Shown: positions 1 to 64,000 of the stretch, one piece after another
Layout: the number at the start of each line of letters is the position of its first letter
How positions within the stretch are numbered: the stretch's first letter is position 1
NCBI GenBank assembly: GCA_016927755.1
Contig: JAFGLZ010000104.1
Coordinates: 1,737-65,736, forward strand
Source of the DNA: Phycisphaerae bacterium
Lineage (GTDB): Bacteria > Planctomycetota > Phycisphaerae > UBA1845 > JAFGLZ01
Length of the DNA: 64,000 nucleotides
Reading direction: 5' to 3'
Position numbers and translations under genes: made by a program
Notes under the pieces: model-generated
The model's input: the letters and a program-made list of their open reading frames with translations, nothing else
Databases searched by the model: none
What the model was told of the DNA's origin: nothing

Positions 1-14342: not shown

Positions 14343-14567
14343 CTACGACTTGCCCGAACGCGCCGCGCGGGGCTTTCCGGTCCGGAGACTCTCGAGACGC
14401 GCCATCGCAGCGCAATCGAACAGGACTTCGCCGCAGTCGGGGCATTCCTGGCGTTCCAGTTCGGGCACGACCACTGTTCGCCCCTGGATCTCGGTCGTGT
14501 AGTCCGAGCGCACGACTTTTATCCCACGGCTCCCACAGGTCGGACATTTGGTCAGCACGGGACTCAT
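14343..14567 (-). CDS. YgiT-type zinc-finger protein (MqsA N-terminal domain only), putative antitoxin
   Basis: CPTCG...CPDCGE four-cysteine zinc ribbon in 74 aa. No HTH domain. Starts 14 nt downstream of the putative toxin gene. Confidence 0.65.
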   Translation of the reverse strand: MSPVLTKCPTCGSRGIKVVRSDYTTEIQGRTVVVPELERQECPDCGEVLFDCAAMARLESLRTGKPRAARSGKS

Positions 14568-14581
14568 CGTCTTGCTCTGAT

Positions 14582-14890
14582 CTAGAGAGATCGCTTACAG
14601 GACATCAACACGTAGAACACTTCCCGTTCCGGTTCCCTCACGAGTCTGCCCTTGGTGTAGATCACCACGTTGTCGAGGGTCATCCCTTTTATCACGTACA
14701 ACCGTTCGCGAGAGCTGGTTCGTAGTGAGCTTCGCGAACGAACAACCTTGTGGATGCGATGAGCGCCGACGATGGCCTCGATAACGTCGTCCTGCGTAAT
14801 GCCGTCGGCATCCATTTCGCGCTCAGCCTTGAGGGTGAAGACGAGGCTGCGCCGCAACGCCAACCGCTTGATCGTCAACAAGACGTCCAC
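14582..14890 (-). CDS. MqsR-like (or DUF4258-like) putative toxin
   Basis: 102 aa. LLTIKRL...FTLKAEREMDADGITQDDVIEAI ... VIYTKGRL ... YVLMSCKRSL parallels the MqsR pattern (IK..., T..A, G....D..E, Y.K, S.K near the C-terminus). Toxin-first gene order as in mqsRA. Visibly lower GC than the neighbours. Confidence 0.5.
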   Translation of the reverse strand: MDVLLTIKRLALRRSLVFTLKAEREMDADGITQDDVIEAIVGAHRIHKVVRSRSSLRTSSRERLYVIKGMTLDNVVIYTKGRLVREPEREVFYVLMSCKRSL

Positions 14891-14949
14891 GTAACACCAT
14901 CCTACAGCAATCGCCGAGCGAGTTGAAGCTAGCCCATGCCAGAGCTGCT

Positions 14950-15825
14950 TCAGCCGGTTCCGAATCGGCTATCCAGCTCGCGGAAGCGATCCAGGCGAAC
15001 GACTTCCGAGAATTCGGCGTAGGTCAACATGCCATCCGCCAGCGCATTCGTCGTACCGCTCTCCTTCAGCGCGGCAAGGACGTCGCGGATCGCGCCGGCC
15101 GCGGTTAGCAGGGCCGACAGCGGATACAGGGCGAGCGCGAAGCCCATCTGCTCGATCGCGTCGGGCGTCAGCGTGGCGGTCTCGTTTCCCTCGACGACGC
15201 TCATCATCAGCGGACCTTCGACGGCCTGGGCCACGGCGCGGGCGTCGTCGATCCGCTTGATGGCGTCGACGAACACCAGGTCGACGCCGGCCTCACGATA
15301 GCGCCGGGCGCGGCGGATCGCCTCCTCCAGTCCGACGGCGGCAAGGGCGTCGGTTCGGCCGATGATCACGAGGTCGTCGTCGCCTCGAGCGGCGAGCGCG
15401 CATTCGAGTCGGCGGAGCATGTCGTCGTCGGGCACGAGCTTGATGCCCGCCATGTGCCCGCAGCGCTTGGGCAGGATCTGATCCTCGAGGTGGATCGCCG
15501 CGACGCCCGCCTGTAGATACTCCTTCACCGTTCGCTCGACGTTTGCCGGTCCGCCGTAGCCGGTATCGGCGTCGGCGATCACGGGAATACTGACGGCCCG
15601 GACGATGTTCCGCGCGTGCGTGGTCATCTCGGTCTGCGTCAGCAGGCCGACGTCGGGGCAGCCGATCAGCGTGGCCGTGGCGCCGAAGCCGGTCATGTAT
15701 GCCGCTGGGAAGCCGGCTTGCTCGATGAGTCGAGCGGTCAGGGCGTCCGGTGCGCCCGGCGCCATGATGAGCTTCGGTCCTTCCAGCAGCCTGCGCAATG
15801 CCGTTGCGGAACTCATCGTGCTCAT
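14950..15825 (-). CDS. Isocitrate lyase/PEP mutase superfamily enzyme (2-methylisocitrate lyase or carboxyvinyl-carboxyphosphonate phosphorylmutase-like)
   Basis: PGAPDALTARLIEQAGF, IPVIADADTGYG, and the superfamily signature EDQILPKRCGH. Start trimmed to the ATG at 15825, which has GGAGG upstream. The ORF-track N-terminal extension lacks protein-like character. Confidence 0.8.
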   Translation of the reverse strand: MSTMSSATALRRLLEGPKLIMAPGAPDALTARLIEQAGFPAAYMTGFGATATLIGCPDVGLLTQTEMTTHARNIVRAVSIPVIADADTGYGGPANVERTVKEYLQAGVAAIHLEDQILPKRCGHMAGIKLVPDDDMLRRLECALAARGDDDLVIIGRTDALAAVGLEEAIRRARRYREAGVDLVFVDAIKRIDDARAVAQAVEGPLMMSVVEGNETATLTPDAIEQMGFALALYPLSALLTAAGAIRDVLAALKESGTTNALADGMLTYAEFSEVVRLDRFRELDSRFGTG

Positions 15826-16054
15826 ACCTCCGGGGGGACCATCACACACGCCCTGACAGGGCCTATCGGGACATACACCGTCGTCGCCAGCAGATAGGTA
15901 GTAGTCGTCCGGAACGAACAATGCAAGACGCCCTGGCGTCCTTTCGGGTCGGGACGCTTCGCGACGTGTCACAGGTAGCATCCGCCGCTGATTCATGCCG
16001 CCGCGCCCTGAGCCATGTGACGCGGCAACGCACGGCAGCGTTCGTTAAGGGGGG

Positions 16055-16669
16055 TCACTTCCTGGCCAGCTTGGCGGCGATCTGGGCCACGTGGCGGCCC
16101 TGGAATTGGGCTATGGCCAGCTCGTTGGCGCTTGGCTGCCGTGAGCCGTCCGCGTCGGCCAGCGTGGTCGCGCCATAGGGCGTCCCGCCGGTAATCTCCT
16201 TCATGTCTAGCAGGCGTGTCTCGGAGTACGGCACGCCGACGACGATCATGCCCAGATGAATGAGGGTGTTGTAGAAGCTGGTGATCGTGGTCTCCTGGCC
16301 GCCGTGTTGCGAGGCGGTGGAGACGAAGACACTGCCGACTTTGCCGATCAATGATCCCGCCAGCCACAATTTGGTGGCGCGATCCAGGAAGTTGCGCATC
16401 TGCGCGCACATGTTCCCGAATCGCGTGGGAGTGCCGAAGATGATGGCGTCGGCCTCGGCAAGTCTGTCGACCTCGGCAAGGGGTACGTGCGCGAAGGCCT
16501 GGCGTGCCTGCTTGGCGCCCGATTGTGCCAGCGCTTCGTCCGGCACGAGCTCGGGCACCTGGTAGATCGCCACCTCGGCCCCGGCAACTTCCCCGGCACC
16601 GGCGGCAACCGCCTCCGCCATTCGATAGACGTGTCCGTACATGCTGTAGAAGACGATTTGGATGTTCAT
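16055..16669 (-). CDS. wrbA: NAD(P)H:quinone oxidoreductase, flavodoxin-like WrbA
   Basis: [22 protein letters not shown] ... [12 protein letters not shown] ... [12 protein letters not shown] ... GGTPYGATT are WrbA hallmarks. Length 204 aa. The 160-codon upstream extension in the ORF track is discarded. Confidence 0.9.
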
Positions 16670-16961
16670 CGCGTCGTCCTTTCTCGGCTCGTTGAAATCT
16701 TGGATGCCCCGAGGGGCCGGGGTCGCATGGCGTGTCCGGATTTCCAGCGGCCTTTGGGGCGTGTTTGATCGATGATGGCGATCCGGACGATCCGTGGCAC
16801 GGGCACGGCGGGGACCGCTCAGGTCAATCGTTAGAGAATCGGCACGGCGTTCCTCGCTTCGTAAACTAATACGGTGTTCGCCGATTCGCCCACTCGCATC
16901 GAGCATCCAAATGGGTGTATGACGAGACCTCTTGTGGTCTGGCCTCGGGCGGGAGTCTTCG

Positions 16962-17408
16962 ATGAAGAATAATCCCGAAGTCCTTGCGGCCCTGCAACAC
17001 CTGGCCGAGGAAGGGGCCACCGAGTCCAAAGGCGGCCGTTGGTCGCTGGGGCGGCTCTGCGACCACTTGGCCAAGACGATGCGGGGCTCATTGCCTGGCG
17101 GAGATCTGGGGTCGCCGGTGATCTCCATGTGGTTGCGCCCTCTCGTCAAACGGGCCGTCTTGTGGACCGGATGGATGCCGACGGGGGCGCCCGCGCCCTC
17201 GTCGCTCGTCCCCGAGCACGAGGTTTCGGCGCAGGAGGGTGTCGACCGACTCGCCGAAGCCGTCGAGGCCTTCGATGCCCTGCCGGAAGGCGAGCGGAAT
17301 CGGATGACGCCGAGCCCCGCGATGGGTCCGATGTCCTACGACGACTGGCGAAAGCTGCACCTGATCCACGCCAGGCATCACCTCAGGAGGTTCACCGGAG
17401 AGAAGTAG
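16962..17408 (+). CDS. DUF1569/DinB-like family protein
   Basis: The C-terminal block [30 protein letters not shown] resembles the DUF1569 signature (hPxfGxls..eW..l...H..HHLrqF). Start set to the ATG at 16962, which has GGGAG upstream. Confidence 0.55.
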
Positions 17409-17440
17409 GTGCCGGGCACCAAGCGAAACGTGCCAAAGGA

Positions 17441-17467
17441 CAGGGCCGGCGACTCGCGCCGGCCCTG
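17441..17467. terminator. GC-rich hairpin between convergent genes (putative bidirectional terminator)
   Basis: Perfect 11-bp stem: CAGGGCCGGCG, loop actcg, CGCCGGCCCTG. Followed by tagtaccGTTTCT. Lies between the stop at 17408 (+) and the stop at 17500 (-). Confidence 0.55.
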
Positions 17468-17499
17468 TAGTACCGTTTCTCGGTGAAGCTCGGACTTGC

Positions 17500-19011
17500 C
17501 TACTGACGCTCTCGCACGACCAGGCATTGAGGCGTGCTCATGGTCACGTCGAACAGGGCGACGTCGGGCGGCTGATTCGTCGTGATGGAGGCCGCGTTAC
17601 GATAGGCGAAGATGGCGTCGTATTCCTCGCTGATCGCCCACAGCGTTCCGAAGAGGATCTCGATCTCCGGGCAATCCTCGATGCCGACGGCGTCGGTCAG
17701 GATCACGTCGGGAAGGTTGCCGCTCACCAACGTGTTCGGGTCGTCGAACCCGAGGATACCGGTCTCGCCTTGCCGATTACTCACGTACAGACGACCCGAG
17801 ACCTGAGCAACCGCCGCGGGGCTGTCGATCAGGGACGGACCTCCCAGGACGAAGTCGGGCGGCTGGTTGTCGGTCAGGGCGTCGGCGGGGCTGTAGGCCG
17901 TCACCTGGTCGCTAATCTGATTACAGACATACAGCACGTTGGCAATCACGAAGATCCGAATCGGATCGTCAAGTAGCGATCCCGCGGCATCCAACGTCAC
18001 GTCCGGGGGATCGCCGCTGGCCAGGGCACCGGGGTCGTTGTAGATCGTCACGGTGTCCGTGCCTTTGTTGGCCACGTACACGGCCGAGGCGGTCACGACC
18101 AAGCCCACGGGTTGAGAGATCGCGGATCCCGCGTTGTCCAGGATCACGTCCGGTGCGTCGCCGCTGGCAAGTGAGTTCGCGTTGCGGAAGATCCGAACCG
18201 TGTCATTGTCCTGGCTGCACACGTAGAGATCGTTGTCGTACACCTGCAGATCGCTCGGCTTGTCGATCCCTGAGCCGACGTTGTCCAGGACGGCGTCCGG
18301 TGCCTGATTGTCCGTCAGATTCAGGAAGTCCCGGAAGATCCGAACCGTGTCATTGGCCAGGCTCCCCACATAGAGGCTCGTGCTGTTCCCGCTTCCGGCG
18401 ATGTCCAGCGTCCGAGGATCGTTGATGCCCGACCCCACGGTATCCAGTATGACGTTCGGCTCCGCCCCGGTGGCCTTGGCCTGCACGTCGTAGTAGATGT
18501 AGACCTGATCGGGACCCCGATCGCCCATCGCCAGATCGACGACCTCGCAGACGTCCCCGACGCCGTCGCCGTCCTCGTCCGCCTGGTCCGCGTTCGAGAC
18601 GTTCGGACAGTTGTCACAGTCGTCGCCCACCCCGTCGCCGTCTGTATCTGTCTGCGCGGCGTTCGCCAGGTTCGGGCAGTTGTCGCAGTCGTCGCCCACT
18701 CCGTCACCATCGGTGTCGGTTTGCGTCGCGTTCGCCGCGTTGGGGCAGTTGTCGCAGGCGTCCCCGAACCCGTCGCCGTCGGTGTCGGTCTGGGCGGCAT
18801 TGGCTACGTTTGGACAGTTGTCGCAGACGTCGCCGACCCCGTCCCCGTCGACATCGGACTGGTTCGCGTTGGCCACCGTGGGACAGTTGTCACTGTCGTT
18901 GGCGACACCGTCCCCGTCCCCGTCGGGCGGGGGGCAACCCGTCATCGTAATGCTCAAAGCGATTGTCAGAAGCGTGACCCATACGGCTCCGTTGGTTGAT
19001 CCGCAAGACAT
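17500..19011 (-). CDS. Lipoprotein with thrombospondin type-3 (Ca-binding) repeats plus a C-terminal repeated beta-propeller-like domain
   Basis: Lipobox LSITMTGC. Five DNCPxxxNxxQxDxDGDGxGDxC units. Then ~6-7 copies of a ~45-aa unit (PDVxLDNxGSxIxxPxxLxV...LYVxxxxxDTVxIF). GGGAGG lies upstream of the ATG at 19011. Confidence 0.8.
   Translation of the reverse strand: MSCGSTNGAVWVTLLTIALSITMTGCPPPDGDGDGVANDSDNCPTVANANQSDVDGDGVGDVCDNCPNVANAAQTDTDGDGFGDACDNCPNAANATQTDTDGDGVGDDCDNCPNLANAAQTDTDGDGVGDDCDNCPNVSNADQADEDGDGVGDVCEVVDLAMGDRGPDQVYIYYDVQAKATGAEPNVILDTVGSGINDPRTLDIAGSGNSTSLYVGSLANDTVRIFRDFLNLTDNQAPDAVLDNVGSGIDKPSDLQVYDNDLYVCSQDNDTVRIFRNANSLASGDAPDVILDNAGSAISQPVGLVVTASAVYVANKGTDTVTIYNDPGALASGDPPDVTLDAAGSLLDDPIRIFVIANVLYVCNQISDQVTAYSPADALTDNQPPDFVLGGPSLIDSPAAVAQVSGRLYVSNRQGETGILGFDDPNTLVSGNLPDVILTDAVGIEDCPEIEILFGTLWAISEEYDAIFAYRNAASITTNQPPDVALFDVTMSTPQCLVVRERQ
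18546..18930 (-). repeat. Coding tandem repeat (69-nt period) encoding the TSP3 units
   Basis: Reiterated gacaactgcccnaac...cagaccgacaccgacggngacgg units are visible in both the DNA and the protein. Confidence 0.7.
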
Positions 19012-19084
19012 GGCAACCTCCCTACTGTCCTTTCAAGCACGCCGACTGGAATCGGCTTGTAGACGTTGACCTTACGAACCCGCG

Positions 19085-20662
19085 TTACGGCCGCTGGCGA
19101 ACGACAAGGCATTGCGGGGCCCTCATCGTCGGGTCGAACAGAATCACGCTTGCTGGCTGATTGCTGACAATCGACGCCGCATTCGCGTAACGATAGACTC
19201 CCGTGAAGGTCCGACTGATGACCCAAAGCGAGCCGAGCAGGGCCTCGGCCTCCGGACAATCCCCGATTCCCACGAAATCGGTCAGAATCAGGTCCGCGAC
19301 CGCGCCGCTGGACAACGTATTGGGGTCGTCGAAGCCGAGAAGGCCGCTGTCGCCAATGTCCGCGACGAAGAGGCGCCCACTCGTGTGAGCGACGGCGGAG
19401 GGCAGGCTCAACCCTGAGGGGCCGCCCAGGACGAAGTCGGGCGCCTGGATGTCGGTCAGCGCGTCGGCCGGGCTGTAGGCCGTTACTCTGCCGCTGTTCT
19501 CGTTGCAGACGTACAGCACGTTGGCAATCACGAAGAGCCGGATCGGATCGGCGAGCAGGGAACCCGCGGCGTCCAACGTGACGTCAGGAGGATCGCCGCT
19601 GGCCAGCGCCCCGGGGTCGTTGTAGATCGTGACGGTATCCGCGTCCTTGTTGGCCACGTAGAGGGCCGACGCCGTGACGGCCAGGCCCACGGGCCGGTCT
19701 ATGCCCGAGCCGGCGTTGTCCAAGACCACGTCCGGCGCGTCGCCGGTGGCCAGTGAGTTCACGTTGCGGAAGATCCGGACGGTATCGTTGTCCTGGCAGC
19801 AGACGTACAGATCATTGTCGTGCACCCGCAGGTCGCTCGGCTTGTCGATCCCCGAGCCGGCGTTGTCCAGGATCGCGTCCGGGGCCTGATTGTCCGTCAG
19901 ATTCAGGAAGTCCCGGAAGAGCCGAACGGTATTGTTGCCGAGGTTCCCGATGCAGAGCGTGGTGCTGTTCCCGCTCCCACTGATGTCTAGCGTGCGAGGG
20001 TCGTCGATACCCGAAGCGGCATTGTCGAGGATCACGTTCGGCTCGGCCCCGTTCGTCTTGGCCTGCACATCGTAGTAGATGTAGACCTGATCCGAGCCCT
20101 GGTCGCCCATCGCCAGATCGACGACCTCGCAGACGTCCCCGATGTTGTCCCCGTCCTCGTCCGCCTGGTCAGGGTTGGGCACGTTCGGGCAATTGTCGCA
20201 GTCGTCGCCGACCCCGTCGCCGTCGGTGTCGGTCTGCGCGGCGTTGGCCAGGCTGGGGCAATTGTCACAGTCGTCGCCGATCCCGTCGCCGTCGGTGTCG
20301 GTCTGCGCGGCGTTGGCCACGTTGGGACAGTTGTCGCAGTCGTCACCCACCCCATCGCCGTCGGTGTCGGTCTGATTGCCGTTGACTGTGTTAGGGCAGT
20401 TGTCGCAAGCGTCCCCGAGCCCGTCTCCATCCGTGTCCGTCTGCGCCGCGTTGGCCACGTTCGGGCAGTTGTCGCAGACGTCTCCAACGCCGTCTCCGTC
20501 GACGTCGGACTGATTGGCGTTCGCTACCGTCGGACAGTTGTCACTGTCGTTGGCCACGCCGTCGCCGTCTCCGTCGGGCGGAGGGCAACCGGTGATCGTA
20601 ATGCTCAGCGCAATCGTCAGCAGCGCAGCCCAAACGACTCGATTCGGCAGTTCCCGAAACAT
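19085..20662 (-). CDS. Paralogous TSP3-repeat / beta-propeller-like lipoprotein
   Basis: Same architecture and high identity to 17500..19011. Lipobox LSITITGC. Six DNCP units (one more than the paralogue). Start trimmed to the ATG at 20662, which has GGAGGAGG upstream. Confidence 0.8.
   Translation of the reverse strand: MFRELPNRVVWAALLTIALSITITGCPPPDGDGDGVANDSDNCPTVANANQSDVDGDGVGDVCDNCPNVANAAQTDTDGDGLGDACDNCPNTVNGNQTDTDGDGVGDDCDNCPNVANAAQTDTDGDGIGDDCDNCPSLANAAQTDTDGDGVGDDCDNCPNVPNPDQADEDGDNIGDVCEVVDLAMGDQGSDQVYIYYDVQAKTNGAEPNVILDNAASGIDDPRTLDISGSGNSTTLCIGNLGNNTVRLFRDFLNLTDNQAPDAILDNAGSGIDKPSDLRVHDNDLYVCCQDNDTVRIFRNVNSLATGDAPDVVLDNAGSGIDRPVGLAVTASALYVANKDADTVTIYNDPGALASGDPPDVTLDAAGSLLADPIRLFVIANVLYVCNENSGRVTAYSPADALTDIQAPDFVLGGPSGLSLPSAVAHTSGRLFVADIGDSGLLGFDDPNTLSSGAVADLILTDFVGIGDCPEAEALLGSLWVISRTFTGVYRYANAASIVSNQPASVILFDPTMRAPQCLVVRQRP
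20125..20584 (-). repeat. Coding tandem repeat (69-nt period) encoding the TSP3 units, with one extra unit relative to 18546..18930
   Basis: Six DNCP...DGDGxGD units against five in the downstream paralogue. Confidence 0.7.
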
Positions 20663-21194
20663 GACGGCCTCCTCCAATGACAGGGCCCACCGGCTCGGCG
20701 GTCCACAAATCGATGACTCGGGCAAGTGACAAGCCCCGCGCCTTGAATCCGCTTGTCCCCGCCCGCCGGATGACTCGAGATCTCGCGGAAGGCGGATCCA
20801 TCCGCTCGATCAGTTGACTACCAGCTAGGCTCAGGCCGGGGGGAGACTCGAGGAGGCCAGATCAGGTTGATACCCGGACGGCCGCGCCGCCAAACGCGTA
20901 GGGTGGTAAGGCTAGTATGCTAAGTGTGCTACGAAGACTCGAATAAGGCAAGCGAGACGACCAAAGAAAACGTTCGACGAGACCCGTGGCAACGTCTGCC
21001 GCCCGGACCAAGTCCGTCCGGGAACGCCCAGCGCGATTCCACCTGTCGGTCCATCGCAGTGCGTCCCAGGGCCATGACGTCACGCGTCCCCGGCGCATCG
21101 TCACTAGATGAACGCTAAGGTCGGCTCTTCTCTTTCGCTTCACCCAGCACTTCATTCTTCTGCCGGAATCCGCGAATCGGGGGACCCACCAGGA

Positions 21195-24100
21195 TCAGTA
21201 CCCGACCGCCTTCAACCGCGCCTCGAAGTCCGCCGGCAGGTCGGCTAGCGGCTTGGTCGCTTCGCGGCCGGCGAAGCGGAGCATGTTCCTCAGCAGCCGC
21301 TCGGCCTGGGGGACCTTGCCCAGGTTATCGCGGATGGGCAGCGTGCTTAGGATGAACTCACCGGCTCCGAGCTTGTAGACCGCCACCGCCAGCCCTGACT
21401 GATAGCCCCACGACGCATTGATCCCGCCGGCGACGGGGTCGGCGGGGGGTTCGATGTCCATGAACACGACGTCCGGGATCAGCTCGCGATAGTAGCCGTA
21501 GTCCATGACGCCGCCGGCCTGCATTCCGTCGAAGATCGGATGCCGCTTGCACCACTCGTCGGAGTGATACAGCCACCGCGCGATGCCCGCGACCTTGCCC
21601 TTGGTCTTGAGCGGCAGCCAGCCGGTCGAGTCGTTGCCTTTGGCGTAGGTGTCCGTCGTCAGGAAGATCACCGTCGAGCCTCGCGCGATTCGCTGGGCGA
21701 GGTCCTTGAAGACCACCGCGGCGTCGGCCGTCGGCTTGCCCGAGCATAGGATCACCTCTCGGGCGGTCTGCGCTCCGGGCGCGTAGGGACGATGCTTGAT
21801 GCCGCGCTCGGTGAGCCACTTGGCCAGTGCGTCGTCATGGCTCATCAGGACGACCTCGCTGTCGACCTTAGGCATCTCGGCCGGCGTCACGTCGACGTTG
21901 AACTCGACCTCCTCGCCGCAGGCCGCGGCGCCCTTTTCGAAGGTGGCGATGAAGCGGTACTTGCCTGGGGGGCCATCGATTACGACGTCCTCGGCGAAGG
22001 CCGTAAACGCCAGCGGAGGCTCGGGCTTGCCTTTCGGGTCGGCGATCGTGACCGTGATGGTCTTCTCGAAGACCCGCGCGAGGTTCGGCCCGACGACCTG
22101 CAGACGGACCGGGTACTCGCCGGGCGCGAGGACATCCTCGTTGGCCAGGACCGCTTCGAGTCGCACGGGCGTCTTGTTGTAGACGTTCATCGGCTCGACG
22201 AAGAGGCACCAGCGCAGCGGGGCCCAGACGTCGAAGATGGCGTCGGTGGTCCCGGGCTTGAGCTCGCGGAAGGTGGTCCATATGCCCTCGGCGGTCATGC
22301 CCTGATCGAGCGTGCCGGTGATGCTGTGGCCGATGCAGTTCGGATTCGCGCGGACGGCATTGACGCTGAGCAGGCGCTGACCGGCCATTCGGGCGACGCT
22401 CTGTTTGAAGAAGTCCTCGGGCCGATCGAAGACCTCGGCCAGACGGTACCGCTGCCAATCGGCCATGTACTGGTCGTACCAGCTCCGGTAGAGTTGGGCG
22501 TCCTCGACCTCGGTCTTGCCGACCTGTTCGTACCATCGAACCGTTCGCGGCAGGTCGATGGCGCTGCCGATGCCGCACTCCGACATGAACACGGGCTTGC
22601 CATTGCCGCTGATGGTACGGAGCGCTTGGATGACGTTGGCCGTATGCGGCACTCGCTGGTACGGGTGTATGTCGCTCAGAATGTCCTCCCAGACGTCCGA
22701 GCCCGGGTTGCTGACGCTGCCGAAGTTTTCCTCGGTCTTGCCGAACGGAAACAGCGCGAACGTTCCGGCATCGGGCTTGTCGCCCGGTTTCAGCATGCCG
22801 TAGCTCCAGGCGCCGTTGGGATTCTGCTTGATGGAGAAGTCCTTCTCGGCGTCCCAGGTCTTGCCCGAGGCGGATTTGACGATCACCGAGAGTGCCGTCG
22901 TGTCGGCGCCGTAGTCCTTGTTGCCCCAGCCGCAGACGGAGTCGAGCGTATCGCCCGCCTTGACGTCGATCGCGGCGGAGAACTTCGCCTCGGGCCCCTT
23001 GCCCTCGACGTTGATCGCGCCGTCGAACAGCGGTTTGCCGTTGTGCATGACGTGGAGATCGGTGGTGGCGCGTTCGGCGATGGTCTTGTACACGGCCGAC
23101 AGCTCGACTTTGTCGTCGGCCGGCGCGGTCCAGCGGACGACGGCGTATTCGCCGTACTGTCCGGGGTGGAAGGCGATCTGCCCGGGTTGCCACGTGATCC
23201 CGAGCGCCTTGATCACATGGTCCGTGCCGTTGAAGGTGACGCAGGGGTTGTCGCGGTCATTGTTGCGCCAGACTCGGATGCCCGCTGTCCCGCCCCCTTG
23301 CGCGTGCCAGTTGCCGCTGTTCAGCATCACCATCCGAGAGTCGTCCAGCTTGCGGACCTCGGGCAGGACGCTCACCGCGTGCCGGAACACCGGTCCGTCC
23401 GACGTCTCGTTCAGCAGCCCCCACATCGTGATGCACGGGTGGTTGCGGTCGCGCCGGATCATGCCGAGGACGGACTCGTTGAATCGTTCCTTCATCTTCG
23501 GGGAATCGGCCAGACACCAGCCGGCATACGCCTCCGGGTAGACCATGAGCCCGATCTCGTCGGCCAGGTCGAGCTGGTACCGTTTGGGGACGCCGGCGAT
23601 GAAGCGAATGGCGTTATACCGCATCATCTTCTGATTGATGAGATCGCGGCGGAGATAGTCCGGGTCGTGCGGCATCTCCAGGCCGATGGGGCAGCAGTTT
23701 CCGGTGTGCGAGCATCGCAAGAAGATGCGTTTGCCGTTCAGGCGGAAGTAGCCGTCCTGCAGGCGGAAGTCGCGGAAGCCGCAGCGGACGGAGTGCTCGT
23801 GGACGCCTGCCTGTGGTTGGTCTTGTGAGGGACGGGCCGAGAACACCTTGGCCGTTACGCGGTAGAGATACGGGTCGTCAAGGTTCCAGAGGCGCGGGTC
23901 GTCTACCTTCAATGTGGTTTCAACGAGGGTGTCGCCGGCCTTGAGCTCGGGCGACAGCATACTGACCGATAGGGCCTGACCCTCCCGAGCCGACGCGACG
24001 GTGAGCTGAAGATGTCCCTTGATGGGCTCCGCGCCGGCGTTGCGTATGTTCGTCTGCACGCGGATCTGTCCGGTCTTCCAGTCGGGTCGGACGAAGAGGT

Positions 24101-24704
24101 CTTCGATCCACACCGCCGGGACGATCAGCAGCTCGACGGAATCCCAGATGCCGCCCTGGTCCCAAGCGCTGCCGGATCTGTAGGGCAGGGCCTTGTTCCT
24201 GTGCGGCGTCTGACTCAGGACGATCCCGTCGATGGGTTCGTTCGTCGGGTTCAGCACCCGAACGGCCAGGCGGTTCTTCTGGCCCGGTTTGATGACGCCG
24301 GTGACGTCGAAGACGAAGGGGGACTCGCCGCCTTCGTGTGAGCCGATGGGCGTGTCGTTCAGCCAGACGTCGGCCTTGTAGTCGACTTGCCAGAAGCGGA
24401 GCAGCGTGCGTCCGTCGGGATTGGGGTTCGCCGGCGCGTCGAACTCCTTGTAGTACCAAGCGAGGCCGTGGTAGCCGGGGAAGGCGTCCTGGATGATCCA
24501 GGGCACCTTCGTCTGTTTGGCGTCGGGCCTGGGTGAGGTCCACCACTTCTCGTCGCGGCCGACGTTCTTGGGGTCGGTCGCGAGCAGCCATTGGCCGTCG
24601 AGCGAGATAATCGAATCGGCCAAGGCTGCGCCGCCGTACGACAGTTGAGTGATCATGACTGCCACCAATGTCCTTGGGGATCGAAGTTGGTTTCGCACGT
24701 TCAT
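21195..24704 (-). CDS. Large GH2-family glycoside hydrolase with a ~450-aa C-terminal extension
   Basis: Signal peptide. GH2 sugar-binding domain (FPGYHGLAWYYKEF, LLRFWQVDYKADVWLNDTPIGSHEGGESPFVFDVT). TIM-barrel acid/base region RRDRNHPCITMWGLLNET. 1169 aa. Confidence 0.8.
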   Translation of the reverse strand: MNVRNQLRSPRTLVAVMITQLSYGGAALADSIISLDGQWLLATDPKNVGRDEKWWTSPRPDAKQTKVPWIIQDAFPGYHGLAWYYKEFDAPANPNPDGRTLLRFWQVDYKADVWLNDTPIGSHEGGESPFVFDVTGVIKPGQKNRLAVRVLNPTNEPIDGIVLSQTPHRNKALPYRSGSAWDQGGIWDSVELLIVPAVWIEDLFVRPDWKTGQIRVQTNIRNAGAEPIKGHLQLTVASAREGQALSVSMLSPELKAGDTLVETTLKVDDPRLWNLDDPYLYRVTAKVFSARPSQDQPQAGVHEHSVRCGFRDFRLQDGYFRLNGKRIFLRCSHTGNCCPIGLEMPHDPDYLRRDLINQKMMRYNAIRFIAGVPKRYQLDLADEIGLMVYPEAYAGWCLADSPKMKERFNESVLGMIRRDRNHPCITMWGLLNETSDGPVFRHAVSVLPEVRKLDDSRMVMLNSGNWHAQGGGTAGIRVWRNNDRDNPCVTFNGTDHVIKALGITWQPGQIAFHPGQYGEYAVVRWTAPADDKVELSAVYKTIAERATTDLHVMHNGKPLFDGAINVEGKGPEAKFSAAIDVKAGDTLDSVCGWGNKDYGADTTALSVIVKSASGKTWDAEKDFSIKQNPNGAWSYGMLKPGDKPDAGTFALFPFGKTEENFGSVSNPGSDVWEDILSDIHPYQRVPHTANVIQALRTISGNGKPVFMSECGIGSAIDLPRTVRWYEQVGKTEVEDAQLYRSWYDQYMADWQRYRLAEVFDRPEDFFKQSVARMAGQRLLSVNAVRANPNCIGHSITGTLDQGMTAEGIWTTFRELKPGTTDAIFDVWAPLRWCLFVEPMNVYNKTPVRLEAVLANEDVLAPGEYPVRLQVVGPNLARVFEKTITVTIADPKGKPEPPLAFTAFAEDVVIDGPPGKYRFIATFEKGAAACGEEVEFNVDVTPAEMPKVDSEVVLMSHDDALAKWLTERGIKHRPYAPGAQTAREVILCSGKPTADAAVVFKDLAQRIARGSTVIFLTTDTYAKGNDSTGWLPLKTKGKVAGIARWLYHSDEWCKRHPIFDGMQAGGVMDYGYYRELIPDVVFMDIEPPADPVAGGINASWGYQSGLAVAVYKLGAGEFILSTLPIRDNLGKVPQAERLLRNMLRFAGREATKPLADLPADFEARLKAVGY

Positions 24705-24842
24705 GTCCTCGCTAGAGATAGTGACCTCAGACTACGTACACAGATCGGAACGGATCCGGCGGCCAATGCCACTGAGCGCTGGGAAGCGATCAGTGGTTTC
24801 GACCGCGTATTCCACAATGGGCGCGACATCGGCGATCTCCCG

Positions 24843-27800
24843 TCAATAGCCCATCGCCTCGAGTCGCGCCTCGAAATCGGCCGGCACGTCGGCGGGCGGC
24901 TTGACCGCCTCGCGTTCGGCGTGGCGGAGCATGTTTCGCAGCAATCGCTCGGCCACGGGATCGCCTCCGAGGTTCTCCCGAATCCGCAGCGTGTTGAGCG
25001 TGAACCGGCCGGCGCCGAGCTCGTATACGGCAATCGACAGGCCGGAGGCGTACCCCAAGCTCGTGTCGATTGAACCGGCAACCACCTCGACGGGGGGGTC
25101 CTGCCCGGACCAGGCGCGGTTCGAGACGACCTCGCGATAGAACGAATGATCGAGGACGCGGCCCGCGGGCAGACCCTCGAAGATCGGATGGTTCTTCGCC
25201 CAATCGTCCTTGTGGTAGAGCCAGGTGTTCATCGTCTTCAGGCTTGGCTTATTCGCCAGGGGCAGCCATTTCGTCGCGTCGTCGCCGTTTCTGAAGACCT
25301 CGGGGCAGAGGAACACGGCGACGGAGCCTCGGGCGATGTGCCGGGCCAGTTCCCTGAAGGCTTTGGCCTGGCCGGTGGCGGGGCGATTGCCCACGAGAAT
25401 CACTTCCCGTTTGCCCGGCGCGCCCGGCGTGAACGCGCGCGTCTTGATACCGCTCAGATTCAGCCATTTGCCGAGGTCGGCGTCATCGCCCCACAGCACG
25501 ATCTCGGTTTGCACTTTGGGCATCTCGGCGGAGTCGGCCACGTGGAATTCCACGCTTCCTCCGGCCGCGGCCGCGCCTTTCTGGAACGTAGCCAGAAAGC
25601 GGTACTTGCCCGCGGGTCCGTCGATCGGGACGTCCTCGGTGAACGTCGGCAGCGCGAAGGGCGGCTCGGGATTGCTCTTCGGATCGGGAATCCTCACGGT
25701 GATCGTTCGGTCAAACACGGACACGTTGCGAGGCCCGACCACTTGGATTCGGACGGGATAGTCGCCCGGCGTCAGCACGTCTTCGTTGGCCAAGACGGCC
25801 TCCAGCCGTACCTTTCGACCGCGATAGACCTGCACGGGCTCGACGAACAAGCACCAGCGGAGCGGCGCGAAGGCGTCGAACATCGCGTCGATCGCGCCGG
25901 GCTTCAACTCGCGGAAGGTGTCGGCGAGCATGCCCTCGCCCGTCGTGCTCGGGTCCACCAGTCCGGTGATGTTGCAGGCGACCAGATTGGGGTTGGCGCG
26001 GAGCGCGTTGGTGCTCAGTTTGCGCAGATCGGCCATCCAGGCCACACACTGCCGGAAGTAGTCCTCAGGGTTGGCGAAGGTGTCGTCCATGTTCCAGCGG
26101 CGCCAGTCGGCCATGAATCGGTCGAGGAGACCGCGACAGACGGTCGCGTCCTCGCACGACGTGCAGCCCAGTTGCTCGAACCCGCGGGCGAGTCGCGCCA
26201 AGTCGACGGCGCTTCCGATGCCGCCCTCCGAGTGGAATACGGCCTTTCCGCCGCCGAGGGTTCTCAAGGCGTTGATTACGCCGGCATCGTGCGGCAGTTG
26301 CTGGTAGGGGTGCAGGTCGTCGAGCACGTCCTGCCAGGAGGTTGTTCCGGGATTGCTCAGGCTGCCCACCTGCTCGAGTCGGGAGCCGCGGGGGAACGGC
26401 TTGAACGTCTCGGACTTTGGGGTCGGTCCGGGCGGGAGCCAGCCGTAGATCCACGGACCGTTCGGATTGCGGGCCACCGAGTAGTCGGCCGCCGAGTCGC
26501 AGACATTGCCGCCGGGCGACTTGACGACCACGGCCAGGGCGGTTGCATCGGCCGCGTGGCTGCCGTTTCCATAGCCGCAGGCACAATCGATCAGGTCGCC
26601 CTTGCGCACGGCGACCCTCTGCCGAAATCGCGTCCGCGGGCTACCCCCCTTTGCGTTGACGGCGCCGTCGAAGAGCGTCTTGCCGTTGTGGAGCACGTGG
26701 ACGTCGGTGGTGGCCAGCTCATGGGTCGCCGCGAAGTCCGCGGAGAACTCGATGGTTTCGTCGGCCGGCGCCGTCCAGCGGACGACGGCGTATTCGCCTG
26801 ACGGGCCGGGGTGGAAGGACATCTGGCCCGGGGTCCATGTTTCTCCCTCGCGGCGGATGGTCCGCTTGGTACCGTTGCGGGCGACGGAGGGCAGGTCGCG
26901 GTCAGCGGGTTGCCACAACTCCAAGCCGGCCGGACCGCCGCCGCGCGTATGCCAGTTACCGCTGTTGAGCAACACGACACGCGTATCGTCGAGCTCGCGG
27001 ACCAACGGCAGCGCGTCGACGCCCTGGTCGAAGACGGGCCCTCTGGTTGTCTCGTTGAGCACGCCCCACATGACAATGCTGGGATGGTTTCTGTCGCGCT
27101 TGACCATTGCCCGGACGGCTCGCCGGAATCGCTCGGACAGCTTCGGCGAGGGTTCCATCCTCCAGGCGGCGCAGCTCTCTTGATATACCAGCAGGCCGAT
27201 CTCGTCGCACAATTCGAGCTGATAGCGCGGCGTCTGCCCGCCGAAGGAGCGGATCATGTTATGCCTGGTGACCTTGCAGTTCAGCAGGTCGCGCCGAGGC
27301 AAGTCGGGATCATGCGCGACGAAGATGCCGATCGGGGCGCGGGCATCGGTCTGGGAGCTCTTGAGGAAGATCCGCCGGCCGTTGAGCCGGAAGTAGCCGT
27401 CTTGAAAGCGGAAGTCGCGGAATCCGCAGCGTGCGGACTGCTCGTCGAATGAGGATGAGGAATCCGTGCCTGCCCGCACCGTTACGCGATACAGATAGGG
27501 ATCGTTGAGCTCCCAGAGATGGGGATTCTCCACGTTCAGGTCGGCTTCGATCAGCGTGTCGCCGGGCGGCAGTTCGCGATCGACCCGGACTGCGCTTAGA
27601 GTCTCTCCTCCGACGGCGGGGGAGACGGCAAAGGCGACGCGTCCTTTGGCCGGTTCGTTGCCCGCGTTGCGGAGGTTGGCCTCAATGCGGATCCGTCCGG
27701 TTTTGGGGTCGGGTCGAACGTACAGGTCTTCGATTCGGACCGCGGGAGCGATGAGCAGTTCGACGGAATCGGTGATGCCGCCGTAGTTGAGGGCAAGGCC

Positions 27801-28331
27801 TGGGGAGCAGGGGATGCCCCTGGCCCACATGGGCGTCTCCCGCAACCGGATCCCGTCGATCGGATCATTCGTTGGGTTGAGCACCCTTACGGCGACGCGG
27901 TTAACCGCGCGGGGCCTGATTGCGTCGGTTACGTCCAGGACAAACGGCTCTCCGGCGCCTTCGTGTTGACCCGCGTGCACGCCGTTGAGCCACACGTCGG
28001 CCAGGTAATCGACCTGCCAGAATCGCAGCAGATAGCGACCTTGGGGATGGGGGTTGGCCGGCGGGGTGAAGTCGCGCCAGTACCATGCGACGCCGTGGTA
28101 GCCGGGGAAGACGGCTTGGATGATCCAGGGCACCTTGGTCGGCCTGGCGTCGGGCCTTGGCGCGGTCCACCACTTGCCATCGCGTCCGGCGTTCTGGGAG
28201 TCCGTCGCCAGCAGCCACTGCCGGTCGAGGGAAATGACGGCGTCGGCCGATGCGCCGCTGCCATAGGACAGTTGGGAGATCATGACTGCCACCAATGCCT
28301 TGGCGCACGGCAATTGGTTTCGCACTCTCAT
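24843..28331 (-). CDS. Paralogous GH2-family glycoside hydrolase (tandem duplicate)
   Basis: Collinear with 21195..24704 over the whole length: FPGYHGVAWYWRDF, LLRFWQVDYLADVWLNGVHAGQHEGAGEPFVLDVT, KRDRNHPSIVMWGVLNET, and identical C-terminal FEARLxAxGY. Confidence 0.8.
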   Translation of the reverse strand: MRVRNQLPCAKALVAVMISQLSYGSGASADAVISLDRQWLLATDSQNAGRDGKWWTAPRPDARPTKVPWIIQAVFPGYHGVAWYWRDFTPPANPHPQGRYLLRFWQVDYLADVWLNGVHAGQHEGAGEPFVLDVTDAIRPRAVNRVAVRVLNPTNDPIDGIRLRETPMWARGIPCSPGLALNYGGITDSVELLIAPAVRIEDLYVRPDPKTGRIRIEANLRNAGNEPAKGRVAFAVSPAVGGETLSAVRVDRELPPGDTLIEADLNVENPHLWELNDPYLYRVTVRAGTDSSSSFDEQSARCGFRDFRFQDGYFRLNGRRIFLKSSQTDARAPIGIFVAHDPDLPRRDLLNCKVTRHNMIRSFGGQTPRYQLELCDEIGLLVYQESCAAWRMEPSPKLSERFRRAVRAMVKRDRNHPSIVMWGVLNETTRGPVFDQGVDALPLVRELDDTRVVLLNSGNWHTRGGGPAGLELWQPADRDLPSVARNGTKRTIRREGETWTPGQMSFHPGPSGEYAVVRWTAPADETIEFSADFAATHELATTDVHVLHNGKTLFDGAVNAKGGSPRTRFRQRVAVRKGDLIDCACGYGNGSHAADATALAVVVKSPGGNVCDSAADYSVARNPNGPWIYGWLPPGPTPKSETFKPFPRGSRLEQVGSLSNPGTTSWQDVLDDLHPYQQLPHDAGVINALRTLGGGKAVFHSEGGIGSAVDLARLARGFEQLGCTSCEDATVCRGLLDRFMADWRRWNMDDTFANPEDYFRQCVAWMADLRKLSTNALRANPNLVACNITGLVDPSTTGEGMLADTFRELKPGAIDAMFDAFAPLRWCLFVEPVQVYRGRKVRLEAVLANEDVLTPGDYPVRIQVVGPRNVSVFDRTITVRIPDPKSNPEPPFALPTFTEDVPIDGPAGKYRFLATFQKGAAAAGGSVEFHVADSAEMPKVQTEIVLWGDDADLGKWLNLSGIKTRAFTPGAPGKREVILVGNRPATGQAKAFRELARHIARGSVAVFLCPEVFRNGDDATKWLPLANKPSLKTMNTWLYHKDDWAKNHPIFEGLPAGRVLDHSFYREVVSNRAWSGQDPPVEVVAGSIDTSLGYASGLSIAVYELGAGRFTLNTLRIRENLGGDPVAERLLRNMLRHAEREAVKPPADVPADFEARLEAMGY

Positions 28332-28430
28332 GTCCTCCGTTAGGATGTTGCCTGCCGTCCGTGCCCGGATCGTGTCTGAAGAGGCAAGGGCGCTGGCCGA
28401 GGCGCGACCCGGCGGCTGAGAACATGCCGC

Positions 28431-28463
28431 TTGACACGCGGCGGGACGATATTATCATATAAT
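28431..28463 (+). promoter_or_regulatory. Candidate sigma70-like promoter elements within an AT-rich near-palindrome
   Basis: Exact TTGACA at 28431-28436 and exact TATAAT at 28458-28463. The spacer is 21 nt, longer than the canonical 17. TATAAT sits in the AT-rich stretch gatattatcatataatatgtttatat, which contains the near-palindrome CATATAATATG. About 200 nt upstream of the ATG at 28663. Confidence 0.3.
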
Positions 28464-28662
28464 ATGTTTATATCCGTCAACAGGCGAGTTGCCGAAAGTG
28501 AGTGGGATACGGCCAGGGGCGATCGGATGGGCGGCGAGAGCGGCCTGAAGTAGGTCTTAAGTGGCTACTTAGAAAACACTTATGCCCTAGGTTGGGAGCC
28601 GGACTCTGGGGCTGTGGTCTGTCACGGCTCCGTTTTCTGAACCCATGTGAGGTGCTACGGAC

Positions 28663-29637
28663 ATGATCAAGGTCGCGGTGACGGACTACACGTTCGATTC
28701 GCTGGACATCGAGAGCGGCATCCTCGCCCCGCTCGGGTGTGAGGTCGTTGGCCGCCGGTGCAAGACGCCGGCCGAGCTGATCGAGCTCGTCGCCGACGCA
28801 GACCACGTCATCACGCAGTTCGCTCCGGTCAGTGCCGACGTCATCAAGGCGATGCAGAAGGCGCATGTCATTGTGCGATACGGCATCGGCGTCGACAACG
28901 TCGATCTCGACGCGGCGCGGGCCAAGGGCATCCCGGTCTGCAACGTGCCGGACTACTGCATTGATGAGGTGGCGGATCACACGCTGGCGTTCATTCTGGC
29001 CCTGACGCGCCAAGTCGTGGTGAACTGCGTTGACGTGCGGGCCGGCAACTGGCGGTTGTCCGTGCCGCTGCCCGCCATGAAGACGCTGCGGGACATGATC
29101 GTCGGCGTGGTCGGGTTCGGGCGGATCGGTAGGGAGGTCTGTCGGCGGCTCTCGGCTTTTAAGTGCCGGGTGCTGGTGTCCGACCCGTTCGTACCGGCCG
29201 GTGAAATTGAGAGTCTCGGCTACGTCCCCGCGGGTCGGGAGCGCATCTTCGTCGAGAGCGACATCGTCACGCTCCACTGTCCGTCGACGCCCGAGACCGT
29301 GAAGATGATCAACGCCGAGTCCATCGCGAAGATGAAGCAGGGCGCCCTTCTGGTCAACGTCGGACGTGGGAACCTCGTGGTGACGTCCGCTCTTGTTGAT
29401 GCCCTGCGGCGAGGCCATCTCGCCGGCGCGGCCCTGGACGTATGCGATCCGGAGCCGATCCCCGCGGACAGCCCGCTTCGGCAGATGGACAACGTCGTCG
29501 TGGCCGCTCACGTTGCGTCGACCAGCGTCAAGGCCGTTCGGATACTGCGGGAATCCGCCGCCGGCATTGTCGCGCGTGCGGTCCGGGGCGAGCCGTTGCC
29601 CAACATTGTCAACGGCGTGGGGAGAAACGCATCGTGA
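28663..29637 (+). CDS. D-isomer-specific 2-hydroxyacid dehydrogenase family protein
   Basis: NAD motif VGVVGFGRIGREV. Family blocks LLVNVGRGNLV and GAALDVCDPEP. The stop overlaps the next start (GTGA). Confidence 0.85.
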   Translation: MIKVAVTDYTFDSLDIESGILAPLGCEVVGRRCKTPAELIELVADADHVITQFAPVSADVIKAMQKAHVIVRYGIGVDNVDLDAARAKGIPVCNVPDYCIDEVADHTLAFILALTRQVVVNCVDVRAGNWRLSVPLPAMKTLRDMIVGVVGFGRIGREVCRRLSAFKCRVLVSDPFVPAGEIESLGYVPAGRERIFVESDIVTLHCPSTPETVKMINAESIAKMKQGALLVNVGRGNLVVTSALVDALRRGHLAGAALDVCDPEPIPADSPLRQMDNVVVAAHVASTSVKAVRILRESAAGIVARAVRGEPLPNIVNGVGRNAS

Positions 29638-30710
29638 CAGCGACCACGCGGGTATCCCAAGAGAGTCTGGAGACCTTCTGCGTCGATGCCCTGCTGAAGA
29701 CCGGCATGCGCGAGGGCGACGCGAGGATCGCGGTCGACGTCCTGGTCACCACCGACCTGATGGGCGTCTTCACGCACGGGACGAAGAATCTCCAGAAGTA
29801 CGTCAGACGCCTCCGCGCGGGCGGTCTGGACCCCAAGGCCACGCCGGAGGTGGTCAAGCAAGGTCCGTCCTGGGCCGTGATCGACGGTCACGCCGCGCTG
29901 GCCATGGTCACCGCCTGCTTGGCGATGAAGACCGCCATCGCCAAGGCCGAGGCGACGGGCGTGGCCTACGTCGGCGCGCGCAACAGCGGTCACTTCGGCG
30001 CGGCGGGGTATTACCCGCTGATGGCGGCCCGTGCCGACATGATCGGGCTGTCGATGTGCAACGACGTGCCCAGCATGACGGTGCCGGGCGCGCGGGGTCA
30101 CATCCTGGGCACGAACCCCCTGGCCATCGGCATCCCGGCGGGGCAGGAGAACCCGATCCTGCTGGACATCGCGATGAGCACCGTGGCGGGCAGCAAGGTG
30201 TATCAGGCCATCAGCCAGGGCAGGCCCATCCCGAATACGTGGATCGTGGACGGCGACGGCCTGCCGACCACCGACGGAAGCGTCTATCCGCACAGCGCGT
30301 CGATGCTGCCCATGGCGGGGCACAAGGGATACGGAATCGCCCTGTTCATTGAGATCCTCTCGGGCCTGGTGAGCGGGGCGTGCTGCCGAAGCGAGGTCGG
30401 AAGCTGGATCTTCGGCGACCCCTCGATCCCGACCGGGCACGGGCACGCGTTCGTCGTGATCAACGTTGGGGCCATCGAGCCGATCGAGCGTTTCAAGGAC
30501 CGCGTCGATCACATGATCCGCGAGATCCGTGAATCGCCGAAGGCCAAGGGGTCCGAGCGGATCTTTATGCCCGGGGAGATGGAGTTCGGGCGCATGGAGC
30601 AGGCCAAGGCGCAGGGGATCCCCTTACCGTCCGACGTCATGGAGAGCCTGTTCGCCCTCGCCGAGGAACTGGGGTTGGATGCGTCCGTCCTGTCCGGATC
30701 GAAGACGTAA
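29634..30710 (+). CDS. Ldh_2-family (malate / L-lactate / sulfolactate / ureidoglycolate-type) dehydrogenase
   Basis: TDLMGVFTHGT, ARNSGHFGAAGYY, MAGHKGYGIAL. In-frame GTG start at 29634 with GGGGAGAAA upstream. The ORF-track start at 29442 would overlap the preceding gene by ~200 nt. Confidence 0.8.
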   Translation: MTATTRVSQESLETFCVDALLKTGMREGDARIAVDVLVTTDLMGVFTHGTKNLQKYVRRLRAGGLDPKATPEVVKQGPSWAVIDGHAALAMVTACLAMKTAIAKAEATGVAYVGARNSGHFGAAGYYPLMAARADMIGLSMCNDVPSMTVPGARGHILGTNPLAIGIPAGQENPILLDIAMSTVAGSKVYQAISQGRPIPNTWIVDGDGLPTTDGSVYPHSASMLPMAGHKGYGIALFIEILSGLVSGACCRSEVGSWIFGDPSIPTGHGHAFVVINVGAIEPIERFKDRVDHMIREIRESPKAKGSERIFMPGEMEFGRMEQAKAQGIPLPSDVMESLFALAEELGLDASVLSGSKT

Positions 30711-30786
30711 GAGCGGTCCGCGACCGCGAATTGTCTCGTGACGGATCGGTACACGACGTTTTGCCTGGCATGCCAGGAGTGGTGCG

Positions 30787-31824
30787 ATGACTTCACGCAA
30801 GAAGGCCGTCTTCTTCGGCGAGCTGCTGATGCGGCTGGCGACCAAGCGGCATGAGCGCTTCGTCCAGGCCGAGGAGCTCACCGTCGGCTACACCGGCGCC
30901 GAGGCGAACGCCGCCGTCTCGCTGGTGAACTTCGGCATGGATGCCCACGTGGTCTCGAGCGTTCCCGACAACGAGATCGGCCAGGCTTGTGTTAACTGGA
31001 TTCGCCGCTTCGGTGTGAATACGGATTACGTCAAGCGGGGCGGGCGGCGGTTGGGTACGTTCTATCTAGAGACCGGCGCTTCGCAGCGCCCCTCGAAGGT
31101 CATCTATGACCGGGCCGGCAGCAGCATCACCGAGTTGCAGGTCGGCGAGATCGACTGGGATACCGTCTTTCAGGGCAAGGACTGGTTCCACTTTTGCGGG
31201 ACCGCGCCGGCCCTGGGCGAGAACGTCGCCGAGGTCGTCAAAGAGGGCTGCGAGCGGGCCAAGGAACACGGCCTGACCGTCAGTTGCGACCTGAACTACC
31301 GCAAGACGCTATGGCCGCCGGACCGGGCCGGGCGCGTGATGACGGGGTTGATGGAGTTCGTCGACGTCCTGATCGCCAACGAGGAGCACAGCCGGGAGCT
31401 CTTCGGCATCACAAGAAGGTGTCAGGAACCTTCTACGAAAAAGGTTCCTGACACCTTTTTTTGGGACGAAGACGTTGCGCGGCAGCTTTGCGCGCGGTTC
31501 GGGCTGAGGTGCGGCGCGATCACGCGTCGGCAGGGGGATTCCGCGTCAGACACGGTCTGGTCGGCGGTGCTGTGTGACGGGACCTCCTGTTATCGCGGCA
31601 AGGAGTATCGGATCCACGTCGTGGATCGCGTTGGGGGCGGCGACGCCTTCTCCGGGGCGCTGATCTACGGACTGCTGTCGGGCATGGCGCCTCAGGAGAC
31701 GGTCGATTTCGCCGTCGCGGCGTCGTGTTTGAAGCACTCCGTTCACGGCGACTTCAATCTCGTTTCGCTGGACGAGGTCCGGGCCTTGATGGCGGGGGAT
31801 GCGGCCGGGCGCGTGCAGAGATAG
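30787..31824 (+). CDS. kdgK: PfkB-family 2-dehydro-3-deoxygluconokinase
   Basis: FFGELLMRL...GYTGAEANAAVSLVNFG, DVLIANEEH, DSASDTVWSAVL, VVDRVGGGDAFSGALIYGLL (long-form KDG kinase pattern). Directly upstream of eda. Confidence 0.8.
   Translation: MTSRKKAVFFGELLMRLATKRHERFVQAEELTVGYTGAEANAAVSLVNFGMDAHVVSSVPDNEIGQACVNWIRRFGVNTDYVKRGGRRLGTFYLETGASQRPSKVIYDRAGSSITELQVGEIDWDTVFQGKDWFHFCGTAPALGENVAEVVKEGCERAKEHGLTVSCDLNYRKTLWPPDRAGRVMTGLMEFVDVLIANEEHSRELFGITRRCQEPSTKKVPDTFFWDEDVARQLCARFGLRCGAITRRQGDSASDTVWSAVLCDGTSCYRGKEYRIHVVDRVGGGDAFSGALIYGLLSGMAPQETVDFAVAASCLKHSVHGDFNLVSLDEVRALMAGDAAGRVQR
31413..31462 (+). other. Perfect 17-bp stem-loop followed by a T7 run, translated in frame inside kdgK
   Basis: AAGGTGTCAGGAACCTT (31416-31432), loop ctacgaaa, AAGGTTCCTGACACCTT (31441-31457), then ttttt tt. 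It encodes ...TRRCQEPSTKKVPDTFFW... using AGA, AGG, AAA and TTT codons that are atypical for this window. Confidence 0.85.
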
Positions 31825-31838
31825 GAGGGATACGTTTG

Positions 31839-32477
31839 ATGACGGCTGGCTCGAACATCACGGATCGGATCTGCGACATCGGCGTCGTGCCGGTCTTTCG
31901 GACCGATCGAACGGACCGGCTCCTCCCGGCGGCCAAGGCGTATCATGAGGGCGGCATGCACGTCATCGAGTTCACGATGACGATGCCCGAGGCGCTCGCG
32001 TCGATCGAGAAGGGGCGATCCGAGCTGCCCGACGACGCGACGCTCGGCGCGGGGACCGTGCTGGACGCCGAGACGGCCCGCCTCGCGATCCTGGCCGGGG
32101 CCCAGTTCATCGTTTCGCCGGGCCTGGCGCCGAAGGTCGTCGAGATGTGCCACCGATACGGCGTCCCCGTCGTTCCGGGGGCGATGACGCCGTCGGAGAT
32201 CATGCAGGCGCTGGAGCTTGGCGTCGACGTCATCAAGGTCTTCCCCGCGAACATCGGCCTGCCGTACTTCGCCGATCTGGTCGCGCCGTTCCCCCAAGTG
32301 CGGTTTATGGCCGCCGGGGGACCCATCCCGCCGGAGCTGGCCAAGCAGTATTACGCCGCCGGGGCGAGCGTCGTGACCGTCGCGGGCCAGGGATTGGACA
32401 AGGAGGCGTTCGAGACGGGCGACTTCGGCAAGCTGACGGCGGTCGTCCGCAAGTATCTTGCGGACTTGCGCGCCTGA
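31839..32477 (+). CDS. eda: KDPG/KHG aldolase
   Basis: VVPVFR..., HVIEFTMT, LGAGTVLD, FIVSPG, VVPGAMTPSEI, IKVFPA. ATG at 31839 with AGGAGG upstream. The ORF-track start at 31725 overlaps kdgK. Confidence 0.85.
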   Translation: MTAGSNITDRICDIGVVPVFRTDRTDRLLPAAKAYHEGGMHVIEFTMTMPEALASIEKGRSELPDDATLGAGTVLDAETARLAILAGAQFIVSPGLAPKVVEMCHRYGVPVVPGAMTPSEIMQALELGVDVIKVFPANIGLPYFADLVAPFPQVRFMAAGGPIPPELAKQYYAAGASVVTVAGQGLDKEAFETGDFGKLTAVVRKYLADLRA

Positions 32478-32677
32478 GTTGCTTTCATGGGAGATTGAAC
32501 GGTAGGTGGGAAGGGACCTCCATCCGGGTGGCCCTTGGCTTCAGGCTTGGCAGATGCGAATTCCCGATCGAATTCGTGTCCCCCACCTCTGAAGAGGTGG
32601 GCCACCCAAGGTTCGTTAGCTGTCCGGACGCTTTCGCAGGCAGCTCAGTGGTCCCATCGCAAGGAGCGGAACCCGTC

Positions 32678-33856
32678 ATGGCAAACATCGAGAAGACATC
32701 CGGAGCAGCCGACTTCCTTCGGCTGCCGATCGAGGAGATGGAGTCGATCTCCGCGCGGTTCGAGCAGCGCCTCAACGACGCGCAGAAGGCCGCCCCGCCG
32801 AGCAAGGACTGGGTCCGAAAGGCCTTTCGACGACAGGGCGCGCCCCGATGCCCGGTCCGACTCAAGCGCCTTTCGCTCGACGTCGTCGTTCGTTACGGCG
32901 ACGCGCTGGCCGACCTCTTCTGCGAGTATCCCGACGACGTGGTCTGCGTCGCGCCCTACGACATCACGATCGGCTATCAGCCGCCCGACAAGGCCGATCG
33001 CATCAATCCCGTTCGCGTCATGATGACCGACGCTCAGTGGACGGACGAATGGGGTACGCGTTGGGGCCACGCCTACGGCGGCGTCGGCGCGACGCCCGTC
33101 GACCACCCCATCAAGGACTGGTCGCAGTTGGACGATTACCTCGCCCACCGCGTGCCCGATCCGAACGCTCCCGGACGGCTTGACGACGCCCGGCGAGTCA
33201 TCGAGATGCACCGCGACTCGAAGTACTGCGTGGGCATGATCCACCTGACGCTCTTCGAGCGCATGCACGCGTTGCGTGGCATGGAGCCGCTCTTCATGGA
33301 CTTCTACACGAGCGAGCCGGAGGTTCGCCGCCTGTCGGAAACGCTCACCGATTACGTCGTCCAACTCGTCCACCAGTGGGCCAAGATCGGCGTCGACGCC
33401 CTGCTCTTCACCGACGACTGGGGCACGCAGACCTCGATGATGATCGCCGTGGACATGTGGAAGGAGTATTTCGAAGCTCCGTACCGCAGGACGTTCGACG
33501 AGGTTCACCGCCACGGCATGGACGTGATCTTCCACAGTTGCGGAAACGTCACCGACATTGTGGCGAACCTTGCGGACGTCGGCGTCGACGTGGTCGACCC
33601 CATCCAGCCCGGGGCCATGGACCCGCAGGAGGTCGCCCGGCGATTTGGCGGCAAGGTGGCGTTCTCCGGCGGCATCGACGACCAGCGGCTCGTTTCGCAT
33701 ACGCCGCAACGGCTCAAGGACGAGGTCCGGCGAACGATCGACACGCTCGGATCGCCCTTCGGCGGAGCCTACCTCGTCGGGCCCGCCAACGTCATGACGC
33801 CCGAGATCCCGATCGAGAACCTCCGGGCGTTGTTCGAGGCCTGCCACAACCAGTAG
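32678..33856 (+). CDS. Uroporphyrinogen-decarboxylase (URO-D)-like superfamily protein of unknown substrate
   Basis: TIM-barrel URO-D / MtaA-CmuA-like pattern: ...LFTDDWGTQTSMMIAVDMW..., FHSCGNV, VDVVDPIQPGAMD. ATG at 32678 with AAGGAG upstream. The ORF-track N-terminal 177 codons are discarded. Confidence 0.6.
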   Translation: MANIEKTSGAADFLRLPIEEMESISARFEQRLNDAQKAAPPSKDWVRKAFRRQGAPRCPVRLKRLSLDVVVRYGDALADLFCEYPDDVVCVAPYDITIGYQPPDKADRINPVRVMMTDAQWTDEWGTRWGHAYGGVGATPVDHPIKDWSQLDDYLAHRVPDPNAPGRLDDARRVIEMHRDSKYCVGMIHLTLFERMHALRGMEPLFMDFYTSEPEVRRLSETLTDYVVQLVHQWAKIGVDALLFTDDWGTQTSMMIAVDMWKEYFEAPYRRTFDEVHRHGMDVIFHSCGNVTDIVANLADVGVDVVDPIQPGAMDPQEVARRFGGKVAFSGGIDDQRLVSHTPQRLKDEVRRTIDTLGSPFGGAYLVGPANVMTPEIPIENLRALFEACHNQ

Positions 33857-33903
33857 GATCTGAATCGACCGGGAGGACGGCTCTTGGCGAGCCCTTACCG
33901 AGA

Positions 33904-34890
33904 ATGGAACACGATGTGATGAACAGTCTCAATCATGACCAGCTCCTGGCGCTCTACCGTCAGATGCAGGTCATCCGACAATGCGAGGAGGCGCTGGCGA
34001 AATCGCACCAGCGGGCCCTGATTCCAGGCGCGTGTCACCTCTACATCGGGCAGGAGGCGGTGGCCGCCGGCGTCTGCGCGCATCTGCGCGACGACGACGT
34101 CGTCTTCAGCACGCATCGCGGCCACGGCCACGCACTGGCCAAGGGCGTGCCGCCTCGTCAACTGGTCGCCGAGGTCTTCGGCCGGGCCACCGGGTGCTCG
34201 CGCGGTCGAGGCGGGAGCATGCACCTCTTCGCGCCCGAGTTCGGCATGATGGGCACCAGCGGCATCGTCGGCCCCTGCATCATCCAAGGCACGGGGGCGG
34301 GGTACAGCTTCAAGCTCATGAAGACGGATCGCGTCTCGGTGGTCTTCTTCGGCGACGGCGCGGCGAACAACGGCGCTTTCCACGAAGCGCTGAACATGGC
34401 GAGCATCTGGAAGCTGCCGGTCTTGTTTGTTTGTGAGAACAACCACTACGCCACCGAGGTGGCCTTCACCTATGCCTGCGGCAGCCCCACCGTTGCCCAG
34501 AGGGCCGGCGGCTATGGGATGCCCGGCGTGCAGGTCGACGGCAACGACGTGCTGGCCGTCCATGCGGCCGCCGATGAGGCCGTCCAACGGGCGCGGACCG
34601 GCGGCGGGCCCACGCTGATCGAATGCCTGACGTACCGCATCCGCCCGCATTGCGAGGGGATGCAGGACTTCGGCTATCGAACGCGGGAGGAGGTCGAGCA
34701 GTGGAAGGCTCGGTGCCCGATTGCCGGCTTCAGGCAGTCCCTGTTGTCCAGTGGTGGAGCGACGGAGGCCGAGCTGGCATCGATCGACGCGGAGGTCAAA
34801 GAGCTGATCACCGACGCCGTCCAGTTCGCCGAGGCCAGCCCCTGGCCCGACCCGGCAACGGCCGCCGAGCACGTCTTCGCCGAGGCCTGA
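33904..34890 (+). CDS. Thiamine-diphosphate-dependent 2-oxoacid (pyruvate/acetoin) dehydrogenase E1 alpha subunit
   Basis: YRQMQVIRQCEE, CHLYIGQEAVAAG, STHRGHGHALAKG, GGSMH, and the TPP motif FFGDGAANNGAFHEALNMASIWKLPVLFVCENN. The start is uncertain (ATG at 33904 or 33919). Confidence 0.85.
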   Translation: MEHDVMNSLNHDQLLALYRQMQVIRQCEEALAKSHQRALIPGACHLYIGQEAVAAGVCAHLRDDDVVFSTHRGHGHALAKGVPPRQLVAEVFGRATGCSRGRGGSMHLFAPEFGMMGTSGIVGPCIIQGTGAGYSFKLMKTDRVSVVFFGDGAANNGAFHEALNMASIWKLPVLFVCENNHYATEVAFTYACGSPTVAQRAGGYGMPGVQVDGNDVLAVHAAADEAVQRARTGGGPTLIECLTYRIRPHCEGMQDFGYRTREEVEQWKARCPIAGFRQSLLSSGGATEAELASIDAEVKELITDAVQFAEASPWPDPATAAEHVFAEA

Positions 34891-34902
34891 GAGAGACAAC
34901 CC

Positions 34903-35880
34903 ATGCGCGACATCACCTATATGCAAGCGACGCTCGAGGCCCTGTCGGAGGAGATGGCCAGAAACCCGGCGATCTTCGTCATGGGCGAAGGCATCGGTAA
35001 ACGCGGCGGGAACTTCAACACGACCAAGGGCCTGTACGATCTCTACGGCCCCGAGCGACTGTGCGATACGCCTATCTGCGAACGCGGCTTCGTCGGGCTG
35101 GCGGCCGGAGCGGCCATGGCCGGCGCGCGACCCGTGATCGACTTCATGTTCGCCGACTTCGTCCTCGACGGCGTGGGCGAGATCATCAACCAGATCGCCA
35201 AGATCCAGTACATGAGCAGCGGACGGCTCAAGATGCCCGTCTTGCTGCGAGGCTGCGTGGGGATCGGACACTCCGCCGCCACGCACCATTCGGGGAACCA
35301 CTACCCGATGTACGCTCACTTCCCGGGCCTTCGCGTCGTGGTCCCGTCGACGCCGTATGATGCCAAGGGGTTGCTCAAACGGGCCTTGACCTGCGACGAT
35401 CCGGTGATGTTCCTGGAGCACCGATCGCTGCTGACGGTCAAGGGTCCGGTGCCCGAGGAGGAGTATCAGGTCGACTTCGGAAAGGCATCGGTGGTCCGCG
35501 AGGGCTCCGACGTCACGGTTGTGGCGATCGCCTACATGGTGCACCAGACGCTCGCGGTCCGCGAGCAGTTGGCGGCCGAGGGCGTGTCGGTGGAGATCGT
35601 CGACCCGCGGACCGTCGCGCCGCTGGACGTCGACACGATCCTGCAATCGGTCCGAAAGACCGGGCGGCTGCTGATCATCGACGAGGCCTTCGCGCCGTGC
35701 GGCATCGGCGCCGAGATCGCCGCCCAGGTGGTCGATCGGGGGTTCGACGACCTCGACGCGCCGATCCGACGGCTGAACGGCACGCACACGCCGACGCCCT
35801 ACAGCCCCCCGCTGGAGGCCGCCGTCGTGCCGAATCCGGAAAGGATCGCGCAAGCGATCCGCGATCTGTTGGAAGAGTAG
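34903..35880 (+). CDS. 2-oxoacid dehydrogenase E1 beta subunit
   Basis: ITYMQATLEALSEEMARNPAIFVMGEGIG ... RLCDTPICERGFVGLAAGAAMAGARP ... typical transketolase-like pyrimidine-binding and C-terminal domains. Confidence 0.9.
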   Translation: MRDITYMQATLEALSEEMARNPAIFVMGEGIGKRGGNFNTTKGLYDLYGPERLCDTPICERGFVGLAAGAAMAGARPVIDFMFADFVLDGVGEIINQIAKIQYMSSGRLKMPVLLRGCVGIGHSAATHHSGNHYPMYAHFPGLRVVVPSTPYDAKGLLKRALTCDDPVMFLEHRSLLTVKGPVPEEEYQVDFGKASVVREGSDVTVVAIAYMVHQTLAVREQLAAEGVSVEIVDPRTVAPLDVDTILQSVRKTGRLLIIDEAFAPCGIGAEIAAQVVDRGFDDLDAPIRRLNGTHTPTPYSPPLEAAVVPNPERIAQAIRDLLEE

Positions 35881-35883
35881 AGA

Positions 35884-35918
35884 GATAGGGTTTAGGGGCT
35901 AGGGTTTAGGGTCTAGTG
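35884..35918 (+). repeat. NNTAGGG heptamer array (G-rich arm)
   Basis: gatAGGG tttAGGG gctAGGG tttAGGG tctAGtg with exact 7-nt period, immediately after the E1-beta stop. Confidence 0.8.
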
Positions 35919-35988
35919 CACGGGGACCGACCGGGATGATGCTGTCCGAAAGATGCACGTTGACGAAGAACGTGACGCCGCTGCCACA

Positions 35989-36016
35989 CCCTAGACCCTG
36001 AACCCTAGACCCTGTT
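35989..36016 (+). repeat. CCCTANN heptamer array (C-rich arm, inverted copy of 35884..35918)
   Basis: CCCTAga CCCTgaa CCCTAga CCCTgtt with exact 7-nt period. It is the reverse complement of the NNTAGGG family and ends 22 nt before the E2-E3 ATG. Confidence 0.8.
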
Positions 36017-36038
36017 GTTCTCCATGAGGAAGTCCGCA

Positions 36039-38738
36039 ATGGCATACCCGATCACTGTTCCCCGTCTGGGCTGGGAAATGGAAGAGGCCGTCTTCGTCGA
36101 GTGGCTCAAGAAGGAGGGCGAGCCGGTCAAGGAGGGCGAGCCGCTTTTCGTCCTGGAAGGCGACAAGGCGGTTCAAGAGGTGGAGGCAATCGACAGCGGC
36201 ATCCTTCGGATCCCGCCCGACGCTCCGAACCCGGGCGACACGGTCGTCGTCGGCGCCATTCTGGGCTATCTCGTGGAACCGGGCGAGGAAGCGCCGCTCG
36301 AGACATCAGGAGCAGCCGTGGCCCCCAACACCCGGCCGACCTCGGCGGGCTCGCCCGCGCCTGCATCGCCGACAATCGCTCCGTCCGTCGCCACTGAGCC
36401 CCTACGCGCAATCTCCGCAACGACCCGCCGCGGGCCGACCATCAGCCCCCGAGCCGCGCGACTCGCCGCCGAGCTCGGCGTCGAGTGGTCGCGTCTCCAC
36501 GGCACCGGCAAGACCGGACGCATTCGCGAGCGGGATGTCCGCGCGGCCGCTGCCACGGCGACGAAGGTCGCGCCCGCCGCGGGACCCGCCGGACTCGCCC
36601 CCGACCTGGCCTTCTCGGGTCGCGCGATACCCGTCGGCCCGGTCCGAAGACGAATCGCCGACCGCATGGCCGCCAGCGCCCACACGACGGCTCCCGTCAC
36701 GCTGACGACCACCGCCGACGTGACCCGCCTCGTCGCCCTCCGCGCTCAACTCAAGGGCGAGCAGCGAGCCGACGACGAGCCCGTCCCCAGCTACACCGAC
36801 ATGATCGTCAAGTTGACCGCCGCGACGCTCGGCGATCACCCGATGCTCAACGCCCGCTGGGCCGACGACAAGATCGTCCTGCCCGACGGAGTCCACGTCG
36901 GCGTCGCCGTCGACACCGACGCCGGGCTGCTCGTGCCCGTCGTCCGCGACACCCCCGGGCTGAGCCTGCGCCAGCTCGCGGTCCGGTCGCGCGATCTGAT
37001 CGATCGCGCCCGAAGGCGCCGCCTAGCGCCCGACGAGATGCAGGGCGGCACGTTCACCGTCAGCAACCTGGGCTCGTTCGGCGTCGAGGCCTTCACGCCG
37101 ATCATCAACCTGCCGGAGTGCGCCATCCTCGGCCTGGGGCGCATCCGCCGCGAGCCCGTCCTCGTCGACGATCGCGTCGAGCCCCGCGACACGATGGCGC
37201 TCAGCCTTACGTTCGATCACCGCGTCGTCGACGGCGGACCGGCCGCTCGCTTCCTCGACGCCGTCCGCTCCGCGATCGAACAGCCGGACCTCCTCGAGGA
37301 GGACGAGTCGGACGCCGCCGCCGCGCCGGCCTCTCAGAGTCACGCCATTGCCGCGTCGACCGAGCCACGCGAAGCGGTCATCATCGGCGCCGGCCCCGGC
37401 GGATACGTCGCCGCCCTCCGCATCGCCGCGATGGGCGGCAAGGCGACGCTCATCGAACGAAGCTGCGTCGGCGGCGTCTGTCTCAACACGGGCTGCATCC
37501 CCACCAAGGCCATGCTGCATGTGGCCAAGCTGTACTCCGACTTGAAGACCGCCGCGTCCGTGGGCATCGAGGCCGGCGACGTCCGCCTCGACTTCGCCAA
37601 GGTCGTCGCCCACAAGGACAAGGTCGTCGCCGGGTTGACCAAGGGGCTGGGCGCGCTGCTCAAGGGACGAAACGTCAACGTGGTCGCCGGCCGGGGACGA
37701 TTGATCGAGCCGCACACGGTTGGCGTCGATTCGCCCGACGGCGTCCTGCGGATCCCCGCGCCGAACGTCATTCTGGCCACCGGCACGATCCCGGCGCCTC
37801 TGCCCGGCCTCGATATCGACGGGGAGCGGATCCTCAACACCGATCAGGCGCTGGCCATGCAAGCGCTGCCCGAATCGGCGCTGATCATCGGCGCGGGCCC
37901 CAACGGGGTGGAGTTCGCCACGATGCTGGCCGAGTTCGGCAGCAGCGTCACCCTCGTCGAGGCGATGGACCGCGTCCTGCCCACGGTCGACGCCGACGCG
38001 GCGAAGGAAGTGGCCAAGTCGCTCAAGAAACGCCGCGTCACCGTCCACTGCGGCACGAAGGTCGACGGCGTCAACCGGCGCGACGACGGTTTGGCGATCC
38101 GGCTCGACAACGGCCAGACGGTCGAGGCGGCGATCGTGATCGTCGCGATCGGCCGTCGCACGCGGATTGACGACCTCGGCCTCGACGAGGCAGGGGTTCG
38201 CCACGACGGGCGGTTCATCCAGATCGACGAGCGATGCGCCACCACCGCCCCCGGCGTCTACGCCATCGGCGACATCACCGGCAAGGGCCCATACGCCCAC
38301 GTTGCCTATCGCCAGGGCACCGTGGCCGCGAGCAATATCATGGGCGTGGCGATGACCGAGGACTACCGGGTCGTGCCGACGGTCGTGTTCTCGCACCCGG
38401 AACTGGCGCAGGTGGGTCTCGGCGAGGACGCCGCCCGCGCGGCCGGAGTAGAGATCGAGACGGGCCGGTTCCGCTATCAGGCCAGCGGCGCCGCCCAGGC
38501 CTTCGGTCAACCCGAGGGGTTCTGTAAACTGGTAGCGGAGGCCGGTTCGAGGCGCGTTCTCGGGGCGACGATGGTCGGCTTCCGCGCCGCGGAGGTCATC
38601 CATGAGGTGGCCGTCGCGATCCGCGCCGGCATGACCGTCGGCGAGATCGCCGAGACGATTCACGCGCACCCGTCGCTGGCTGAGCCGGTGGTCGAGGCCG
38701 CCGACGCGCTATTGGGGATGCCGCTGCACTCGCTATGA
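36039..38738 (+). CDS. Fused dihydrolipoamide acyltransferase (E2) and dihydrolipoyl dehydrogenase (E3)
   Basis: Lipoyl domain with LEGDKAV. E3-binding domain PRAARLAAELGVEWSRLHGTGKTGRIRERDV. E2 catalytic domain with LTFDHRVVDGG. Linker EEDESDAAAAPASQSHAIAASTEPRE. Then a complete E3 (IIGAGPGGYVAA, redox disulfide CLNTGCIPTK, IIGAGPNGVEF, HAHPSLAE). No stop between the two parts. ATG at 36039 with GAGGAAG upstream. Confidence 0.85.
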   Translation: MAYPITVPRLGWEMEEAVFVEWLKKEGEPVKEGEPLFVLEGDKAVQEVEAIDSGILRIPPDAPNPGDTVVVGAILGYLVEPGEEAPLETSGAAVAPNTRPTSAGSPAPASPTIAPSVATEPLRAISATTRRGPTISPRAARLAAELGVEWSRLHGTGKTGRIRERDVRAAAATATKVAPAAGPAGLAPDLAFSGRAIPVGPVRRRIADRMAASAHTTAPVTLTTTADVTRLVALRAQLKGEQRADDEPVPSYTDMIVKLTAATLGDHPMLNARWADDKIVLPDGVHVGVAVDTDAGLLVPVVRDTPGLSLRQLAVRSRDLIDRARRRRLAPDEMQGGTFTVSNLGSFGVEAFTPIINLPECAILGLGRIRREPVLVDDRVEPRDTMALSLTFDHRVVDGGPAARFLDAVRSAIEQPDLLEEDESDAAAAPASQSHAIAASTEPREAVIIGAGPGGYVAALRIAAMGGKATLIERSCVGGVCLNTGCIPTKAMLHVAKLYSDLKTAASVGIEAGDVRLDFAKVVAHKDKVVAGLTKGLGALLKGRNVNVVAGRGRLIEPHTVGVDSPDGVLRIPAPNVILATGTIPAPLPGLDIDGERILNTDQALAMQALPESALIIGAGPNGVEFATMLAEFGSSVTLVEAMDRVLPTVDADAAKEVAKSLKKRRVTVHCGTKVDGVNRRDDGLAIRLDNGQTVEAAIVIVAIGRRTRIDDLGLDEAGVRHDGRFIQIDERCATTAPGVYAIGDITGKGPYAHVAYRQGTVAASNIMGVAMTEDYRVVPTVVFSHPELAQVGLGEDAARAAGVEIETGRFRYQASGAAQAFGQPEGFCKLVAEAGSRRVLGATMVGFRAAEVIHEVAVAIRAGMTVGEIAETIHAHPSLAEPVVEAADALLGMPLHSL

Positions 38739-39697
38739 GCAAGACGACCGGACAAGACGACCGCGCCGCGGACCTCGAGCCTTCGCCCGCGCCGACCGAT
38801 CGACCCGGGCGGCGGCTACCGCCGTGGCTGAAGAAGCGTCTGCCGGCCGGCAAGACGCTCGCCGAGACGACGCGCTCGGTTCGATCAGCCGGTCTGGCGA
38901 CCGTGTGCGAGGCGGCTCGATGCCCCAATCACGCCGAGTGCTGGTCGCGCCGCGTCGTGACGTTCATGATCATGGGGCGGCATTGCACTCGGCGCTGCGC
39001 GTTCTGCGCCGTGGACCACGGGGCGCCGGGGCCCTTGGATCCGGACGAGCCGCGTCGCGTGGCCGAGGCCGCCGCGGAGCTAGGCGTGCGGCACGTCGTG
39101 GTCACGTCGGTGACGCGGGACGACCTGTCGGACGAGGGCGCGGGCGCGTTCGCCCGGACGGTCGAAGCGCTCAGAGCCCGCCTCGATAGCGTCACCGTCG
39201 AGGTGTTGCCGCCCGACATGCACGCCCGCATCGACTGCATCGACCGCGTGTGCGCGGCCGGGCCCGCCGTGTTCAATCACAATCTAGAGACGGTCGCGTC
39301 GCTGGCGCCTCGGATCCGGCCGCAGGCCGACTACGCCCGATCGCTCGAGGTCCTGCGAATCGTCAAGCGCCGCCACCCGGACATCGTGACTAAGACCGGA
39401 TTGATGGTGGGCCTCGGTGAGACGGTTGACGAGATCCACGCCGCGCTGGCCGACGCCCGAGCCGCCGGCTGCGACGTCGTCACCATCGGCCAGTACCTCC
39501 AACCCACGCGCACGCACCTGCCCGTCGTCCGGTACTACCGGCCCGAGGAATTCGACGCCCTGGCCGATCGGGCCCGGGATCTGGGTTTCGCCTCCGTGAT
39601 GTCCGGTCCGTTCGTTCGGTCGAGCTATCGGGCTGGTGAGGCGATGGTTGACGCCCAATGCGTCGGAGGGGCCGGATCAACGAGCGTTCGAGAGTAG
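38735..39697 (+). CDS. lipA: Lipoyl synthase
   Basis: CEAARCPNHAECW, radical-SAM CTRRCAFC, and GLMVGLGET. Its start overlaps the E2-E3 stop (ATGA). Confidence 0.95.
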   Translation: MSKTTGQDDRAADLEPSPAPTDRPGRRLPPWLKKRLPAGKTLAETTRSVRSAGLATVCEAARCPNHAECWSRRVVTFMIMGRHCTRRCAFCAVDHGAPGPLDPDEPRRVAEAAAELGVRHVVVTSVTRDDLSDEGAGAFARTVEALRARLDSVTVEVLPPDMHARIDCIDRVCAAGPAVFNHNLETVASLAPRIRPQADYARSLEVLRIVKRRHPDIVTKTGLMVGLGETVDEIHAALADARAAGCDVVTIGQYLQPTRTHLPVVRYYRPEEFDALADRARDLGFASVMSGPFVRSSYRAGEAMVDAQCVGGAGSTSVRE

Positions 39698-40117
39698 AGC
39701 AGGGACGCCCCATTCCCACATCTCACGAACGTCAAGAGGCATGCGCCATGCCACTTCCAATAGGGGTCGAACGGCACATTCCTTTCCGGGGGTGCGAGCA
39801 GGTGACGGGGGACTAGAAAGCGCGACGGCGAATCCGTGAACGATCTCTTGACCTCACGGCCCAAGCATCCACCGCGAGCCCGATCAGGCAGGCGAGGAAA
39901 CCGCTGACGCTGAGGGAGGAGGCACCACTTCAGGTCTCAGTCCCCCGGGAACATCCCCACGCGCAAGAACGCTGCCAACAGCGGATAGTCCGGAAGCCGG
40001 CGAGCGACTATGCAACCTGCTCCAAGGGTCGCGGCCGCTCACATGTCATCCAAGGCAAGGCGACTCAACGCCGATCCAGGAAGAGCTAACGGTGTCCCGT
40101 CCCCGCCCGTTGCGTTT

Positions 40118-40975
40118 CTACCCGGTATTCTTCTTCCGGGGCCTTCGGGGAGTGGGTCGCCGCTTCTCGAAGTCCTGCTTTGCACGATAGATCGAATCCA
40201 CAAGCCTCGTGCACGCGGAGGTTATGCGGGCCAGAACCTTCAGCTGCTCTCTGCAAGCCGTGCTCTTCGTAGGCTTCGGATAATCGACCGTGTGCGACAC
40301 CTCGCCCCACAGCTCATCCGCAAGCGTCCGTACCTGCAGCTCGCATCGTACCCGGCTCGCGGTGCTGAGTTCAATGACGTAGTGAACACTACTGTACATC
40401 GTGTCACGAAGTTGCGTCTTGATCCCACGCTCCCTGAAATACTGTTCGCTCTCATGATCCCAGATGTGCGCAACCGGCCCCTCCACTAGCTTGTACTTCT
40501 GCTCCCGAAGTATTTCAAGGATGAGTCCGTTCATGTTGGCTATTTGATCCGTGTACAGATGAAGAATCCGAATACCGGCCAGGTCCGTAATCCTCTCAAA
40601 GAGATTCGGTACATTAGTTGCCGGCTTCCGCCCAGCCCTCTTCTCCTCAACTGCGCCTCTTTGGAGCTTGTCCCGAAGATGTCGCGGGTCCTTCACACGG
40701 TGTTTTATGAAGTGAATGTACTTCCTAAGTTCCGGATGGCTAGTGCACGCTGACATCACTGCCTCAGCCGCGATCTGAAAGAGGTGCATGTTGTCCCGAA
40801 AGTGCTTCACGCACTTCTCGATGCCCTTCTTTTCAGCACTGGTGAGAGTGATGTTGACGACCGATTTCCTTCGCCGTGGGTTGCGCATGGGTGCTTCATC
40901 AGCCTCTCGACTGCGCGACAATAGCTTTCGCAATGCTTCTGAACGCATGCAATGCCTGGGTCTTGTGGCTTTCAT
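40118..40975 (-). CDS. Stand-alone RelA/SpoT-domain nucleotide pyrophosphokinase (small alarmone synthetase / toxSAS-like)
   Basis: Synthetase motifs in order: HRVKDPRHLRDKL, DLAGIRILHLYTDQI, YSSVHYVIEL, ELQVRTLADELWGEVSH. No HD hydrolase domain. The start is uncertain: the ORF-track ATG at 40975 overlaps the ParA-like gene by 77 nt, and an alternative ATG at 40888 lies 10 nt after that gene's stop. Low GC. Confidence 0.8.
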   Translation of the reverse strand: MKATRPRHCMRSEALRKLLSRSREADEAPMRNPRRRKSVVNITLTSAEKKGIEKCVKHFRDNMHLFQIAAEAVMSACTSHPELRKYIHFIKHRVKDPRHLRDKLQRGAVEEKRAGRKPATNVPNLFERITDLAGIRILHLYTDQIANMNGLILEILREQKYKLVEGPVAHIWDHESEQYFRERGIKTQLRDTMYSSVHYVIELSTASRVRCELQVRTLADELWGEVSHTVDYPKPTKSTACREQLKVLARITSACTRLVDSIYRAKQDFEKRRPTPRRPRKKNTG

Positions 40976-41903
40976 TACCTCCTTCTACGCGTGAGATGGG
41001 GACCCCCTGCAGCTGTGCTCTTTGCGCCGTCGTCGAGAAGTCCTTCACTTGCCCAAGACGACGTTCTGACCCGGTTCCCTGGGCAAGCGGCGGCCTTAGC
41101 TCTTTTAACACCGCAATCACATCCGCATAGATTCTCTTCTCCACGCGACGGAAGAAGCCTGCTGGGACGCTGGCCATTGCCTGTCCGTAGGTCTTGAAGC
41201 GCTGCGGAATGTGGCCCATGAAGTGCGGCTTTCCTCGCAGCAAATACACGCCGTCCGGCGCCAGTGCCTCTATGGTAGCCCAATCGAGAACCCATCGCTT
41301 AAGCGTCTGACCCAGCGTGCTTAGGGCGCGAGTGGAAAAAAGGTCGCAGGCAACCGGCACAATGAAGAAGTCGGAGTCAAGTATGAGGACGCGATTCAGT
41401 GGGCCAATGTTGGGCCCCGCATCGTAGAATACGAAGTCATAGGCTTCCTGGCTATGCCGCGCGATATCTTCCACAAGTGCGCTGATGGCTGTAATTGCAC
41501 GGAAGCCACCGAGTTTTCGCTTGAAGCACGAAGTCCAGGAATCACCGAGCGACTCCTCGAATTGCGACAGGCGAATGTCGCCGGGCACCAGGTCAACATT
41601 GTCGATTGAAGTAGGCAGAGGATCGAGGTGTGCGACCTCTCCGATTTCCTCGTAGACGTTCCTTATCGCTGTCCAAACAGTCTGCCCTTCCGGATCTCCC
41701 GAGTGGTCAAGCAGGTCATCCACGACGTCGTCGGAGAGAAGATAGGAGGTCAGATTGCATTGGGGGTCGGTATCAACAAGGAGAACGTGCTTGCCTTGCT
41801 CACCCAGCGCCGCAGCAATGTTGACGGTCAGCGTTGTCTTGCCGACCCCGCCCTTATGGTTGAAGATTGTCAGCCGGAGCGGCCTGGAAGTCACGTGTGA
41901 CAC
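40899..41903 (-). CDS. ParA/MinD-superfamily P-loop ATPase (deviant Walker A)
   Basis: LTIFNHKGGVGKTTLTVNIAAAL, LLVDTDPQCNLT, Walker B FVFYDAGPNIGPL, DFFIVPVACDLFS. GTG start at 41903, 6 nt after the upstream gene's stop. Confidence 0.85.
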   Translation of the reverse strand: MSHVTSRPLRLTIFNHKGGVGKTTLTVNIAAALGEQGKHVLLVDTDPQCNLTSYLLSDDVVDDLLDHSGDPEGQTVWTAIRNVYEEIGEVAHLDPLPTSIDNVDLVPGDIRLSQFEESLGDSWTSCFKRKLGGFRAITAISALVEDIARHSQEAYDFVFYDAGPNIGPLNRVLILDSDFFIVPVACDLFSTRALSTLGQTLKRWVLDWATIEALAPDGVYLLRGKPHFMGHIPQRFKTYGQAMASVPAGFFRRVEKRIYADVIAVLKELRPPLAQGTGSERRLGQVKDFSTTAQRAQLQGVPISRVEGGNESHKTQALHAFRSIAKAIVAQSRG

Positions 41904-41909
41904 CTCCGG

Positions 41910-42497
41910 TTACTTGCTAGTAACGGTCTTTCCTTTAGCTGGCGACTTCTTCCGGGTGCGGCGCGGCCGAGAGTGACGCAGGAGTGACTTGGCCGCATCC
42001 CGGTCAGGCAAGGCGTCAACGAATCGCTCACCGATAGCGCTGATTTGCTTTCTGCCCTTGCCTGCAGATGCAAGCAACCCAGCATTGGTGGCGTTCACGA
42101 CAGCATAGGCGGGATTTGAGAACTTCAGTTGCGCTGCTTCTGTGTTCAACTTGCTGATATCGAGTGTCTTGAAATACGGGGCATTGTGGTAGTGGGATAG
42201 GTAGTAGGCCAGGCACGCCACGCGCTCGATGTCTGTCTGGGGCTGTTTCTCATGGAGGAACTCCTTGGGAGATAGGGTCGCCCGATCCGCGAAAGTCATC
42301 TCTCGAGTGTTAGGTTGGCTACTCAGGACAGCACGCGGCACGCCTGCAACTCGTGTTGGCTCCCGGCGAGGATCTAGGTCATATATCTCTGAGACATACT
42401 TCAGAATGCGCCCGCGCGCTTCTGGGCCCACCCGGGCGAGTGCATCTTTGACCGTGCGTAGTACCTCTACCTCGTCGACGGCGCCTTCTTCATTCAT
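41910..42497 (-). CDS. Hypothetical protein with a Lys/Arg-rich C-terminal tail, first gene of the ParA-like/RelA-SpoT operon
   Basis: 195 aa from the ATG at 42497 (MNEEGAVDEV...), with GGGAGAAGG upstream. The ORF-track GTG at 42563 lacks a well-spaced RBS. I recognise no motif. The C-terminal tail is RHSRPRRTRKKSPAKGKTVTSK. Confidence 0.6.
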   Translation of the reverse strand: MNEEGAVDEVEVLRTVKDALARVGPEARGRILKYVSEIYDLDPRREPTRVAGVPRAVLSSQPNTREMTFADRATLSPKEFLHEKQPQTDIERVACLAYYLSHYHNAPYFKTLDISKLNTEAAQLKFSNPAYAVVNATNAGLLASAGKGRKQISAIGERFVDALPDRDAAKSLLRHSRPRRTRKKSPAKGKTVTSK

Positions 42498-43033
42498 CAC
42501 CTTCTCCCGAGTCTTGATGCCCTCTCCGCCGAATACCGCAATCGCGATGTCGCCATGATACACTCAACGGTGCCAAGCCCCTCCTGGACGGTTCCGTCAT
42601 TCGGACGACGCCAGTGAGGTCGCCTGTTGGCGTCCGCTGTGTAGCGACAACAAAGCGGTCGCAATCGGGCGTGACGTTGTTTCGCGGATAGGACGTAGAC
42701 GCAATGCATCTCTACGGGCTCCTGAAACGCGTACCCGCGATTATAGCATGGGGGCATCCTGGGACAACCCTGCCGCGATCCAGGAAGGGGCTCAGGAGAA
42801 CACTGTTGGGAGGGTAAAGGTGAGAGGAGAAATGGGGGCAGGCCTTCTCGCGTGAAGTGCCAGAGGGCGCGGACGCTCGACTTCGATTTCAGCGGGCCGC
42901 CCTGCACCGAAAGAGGGGGCAGGCTTGCTTGTCGGAACGCCGCCCTACTCAGCACGCCAGGAGTAGCGCAGGCTCGATTCCAATGTCAGGGCGACTCCCC
43001 CCGCCCCGGGCCCGGGGGCAATAAGCGTCTTCG

Positions 43034-43666
43034 TCACGGCTTGCGCTTTGGTCGATAGTCGTTCTGGTCGATGCAGCCGTCGTAGAGGGCGCGGTTGATC
43101 TTGACCCAGTGGGTGTTGTTGATTCCGCGCGTGTTTGTGTAGGTCGGACTCACGGGGAATGCGCAGGCGATCTTGATCCATCGATCCTGCGCCATCGAGA
43201 CGCTCTTGACCTCGTCGGCGGCCTCGGAGAGGTCCTGGTCCTGGCTGAAGATCAGGGCCACGTCGTACACCCCTTCCCGCGCCATTCGCACGACGTCGAG
43301 CGCGATGCGGATGTCGATGCCCTTTTCCTGTCCAACCAGAACGGTGGTGGCCTGACCGTTCGGCAGGCGGACTGTCTGATTCCGGTACTTCAAAGGGCGA
43401 GAGAACGTGGTGACCCCCCGCGTGCCCATGAGGGCCAGCTTGGCCGTCCAGAAATGGTTCCAGAACGGGTTGTCCGTCGCATTCGGAACGCCGGTGTAGA
43501 ATCGAGTCGCCGTGGCACTCCACCCCTTGGCTCGGCAGGCCGCCTCGACCAGAGCGAGGGCGTTGTAGTTGGGATAGCCATACCCGAACGCCCGCTTGAC
43601 CGCATAGAACAGGTTCTGCCCATCGATGAAGGCAATCGTACGCTTGACGGTGGGCTCAGCGGGCAT
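43034..43666 (-). CDS. NYN-domain (LabA/DUF88-like, PIN-related) putative ribonuclease
   Basis: TIAFIDGQNLFYAVKRAFG ... GQEKGIDIRIALDVV ... YDVALIFSQDQDLSEA is the characteristic NYN acidic-residue pattern. 210 aa with no additional domain. Confidence 0.75.
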   Translation of the reverse strand: MPAEPTVKRTIAFIDGQNLFYAVKRAFGYGYPNYNALALVEAACRAKGWSATATRFYTGVPNATDNPFWNHFWTAKLALMGTRGVTTFSRPLKYRNQTVRLPNGQATTVLVGQEKGIDIRIALDVVRMAREGVYDVALIFSQDQDLSEAADEVKSVSMAQDRWIKIACAFPVSPTYTNTRGINNTHWVKINRALYDGCIDQNDYRPKRKP

Positions 43667-43698
43667 CGAGCGCCCCCTTGCCCACTTGGGTGTGCCCC

Positions 43699-43745
43699 AA
43701 AAAAGCAGTACCCCGCCGGAGGCCTTTCGGCTGATCCGACGGGGT
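43699..43745 (-). terminator. Putative intrinsic terminator (minus strand)
   Basis: The minus-strand RNA reads ACCCCGUCGGA-(14-nt loop with an inner GCC/GGC pair)-UCCGGCGGGGU acugc UUUUUU. An 11-bp stem with one mismatch, then a U6 run 5 nt after the stem. Lies upstream of the NYN gene start. Confidence 0.5.
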
Positions 43746-44163
43746 GTAGATCAATACCAAATTATCGACCACGTTTCGGCCCTTGTCAAATGACTTGCCG
43801 GGATCCGCGACTGGAACGCGAGACCGCAACTTAGGCTCTCCGAGCGGATTGCGTTCATGAGCGACTATGATAACCCCATGTTCGGCATGGGGAAAGAGGC
43901 ACGAGAAGCAGAGCCTGCTCTGTTGCGGTGCGGGGCTTGGCGCTGATTTCAGGGGATCGGCTGGTCATCTCAAATTGCCTCGAATCAATAACTTACATCC
44001 CTGCCCCTTTCCCACGCGCCTGCCATGGCGGGACTCGATTTCACTCTCCAACGCCTGGACCCTACGCCACATCGACAGGGTCAGTTGATGGGCCCCGAAA
44101 CTCGAGACGTCGACGATGAATGTGCCGAGAGCTTTGGGAGGCGAGTGGGTTCACGGGGCGCTC

Positions 44164-46512
44164 TCAGCGCTGGACCACTTCGAATGGGATGGCCGGTATG
44201 ACGCCGAGGGAGACGCGTCTCTTTTGCTTGGCGCCTTTGCCGCCTCGCTGTCCGCCGGGCATTTCGGTGAAGACCTCGACGATCAGGTTGTCCGACAGGC
44301 CGACCTTTGTTGCCTTCTCGTCGGCCTTTAGGGCGAACGCCAGGCCCTCGGGCACGACCTTCACGTCCTGGAGGCTCATGCCGTCGGGCGGGTCGTTGAG
44401 TTCGAGCTGGACGTTGCGGAGCATGGGATGCTTCGGCGCCCGGATCCGCACTTGGGTCGCCCCGCCCTGGGGGACCCGAATCGGGCCGCTACCGGCCAGC
44501 TCGACGGGCGGGCCTCGGCGCCCTTGGCCCCTGACGACGACCATGAGCTCTTGCGACGGCACCAAGTGCCGGTAGAGAAATGCCTGCATCATGTCTTCCG
44601 CCGGGACGACGGGCCGGCTGATGGTCGTGCCGCCGACGCGAGCCCGGCCCTCGAGATTCAGGACGATCGGCTCGTCGGACCCGCGCCAGGGCGCCGCGAG
44701 CGTCATGCGGACGCGGTCGCGCCCGCTGGGAATCTGGCCGCCGCTCAGCTTGAAGCCGGAGGGCGCGTCCTTGAGGACCACGTCGATGTCGCCGTTGAAC
44801 CCGTCCTTCCGAAACGCGTAGACGCAGATGGCAGCGGCACGACCGGCGGGAACGCTGATGCTCGACGGCGTCATGCGGAGCTCGAAGTCGGGCCGTGGAG
44901 GTCCGATGCGGAGGCGATAGGCGTACGTCTTGCCGCCGTGGCGCTGTGAATCGGCCAGGCGCACGTAGTAGGTTCCATCCGCCGGCAGCCGGAAGCGGCA
45001 GTAGGAATCGGCGTGGTGCGTGAGCAGGCCCGAGGCCTTGTCCTCCTGGTCGTCGTTCCATGCCAGCACGCGTCCCGACGCATCGGTCAACTGCAGCAGG
45101 GAATCGAGCGGGGACCCGAGCCTTCGAGCGAGCACCTCGGCCACCACTTCGTCGCCGCCACGGCCGTCGAACCGGAACACGTCGACGTCGCCGGGCTTGT
45201 CGATGCGGCCGTTGACGACGCGCGGCAGGTCGACGCGCTGCGCCTTCTGCGTCGTGTCGTCGGGTTCGGCTTCGTCGCATTCGGGAAGCCTTTCGACGGC
45301 GTAGGTGACGGGGTTGGAGAGCCATTTGTCCTGGCGCAGCGCCGTTTCTCGGATGCGGTCGCCGCCGGGTTGGGTTCTCAGGGTCACCTGGTCTCGGGCG
45401 AGGTTCCAGCCCTCGACGGAGGCGACGGCCTTGCTGCCCGTGCGCGCGCCCAACGGGAACGCCTGCGTGATGAAGGGTTGCTCGCCCACGGCGATTCGGT
45501 AGACGAAGTCCTCGCGACCTCGATAGATGGCGTCGCGGATCTCGAGCTCGAACACGCCGTCCGAGGGGATCTTGTAGAAGAGGACCGGGTCGGGGTCGAA
45601 GCGGTAGTCGTCCTCGAACGCCACCTCGTTGCCGGCGGCGTCGTAGAGGGCCAGTGTCGCCTGGAACCAGCCGGGGACTGCGTCGGCCAGATACGGAACG
45701 AGCCGTCGGGCGTAGGCCTCGATCACGAGCCGCTGTCCGGCCTTGGCCCGGAAGCGGAACCGATCGACGTCACCGGGTTTGATCTGCCCGTTCAGCAGCA
45801 CGGGCAGGTCGACCGGCGGATCGGGCGGTCGTTGTGAGTATGCCTTGGGATCGTTGCTCTCGAGCTCGCGGGTTTCCGGCATCGCTCCCACCTGGAAGCA
45901 CATGGGGTTCGTCAGACCGGCGCGGGTCAGCAGCCGGAGCTCCCTGTCGCCAAGCGCTGCGCCGGGATCGATCGTGACCTTGACCACCACCGTCTCGGCG
46001 ATCTGGGCGTTCTGCTGGCGCTTCTTGATGTTGAGGAGCTCGTGCCTGAGATGCTCGAGTTCCCTGAGACTCATGTCATCGATGTCGCGGAGCAGCGGGT
46101 GGTTGGGCAGGTTGGCGGTGTCGGCCTTGTTCGTGCTGGGCTTGCTTGCGCGCCGCCGGACAAACCGATTCCTGGGTCCGGCCGGTCCTTTGCCCTTTTC
46201 GGACGCCTCGGCCAGGCGTTTGTCCCGGACCTCCTTCATCTTTCTCTGGAGGGCGTCGCGCTGTTCCTTGTCGATGTTCTTGAGGGGCCTGTAGTGCTGG
46301 ATGATCGAGGCGTGAACGCCCTTGCCCGAAACGTATGCGTCGGTGACCCCCTGGAGGAACTGGCCGCCGACCCAGATCTCGAACGTAGCGCCTCGCTGTC
46401 CCCCGGCGGGGTAGATGTAGCCGATGTGCGGCTCCCTGCTGTTCGACTGGCCCCACGCGGTCGATGCGCACAAGGCCGCCGCCAGAAGCATCAGTCGTGG
46501 GCGTACTGTCAT
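44164..46512 (-). CDS. Secreted protein with two bacterial pre-peptidase C-terminal (PPC)-like domains
   Basis: Signal peptide MTVRPRLMLLAAALCASTAWG. Two blocks of E(S/P)NDxxxxAxxVxLPxxxNGxIxxPGDVDxFRFxxxxGxxxVxEVxARRLxSPLDSxL type. Start trimmed to the ATG at 46512 (GAGGA upstream), 17 nt after the DUF1501 stop. Confidence 0.7.
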   Translation of the reverse strand: MTVRPRLMLLAAALCASTAWGQSNSREPHIGYIYPAGGQRGATFEIWVGGQFLQGVTDAYVSGKGVHASIIQHYRPLKNIDKEQRDALQRKMKEVRDKRLAEASEKGKGPAGPRNRFVRRRASKPSTNKADTANLPNHPLLRDIDDMSLRELEHLRHELLNIKKRQQNAQIAETVVVKVTIDPGAALGDRELRLLTRAGLTNPMCFQVGAMPETRELESNDPKAYSQRPPDPPVDLPVLLNGQIKPGDVDRFRFRAKAGQRLVIEAYARRLVPYLADAVPGWFQATLALYDAAGNEVAFEDDYRFDPDPVLFYKIPSDGVFELEIRDAIYRGREDFVYRIAVGEQPFITQAFPLGARTGSKAVASVEGWNLARDQVTLRTQPGGDRIRETALRQDKWLSNPVTYAVERLPECDEAEPDDTTQKAQRVDLPRVVNGRIDKPGDVDVFRFDGRGGDEVVAEVLARRLGSPLDSLLQLTDASGRVLAWNDDQEDKASGLLTHHADSYCRFRLPADGTYYVRLADSQRHGGKTYAYRLRIGPPRPDFELRMTPSSISVPAGRAAAICVYAFRKDGFNGDIDVVLKDAPSGFKLSGGQIPSGRDRVRMTLAAPWRGSDEPIVLNLEGRARVGGTTISRPVVPAEDMMQAFLYRHLVPSQELMVVVRGQGRRGPPVELAGSGPIRVPQGGATQVRIRAPKHPMLRNVQLELNDPPDGMSLQDVKVVPEGLAFALKADEKATKVGLSDNLIVEVFTEMPGGQRGGKGAKQKRRVSLGVIPAIPFEVVQR

Positions 46513-46529
46513 GGGTCGGGATCCTCGGA

Positions 46530-47861
46530 TCACATGATCTCCGTAAGGCGGCTGTCGTTCTCTTGGTCGTCCTTGGAGGACGGCAGGACTTGGAGGTCCA
46601 GTCCTTTCGGGTTCGGCAGCGGCCCGTCCGGGTCGATTCCAAGCAGCTCGTACATACTGCGTATCAGCCCTCGCGGATGCACGGGTCGCTGGGCGACTTC
46701 CTCGCCCTTGGCGTCGGAGGCGCCGACGACGCGTCCGCCCTTGAACCCGCCGCCGGCGACGACGGTGGAGAAGCATTTGCCGTAGTGCGATCGGCCGCCG
46801 TTCCACGGCGGATTCCACTGGACCTTCGGACCTCGGCCGAACTCGCCGCCCCACCAGACGATGGTGCTATCGAGTAGTGCCCGGTCGGTGAGGTCCTGCA
46901 ATAGCGTGGCGAAGCCGGCGTCCATCTCGGGCAACTTCCGGCGCATCGCCTCGAAGTGCTGCTTGTGGGTGTCCCATCCCTTGTAGTTGATGGTGACGTA
47001 GGGCACGCCGCTTTCGACGAGGCGGCGCGCCATCAGGCACGACTGGCCGAACGTGTTTCGGCCGTAGCGATCGCGTATCTCGTCCTTCTCATCCGACAGA
47101 TCGAACAGCTTCCTCGCCTGGCCGAACATCATGTCGTAGGCGCTCTTCTCGCAGCGGTCGAGCTGTTCGAACCGCGAGTCGCCCGGCATGGCGGACCCGA
47201 GCGAGTCGAGCTTGTGGAGCAGCTCGCGCCGGGCGCGTTGACGTTCGTCGGAGATGCCCTCCGCGACGATGCCCTCGACCACGAAGCGCTTCTGACCGGG
47301 ATTACCGCCGGTGGCGAACGGCTTGTATCGCTGTCCGAGGAACCCGGCCTCTGAGAAGCGTCCCTGCGTCTCCGTCAGCACGATGTACGGCGGCACCAGC
47401 CCCTTGTAGCCGTGGTCGTAGCCCTTGAAGAGCGACACGACCGCCCCGACACAGGGGTAGACCAGCCTGCCGGGCTTGCGCCCGGTTTGCACGATGTAGG
47501 ACGCCGTCTCGTGAGCGTTCACGCCGTGCGTCATGCTACGGATGATCGAGTACTTGTCCGCCTGCTTGGCGAGCAACGGAAGCAGCTCGCCGATCCGTAT
47601 TCCGTCGACGTTGGTGGCGATCGTCTTGTTCAGGGGGCCGCAGTAGTCGTGGCCGGCGTCCGGCTTCGGGTCGAAGGTGTCGATATGCGACGGGCCGCCC
47701 CACATCCAGATCTGGATGACCGCCTTGGCGCTCGCCGGTCGGCTCGTCGCTTTCGCCAGGACGGGGCGCCGATCGAGCAGCGCCAGTCCCGCCGCGCCGA
47801 GAAGCCCCTGCTTCAGCGCGGCCCGCCTGGTTATGAGGCCTCTGGTCGTCTGGTCGTTCAT
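46530..47861 (-). CDS. DUF1501-family (sulfatase-like) protein with Tat signal
   Basis: Tat leader TRRAALKQGLLGAAGLALL. Typical DUF1501 blocks: IWMWGGPSHIDTFDPKP, YIVLTE, WGGEFGRGP. Its partner DUF1549/DUF1553 gene is upstream. Confidence 0.85.
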   Translation of the reverse strand: MNDQTTRGLITRRAALKQGLLGAAGLALLDRRPVLAKATSRPASAKAVIQIWMWGGPSHIDTFDPKPDAGHDYCGPLNKTIATNVDGIRIGELLPLLAKQADKYSIIRSMTHGVNAHETASYIVQTGRKPGRLVYPCVGAVVSLFKGYDHGYKGLVPPYIVLTETQGRFSEAGFLGQRYKPFATGGNPGQKRFVVEGIVAEGISDERQRARRELLHKLDSLGSAMPGDSRFEQLDRCEKSAYDMMFGQARKLFDLSDEKDEIRDRYGRNTFGQSCLMARRLVESGVPYVTINYKGWDTHKQHFEAMRRKLPEMDAGFATLLQDLTDRALLDSTIVWWGGEFGRGPKVQWNPPWNGGRSHYGKCFSTVVAGGGFKGGRVVGASDAKGEEVAQRPVHPRGLIRSMYELLGIDPDGPLPNPKGLDLQVLPSSKDDQENDSRLTEIM

Positions 47862-47913
47862 GCCGCTATCCTCGATGGCCGCCGAGCACTCGTCGCGGCG
47901 GCGCGTGTTTGGC

Positions 47914-49479
47914 TCAATGCCGATAGAGGAATTCCTTGGTGTTGATCAACGCCCATGCCAGATCACCGGCGGCCTGTTGCGGGCTGAGCTTGTTCGCCTT
48001 GGCGTATCCCTCGGCGGCGGTCAGTTCGGCCGGCGTCGGCTGACGCGACAGGATGGTCAGGTAGATCGCGCCAACGACGAACCGAGGGTTCCTCCTGTTG
48101 TTCTGGACCAGGTTGCGCAGTCGCCAGCTCCGTTCGATCTTGAGCTGGATGTGGCTCGAGTTGAGCAAATGTAGCCGCTGGGCGTCCGTGGGCTGGTTGT
48201 TGCGCTCGGACTCCAGACCGGTGTCGCGAGCGGGACGGCCAAACATCTCGAGGAACGAGCTCGTGATGCTGCCGTCAGCCAGCGCGATCGTCCGCTGGTA
48301 CGTCGGAATGAACGTGAAAGGCTCGGGGATGGGGCTCGAGTAGCTCTCGCCGTCCCCGAAGATCCAGCACAGGGCGTCGACGAGGACTTCCGCGTCCAGC
48401 CGGCGGACCGCGTAGTGGGCGAACAGCGCCTCCGCGTCGGGATGAGTGCTTCGAGGGATCGGTGACTGCTGATAGGTGCGCGAATTGAGGATCAGGCGAT
48501 ACATCCGCCTCAGGTCGTAGTTGCCCCGGGTGAGCTCCTTGGCCAGATAGGCCAGCAGCTCCGGATTGACGGGCGCGTTGTCGGGCCGGATGTCGTCCGG
48601 CTCGTGGATGATGCCGCGGCCCAGCAGCCACGCCCAGATGCGGTTCACGACACTTCGGGCGAACCACGGGTTGTCCGGGGTGAGGAGCCAATCGGCAAAC
48701 ACCATGCGAGGGTCCTTGCCTGGTGGGATCTTCACGGTGCGCCCGTCCGGCAAGACCGCCTGCAACTCGCCGGCGGGCGCCGGATCGAGGCACACGATCT
48801 CTTCTTTCCACTCGGCCGTCTTCTTGTAGGCGATCCGCGAGAAGAACGCCGACATGTTCGCGCGCTGCGCCTCCGGCCAGCTCTTGAGCCTCGTCCCCAT
48901 GAACGTCAGGGCCACCGCCTCGGCGATCGCCGGCGGTTCCCGGCCCTGGACGGCGCGGTAGAAGTTGACCGGCGGCACGCGGAAGTTGCTGCCGCTCGAG
49001 GTCAGCAGCTCGCGGGCGATTCGATCGCAGGGCCAGTTCTCGCGGATGGCGTCGCGTATCCAGCGGTGATAGGTCTGAACGGCGTTAGGCCAAAGGTTGA
49101 TGGGGAACTCGGCCTTGACCCGCAGCAGGTCGCACCACTTCATGGCCCAGTAGTCGGCGAACTCCTTCCGTGCCAGGAGGGTGTCGATCAGCACGGCCCG
49201 CTTGTTGGGCCGTCGGTCCTGGAGGAAGCCGCGGACCTCCTTTGGCTCGGGCAGCGTGCCGATGGCGTCCAGATACACGCGCCGGACGAAGACCTCATCG
49301 GAACACAGGTTGGCGGGCTCGATGCCGCGGGCCTTGAGTGTCGTAAGGACCAAGGCGTCGATCTGATTGATGGCCGAGAACGCGCCGCTGCTTTCGTAGG
49401 GTCGCACGATCCTCGGTTCCGCGGCCAGCCCGGTTTGTGCCGCGGCCAAGACGGCAACGGCGAGTAGAGATCTGTGCAT
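47914..49479 (-). CDS. DUF1549 + DUF1553 (PSD1) domain protein
   Basis: DEVFVRRVYLDAIGTLPEP, YWAMKWCDLLRV (DUF1549), and the C-terminal ...DLAWALINTKEFLYRH (DUF1553 ending). Signal peptide present. Confidence 0.85.
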   Translation of the reverse strand: MHRSLLAVAVLAAAQTGLAAEPRIVRPYESSGAFSAINQIDALVLTTLKARGIEPANLCSDEVFVRRVYLDAIGTLPEPKEVRGFLQDRRPNKRAVLIDTLLARKEFADYWAMKWCDLLRVKAEFPINLWPNAVQTYHRWIRDAIRENWPCDRIARELLTSSGSNFRVPPVNFYRAVQGREPPAIAEAVALTFMGTRLKSWPEAQRANMSAFFSRIAYKKTAEWKEEIVCLDPAPAGELQAVLPDGRTVKIPPGKDPRMVFADWLLTPDNPWFARSVVNRIWAWLLGRGIIHEPDDIRPDNAPVNPELLAYLAKELTRGNYDLRRMYRLILNSRTYQQSPIPRSTHPDAEALFAHYAVRRLDAEVLVDALCWIFGDGESYSSPIPEPFTFIPTYQRTIALADGSITSSFLEMFGRPARDTGLESERNNQPTDAQRLHLLNSSHIQLKIERSWRLRNLVQNNRRNPRFVVGAIYLTILSRQPTPAELTAAEGYAKANKLSPQQAAGDLAWALINTKEFLYRH

Positions 49480-49795
49480 TGCGCTCCCCGCGAGTCGACG
49501 TCCTCCGCCCGGTTAGCATGCGGCGGTCTGGCTCTGGTGCGTGCTCGGTCCGACTCCTCCCGGGCCCCACATGGGTCGGGGACCGGTCAGAGGCACCGGG
49601 GGGCCGTGCGGACGCCCCACACCCCGACCCTAGAGGTCCAACGAACCGCGGACGGAGCTATTGCACCGCTCCCCCATAACTGTAACCCAGATCTTCACGG
49701 GCAGTAACGACAGAATTGGCCGGGCCGGGCGCCCGGGGCCACTCCTCCAATGACACTCCTTTGGACCTCGTTGCAGGAAGGATGCTCGCTTCCGA

Positions 49796-51598
49796 TCACG
49801 AAAACCGCTTGAAGACCCCCCACTCCGCCGCTTGGGCCCGCAGAATCGCCCGCTCGACGAAAGTCGGTGAAAGGCGGTACGCGAGCCAACCCGCGACGCC
49901 CGCCGGCGTCATGATGAGTTGTCTCTTACGTTTCCTGAGCAGCCTGACAATGAGGGCCGCGGCGTGGGCCTGACTGTGATGCGCGGGGCGTCCGGGCGGT
50001 TCCAGAGAGCCGTCCGCCATGATGATGCGCTTCTCGGGATCGTGCTCGGTGAACCCGAGGTAGACCACGCCGACGTGGACGCCTTTCGGGATGAGTTCGA
50101 TGCGGAGCGATTCGGCAAGTCCCGTCAGCGCCTTCTTCGTGGCGCAGTAGACCGACGCGCCGGGCAGGCCGAACAGGCCAGCGATGCTTGATATGAAGAC
50201 GAGCTGACCCTTTGAGTCGATGAGGTGGCCGATGGACGCCTGAGACACGTTGAGACATCCGATGAGATTCGTCGCGGTCACCTGGCGGCATACTTCGGGG
50301 CAGAGCTCGGCGAACTGTCCACGCATGGACAGACCGGCGTTGTTGATGACAATGTCCAGGCGCCCGAAGTGGTCCACAGCGCTTCGGATCATCCTTTCGG
50401 CGTCCGGCGCGCTGGCGACGTCGCCCGCGACCGCCACCACCGCGCCTCCCAGCCGCTCGATGCGGTCTTTCGCTTCCTGAAGGCGTGTCTCGCCGCGCGC
50501 CGTGATCACGACCTTGGCGCCGGCAAGAGCCAGTGCCCGCGCGGTGGCGAAGCCCACTCCCCGGCTTCCTCCCGTTACCAGCGCGACCTTGCCATCGAAG
50601 TAGCCGCCTTCCAGCCGGAGATGACGGTACATGCTGAGCGAGCGAATCGAGTCCTCGGTTCCGGTCTCGATCGGGCTTTGGGACGCTCCGAGTTCGTCCG
50701 TCGCCTTGGTAGAGCTGTAATAAGCGCCGAGAAGAGAGAACCGGGCTACGGACCGGTTGAGTTTCGGTCGTTTCCGCACGATGTGCCCGAAGAACGACGC
50801 CATCGTTCCGGCCAGAAGAACAGCGGAGCCGGGAAGCGTGCGTCTCGGCGAGCGGAGCCCGGCGATCTTGGCGACTTGCGAGAAGAAGTCGCGGTAGCAC
50901 AGGTTGTGCCCGCCCAGGATGTAGGTCTGGCCGGTCCTGCCCTTGTCCATGGCCGAGAGCATCGCCCTCGCCACGTCCGGCGCATACGCGAAGCTGCGTC
51001 CGCCGGGCGGGACGAACGCCATGGGACGCCGGATGAACTGCCGGACTAGTTCGCCGCCGCTGGGTCGCGCGTCGTAAGGTCCCAGCAGAAAGGTCGGGGC
51101 GACGATGACGGCGTCGAGACCGCGCGCGTTTGCGTACTCGCGGACGAGCTCCGTTGCTCGATGCTTGGATTCCACGTACGGCGTGCCCCGGTACGCCGCG
51201 GGGAACGCGCCGGTCTCATCCCCCGGCGCGCAAATGGGCCCGGGCTCAAAGCACGAAGCGGAACTGACGAAGACCAGCCGTTTGATCGAAGCCGCCAGAC
51301 ACGCATTCAGGACGCGGCGGGTCCCTTCGAAGTTCACTTTCCACACCAGATCCGCATCGGCCCAGAGATCCGTGATGGCCGCACAGTGGAAGACGCCGTC
51401 GCACCCCGCCATGGCATCCGAGAGCGAGAAGCCTTCGTCACAGACGTCTCCCTCGACCTTCTCCACCGGCAAGCCATCCAGGGTGGCCGAACGGCTTCCA
51501 GGGAGGATGAGACATCGCACGGAATGATCGTCGGCAAGGAGTTCCCGAACCAGGTTGCTTCCCAGGAGGCCGTCCGCGCCGGTAACCAGAACTCTCAT
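49796..51598 (-). CDS. Two-domain SDR fusion: extended SDR (NAD-dependent epimerase/reductase-like) + classical short-chain dehydrogenase
   Basis: N-terminal half: VLVTGADGLLGSNLV ... YVESK. C-terminal half: ALVTGGSRGVGFA, NNAG, YCATK. Start trimmed to the ATG at 51598. Confidence 0.8.
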   Translation of the reverse strand: MRVLVTGADGLLGSNLVRELLADDHSVRCLILPGSRSATLDGLPVEKVEGDVCDEGFSLSDAMAGCDGVFHCAAITDLWADADLVWKVNFEGTRRVLNACLAASIKRLVFVSSASCFEPGPICAPGDETGAFPAAYRGTPYVESKHRATELVREYANARGLDAVIVAPTFLLGPYDARPSGGELVRQFIRRPMAFVPPGGRSFAYAPDVARAMLSAMDKGRTGQTYILGGHNLCYRDFFSQVAKIAGLRSPRRTLPGSAVLLAGTMASFFGHIVRKRPKLNRSVARFSLLGAYYSSTKATDELGASQSPIETGTEDSIRSLSMYRHLRLEGGYFDGKVALVTGGSRGVGFATARALALAGAKVVITARGETRLQEAKDRIERLGGAVVAVAGDVASAPDAERMIRSAVDHFGRLDIVINNAGLSMRGQFAELCPEVCRQVTATNLIGCLNVSQASIGHLIDSKGQLVFISSIAGLFGLPGASVYCATKKALTGLAESLRIELIPKGVHVGVVYLGFTEHDPEKRIIMADGSLEPPGRPAHHSQAHAAALIVRLLRKRKRQLIMTPAGVAGWLAYRLSPTFVERAILRAQAAEWGVFKRFS

Positions 51599-51787
51599 TT
51601 CGGGATGCTCTTCGTTGTTGTCCGTTCGATGATGTTCACGCGTCCGCCTTGGCACAAGGCTTTCGGTCCGGACGCGATCCGCATCTCCCGTCCGTCCTCA
51701 CTCTCGTGTCGCTACGTCTCGAGGACTGTACCTGGCACGCACGCGCATTGTCGTAACCGGGGCCGGGGCTTCAAATGGTGGGCCCCC

Positions 51788-54400
51788 CTATGTGTGCTCG
51801 GTTCGGGCAATGACCTCGTCCTGAATCGCACGACCCAAATCGACGAAGTACGTGCTGTAGCCTCCGACCTTGACGATCAAGTCCCGGTATTCCTCCGGCT
51901 TCATCCTGGCCGAGCGGAGCATTTCGGCGCTGGCCACGGTCGGCTGTATCTGTGAGCCACCCAATTGGAAGTAGGTGCGAATCAGCGAAATCCACTTCCG
52001 CCTCGTCTCGGCGTCCCGGCCGATCGCGGTGGGATGGAACCGCACGTTCACCGCGCAGCCCGTCACGTCCTCGAACGGCAGCGCGGCCACGGAGCGCAAG
52101 GCCGCGGTCACGCCGCGGCGCTCGACGTTGTACGGGTTGCAGCTTGCGGCGTAGGGAGTGGCGGCCTTGCGCCCGTCCAGGGAGGCAATCGACAGGCGCC
52201 CGTCAATCGTATGCGTCGTCATGCTGATGACGTAGACCACGAACGGGCCACCACGAGCGTTGCGGTACTGGTACGTGTCTTCGAAAAGATCCTTCATCAC
52301 ACGCCTTGCCAGCACATCCGTTGCCGGGTCTCCGTTGCCCCATTTCCCCTCGACGCCGCACACAGCCCGGTGGATCTCCTCGCATCCGATGTAGTTGCGG
52401 TTCGCCGCCTCGACGAGTTCCCGGAGAGTGTACTTTCGCTGCTCGAAGACCAGCGTGCGAATCACGTGCAGCGAATCGATCGCGTTGGCGATCGAGTTGA
52501 TCATGGAGATGCCGGACAGGGCATAACGGCCCCCTCCTTCGGTCACGTCCTTTCGGGCGTCGAGGCATCCATCGATGAAGGCCGAGATGTAGGGCGCCGG
52601 CAGTCGCTCGGCAAAGACCCGGTCTCGCAGGTTGGAGGCGTCCACGATCTTACTGATTTGGTGCTTGCCCTGCTTGACGAACGCCTGGACCAACTCTTCG
52701 AAGTCCGCGAACGAATCGGGATCCCCCGTCGACAACCCCTCGTTTCTCAAGGGGCCGGCGAGCGTTCGGGCGTCGCCGTTGCGAAGCGTGATATCGAGCA
52801 CCTTGCAGAGCTGCACCGCACCGGCGCTCATGCTGCCCGTCTTGCCCGGACACGTCAGGTCGACGCAGCCCATGACCGCGTAATCCCGCGCGTCCGCCTC
52901 GGCGAAGCCTCTGCGTTTCATGGCCTCGATGTTGATCTCGTCATTGAACAAGGAGAACGTCGATGTTCCCGCTTCAAGATGCGCGGCGATTCGATCGAGC
53001 AGTTCGTTCGGCGTATCGCGGTGGATTCTCACGGACACGTTCGTGATGGCCTTGCAGCGGCTGGCGGCATCCACGAAGAGGTAGGTCAGCGCGTTCGTGC
53101 AGTCCGCGCCTTCCCGCGACACGCCACCCAAGGTTACCGGCGAGGAGCCGAGGAATCGGTGATAGAAGTTCGAGAGCAGGTTCGATTCGGGCCGGATGTT
53201 CTGCGACATCGTCTTGAGCAACAACTCCTCGAGTAGCTCGCGGGCCTGCTCCGCGTCGATCGCGCGACTCTCGGTATCGCGCTCGTAGTAGGGATAGAGG
53301 ATCTGGTCCAAGCGGCCGAAGCAATGCAGGTTCACGGGATGAGCGAGCTCGACCGCGGTCTTGACGGTCCAGAGGGCCTGCAGCGCTTCGCGGAATGTGC
53401 GGGCGGGATTCAGTGGAGCCCGGCGGCAGACGTCGAGCATCTCCTCGCGCGCCGCGCGCTGCCCGGGATCGGTCGTTTCCTCGAGTGCCGCTTCGAGTCT
53501 CTCAACCAGCCTGCGGGCGAAGATGATGATCCCGTCGAGCGCGATCACGATGGACTCGTGGAAGTCGCGCCGCGGCCCTTCCAGGCCGGTCCGCGCGAGC
53601 ATCTCGCGCGCTTGCGAGCGCATGTCGAGCAGCCCGCGCTCGAGGACCGGGCGATAGTCCAGGATCACGTGCCCCTGATAGCTGGCGATGCTGGCCGCGG
53701 CGCCGATCATGATCACTTGGCGCGACGTGTTGCCGGGGATGGCCGTCACGAAATCGTGCATGTCCTTCGAGTACAGCCCCGACTTCACCAGGGCCGCCTG
53801 GACGTGATCGACGGTCGTCTTGCCTTTCCAGAACGGCAGCAGCGAACCCAGGAGCAACGTCCGATCGTCGTTGCGTATCTGATAGGGGTTGATCGAGCGC
53901 TCGGACATGGTCTTGAAGTCCATGTTCAACGGCGCCTCGCCGCTCTGTCGTACGATCCGCTGGTTCCTCAGGAACTCGAGCAGGAGGCGCTTGCGGAGCA
54001 TGTACGAGAGGCCCTTGAGCATCGATCCGCATCGAAAGCGAATCATCGAACGCTTGGTCAGCTCCGTTTCGAGCACCGTGTTGAAGACGCCGCGCTCGAT
54101 GTCAATGGGGATTCCCAGGAAGTGTTCGGTCCAGTAACCGGCGATCCGGTCGTCGGGGTCCACGTAGTGCGTCATCTTCTCGTAGACGTTCTTCATCGCC
54201 AGCGCCACGCGCACGGGCAGCGCGATGCCCTTGGCCTCGGTGTCCTTCCAACTGTCGGTGTAATACTTCGCGCGCTGGACCGAGATGAAGGCGGGGCCCG
54301 TCTGGTAGCGGCGCCTCATTCGCGCGATGCGTTCGCTGCCTTGGGAATCGACACGGGCGACAGGCTCTTCGAGGACCGCCACTGTGGCCTCCCGCATCAT
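51788..54400 (-). CDS. Glycyl-radical enzyme of the PFL2 / glycerol-dehydratase-like family
   Basis: RIARMRRRYQTGPAFISVQRAKYYTDSW (PFL2-type N-terminus). Cys-loop AVMGCVDLTCPGKTG. C-terminal glycyl-radical motif DLIVKVGGYSTYFVDL. ATG at 54400 with GGGAGGAGG upstream. Confidence 0.85.
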   Translation of the reverse strand: MMREATVAVLEEPVARVDSQGSERIARMRRRYQTGPAFISVQRAKYYTDSWKDTEAKGIALPVRVALAMKNVYEKMTHYVDPDDRIAGYWTEHFLGIPIDIERGVFNTVLETELTKRSMIRFRCGSMLKGLSYMLRKRLLLEFLRNQRIVRQSGEAPLNMDFKTMSERSINPYQIRNDDRTLLLGSLLPFWKGKTTVDHVQAALVKSGLYSKDMHDFVTAIPGNTSRQVIMIGAAASIASYQGHVILDYRPVLERGLLDMRSQAREMLARTGLEGPRRDFHESIVIALDGIIIFARRLVERLEAALEETTDPGQRAAREEMLDVCRRAPLNPARTFREALQALWTVKTAVELAHPVNLHCFGRLDQILYPYYERDTESRAIDAEQARELLEELLLKTMSQNIRPESNLLSNFYHRFLGSSPVTLGGVSREGADCTNALTYLFVDAASRCKAITNVSVRIHRDTPNELLDRIAAHLEAGTSTFSLFNDEINIEAMKRRGFAEADARDYAVMGCVDLTCPGKTGSMSAGAVQLCKVLDITLRNGDARTLAGPLRNEGLSTGDPDSFADFEELVQAFVKQGKHQISKIVDASNLRDRVFAERLPAPYISAFIDGCLDARKDVTEGGGRYALSGISMINSIANAIDSLHVIRTLVFEQRKYTLRELVEAANRNYIGCEEIHRAVCGVEGKWGNGDPATDVLARRVMKDLFEDTYQYRNARGGPFVVYVISMTTHTIDGRLSIASLDGRKAATPYAASCNPYNVERRGVTAALRSVAALPFEDVTGCAVNVRFHPTAIGRDAETRRKWISLIRTYFQLGGSQIQPTVASAEMLRSARMKPEEYRDLIVKVGGYSTYFVDLGRAIQDEVIARTEHT

Positions 54401-54658
54401 CGTCGACCTCCTCCCGTGGGCCCGGGGCCCAAGTACCGGGCTCGGCGCAAAGCAGACGCGAGGCACGCCCCCTTCCGATCATCACGATAGACCTGGGGCG
54501 CCCAATCTCATGGTATCAGGTTGAATGCCGATCCGGCAATCACGACGGCTCCTTCCGAGGCGGAAGGCCCCAGGCGGTTAGTGCCCGGCCGTTGAAGAGC
54601 GCGATGTCTCTGGCTACACTGACTGTCATCTGAACGTCGTGGAGGGAAGGACAACACG

Positions 54659-55522
54659 ATGCGGCGGAAGCGGCGTGCGAAGGTCGTATGGGCAATCGTA
54701 ATCGTCGCGGGCGCCGGCGCGCTCTACATCGCACTTGCACCCGACCGCGACGGGTTCTTTCCGACGACTCCGCCCTCCAGCTCGAAAGCGAATCCCCAGA
54801 GCCAACCCGCACGGACGTCGCTGACCGTCGTTAACGAATTCATCAGGTGGTATGAGCTACAGTTCGTTCAGAGAATGCGTTGGGTGGGAAGCTTCTCCAC
54901 GGACGTCAACGAGCTCGTCAACGAGCTCGGCCTGGAGAAGACGCTCGACCGGTACGTCGCACTGCGAGAAGTCAACCTGGAGTATGCCCTGGGGCACCCC
55001 AACTGCCGGACCATACCCGCGGAGGACCTCGAACGACTCGCGCGGTTGCAGCTCGAGCATATTCTGTCGAATACCCGCAGGAGCAGGACGTGGATCGACT
55101 ACAGCTCGCCCAAGCTCAGAGAAGGGGCTATCGAGTCTCTGAAGGATACGTCTCTCGCCTGGATACCGTTCTATCAGAAGCTGCTCGCGGGTCCGCCTCC
55201 CTCCGGAGGCGATCTCAAGGCCAACATCAGGGCGCGTGTCTCGAGGGACGAATACGTTCAGACCATGGAGCGCGTTACTCGGACGAAGGCGTCGCTTCAC
55301 GCGTCCATGAAGGATGGAATCGTCTGGTACGCCTCCTGGTTGTCTTGGGCGAGGACGATGGTGGACAAGGTCGGCAAGCAAGACCTCGCCGCGTGCTGGG
55401 CAACCGTGGACGACATCTACGGCGATGCCACGGGAACCGACAAGGGGGTCGGCCAGGAGCCAGAAGCCGCCGACGCCGGTGCTGCCGCGCCGTCGACGAC
55501 GCGGAGCCTTCGGCGGATGTGA
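54659..55522 (+). CDS. Hypothetical N-terminally membrane-anchored protein
   Basis: MRRKRRAKVVWAIVIVAGAGALYIALAP is a single TM anchor. The rest is helical-looking with no motif I recognise. Confidence 0.45.
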   Translation: MRRKRRAKVVWAIVIVAGAGALYIALAPDRDGFFPTTPPSSSKANPQSQPARTSLTVVNEFIRWYELQFVQRMRWVGSFSTDVNELVNELGLEKTLDRYVALREVNLEYALGHPNCRTIPAEDLERLARLQLEHILSNTRRSRTWIDYSSPKLREGAIESLKDTSLAWIPFYQKLLAGPPPSGGDLKANIRARVSRDEYVQTMERVTRTKASLHASMKDGIVWYASWLSWARTMVDKVGKQDLAACWATVDDIYGDATGTDKGVGQEPEAADAGAAAPSTTRSLRRM

Positions 55523-55637
55523 GGCGACCTGGAGTTCGTCCGCCGGTATGCCCGATCCCTCATGCAGGTCGAGGGGGGAGCGGGACGTGCCGCCGGATGG
55601 ACGAAAAGGGGCGAGCGGACGCCTGGCTGTGATAGGG

Positions 55638-58271
55638 TCATCGGGAGGTCCGTTGGCAAGGCGCTGGGGGACGAAGCCCCACCTTGAACGTCTTGATCTC
55701 GAAGGCGCGCAGGTCAAACCGCAGCGTGTCGTCCTGAATACCCAGCTTGCGGACGGGATCCTCCATGAGATTCACCTCATCCGCCGAAGCGACCTTCGCA
55801 CCTAGCATGGCCCTGACGTCCGGGGTAGCTTGCCCCGAGGCCTCATAGAGCCGGACCACGATCGTGCCTCCCTGTCCCGGCTTGAGCGTCGAGACCACGA
55901 CGTTGGGGTGCGACAGTCTCAGCAAGCCCCACCGATCGGGCAGCGTCCCGGCGTGGATGGCCACTGGCCGAACCAAGAGAGGATTGTTGAACTCCAGCCC
56001 GTGTCGGTAGACACCCGCCTGGCGCCAATCGCCGGCATGGGGGACCAGGGCGTAATCGAAGCTCATCTCGTTGCCAAGCTCAAACCCGGAATCGGATGAC
56101 ATGCCGGGCTCGTAACCGCCGCCGAAGCCGTACGCCACGATCCTTGTGGAACGCATCAGCGAGAGCATCATCGTGGAGTTCGTCACGACATTGCCGGGCA
56201 GGCCGCGGTTCAGCACGGCGACGCCCTTCTGGCCGTCACCGTAATCGACCCAGTTCTGCGCCGGGAACTCGATGCCCAAGGGCCGCCCCATCGCCCCGAA
56301 GGGAATCTCATGCACGCTCGTGCCGGCCTTGATCGACGTTGGCAGGAGCATCTGATAGCGAACGAACTTGTCCTGATTGCGGATCCGCGTGTGGATGTCG
56401 ATGCGAGGCAGGCCGGCGTACAGCCGAACCCGCGTGGCAAGCAGGCCGTCCTTGCCGAACGGATGCGAAACGCTGAACTCGGAAACGACGGGCCCGGTCC
56501 GCGCGGACCCCGGCTGACCCTTGAACTCGCTGCTGAATTGTGCCTTGCCGGGCCGCGGCACGGGTTGCTGTCGCTTCATCGCGATTCGACTTCCGCCGTC
56601 AAGCGGCCGGTAGAGCTCCCACAAATCGCCATGATCCGGCTCGCGCGAGACGACGTTGGCCGGGCCGCTCAGGGCTTCCCAGTTCTCCGGCTTGACCAGG
56701 AGGCCGGTCATCGCGCCCGTGGTCGGCTCAAAGCTCAGTCGGTAGTACTCGTTCTCGATGCAGTCGGCGCTCTTGACCGGCCTGGCGCCAGAGGTGGCAT
56801 TCGCCGACGATGGCAGCGGAACGAGCCGATAGACGGCGTATCCCAACCCAGGAACGTCGCTGGCGACGAACGCGATCTTTGCTTGCACGAGTCCGCCGTC
56901 AGGGCACCGTTGGCACGCCATGATTTGGACGGGAACCGCTTTCCCAGCCCGGTCGAGCAGTTTCAGGCCCATGACGCCGCCCTCGGAGAAGCCGACGTCG
57001 GTGACGGCAACGTCCGTGCGAGGCCAGCCCAGCGCGTTGAAGACCATAAGCGGCATGCCCTCGCCTCGCGTGTCCACCTTCGATGCGAGGTCCTCCAGTC
57101 CCGTGTCAACGAGTTCCCGCGCCAGCCGCTTCGAGAATTCGTAACCCCGAAGGGTGTCTTCGTAGACCCTGTCCGTCATGACGCCCGACATCAAATCGTG
57201 CGCGTGATTGAAGAGGGTCGGCTCCCACGCTCGCCAGAGCGCCTCCTCGTCGGGCTTGCGACCCAACAACAGAAGGCTCAACGCCCCCAGCTTCTCCGCG
57301 GTCGTGAGGAGTCGCTCGTTGTCTCTTGTCGCCTGTTTGAGCTCGATTCGGCTGCTGTACGCCCCCTGGAAGATCGGATTGAGTTCCCCCGCGATCACGG
57401 GGCGATCGGTCCGCTTGCTCACCGCGGCCTCGAAATCGGTCGGCACGCCGATCCGCAACGCAAACGGCTTGTTCGTACCGCGGTTGAACTCCTCGACCAG
57501 GGCGGGGACGTGAGCCTCCGGTTCGCAGACGTCCGCCCCGGCCAGGCCGACGCGGTCGACCCCACGCGAGAACGGCGCCAGCAACGCAAACCGTTTCTTG
57601 AAGAAGCTCGTGAAGTCAGGCAGCTTGGTTGGCGAGCCGTAGGTAACGGCGTAGCCGTGGGGCAGCCAGAACGCGGGGATTCGCGATCCGTCGATGCCCT
57701 CCCACAAGAACTCCGACGGGACCTCCCAGCCCGACACGCCGCGGAAGAACCAGAACGACCCGTAACCGGCCAGCTTCAGGAGTTGTGGCATCTGGGCGTG
57801 ATGCCCGAACGTGTCCAGTTGCCAGCCGACCGTCACTTCCACGCCCAGCTTCTGCCGGTAGTATCTCTTCCCGTACAGCACCTGGCGGACGAGCGATTCG
57901 CCACCGGGCATGTTGACGTCCGGCATTACGTCCATGCCGCCGACGACCTGGAGCCGACCGTCGGCCACCATCTTTCGAAACGTCGCCTCTTCATGCGGAT
58001 ATCGCTCCAAGAAGGGCTTCACGTAGCAAACCTGGTCCAGCACGAAGCGGTAGTTGGGATAGTCCTTCAGCAGCTTGAGCGCTCGGAGGATATTGGAGAG
58101 TCCTATCTCCAGGTATTCCTCACGGGTCTTGAAGACCGCGCCCTCCCAGTGCGTGTGAGGGATGAACCAGAACGTGGCCTCGTCTCCATCCCCAGGGGTT
58201 TGGCGGGACGGTTCGGCCCCTGTGGAGGGCGATGAGAACAGGAGTACTGACACAATCGTAGCCCACCGCAT
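55638..58271 (-). CDS. GH38-family alpha-mannosidase (secreted)
   Basis: FWFIPHTHWEGAVFKTREEYL, VVGGMDVMPDVNMPGGESLVRQVLYGKRY, WQLDTFGH are GH38 N-terminal catalytic-domain hallmarks. Start trimmed to the ATG at 58271 (MRWATIVSVLLF signal). Confidence 0.85.
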   Translation of the reverse strand: MRWATIVSVLLFSSPSTGAEPSRQTPGDGDEATFWFIPHTHWEGAVFKTREEYLEIGLSNILRALKLLKDYPNYRFVLDQVCYVKPFLERYPHEEATFRKMVADGRLQVVGGMDVMPDVNMPGGESLVRQVLYGKRYYRQKLGVEVTVGWQLDTFGHHAQMPQLLKLAGYGSFWFFRGVSGWEVPSEFLWEGIDGSRIPAFWLPHGYAVTYGSPTKLPDFTSFFKKRFALLAPFSRGVDRVGLAGADVCEPEAHVPALVEEFNRGTNKPFALRIGVPTDFEAAVSKRTDRPVIAGELNPIFQGAYSSRIELKQATRDNERLLTTAEKLGALSLLLLGRKPDEEALWRAWEPTLFNHAHDLMSGVMTDRVYEDTLRGYEFSKRLARELVDTGLEDLASKVDTRGEGMPLMVFNALGWPRTDVAVTDVGFSEGGVMGLKLLDRAGKAVPVQIMACQRCPDGGLVQAKIAFVASDVPGLGYAVYRLVPLPSSANATSGARPVKSADCIENEYYRLSFEPTTGAMTGLLVKPENWEALSGPANVVSREPDHGDLWELYRPLDGGSRIAMKRQQPVPRPGKAQFSSEFKGQPGSARTGPVVSEFSVSHPFGKDGLLATRVRLYAGLPRIDIHTRIRNQDKFVRYQMLLPTSIKAGTSVHEIPFGAMGRPLGIEFPAQNWVDYGDGQKGVAVLNRGLPGNVVTNSTMMLSLMRSTRIVAYGFGGGYEPGMSSDSGFELGNEMSFDYALVPHAGDWRQAGVYRHGLEFNNPLLVRPVAIHAGTLPDRWGLLRLSHPNVVVSTLKPGQGGTIVVRLYEASGQATPDVRAMLGAKVASADEVNLMEDPVRKLGIQDDTLRFDLRAFEIKTFKVGLRPPAPCQRTSR

Positions 58272-58755
58272 TTCTATCCCGACCTTTGCGCTTGGTTGCC
58301 GCGACCATGCTATCACACGAACACCAGGTATGGGCACGCGAAAAGCCGCCTTCGCAACGCTGCCGCGGTAGACAACGCGGATTGTGACGGGTCGGAAGGG
58401 ATGGCACAGGATCGCAGGCAAAACGCGAGCTGGAACGCCGCTCCCTCCGGCACCGCCTCGCGAAATCAGCCATTCGATGGGCCGATCTCGCCACGGCGAG
58501 CGGAGTCGGAGAGGTCGTGACGATGGCTGTCGAAGTCATGGTCGCAAGAGTCGTTGTCGTTGAACGCTCATATCACGATCTCGATCCGGCATTTGGAGGA
58601 TGTGGCGACGCACATATCGTCCCCCACGTTCGGGCTTAGCGCGGGTGGACGGCAGCCGATACACCCTCGAGCGGGGAATCACGTAAGCCCTTTGTCATCA
58701 AGGAGGACGCAGTTTTCGGGAGGGACACCCGTCGTCCATCCAGGGAGACGAGTCT

Positions 58756-61700
58756 CTACCCGCCGCGGACGTTGGCAGTAGGCCCGATGGAATCACGGAC
58801 AGCGGCGGGCCGATGCCACAATGAACGCCAATACGCCCGGTCCATCTCGTACGGGTTGATGGGGTCTTGGGCCGGGTCGAAGCTCTCGGGCAGAACGCCG
58901 AAACGCTTCATCCAGCGGACATAGTGCTCGTTGGGTCGGAAGCCCGGCATGTCGTAGCGCCCGGCCTCCTTCTGCCGTGCCTTGGCCGCCCGGATCGCCC
59001 GCAGGATGGCTTGGTAGGCGGGGTCTTGGGTGTCACGGAAGACGACGGACTGGCCGTACTGATCCTTGCACCATTCATACCCGCCCGCCTCTTTGGCCAA
59101 CGGCGCCAGGAGGATCATCGACTTTTCCGGATACGAGAGGTTATACAGGTTCCAGCAGTGCTTGGGCGTGTTCATCCTGCCTTTCCGAACGCGCCGCCCC
59201 ATCGACGCAGCCGAGTCGTGACACCAGAGGCAACGGTCCTGGACGATCCGATCGAGGGGTTCTCTTATCTCGACCCTGGGATTGTTCGTCAGCGCCCCGG
59301 CAACCGCGTTCTCGCCATGGTTATATACCGCGTACGTCCCCGCGAAGTGGGCGCTCGCCTCAACCCACAGACGGACTGTGTCGTATTCCTGCTTGGTCAG
59401 CTTCACGTCATGATGGCTGCCGTTGATCTTCTGAATCAAGGGGCTCGCCCCGGTGCCGAAGTCATAGGGACTATGATTCCTGAACTCGGTGTTATAGCGC
59501 CCCAACATGTCGCTGATCTGATTGTAGGCGAACAACGCGTAGTAGCTCTGCGTGAACCACTCGTTGTAGTCGCCCGTCAACACCACGCGTCCTGATGGTT
59601 TCTCGGCGCTATGGCAGCCCACGCAATGCCTGTCCCAGATCGGCTGGATGTCACGTGGGTAGTCGAACACCTCGGGCACGCCGGCAGCAGGCTCGATTCG
59701 GCTCGGGGGGCGCTTCGACGCCATCAGGACACCGCTTCCCGCCAAGCTGGGAGGTTCCGTGCGGGGTTCGTGGCAGCCCACGCATCCTTGCGTTTCGCCC
59801 GGCATCACCATCGTGTAGCTCTGCATCCGTTTCACGGCCAGCCCCTTCTCGTCGAGCGCCACGAAATAGAGACCTCTAAGAGGCGGGACCTCGAACGAGG
59901 CCGACCCGTCGGCCTCGACTGGAACGGTGCCCAGGACCCGGCGCAGGGTGTGCGTGCCGTCCATGCTGATGAGCCCCGGTAGCGAGAAGTAGCTGATTGG
60001 CTTGGGCAGGTCTTCAAGCACCAGGAGCCTCTTGATGGCGCCTGGCTTGACTCGCGCCGCCTGCATGTTGCGGCCTTCGTAGACGTTGGTCAGGACCAGC
60101 CTCCCGGTAATCTTTCGCAGGTCGATGCGGGAGGGGGTCACCGGTTCGCGCGGTCGAGGGCGGATGACGCGCGGATCATGGACCATCTTCTCGGCCCGAA
60201 AGAACTCCTGGAGCGTTCCCCGGCCATCCAAGACCAGCAGGCTCTTGTCCTCCGCGACCAGGAAGCAGTTCTCGGACAGCGGGTACGGGTCTCGGAACCC
60301 CGTCCGGCCACCGCCGAACCACGGAATGCCGGACGGCCACCAGTAGTGATACCGCAAGTCCCTCTCGGGGCTGATCTGCCTGGCTGCCCAGGCCTCGTCC
60401 GGCCCGGCTTTGGTATCGACGACCATCACGTGACCGGCGTTTTCACGCAGGCCGACCGGCGGAGAGAAGACCGACACCACCTTGCCGTCCGCACCGGGAA
60501 TCGGCAGGGCGTCGCACTTCGAGTAGACCAGGTCGGGTGGTCGTACCGTGCCGCCGAAGAGAATCATCTGGCCGGTGCCGTCGGGGTTCATCACCCACAG
60601 GTCGCGGAACGACCCGATGGCCGAGTCGACGTATTCCCACCGCGTGTAGATCACTCGCCCGTCCGGCAGCACCGCCGGTCGGTCATCGCGGACGTTGTTC
60701 GCCGAAAGGCACAGCATGTTGCCGCCGTCCGCGTTCATCCGGTAGAGGATCGCCGCCTCGGTGTGATTGCAGGGGACGAACCGGCGGCATCGGCTCGACA
60801 CGAAGACAATGCCGCCGTCGGGCAGGTAGGCCGGATCCATGTCGTCCCATTCCCCGAAGGTCAGTTGCCTGAGCCCGCTCCGGTCCGTGTTGATCTCATA
60901 GAGGTTGTAATGCCTCGTGCCGCCCTTGCGATATGCGAACAGGATCTTGCCGCCGTCGTAGTGCACGCGCGGGTCGCGGATGTTGCCCTTGGGGTCGTCC
61001 AACAGGACGGTAACCTGCTTGGTTCGCAGGTTGAGTTTGCACAGCCGGGATCCATCCGGGGGATACAAGAACTTGCTCGGGTCGTCCGACCATCCGCCGA
61101 AGTTGGCATAGTAGTGGCCATCTGAATACAGCGCGCGGACAACGAAGATGATCTCCTCGGCGCCGCCCATCAACTCCAGGGCCTTCTCGACCAGGTTGGG
61201 TTCGGGAGGCGGCGCGGGCTGAGGCTCGAAGGATAGGTTGTCGACCAGGTAGTCGGCGGAAGACCCGGCCGAGTAAAGACCGACGTCCTTCACCGCCGAG
61301 TTCGTACCGACGTAGCAGAGACGGCGCGTGTACGACCCCGACGTCTCTCCGCCAGTAAGCGTGATCGTCATTGCCTGGCTCGCGCCACCGTATCCCGTCC
61401 CGACGATTCTCAGGTGATTGACCACCGGCGTCTCGCCGTCATCAAAGCGCCCGTCGCGATGGACGTCGGGCGTCGGCTTGACGAACAGGCCGGTATCCTG
61501 GAACCCGCCGCGGCTGTAGATCTGAATCTGGTGCTTGCCGCCGGCGGTCGTATAGACGCGAATGCTGTCGATGTTGTCAGACCCGCCGTGCGAGCCGCCC
61601 GCCGTCGAATACGTCACCACACCCAACGATCTGACGCCGGTCGAAACGGTGTCCAAGACGGCGAAGTCCATTTCCATTGCGAAGTGACGAATGCCGTCGG

Positions 61701-61953
61701 TACTGACCGTCTGCGACAGGAGGCCACCGCCAGCCACCATCTTCGCACTGTAGTTCCCGCCAACAACGGTCGGTGTCGCCGACGCGGAGGCGACCCCAGA
61801 TCCAGGACTGGACGTCCACGAATCAAATACCCCCGTGGTGACCGCTTCGAAACCACCGTTCGCAAGCCGTTGAGCCATGAGCGGCGAACCGATGGACGCC
61901 GCCACGAATCCGGACAACGCCAAGGCAACCGAAATCGTTGCATCCCGCTTCAT
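58756..61953 (-). CDS. Secreted multidomain protein: CBM-like jelly roll, PD40/TolB-like beta-propeller, and a C-terminal region with three CxxCH motifs (HzsA-related-like)
   Basis: Signal peptide. NGGFE...W CBM-like start. PD40-type repeats (RDPRVHYDGGKILFAY, YEINTDRSGLRQLT, DPAYLPDGGIVFVS, RPAVLPDGRVIYT). Haem-c type motifs CVGCH (x2) and CLWCH. ATG at 61953 with AAGGAG upstream. Confidence 0.6.
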   Translation of the reverse strand: MKRDATISVALALSGFVAASIGSPLMAQRLANGGFEAVTTGVFDSWTSSPGSGVASASATPTVVGGNYSAKMVAGGGLLSQTVSTDGIRHFAMEMDFAVLDTVSTGVRSLGVVTYSTAGGSHGGSDNIDSIRVYTTAGGKHQIQIYSRGGFQDTGLFVKPTPDVHRDGRFDDGETPVVNHLRIVGTGYGGASQAMTITLTGGETSGSYTRRLCYVGTNSAVKDVGLYSAGSSADYLVDNLSFEPQPAPPPEPNLVEKALELMGGAEEIIFVVRALYSDGHYYANFGGWSDDPSKFLYPPDGSRLCKLNLRTKQVTVLLDDPKGNIRDPRVHYDGGKILFAYRKGGTRHYNLYEINTDRSGLRQLTFGEWDDMDPAYLPDGGIVFVSSRCRRFVPCNHTEAAILYRMNADGGNMLCLSANNVRDDRPAVLPDGRVIYTRWEYVDSAIGSFRDLWVMNPDGTGQMILFGGTVRPPDLVYSKCDALPIPGADGKVVSVFSPPVGLRENAGHVMVVDTKAGPDEAWAARQISPERDLRYHYWWPSGIPWFGGGRTGFRDPYPLSENCFLVAEDKSLLVLDGRGTLQEFFRAEKMVHDPRVIRPRPREPVTPSRIDLRKITGRLVLTNVYEGRNMQAARVKPGAIKRLLVLEDLPKPISYFSLPGLISMDGTHTLRRVLGTVPVEADGSASFEVPPLRGLYFVALDEKGLAVKRMQSYTMVMPGETQGCVGCHEPRTEPPSLAGSGVLMASKRPPSRIEPAAGVPEVFDYPRDIQPIWDRHCVGCHSAEKPSGRVVLTGDYNEWFTQSYYALFAYNQISDMLGRYNTEFRNHSPYDFGTGASPLIQKINGSHHDVKLTKQEYDTVRLWVEASAHFAGTYAVYNHGENAVAGALTNNPRVEIREPLDRIVQDRCLWCHDSAASMGRRVRKGRMNTPKHCWNLYNLSYPEKSMILLAPLAKEAGGYEWCKDQYGQSVVFRDTQDPAYQAILRAIRAAKARQKEAGRYDMPGFRPNEHYVRWMKRFGVLPESFDPAQDPINPYEMDRAYWRSLWHRPAAVRDSIGPTANVRGG

Positions 61954-62010
61954 AGGTTGCTCCTTCGGCGGCCTGCAGTGTAACGGAACGTTGCAGGCCG
62001 ACGCGAACAA

Positions 62011-62883
62011 TCACTTCTCCGACGCCCGCGCATGCCTCCCCTTCTCTTGCAGCCACCTCAGCATCGGTGAGATGGCCGGCGCGACCATGCCGTGACCATG
62101 GCCTTGAAGCTCATACAAGGTGACGTCCTTGTGGCCGACCACTTTGAGCATCCGCATGAAGTAGGCGTTTTCCTCGTAGCGGCCGAGCATCTCCATCTCG
62201 CGGTCCCCGGTGATCAGGAGGATCGGCGGCGCATCGGGGCGGACATGGTAGAGCGGCGCGAACGAGTCGACCAGTGGCTGCGTCTTGGGGAGTCCCTTTT
62301 CCTTTCGCACGGTCATGTGGGTAATCGTGTGGCCGCTGAGCGGGATGAGGCCGGCGATCCGATCGGCGTCGATGTCGTACTCGGCAAGCCAGCGTTTGTC
62401 GATGCCGATCATGCTGGTCAGATACCCGCCGGCGGAATGGCCCGACACGAAGATCTTCGTGGGATCGCCGCCGTGCTTTTCAATGTTCCGGAACGTCCAC
62501 GCGACGGCGGCGGCCGCGTCTTGCAGGTACGCCGGGCAAGTGACCTTCGGGTGCAGCCGGTAGTTGGCGGCGACGACGGCAATGCCTTGGTCTTTCAGGC
62601 CCTCAGGGATGTGCCGGTTGCCTCCAGTAAGTCCTCCGCCATGAAACCAGACCACAGTCGCGAAGCCGGTCTTGTTCTTGGGATAGTAGAGATCGAGACG
62701 GCAACGTTCGAGCTGATATGGTGTCGCCTTGCCGTGTTTCGTCAAGTACGAGATGTTCTTGTCGATGCCATACTGTATCTCGCTTCGCTTCGTCTCATCA
62801 CCGTGTGTACTGCCGATAACGGTGACCGCGGCTACGACTGCCAGGCATGAGCGTAGCATTGGGAGGTTCCTTTTCGAGCACAT
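62011..62883 (-). CDS. Secreted alpha/beta-hydrolase fold esterase/lipase
   Basis: Oxyanion-hole block VVWFHGGGLTGG. Nucleophile elbow VSGHSAGG. Signal peptide present. Confidence 0.8.
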   Translation of the reverse strand: MCSKRNLPMLRSCLAVVAAVTVIGSTHGDETKRSEIQYGIDKNISYLTKHGKATPYQLERCRLDLYYPKNKTGFATVVWFHGGGLTGGNRHIPEGLKDQGIAVVAANYRLHPKVTCPAYLQDAAAAVAWTFRNIEKHGGDPTKIFVSGHSAGGYLTSMIGIDKRWLAEYDIDADRIAGLIPLSGHTITHMTVRKEKGLPKTQPLVDSFAPLYHVRPDAPPILLITGDREMEMLGRYEENAYFMRMLKVVGHKDVTLYELQGHGHGMVAPAISPMLRWLQEKGRHARASEK

Positions 62884-63420
62884 GCCGCGTTTGAAGGCGT
62901 GAAGCCTTCCTCCAATAGCTTGAACCGAGACTTCCCCCGCGGCGGCGCCTTCGCTGTCGTTCTCGATGAAACCCTCGAGACCCGTTTCCTCCGCGGTAGG
63001 CGGATGCTCCGAAGCGCCGCCAATCCTGCCTTCCGCCGAGCGTTTTCCTTGACTACGGGAGTGTCATTCTACTCTTCTTCCTTCCGCGGGACGATGGTCC
63101 GTACCGAAAAGGTCGTCCGGCGTCGTGGAGGCCATGGGCACCACACCGCACGGGTTGGCTGATGATGGGACACCACGACGATCCCCGATGTGAAACGCTC
63201 CGAACAGGCGTCTTCGACCAACGCGGGACGCTGCCGCCTCGGTCAAGCGCATTGGCACTCTGGTCAGCAGCCACCGGAACCACAGGCCAGATCACGCAAC
63301 TCGGGAATATCGATGATGCAGGCCGCCGGCTTGCGTGATGGCGATCGCGTGTCCCGCGCCTGGACGCTGGATTCCGCGCGGTGTCGGAGCATTGCGGTCG
63401 AGCGACAGGTGCGTTCGATG

Positions 63421-64000
63421 TCAATTCTCGTGCGTTGTCGTGAAGGTGTAGAGGCCGGCGCCCACTTCGAACGACGTGTTGCCCGCGGAATCGACCACTT
63501 TCCTGTCACCGGGGCCCAGATTCCCCGCACAGGGCTCCGGAGTCCTGATCAGGGCGGTCGTGTTCGCTGGGATCGAGACGTTCATCGTGAACGTCTTGTC
63601 TTTGGACCATGCACATCGAATGGGGCCGTACATGGAATGGAACGAGGCTTCGGCCGACCGGATGCCGCTGGGATGGGGCTCGATGAGGATACGCTTGAAA
63701 CCGGGTTCGAGTGGCCGAATGCCCGCCAGGTACTCGTAGTACCACTGGCCGACGGTTCCGAAGGCATAGTGGTTGAACGAGTTCATGCCGGAGCGGAGCT
63801 CTTCGACCTTGTCGCTGTTCCATCGCTCCCAGATGGTCGTGGCGCCCGCGTCGACCATATACCCCCACGACGGATACGAGCGTTGCACGGCGAGCTTGCC
63901 GGCAAGATCGTCCCGGCCGAACGTGCTCAAGGCGGGCATCAGATAGGCCGTCCCGATGAAGCCCGTTGTCAGATGATTATCGTGGGCGATGATATCCTCG
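63421..64000 (-). CDS. GH78 alpha-L-rhamnosidase, C-terminal part (gene continues beyond the window end)
   Basis: YPSWGYMVDAGATTIWERWNS ... NSFNHYAFGTVGQWYYEYLAGIRP ... FKRILIEPHP. The frame stays open upstream of the ORF-track ATG to position 64000 (..EDIIAHDNHLTTGFIGTAYLMPAL..). Confidence 0.8.
   Translation of the reverse strand, partial: EDIIAHDNHLTTGFIGTAYLMPALSTFGRDDLAGKLAVQRSYPSWGYMVDAGATTIWERWNSDKVEELRSGMNSFNHYAFGTVGQWYYEYLAGIRPLEPGFKRILIEPHPSGIRSAEASFHSMYGPIRCAWSKDKTFTMNVSIPANTTALIRTPEPCAGNLGPGDRKVVDSAGNTSFEVGAGLYTFTTTHEN

Follow-up and report, generated by a model that had tools for sequence, protein, structure and literature searches.

Why should a ParA/MinD-type ATPase be encoded directly between a putative DNA-binding protein and a small alarmone synthetase (SAS)? 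The question is raised by three closely packed minus-strand genes, here g1, g2 and g3, which an open reading frame check located in a low-GC stretch of the window, that is, the whole 64,000-nucleotide segment of the Phycisphaerae contig JAFGLZ010000104.1 that was analysed. The reading we favour, with a probability of roughly 0.55, is that the trio constitutes a mobile, self-contained conflict cassette with g3, a RelP/RelQ-like pyrophosphokinase, as effector and the ParA/MinD-type g2 as its obligate partner. The features of the locus are as follows.

g1: 41910..42497, minus strand; 195 aa from ATG, with a predicted N-terminal two-helix hairpin, disordered linker, C-terminal winged-helix domain and Arg/Lys-rich C-terminal tail
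g2: 40899..41903, minus strand; 334 aa, ParA/MinD-type deviant-Walker-A ATPase of a distinct clade
g3: 40118..40888, minus strand; 256 aa, small alarmone synthetase: a single RelA/SpoT synthetase domain flanked by basic N- and C-terminal tails
Candidate operon promoter: 42740..42767, minus strand; TTGTCC, 16 nt, TG-TATAAT, about 240 nt upstream of the g1 start

The original prediction had described co-oriented minus-strand genes with near-zero spacing and a set of diagnostic motifs, and every detail that was checked proved correct. Six nucleotides separate g1 from g2, and the ATG of g1 is preceded by the Shine-Dalgarno-like stretch GGGAGAAGG; an alternative GTG reading frame for g1 would comprise 217 aa, the homologues being about 195 aa long. 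The database gene call for g2 is 331 aa. For g3, either a 285-aa reading frame from 40975, overlapping g2 by 77 nt, or a 256-aa frame from 40888, 10 nt past the g2 stop, may be used, and the shorter form is favoured by both the database gene call and the homologues. A consensus scan assigned 10 of 12 consensus matches and an extended -10 element to the candidate promoter; the evidence for this site is weak because three promoter-like sites occur in the region against 1.5 expected. The GC content is 0.556-0.606 across 40-44 kb compared with 0.64-0.70 on either flank, and a search for island boundaries in the form of tRNA genes, integrases or flanking direct repeats returned none. The neighbouring gene at 43034-43666, also on the minus strand, encodes an NYN-domain protein (PF01936, 8e-8), which had been cited as an adjacent RNase in favour of a multi-gene system. 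We ruled it out as a fourth component, as it was missing from all 80 comparable loci described below; it also has a promoter-like site of its own.

To what extent the three genes belong together was assessed on 80 loci from 80 independent genomes of many phyla, seeded on g3. The g2 gene lies immediately upstream of g3 in all 80 loci and g1 is present in 75, the remaining five being contig-cut or decayed. Intergenic gaps are short, with a median of 2 nt and values of at most 30 nt in 62 of 65 g1-g2 and 60 of 61 g2-g3 junctions, and the identity matrices of the three proteins are correlated with one another (r = 0.70-0.78; Mantel 0/500). All-against-all clustering of the open reading frames in these loci recovered only g1-g3 as recurring; candidates for a fourth conserved gene were rejected, the other recurring clusters being antisense shadows of the trio or confined to one group of related genomes. 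The loci, at 42-62% identity, come from Planctomycetota, Acidobacteriota, Pseudomonadota, Nitrospirota, Chloroflexota, Verrucomicrobiota, Bacteroidota, Bacillota, Actinomycetota and others, and their distribution is patchy, with about 200 confirmed matches among 185,579 species genomes. At 90% identity, g1 and g3 each form about 2,000-2,400 protein clusters, and g2 at least 3,000 at E <=1e-30; the annotations encountered in these families are only 'hypothetical', 'BcsQ', 'ParA family' and 'GTP pyrophosphokinase'. The gene order thus recurs far beyond chance, and these data show a tightly coupled operon that is inherited as one across many phyla. Since the trio is a conserved, co-inherited unit, the outcome that had been named as the first refutation of the original prediction, namely that homologues of the three genes do not co-occur, is contradicted by the loci.

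The putative effector g3 has a single Pfam match (RelA_SpoT, PF04607; 56.4 bits against a cut-off of 27, E 4.3e-15) and lacks HD hydrolase, TGS and ACT domains, in line with the complete synthetase set without hydrolase domain that had been noted initially. Its synthetase motifs are intact and align to those of RelP, comprising an ATP site of the RxKxxxSxxxK type, the Mg-binding Asp, the G-loop Tyr and ExQxRT, and residues K62, R64, K66, K74, D102, Y165, H169, E183, Q185, R187 and H199 are invariant among 64 homologues. Judged by sequence, and on all three criteria applied, g3 is a member of the RelA/SpoT homologue (RSH) superfamily, small alarmone synthetase class. The AF2 model (pLDDT 93.7) consists of one domain with terminal helices, for which Foldseek placed RelP/RelQ at the top (5e-10) and CapRel lower (1.5e-6), while a g3 profile searched against PDB sequences left CapRel, FaRel2 and Tas1 unmatched even at E <=10. 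The family is basic, with a median pI of 9.4, and carries no additional domain. The kinship with toxSAS toxins that had been suggested for g3 is putative, its sequence and fold being nearest to RelP/RelQ and not to CapRel, and a toxSAS label can only be inferred, because the closest proteins are the non-toxic RelP/RelQ and not the validated toxSAS groups. A RelA/SpoT-domain protein of pXO1 was set aside since, despite 31% identity, its architecture and context differ.

The ATPase g2 contains the motifs NHKGGVGKTT, DTDPQCNLT and FVFYDAGP and matches the Pfam families AAA_31 (1.3e-29) and CbiA (2e-17). It possesses the signature lysine of KGGxxGK[ST], the Walker A' Asp and the Walker B Asp that characterize ParA/MinD proteins, and conservation across 75 family members reaches at least 98% for KGGVGKTT, for DxDPQ and for the Walker B Asp. 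Strong conservation of the catalytic motifs is thus shown by the alignments for the predicted ATPase and the predicted synthetase alike. The best solved relative of g2 is PDB 3PG5, deposited as 'uncharacterized protein' (2.1e-38), compared with 5e-15 for Soj, and on sequence comparison g2 belongs to the clade of this uncharacterised protein, nearer to 3PG5 than to Soj, ParF or SopA. Although g2 matches phrog_164, 'ParA-like partition protein', in PHROGs, it remained far under every curated partition cut-off, reaching 67.5 bits against NCBIfam ParA_partition (cut-off 180), 57 bits against RepA (cut-off 348) and 36 bits against SopA (cut-off 725).

For g1, searches of Pfam, PADLOC, NCBIfam and PHROGs gave zero matches, and its 2013 homologues of about 195 aa are all unnamed and without Pfam domains. 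The AF2 model has a mean pLDDT of 78.7, exceeding 90 across residues 80-170, and its best Foldseek matches are winged-helix domains with probabilities of 0.9-0.99, yet weak E-values of about 0.1. The C-terminal end reads RHSRPRRTRKKSPAKGKTVTSK; tail residues R177 and R180 are conserved in at least 90% of cases, and across homologues the last 25 residues hold a median of 10 K/R. From the model, we predict that g1 combines a winged helix with an Arg-rich tail. An apparent g1-g2 fusion in P0366 is better explained as a frameshifted, contig-cut read-through than as a genuine fusion. Searches for k-mers and palindromes upstream of g1 in 75 loci did not find a shared operator or centromere motif, the recurrent GC-rich k-mers being traced to a few closely related genomes.

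Where the genes travel bears on what they may do. The flanks of the trio vary and often consist of housekeeping genes, one copy being flanked by a transposase, and its GC content is low relative to the host. Its nearest relative, at 67-77% identity, sits on the opposite strand as an insert that separates phage capsid from portal genes, and a further relative resides on a Caballeronia megaplasmid. Restriction-modification, AbiEii, PDC or HEC genes adjoin some copies, but enrichment in defence islands, assessed qualitatively, is modest because most direct neighbours are ordinary housekeeping genes. A two-gene relative, consisting of g2-like and g3-like genes without g1 and without any DNA-binding partner, is located between gpA and gpQ in P2-like prophages of E. 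coli, a hotspot that carries old, tin and many validated defence systems, and hotspots hold non-defence cargo as well (PMC9122126). The same pair also adjoins a P4-type integrase and occurs between P2 gpV and gpS. Prophage carriage and the location in P2/P4 hotspots point to a conflict role for the cassette, and growth arrest or anti-phage activity is therefore the probable task of this uncharacterised unit, which is conserved across phyla and carried by prophages. The three-gene system originally proposed holds insofar as the trio is co-inherited; g1, however, is dispensable in the related two-gene form and has to be regarded as an accessory outside the core, because g2 and g3 alone make up that form.

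The pair corresponds to system 110 in Table S5B of Rousset et al. 2022 (PMC9122126), where it is recorded with 29 occurrences as a gene arrangement only, uncommented, with an empty notes column and absent from the main text; one example is found in CFSAN061762 (WP_096314294 and WP_176599854). As in the trio, the gene of a ParA-like ATPase directly precedes that of a single-domain RelA/SpoT protein; the reading frames of the pair overlap or adjoin, and its GC content is low and foreign. The ATPase is about 30% identical to g2 (E 2e-29) and the synthetase about 40% to g3 (E 4e-46); the differences are the absence of g1 and a longer ATPase of 367 aa. In PADLOC-DB 2.0 (2023 version) no model fits the trio: g1 is unmatched, g2 matches PDC-M28B over the Walker A region only (residues 6-46) and g3 matches PDC-S33 at E 0.013, with the same picture of matches at the Walker A level only for the E. 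coli-type pair. Literature searches combining ParA-type ATPase with SAS, toxSAS or RelA-SpoT, PF04607 with PF13614, and the annotation names retrieved nothing relevant, and the g3-type group was undescribed in the text of the RSH subfamily papers searched, including Jimmy et al. 2020 (PMC7229694). The claim that this partner set is unknown consequently stands as far as neither a PADLOC-DB 2.0 model nor a paper was found for a ParA-type SAS partner, but has to be amended in that the g2-g3 core had already been catalogued as system 110.

Several described systems lend themselves to comparison. RelP and RelQ (PDB 6FGJ, 6EWZ, 5DED, 6FGK) are the closest relatives of g3 (profile about 1e-8, TM-score about 0.7 on the target), with a full-length match that includes the N-terminal helices, the long C-terminal helix and all synthetase motifs; identity, in contrast, is only 17-22%, and in Bacillota the genes for RelP and RelQ stand alone as housekeeping genes and lack a ParA or winged-helix partner, whereas g3 has basic tails and is mobile. 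With the toxSAS modules (FaRel, FaRel2, PhRel, PhRel2, CapRel; PMC7229694) and the fused CapRel(SJ46), the trio shares a hydrolase-less single-domain RSH protein, a tight and conserved two- or three-gene operon that often overlaps, and mobile elements. The toxSAS proteins, however, pair with small antitoxins or SAH hydrolases or carry a fused domain, and never pair with an ATPase, which makes the partner of g3 unlike any known for toxSAS. The best working analogy is PANGU type I (preprint 10.64898/2026.04.06.716658), which comprises the nucleoid-associated protein Pag1A and the GRel toxSAS Pag1B. Each gene is non-toxic on its own, the synthetase is activated by its partner and yields pppGpp, and infection ends abortively, a precedent for a DNA-bound sensor that licenses an SAS effector (10.64898/2026.04.06.716658). 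In both cases a non-enzymatic DNA-associated partner is encoded upstream of the SAS effector. Judged by architecture, the trio nevertheless falls outside the bicistronic PANGU layout of nucleoid-associated protein plus effector, having three genes and a two-gene form without the DNA-binding protein. An ATPase is missing from PANGU, in which a nucleoid-associated protein does the sensing and the effector bears an acidic DNA-mimic domain, while g3 is basic without an extra domain and a ParA-type ATPase stands between the putative DNA-binding protein and the effector.

ParA/MinD ATPases rely on partners that act via short positively charged peptides (PMC13170346). ParABS, MinDE and PomXYZ likewise combine a deviant Walker A ATPase with a partner bearing such a peptide, and the ParABS partner binds DNA; compared with them, the gene order of the trio is reversed, a centromere repeat is missing and an enzyme effector is obligately linked. 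Candidate activating peptides for g2 are the conserved, Arg/Lys-rich C-terminal tail of g1 and the N-terminus of g3, which has K/R at positions 2-4 in 49 of 64 homologues. The peptide of g1 is C-terminal, whereas in known ATPase-activating partners it lies at or near the N-terminus (PMC13170346).

If the trio is indeed a conflict cassette, an ATP-bound g2 dimer may keep g3 inactive or sequestered, probably while sitting on DNA like other ParA proteins, and the winged helix of g1 would bind DNA while its positive tail might tune the ATPase cycle of g2 in the manner of the ParB, MinE and PomX peptides. On phage invasion, a disturbance would then change which nucleotide g2 holds or whether it is bound to DNA; our guesses at the trigger are DNA that is foreign or damaged, and a phage protein that hits g2 or g1. 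Released or licensed thereupon, g3 would move pyrophosphate from ATP onto a purine nucleotide, with (p)ppGpp or (pp)pApp as the most likely product and modification of the tRNA 3' end as a less likely reaction, so that growth halts and the infection aborts. A bolder version, which we put forward tentatively and with the odds clearly against it, is that the trio and its two-gene relative represent a new class of immune sensor, in which the ParA/MinD ATPase cycle would monitor the state of DNA (nucleoid integrity, incoming foreign DNA) and directly activate a RelQ-like synthetase.

Among the other explanations, a tripartite toxin-antitoxin or addiction module survives best, although we consider it unlikely. 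Here, g3 would be the toxin, g2 a protein antitoxin and g1 a transcriptional autorepressor, and the module would stabilise its carrying element without dedicated phage sensing. The tight, often overlapping operon with the putative toxin gene last, the isolated position among housekeeping genes known from many toxin-antitoxin loci, and the predicted winged helix of g1, a fold of many regulators of such loci, are all consistent with this, as is the precedent that conserved operons of two or three genes with an SAS served to predict toxicity (Jimmy et al. 2020, PMC7229694). On the other hand, a 334-aa ATPase in which every catalytic motif is invariant is unlike a passive antitoxin, and a palindromic operator common to the g1 upstream regions was not found. 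Two decayed loci pull in different directions. In one (L005), two IS elements break g2 and g3 is broken as well, in favour of this explanation; in the other (L042), g2 is deleted and the g3 frame is intact, which hints that g3 is tolerated and would not be expected of a lethal unneutralised toxin, but the invariant K62 is replaced by R and the promoter is possibly lost. Moreover, toxin-antitoxin and abortive-infection roles can coexist.

Less probable still is a physiological regulator outside any conflict, in which an accessory alarmone synthetase would be tied to nucleoid or cell-cycle state via the ParA-like ATPase and used by hosts or lysogenic prophages for stress dormancy. The full-length resemblance of g3 to RelP/RelQ, terminal helices included, the many copies among housekeeping genes and the normal task of ParA/MinD proteins in positioning and timing cellular processes would fit this view. 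The patchy spread, the composition foreign to the host, prophage and hotspot carriage and decay via IS elements and deletions, by contrast, mark the trio as a dispensable mobile accessory.

An ordinary type I DNA partition pair, with g1 as centromere-binding protein, g2 as ParA and the SAS gene as a passenger, is very improbable: the ParA family membership and phrog_164 match of g2, the predicted DNA-binding fold and positive tail of g1 and the megaplasmid-borne relative are outweighed by a g1-g2 order opposite to parA-parB, by searches that found neither a repeat array (39600-44200), nor a shared upstream motif (75 loci), nor a conserved replication gene nearby, by mostly chromosomal copies flanked by housekeeping genes, by a two-gene form within integrated P2 prophages that lacks the DNA-binding partner, and by the low scores of g2 against partition ParA models. 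The version of this explanation that the original prediction had allowed for, in which an SAS gene is a chance neighbour, does not hold, as the SAS gene is present in every locus.

The known controllers of SAS enzymes are antitoxins, hydrolases, fused sensor domains and, recently, a nucleoid protein, to which an obligate ParA/MinD-type partner would add an energy-dependent switch, while the ParA family would gain a role beyond positioning and segregation. Should the sensor reading be true, g2 would be the first ParA-family switch that senses on behalf of an immune effector and licenses it, and the cassette would join PANGU as a second, independent link between DNA status and alarmone-mediated abortive infection. 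Owing to the relative in the P2 hotspot of E. coli, the hypothesis is directly testable in a standard host with standard phages. For the Planctomycetota themselves, an older survey found RSH genes to be absent from the single Planctomycetes genome sampled (PMC3153485), and if the present host likewise lacks RSH genes, an unopposed synthetase would be especially consequential there.

The original prediction of three co-oriented minus-strand genes, with its spacing, both possible starts of the third gene and all quoted motifs, was confirmed in the window sequence, where the genes read as follows:

41910–42497, minus strand: g1, a small basic-tailed protein of 195 aa from an ATG, with GGGAGAAGG just before the start
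40899–41903, minus strand: g2, a ParA/MinD-type ATPase of 334 aa
40118–40888, minus strand: g3, a hydrolase-less RelA/SpoT synthetase (SAS) of 256 aa

The gaps measure 6 nt (g1–g2) and 10 nt (g2–g3); the other possible g3 start at 40975 would give a 77-nt overlap with g2, but the 256-aa version is the one that agrees with the homologues and with the database gene call. Family scans concurred with the earlier assignments, as g2 matched AAA_31 (1.3e-29) and g3 matched RelA_SpoT as its sole family (4.3e-15) in the Pfam scan, while g1 gave zero matches in Pfam, PADLOC, NCBIfam and PHROGs. The presumed low-GC context was likewise found, with a GC fraction of 0.556–0.606 over 40–44 kb versus 0.64–0.70 around it; a tRNA gene, an integrase and a bounding repeat were sought in this stretch and none was found. 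A leader of about 240 nt without annotated function (42498–42739, minus strand) separates a promoter-like site from the g1 start codon. Both flanks consist of housekeeping genes, with a fused E2–E3 2-oxoacid dehydrogenase component and lipoyl synthase to one side and genes for a PPC-domain and a DUF1501 protein to the other. The E2–E3 fusion is unusual: a single 907-aa ORF (36015–38738, plus strand) joins a complete E2 acyltransferase, with lipoyl, E3-binding and catalytic domains all present, to a complete E3 dihydrolipoyl dehydrogenase, and the lipoyl synthase gene follows directly 3' with a 4-nt overlap.

Scanning one genome per species with a g3-family profile yielded 202 confirmed relatives, the best 80 of which were fetched with their flanks. 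These loci come from many phyla and are 42–62% identical to g3. In tblastn searches, all 80 have a g2 homologue immediately upstream of g3 and 75 have a g1 homologue upstream of g2, the five others being contig-end cuts or cases of decay, so that the proposed co-occurrence of the three genes as one module was borne out. All-against-all clustering of every ORF returned only g1, g2 and g3 as recurring genes; further repeated clusters were rejected as antisense shadow ORFs or as confined to a few related genomes. The median gap is 2 nt at both junctions, with gaps of at most 30 nt in 62/65 (g1–g2) and 60/61 loci (g2–g3); almost one junction in two is an overlap. Between loci, the pairwise identities of g1, g2 and g3 co-vary (r = 0.70–0.78, reached by none of 500 label permutations), which fits block inheritance, with shared host ancestry adding to the correlation. 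Family sizes in a 90%-identity protein collection are similar, with 2013 clusters for g1, 2390 for g3 and at least 3039 that match g2 at E ≤ 1e-30. The g1-g2-g3 operon is a conserved, coupled and mobile unit, whose members are annotated at source only as 'hypothetical', 'cellulose biosynthesis protein BcsQ', 'ParA family', 'AAA family ATPase' or 'GTP pyrophosphokinase'.

Beside the trio lie two further features:

43034–43666, minus strand: NYN-domain protein with a match (2.8e-11) to HEC-09, a candidate defence family in PADLOC
43761–43789: strong promoter-like site (TTGACA, 17 nt, GATAAT), the NYN gene's own

Inclusion of this NYN RNase in a multi-gene system was not upheld: it occurs at none of the 80 related loci and is therefore probably a separate single-gene candidate within the same low-GC stretch.

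An AlphaFold2 model of g1, built from 35 homologues (mean pLDDT 78.7; >90 over residues 80–170), comprises a two-helix hairpin (residues 4–39), a disordered linker (48–71) and a helical domain with a beta-hairpin wing (77–176), followed by the tail. Foldseek searches against PDB and viral models matched winged-helix DNA-binding domains, including the MCM8 WH domain, a PhiH1 repressor-like protein, MarR proteins and Rok; because probabilities were high (0.9–0.99) but E-values only about 0.1, the fold class is likely winged helix and points to no specific family. The best-conserved stretch, S-K-L-N-T-E-A-A-Q-x-K-F-S-N, lies inside this domain, and the tail carries the motif R-x-R-R-x-R-K-K with R177 and R180 nearly invariant; the core is neutral (median pI 6.7) and the last 22 residues have a pI of 12. 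Against 1.84 billion representative proteins, the g1 profile retrieved 1529 cluster representatives at E ≤ 0.001 (399 at ≤1e-30), nearly all of them stand-alone proteins of ~190–210 aa. A 304-aa protein from this search (P0290) is a tandem duplication, with a divergent g1-like module fused N-terminally to the winged-helix domain and basic tail of a canonical g1 C-terminus. At one locus (L049, 9714–11024, plus strand), the trio is directly followed by another g1-like gene, divergent in sequence (29% identity) but with the same layout and basic tail in its 179-aa product, and then by a 255-aa protein with zero Pfam or PADLOC matches; this second set has no ParA gene. Together with ~1100 distant g1 relatives, it suggests that g1-like proteins may have alternative partners.

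The g2 protein is a ParA/MinD ATPase, its KGGVGKTT, DxDPQ and Walker B Asp being ≥98% conserved over 75 family members; it scores far below the curated cut-offs of all partition-ParA families in NCBIfam. Its best solved relative is 3PG5 ('uncharacterized protein', E 2.1e-38), followed by Soj (5e-15), and g2 and 3PG5 have in common an insertion with a conserved Trp (D-S-W). As a lead only, a conserved Lys may align with Arg189 of B. subtilis Soj, the non-specific DNA-binding residue. In g3, all synthetase motifs are invariant over 64 homologues; both enzymes are under strong constraint. The confident g3 model (pLDDT 93.7) ranked RelP/RelQ first in Foldseek (5e-10, TM-score ~0.7), then an exported Streptomyces SAS, CapRel (1.5e-6) and long Rel enzymes (~1e-4); the family profile retrieved RelP/RelQ-type enzymes from PDB sequences (~1e-8) and nothing beyond them even at E ≤ 10. 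This resemblance favours a nucleotide as the putative acceptor. The proteins are basic (median pI 9.4; net charge +21 for the window copy) with Lys/Arg-rich N- and C-termini, and for this basic surface a nucleic-acid target is possible. A distant g3 relative of different architecture, a 350-aa RelA/SpoT-domain protein (~31% identity), is encoded on B. anthracis pXO1 (NC_007322.2; fetched locus positions 4866–5915) and on related B. cereus plasmids, adjoining xerS and without a ParA-like neighbour.

The nearest relative of the window trio, 67–77% identical across the three proteins, lies in a prophage-like region, inserted on the opposite strand between the genes for the major capsid protein and the portal, a classic moron position. 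Further genes of this region encode a head-tail joining, a cement and a tail protein as well as the large terminase. Other trios stand alone among housekeeping genes (glutaminyl-tRNA synthetase, ispG, molybdopterin oxidoreductase), once adjoined by a DDE transposase. The 125 immediate neighbours scanned mix housekeeping genes with some strong defence or mobility matches (type I S subunits, type III methylase, HNH enzymes, AbiEii, PDC-S01, PDC-S13, HEC-01A, integrases), which is suggestive as a purely qualitative comparison. Viral contigs carry the full trio once and a two-gene relative seven times. The latter lacks g1 and has a gene for a 366–368-aa ParA-like protein (29–35% identity to g2) ahead of a RelA/SpoT gene of ~225–230 aa (37–42% identity to g3; fragmented in L086), at 36–40% GC within elements of 46–55% GC. 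Among the fetched loci, such pairs and decayed copies of the trio are placed as follows:

L088, L089: two-gene pair adjoining the P2 portal gene gpQ
L087: two-gene pair adjoining a P4-type integrase
L083–L085: two-gene pair between P2 gpV and gpS
L005, 4284–7947: decayed copy, g2 interrupted by two insertion sequences, one IS4-like and one IS1595-like, g3 broken too
L042, 6405–8041: decayed copy, with repeats and a BrnT/BrnA-like pair in place of g1 and the greater part of g2

Seven of 5426 complete E. coli genomes hold the pair, annotated 'ParA family protein' and 'RelA/SpoT domain-containing protein', in a P2-like prophage, flanked on one side by replication endonuclease/DinI genes and on the other by the portal gene. 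The P2 gpA-gpQ and P4 psu-int intervals are hotspots in which validated anti-phage systems abound, and the pair appears in the same study as an uncommented table row, absent from the main-text discussion (Rousset et al. 2022, PMC9122126). The 'putative plasmid partitioning system' of a quarter of P2-like phages is another pair, Plasmid_stab_B and StbA (PMC9122126). In E. coli CFSAN061762 (L093, 5512–6653), two divergently oriented genes, for a 'ComF family protein' and for a hypothetical one, lie beside the ParA-RelA/SpoT pair in this hotspot, an arrangement recorded in Table S5A (Rousset et al. 2022, PMC9122126); they may form a separate system or serve the pair as an accessory. In their c2-to-gp24 immunity-region slot (3509–5062 in L090, Salmonella phage ST160, NC_014900.1), the P22-like phages ST160 and SE1 encode a 368-aa ParA-like protein, preceded by a DUF3024 protein and without a RelA/SpoT gene, that resembles the ATPase of the two-gene form (26% identity over 94% of it); accessory modules of other kinds in prophages may likewise use such ParA-like proteins.

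We consider a conflict or abortive-infection system the best reading of the trio, at a probability of roughly 0.55. In the proposed working, g2 would be the obligate controller of g3 and g1 would couple the g2 cycle to DNA; infection would shift the state of g2, freeing or activating g3, which would then halt growth. ParA/MinD ATPases dimerise on ATP, bind DNA or membrane, and rely on a partner protein that stimulates hydrolysis through a short, positively charged peptide (PMC13170346). SAS enzymes can arrest growth by alarmone synthesis or tRNA modification (PMC7229694), and, as in PANGU, a DNA-bound sensor can license a SAS effector without being an antitoxin (preprint 10.64898/2026.04.06.716658). 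Control by g2 may be either restraint or activation of g3. In L042 the g3 frame is still intact with g2 lost, which leans towards licensing, with the caveat that the otherwise invariant K62 is Arg there and expression uncertain. A tripartite toxin-antitoxin or addiction module, with which the operon form agrees, is unlikely, as an ATPase with invariant catalytic residues does not fit. Still less probable is a physiological alarmone regulator, which would agree with the RelP/RelQ likeness of g3 but not with a patchy, mobile and phage-borne distribution. An ordinary partition system that merely carries the SAS gene along is highly improbable given the obligate SAS linkage, the contradicting gene order, the lack of repeats, the chromosomal housekeeping contexts and the two-gene form within integrated prophages.

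In its working the trio would most resemble PANGU and toxSAS modules, whereas by descent the effector g3 is nearest to RelP/RelQ and the ATPase g2 to an uncharacterised structural-genomics protein. The expectation that a ParA-type partner for SAS enzymes is undescribed stood: PADLOC-DB 2.0 has no model for the trio, a literature search covering few subscription papers returned no paper linking the two, and within that literature the bare table row for the two-gene form is the sole published trace, the three-gene form with g1 being undescribed. On these grounds we rate the trio, at the level of sequence analysis, as a putative conflict system built on a SAS, the controller of which would belong to a new class.
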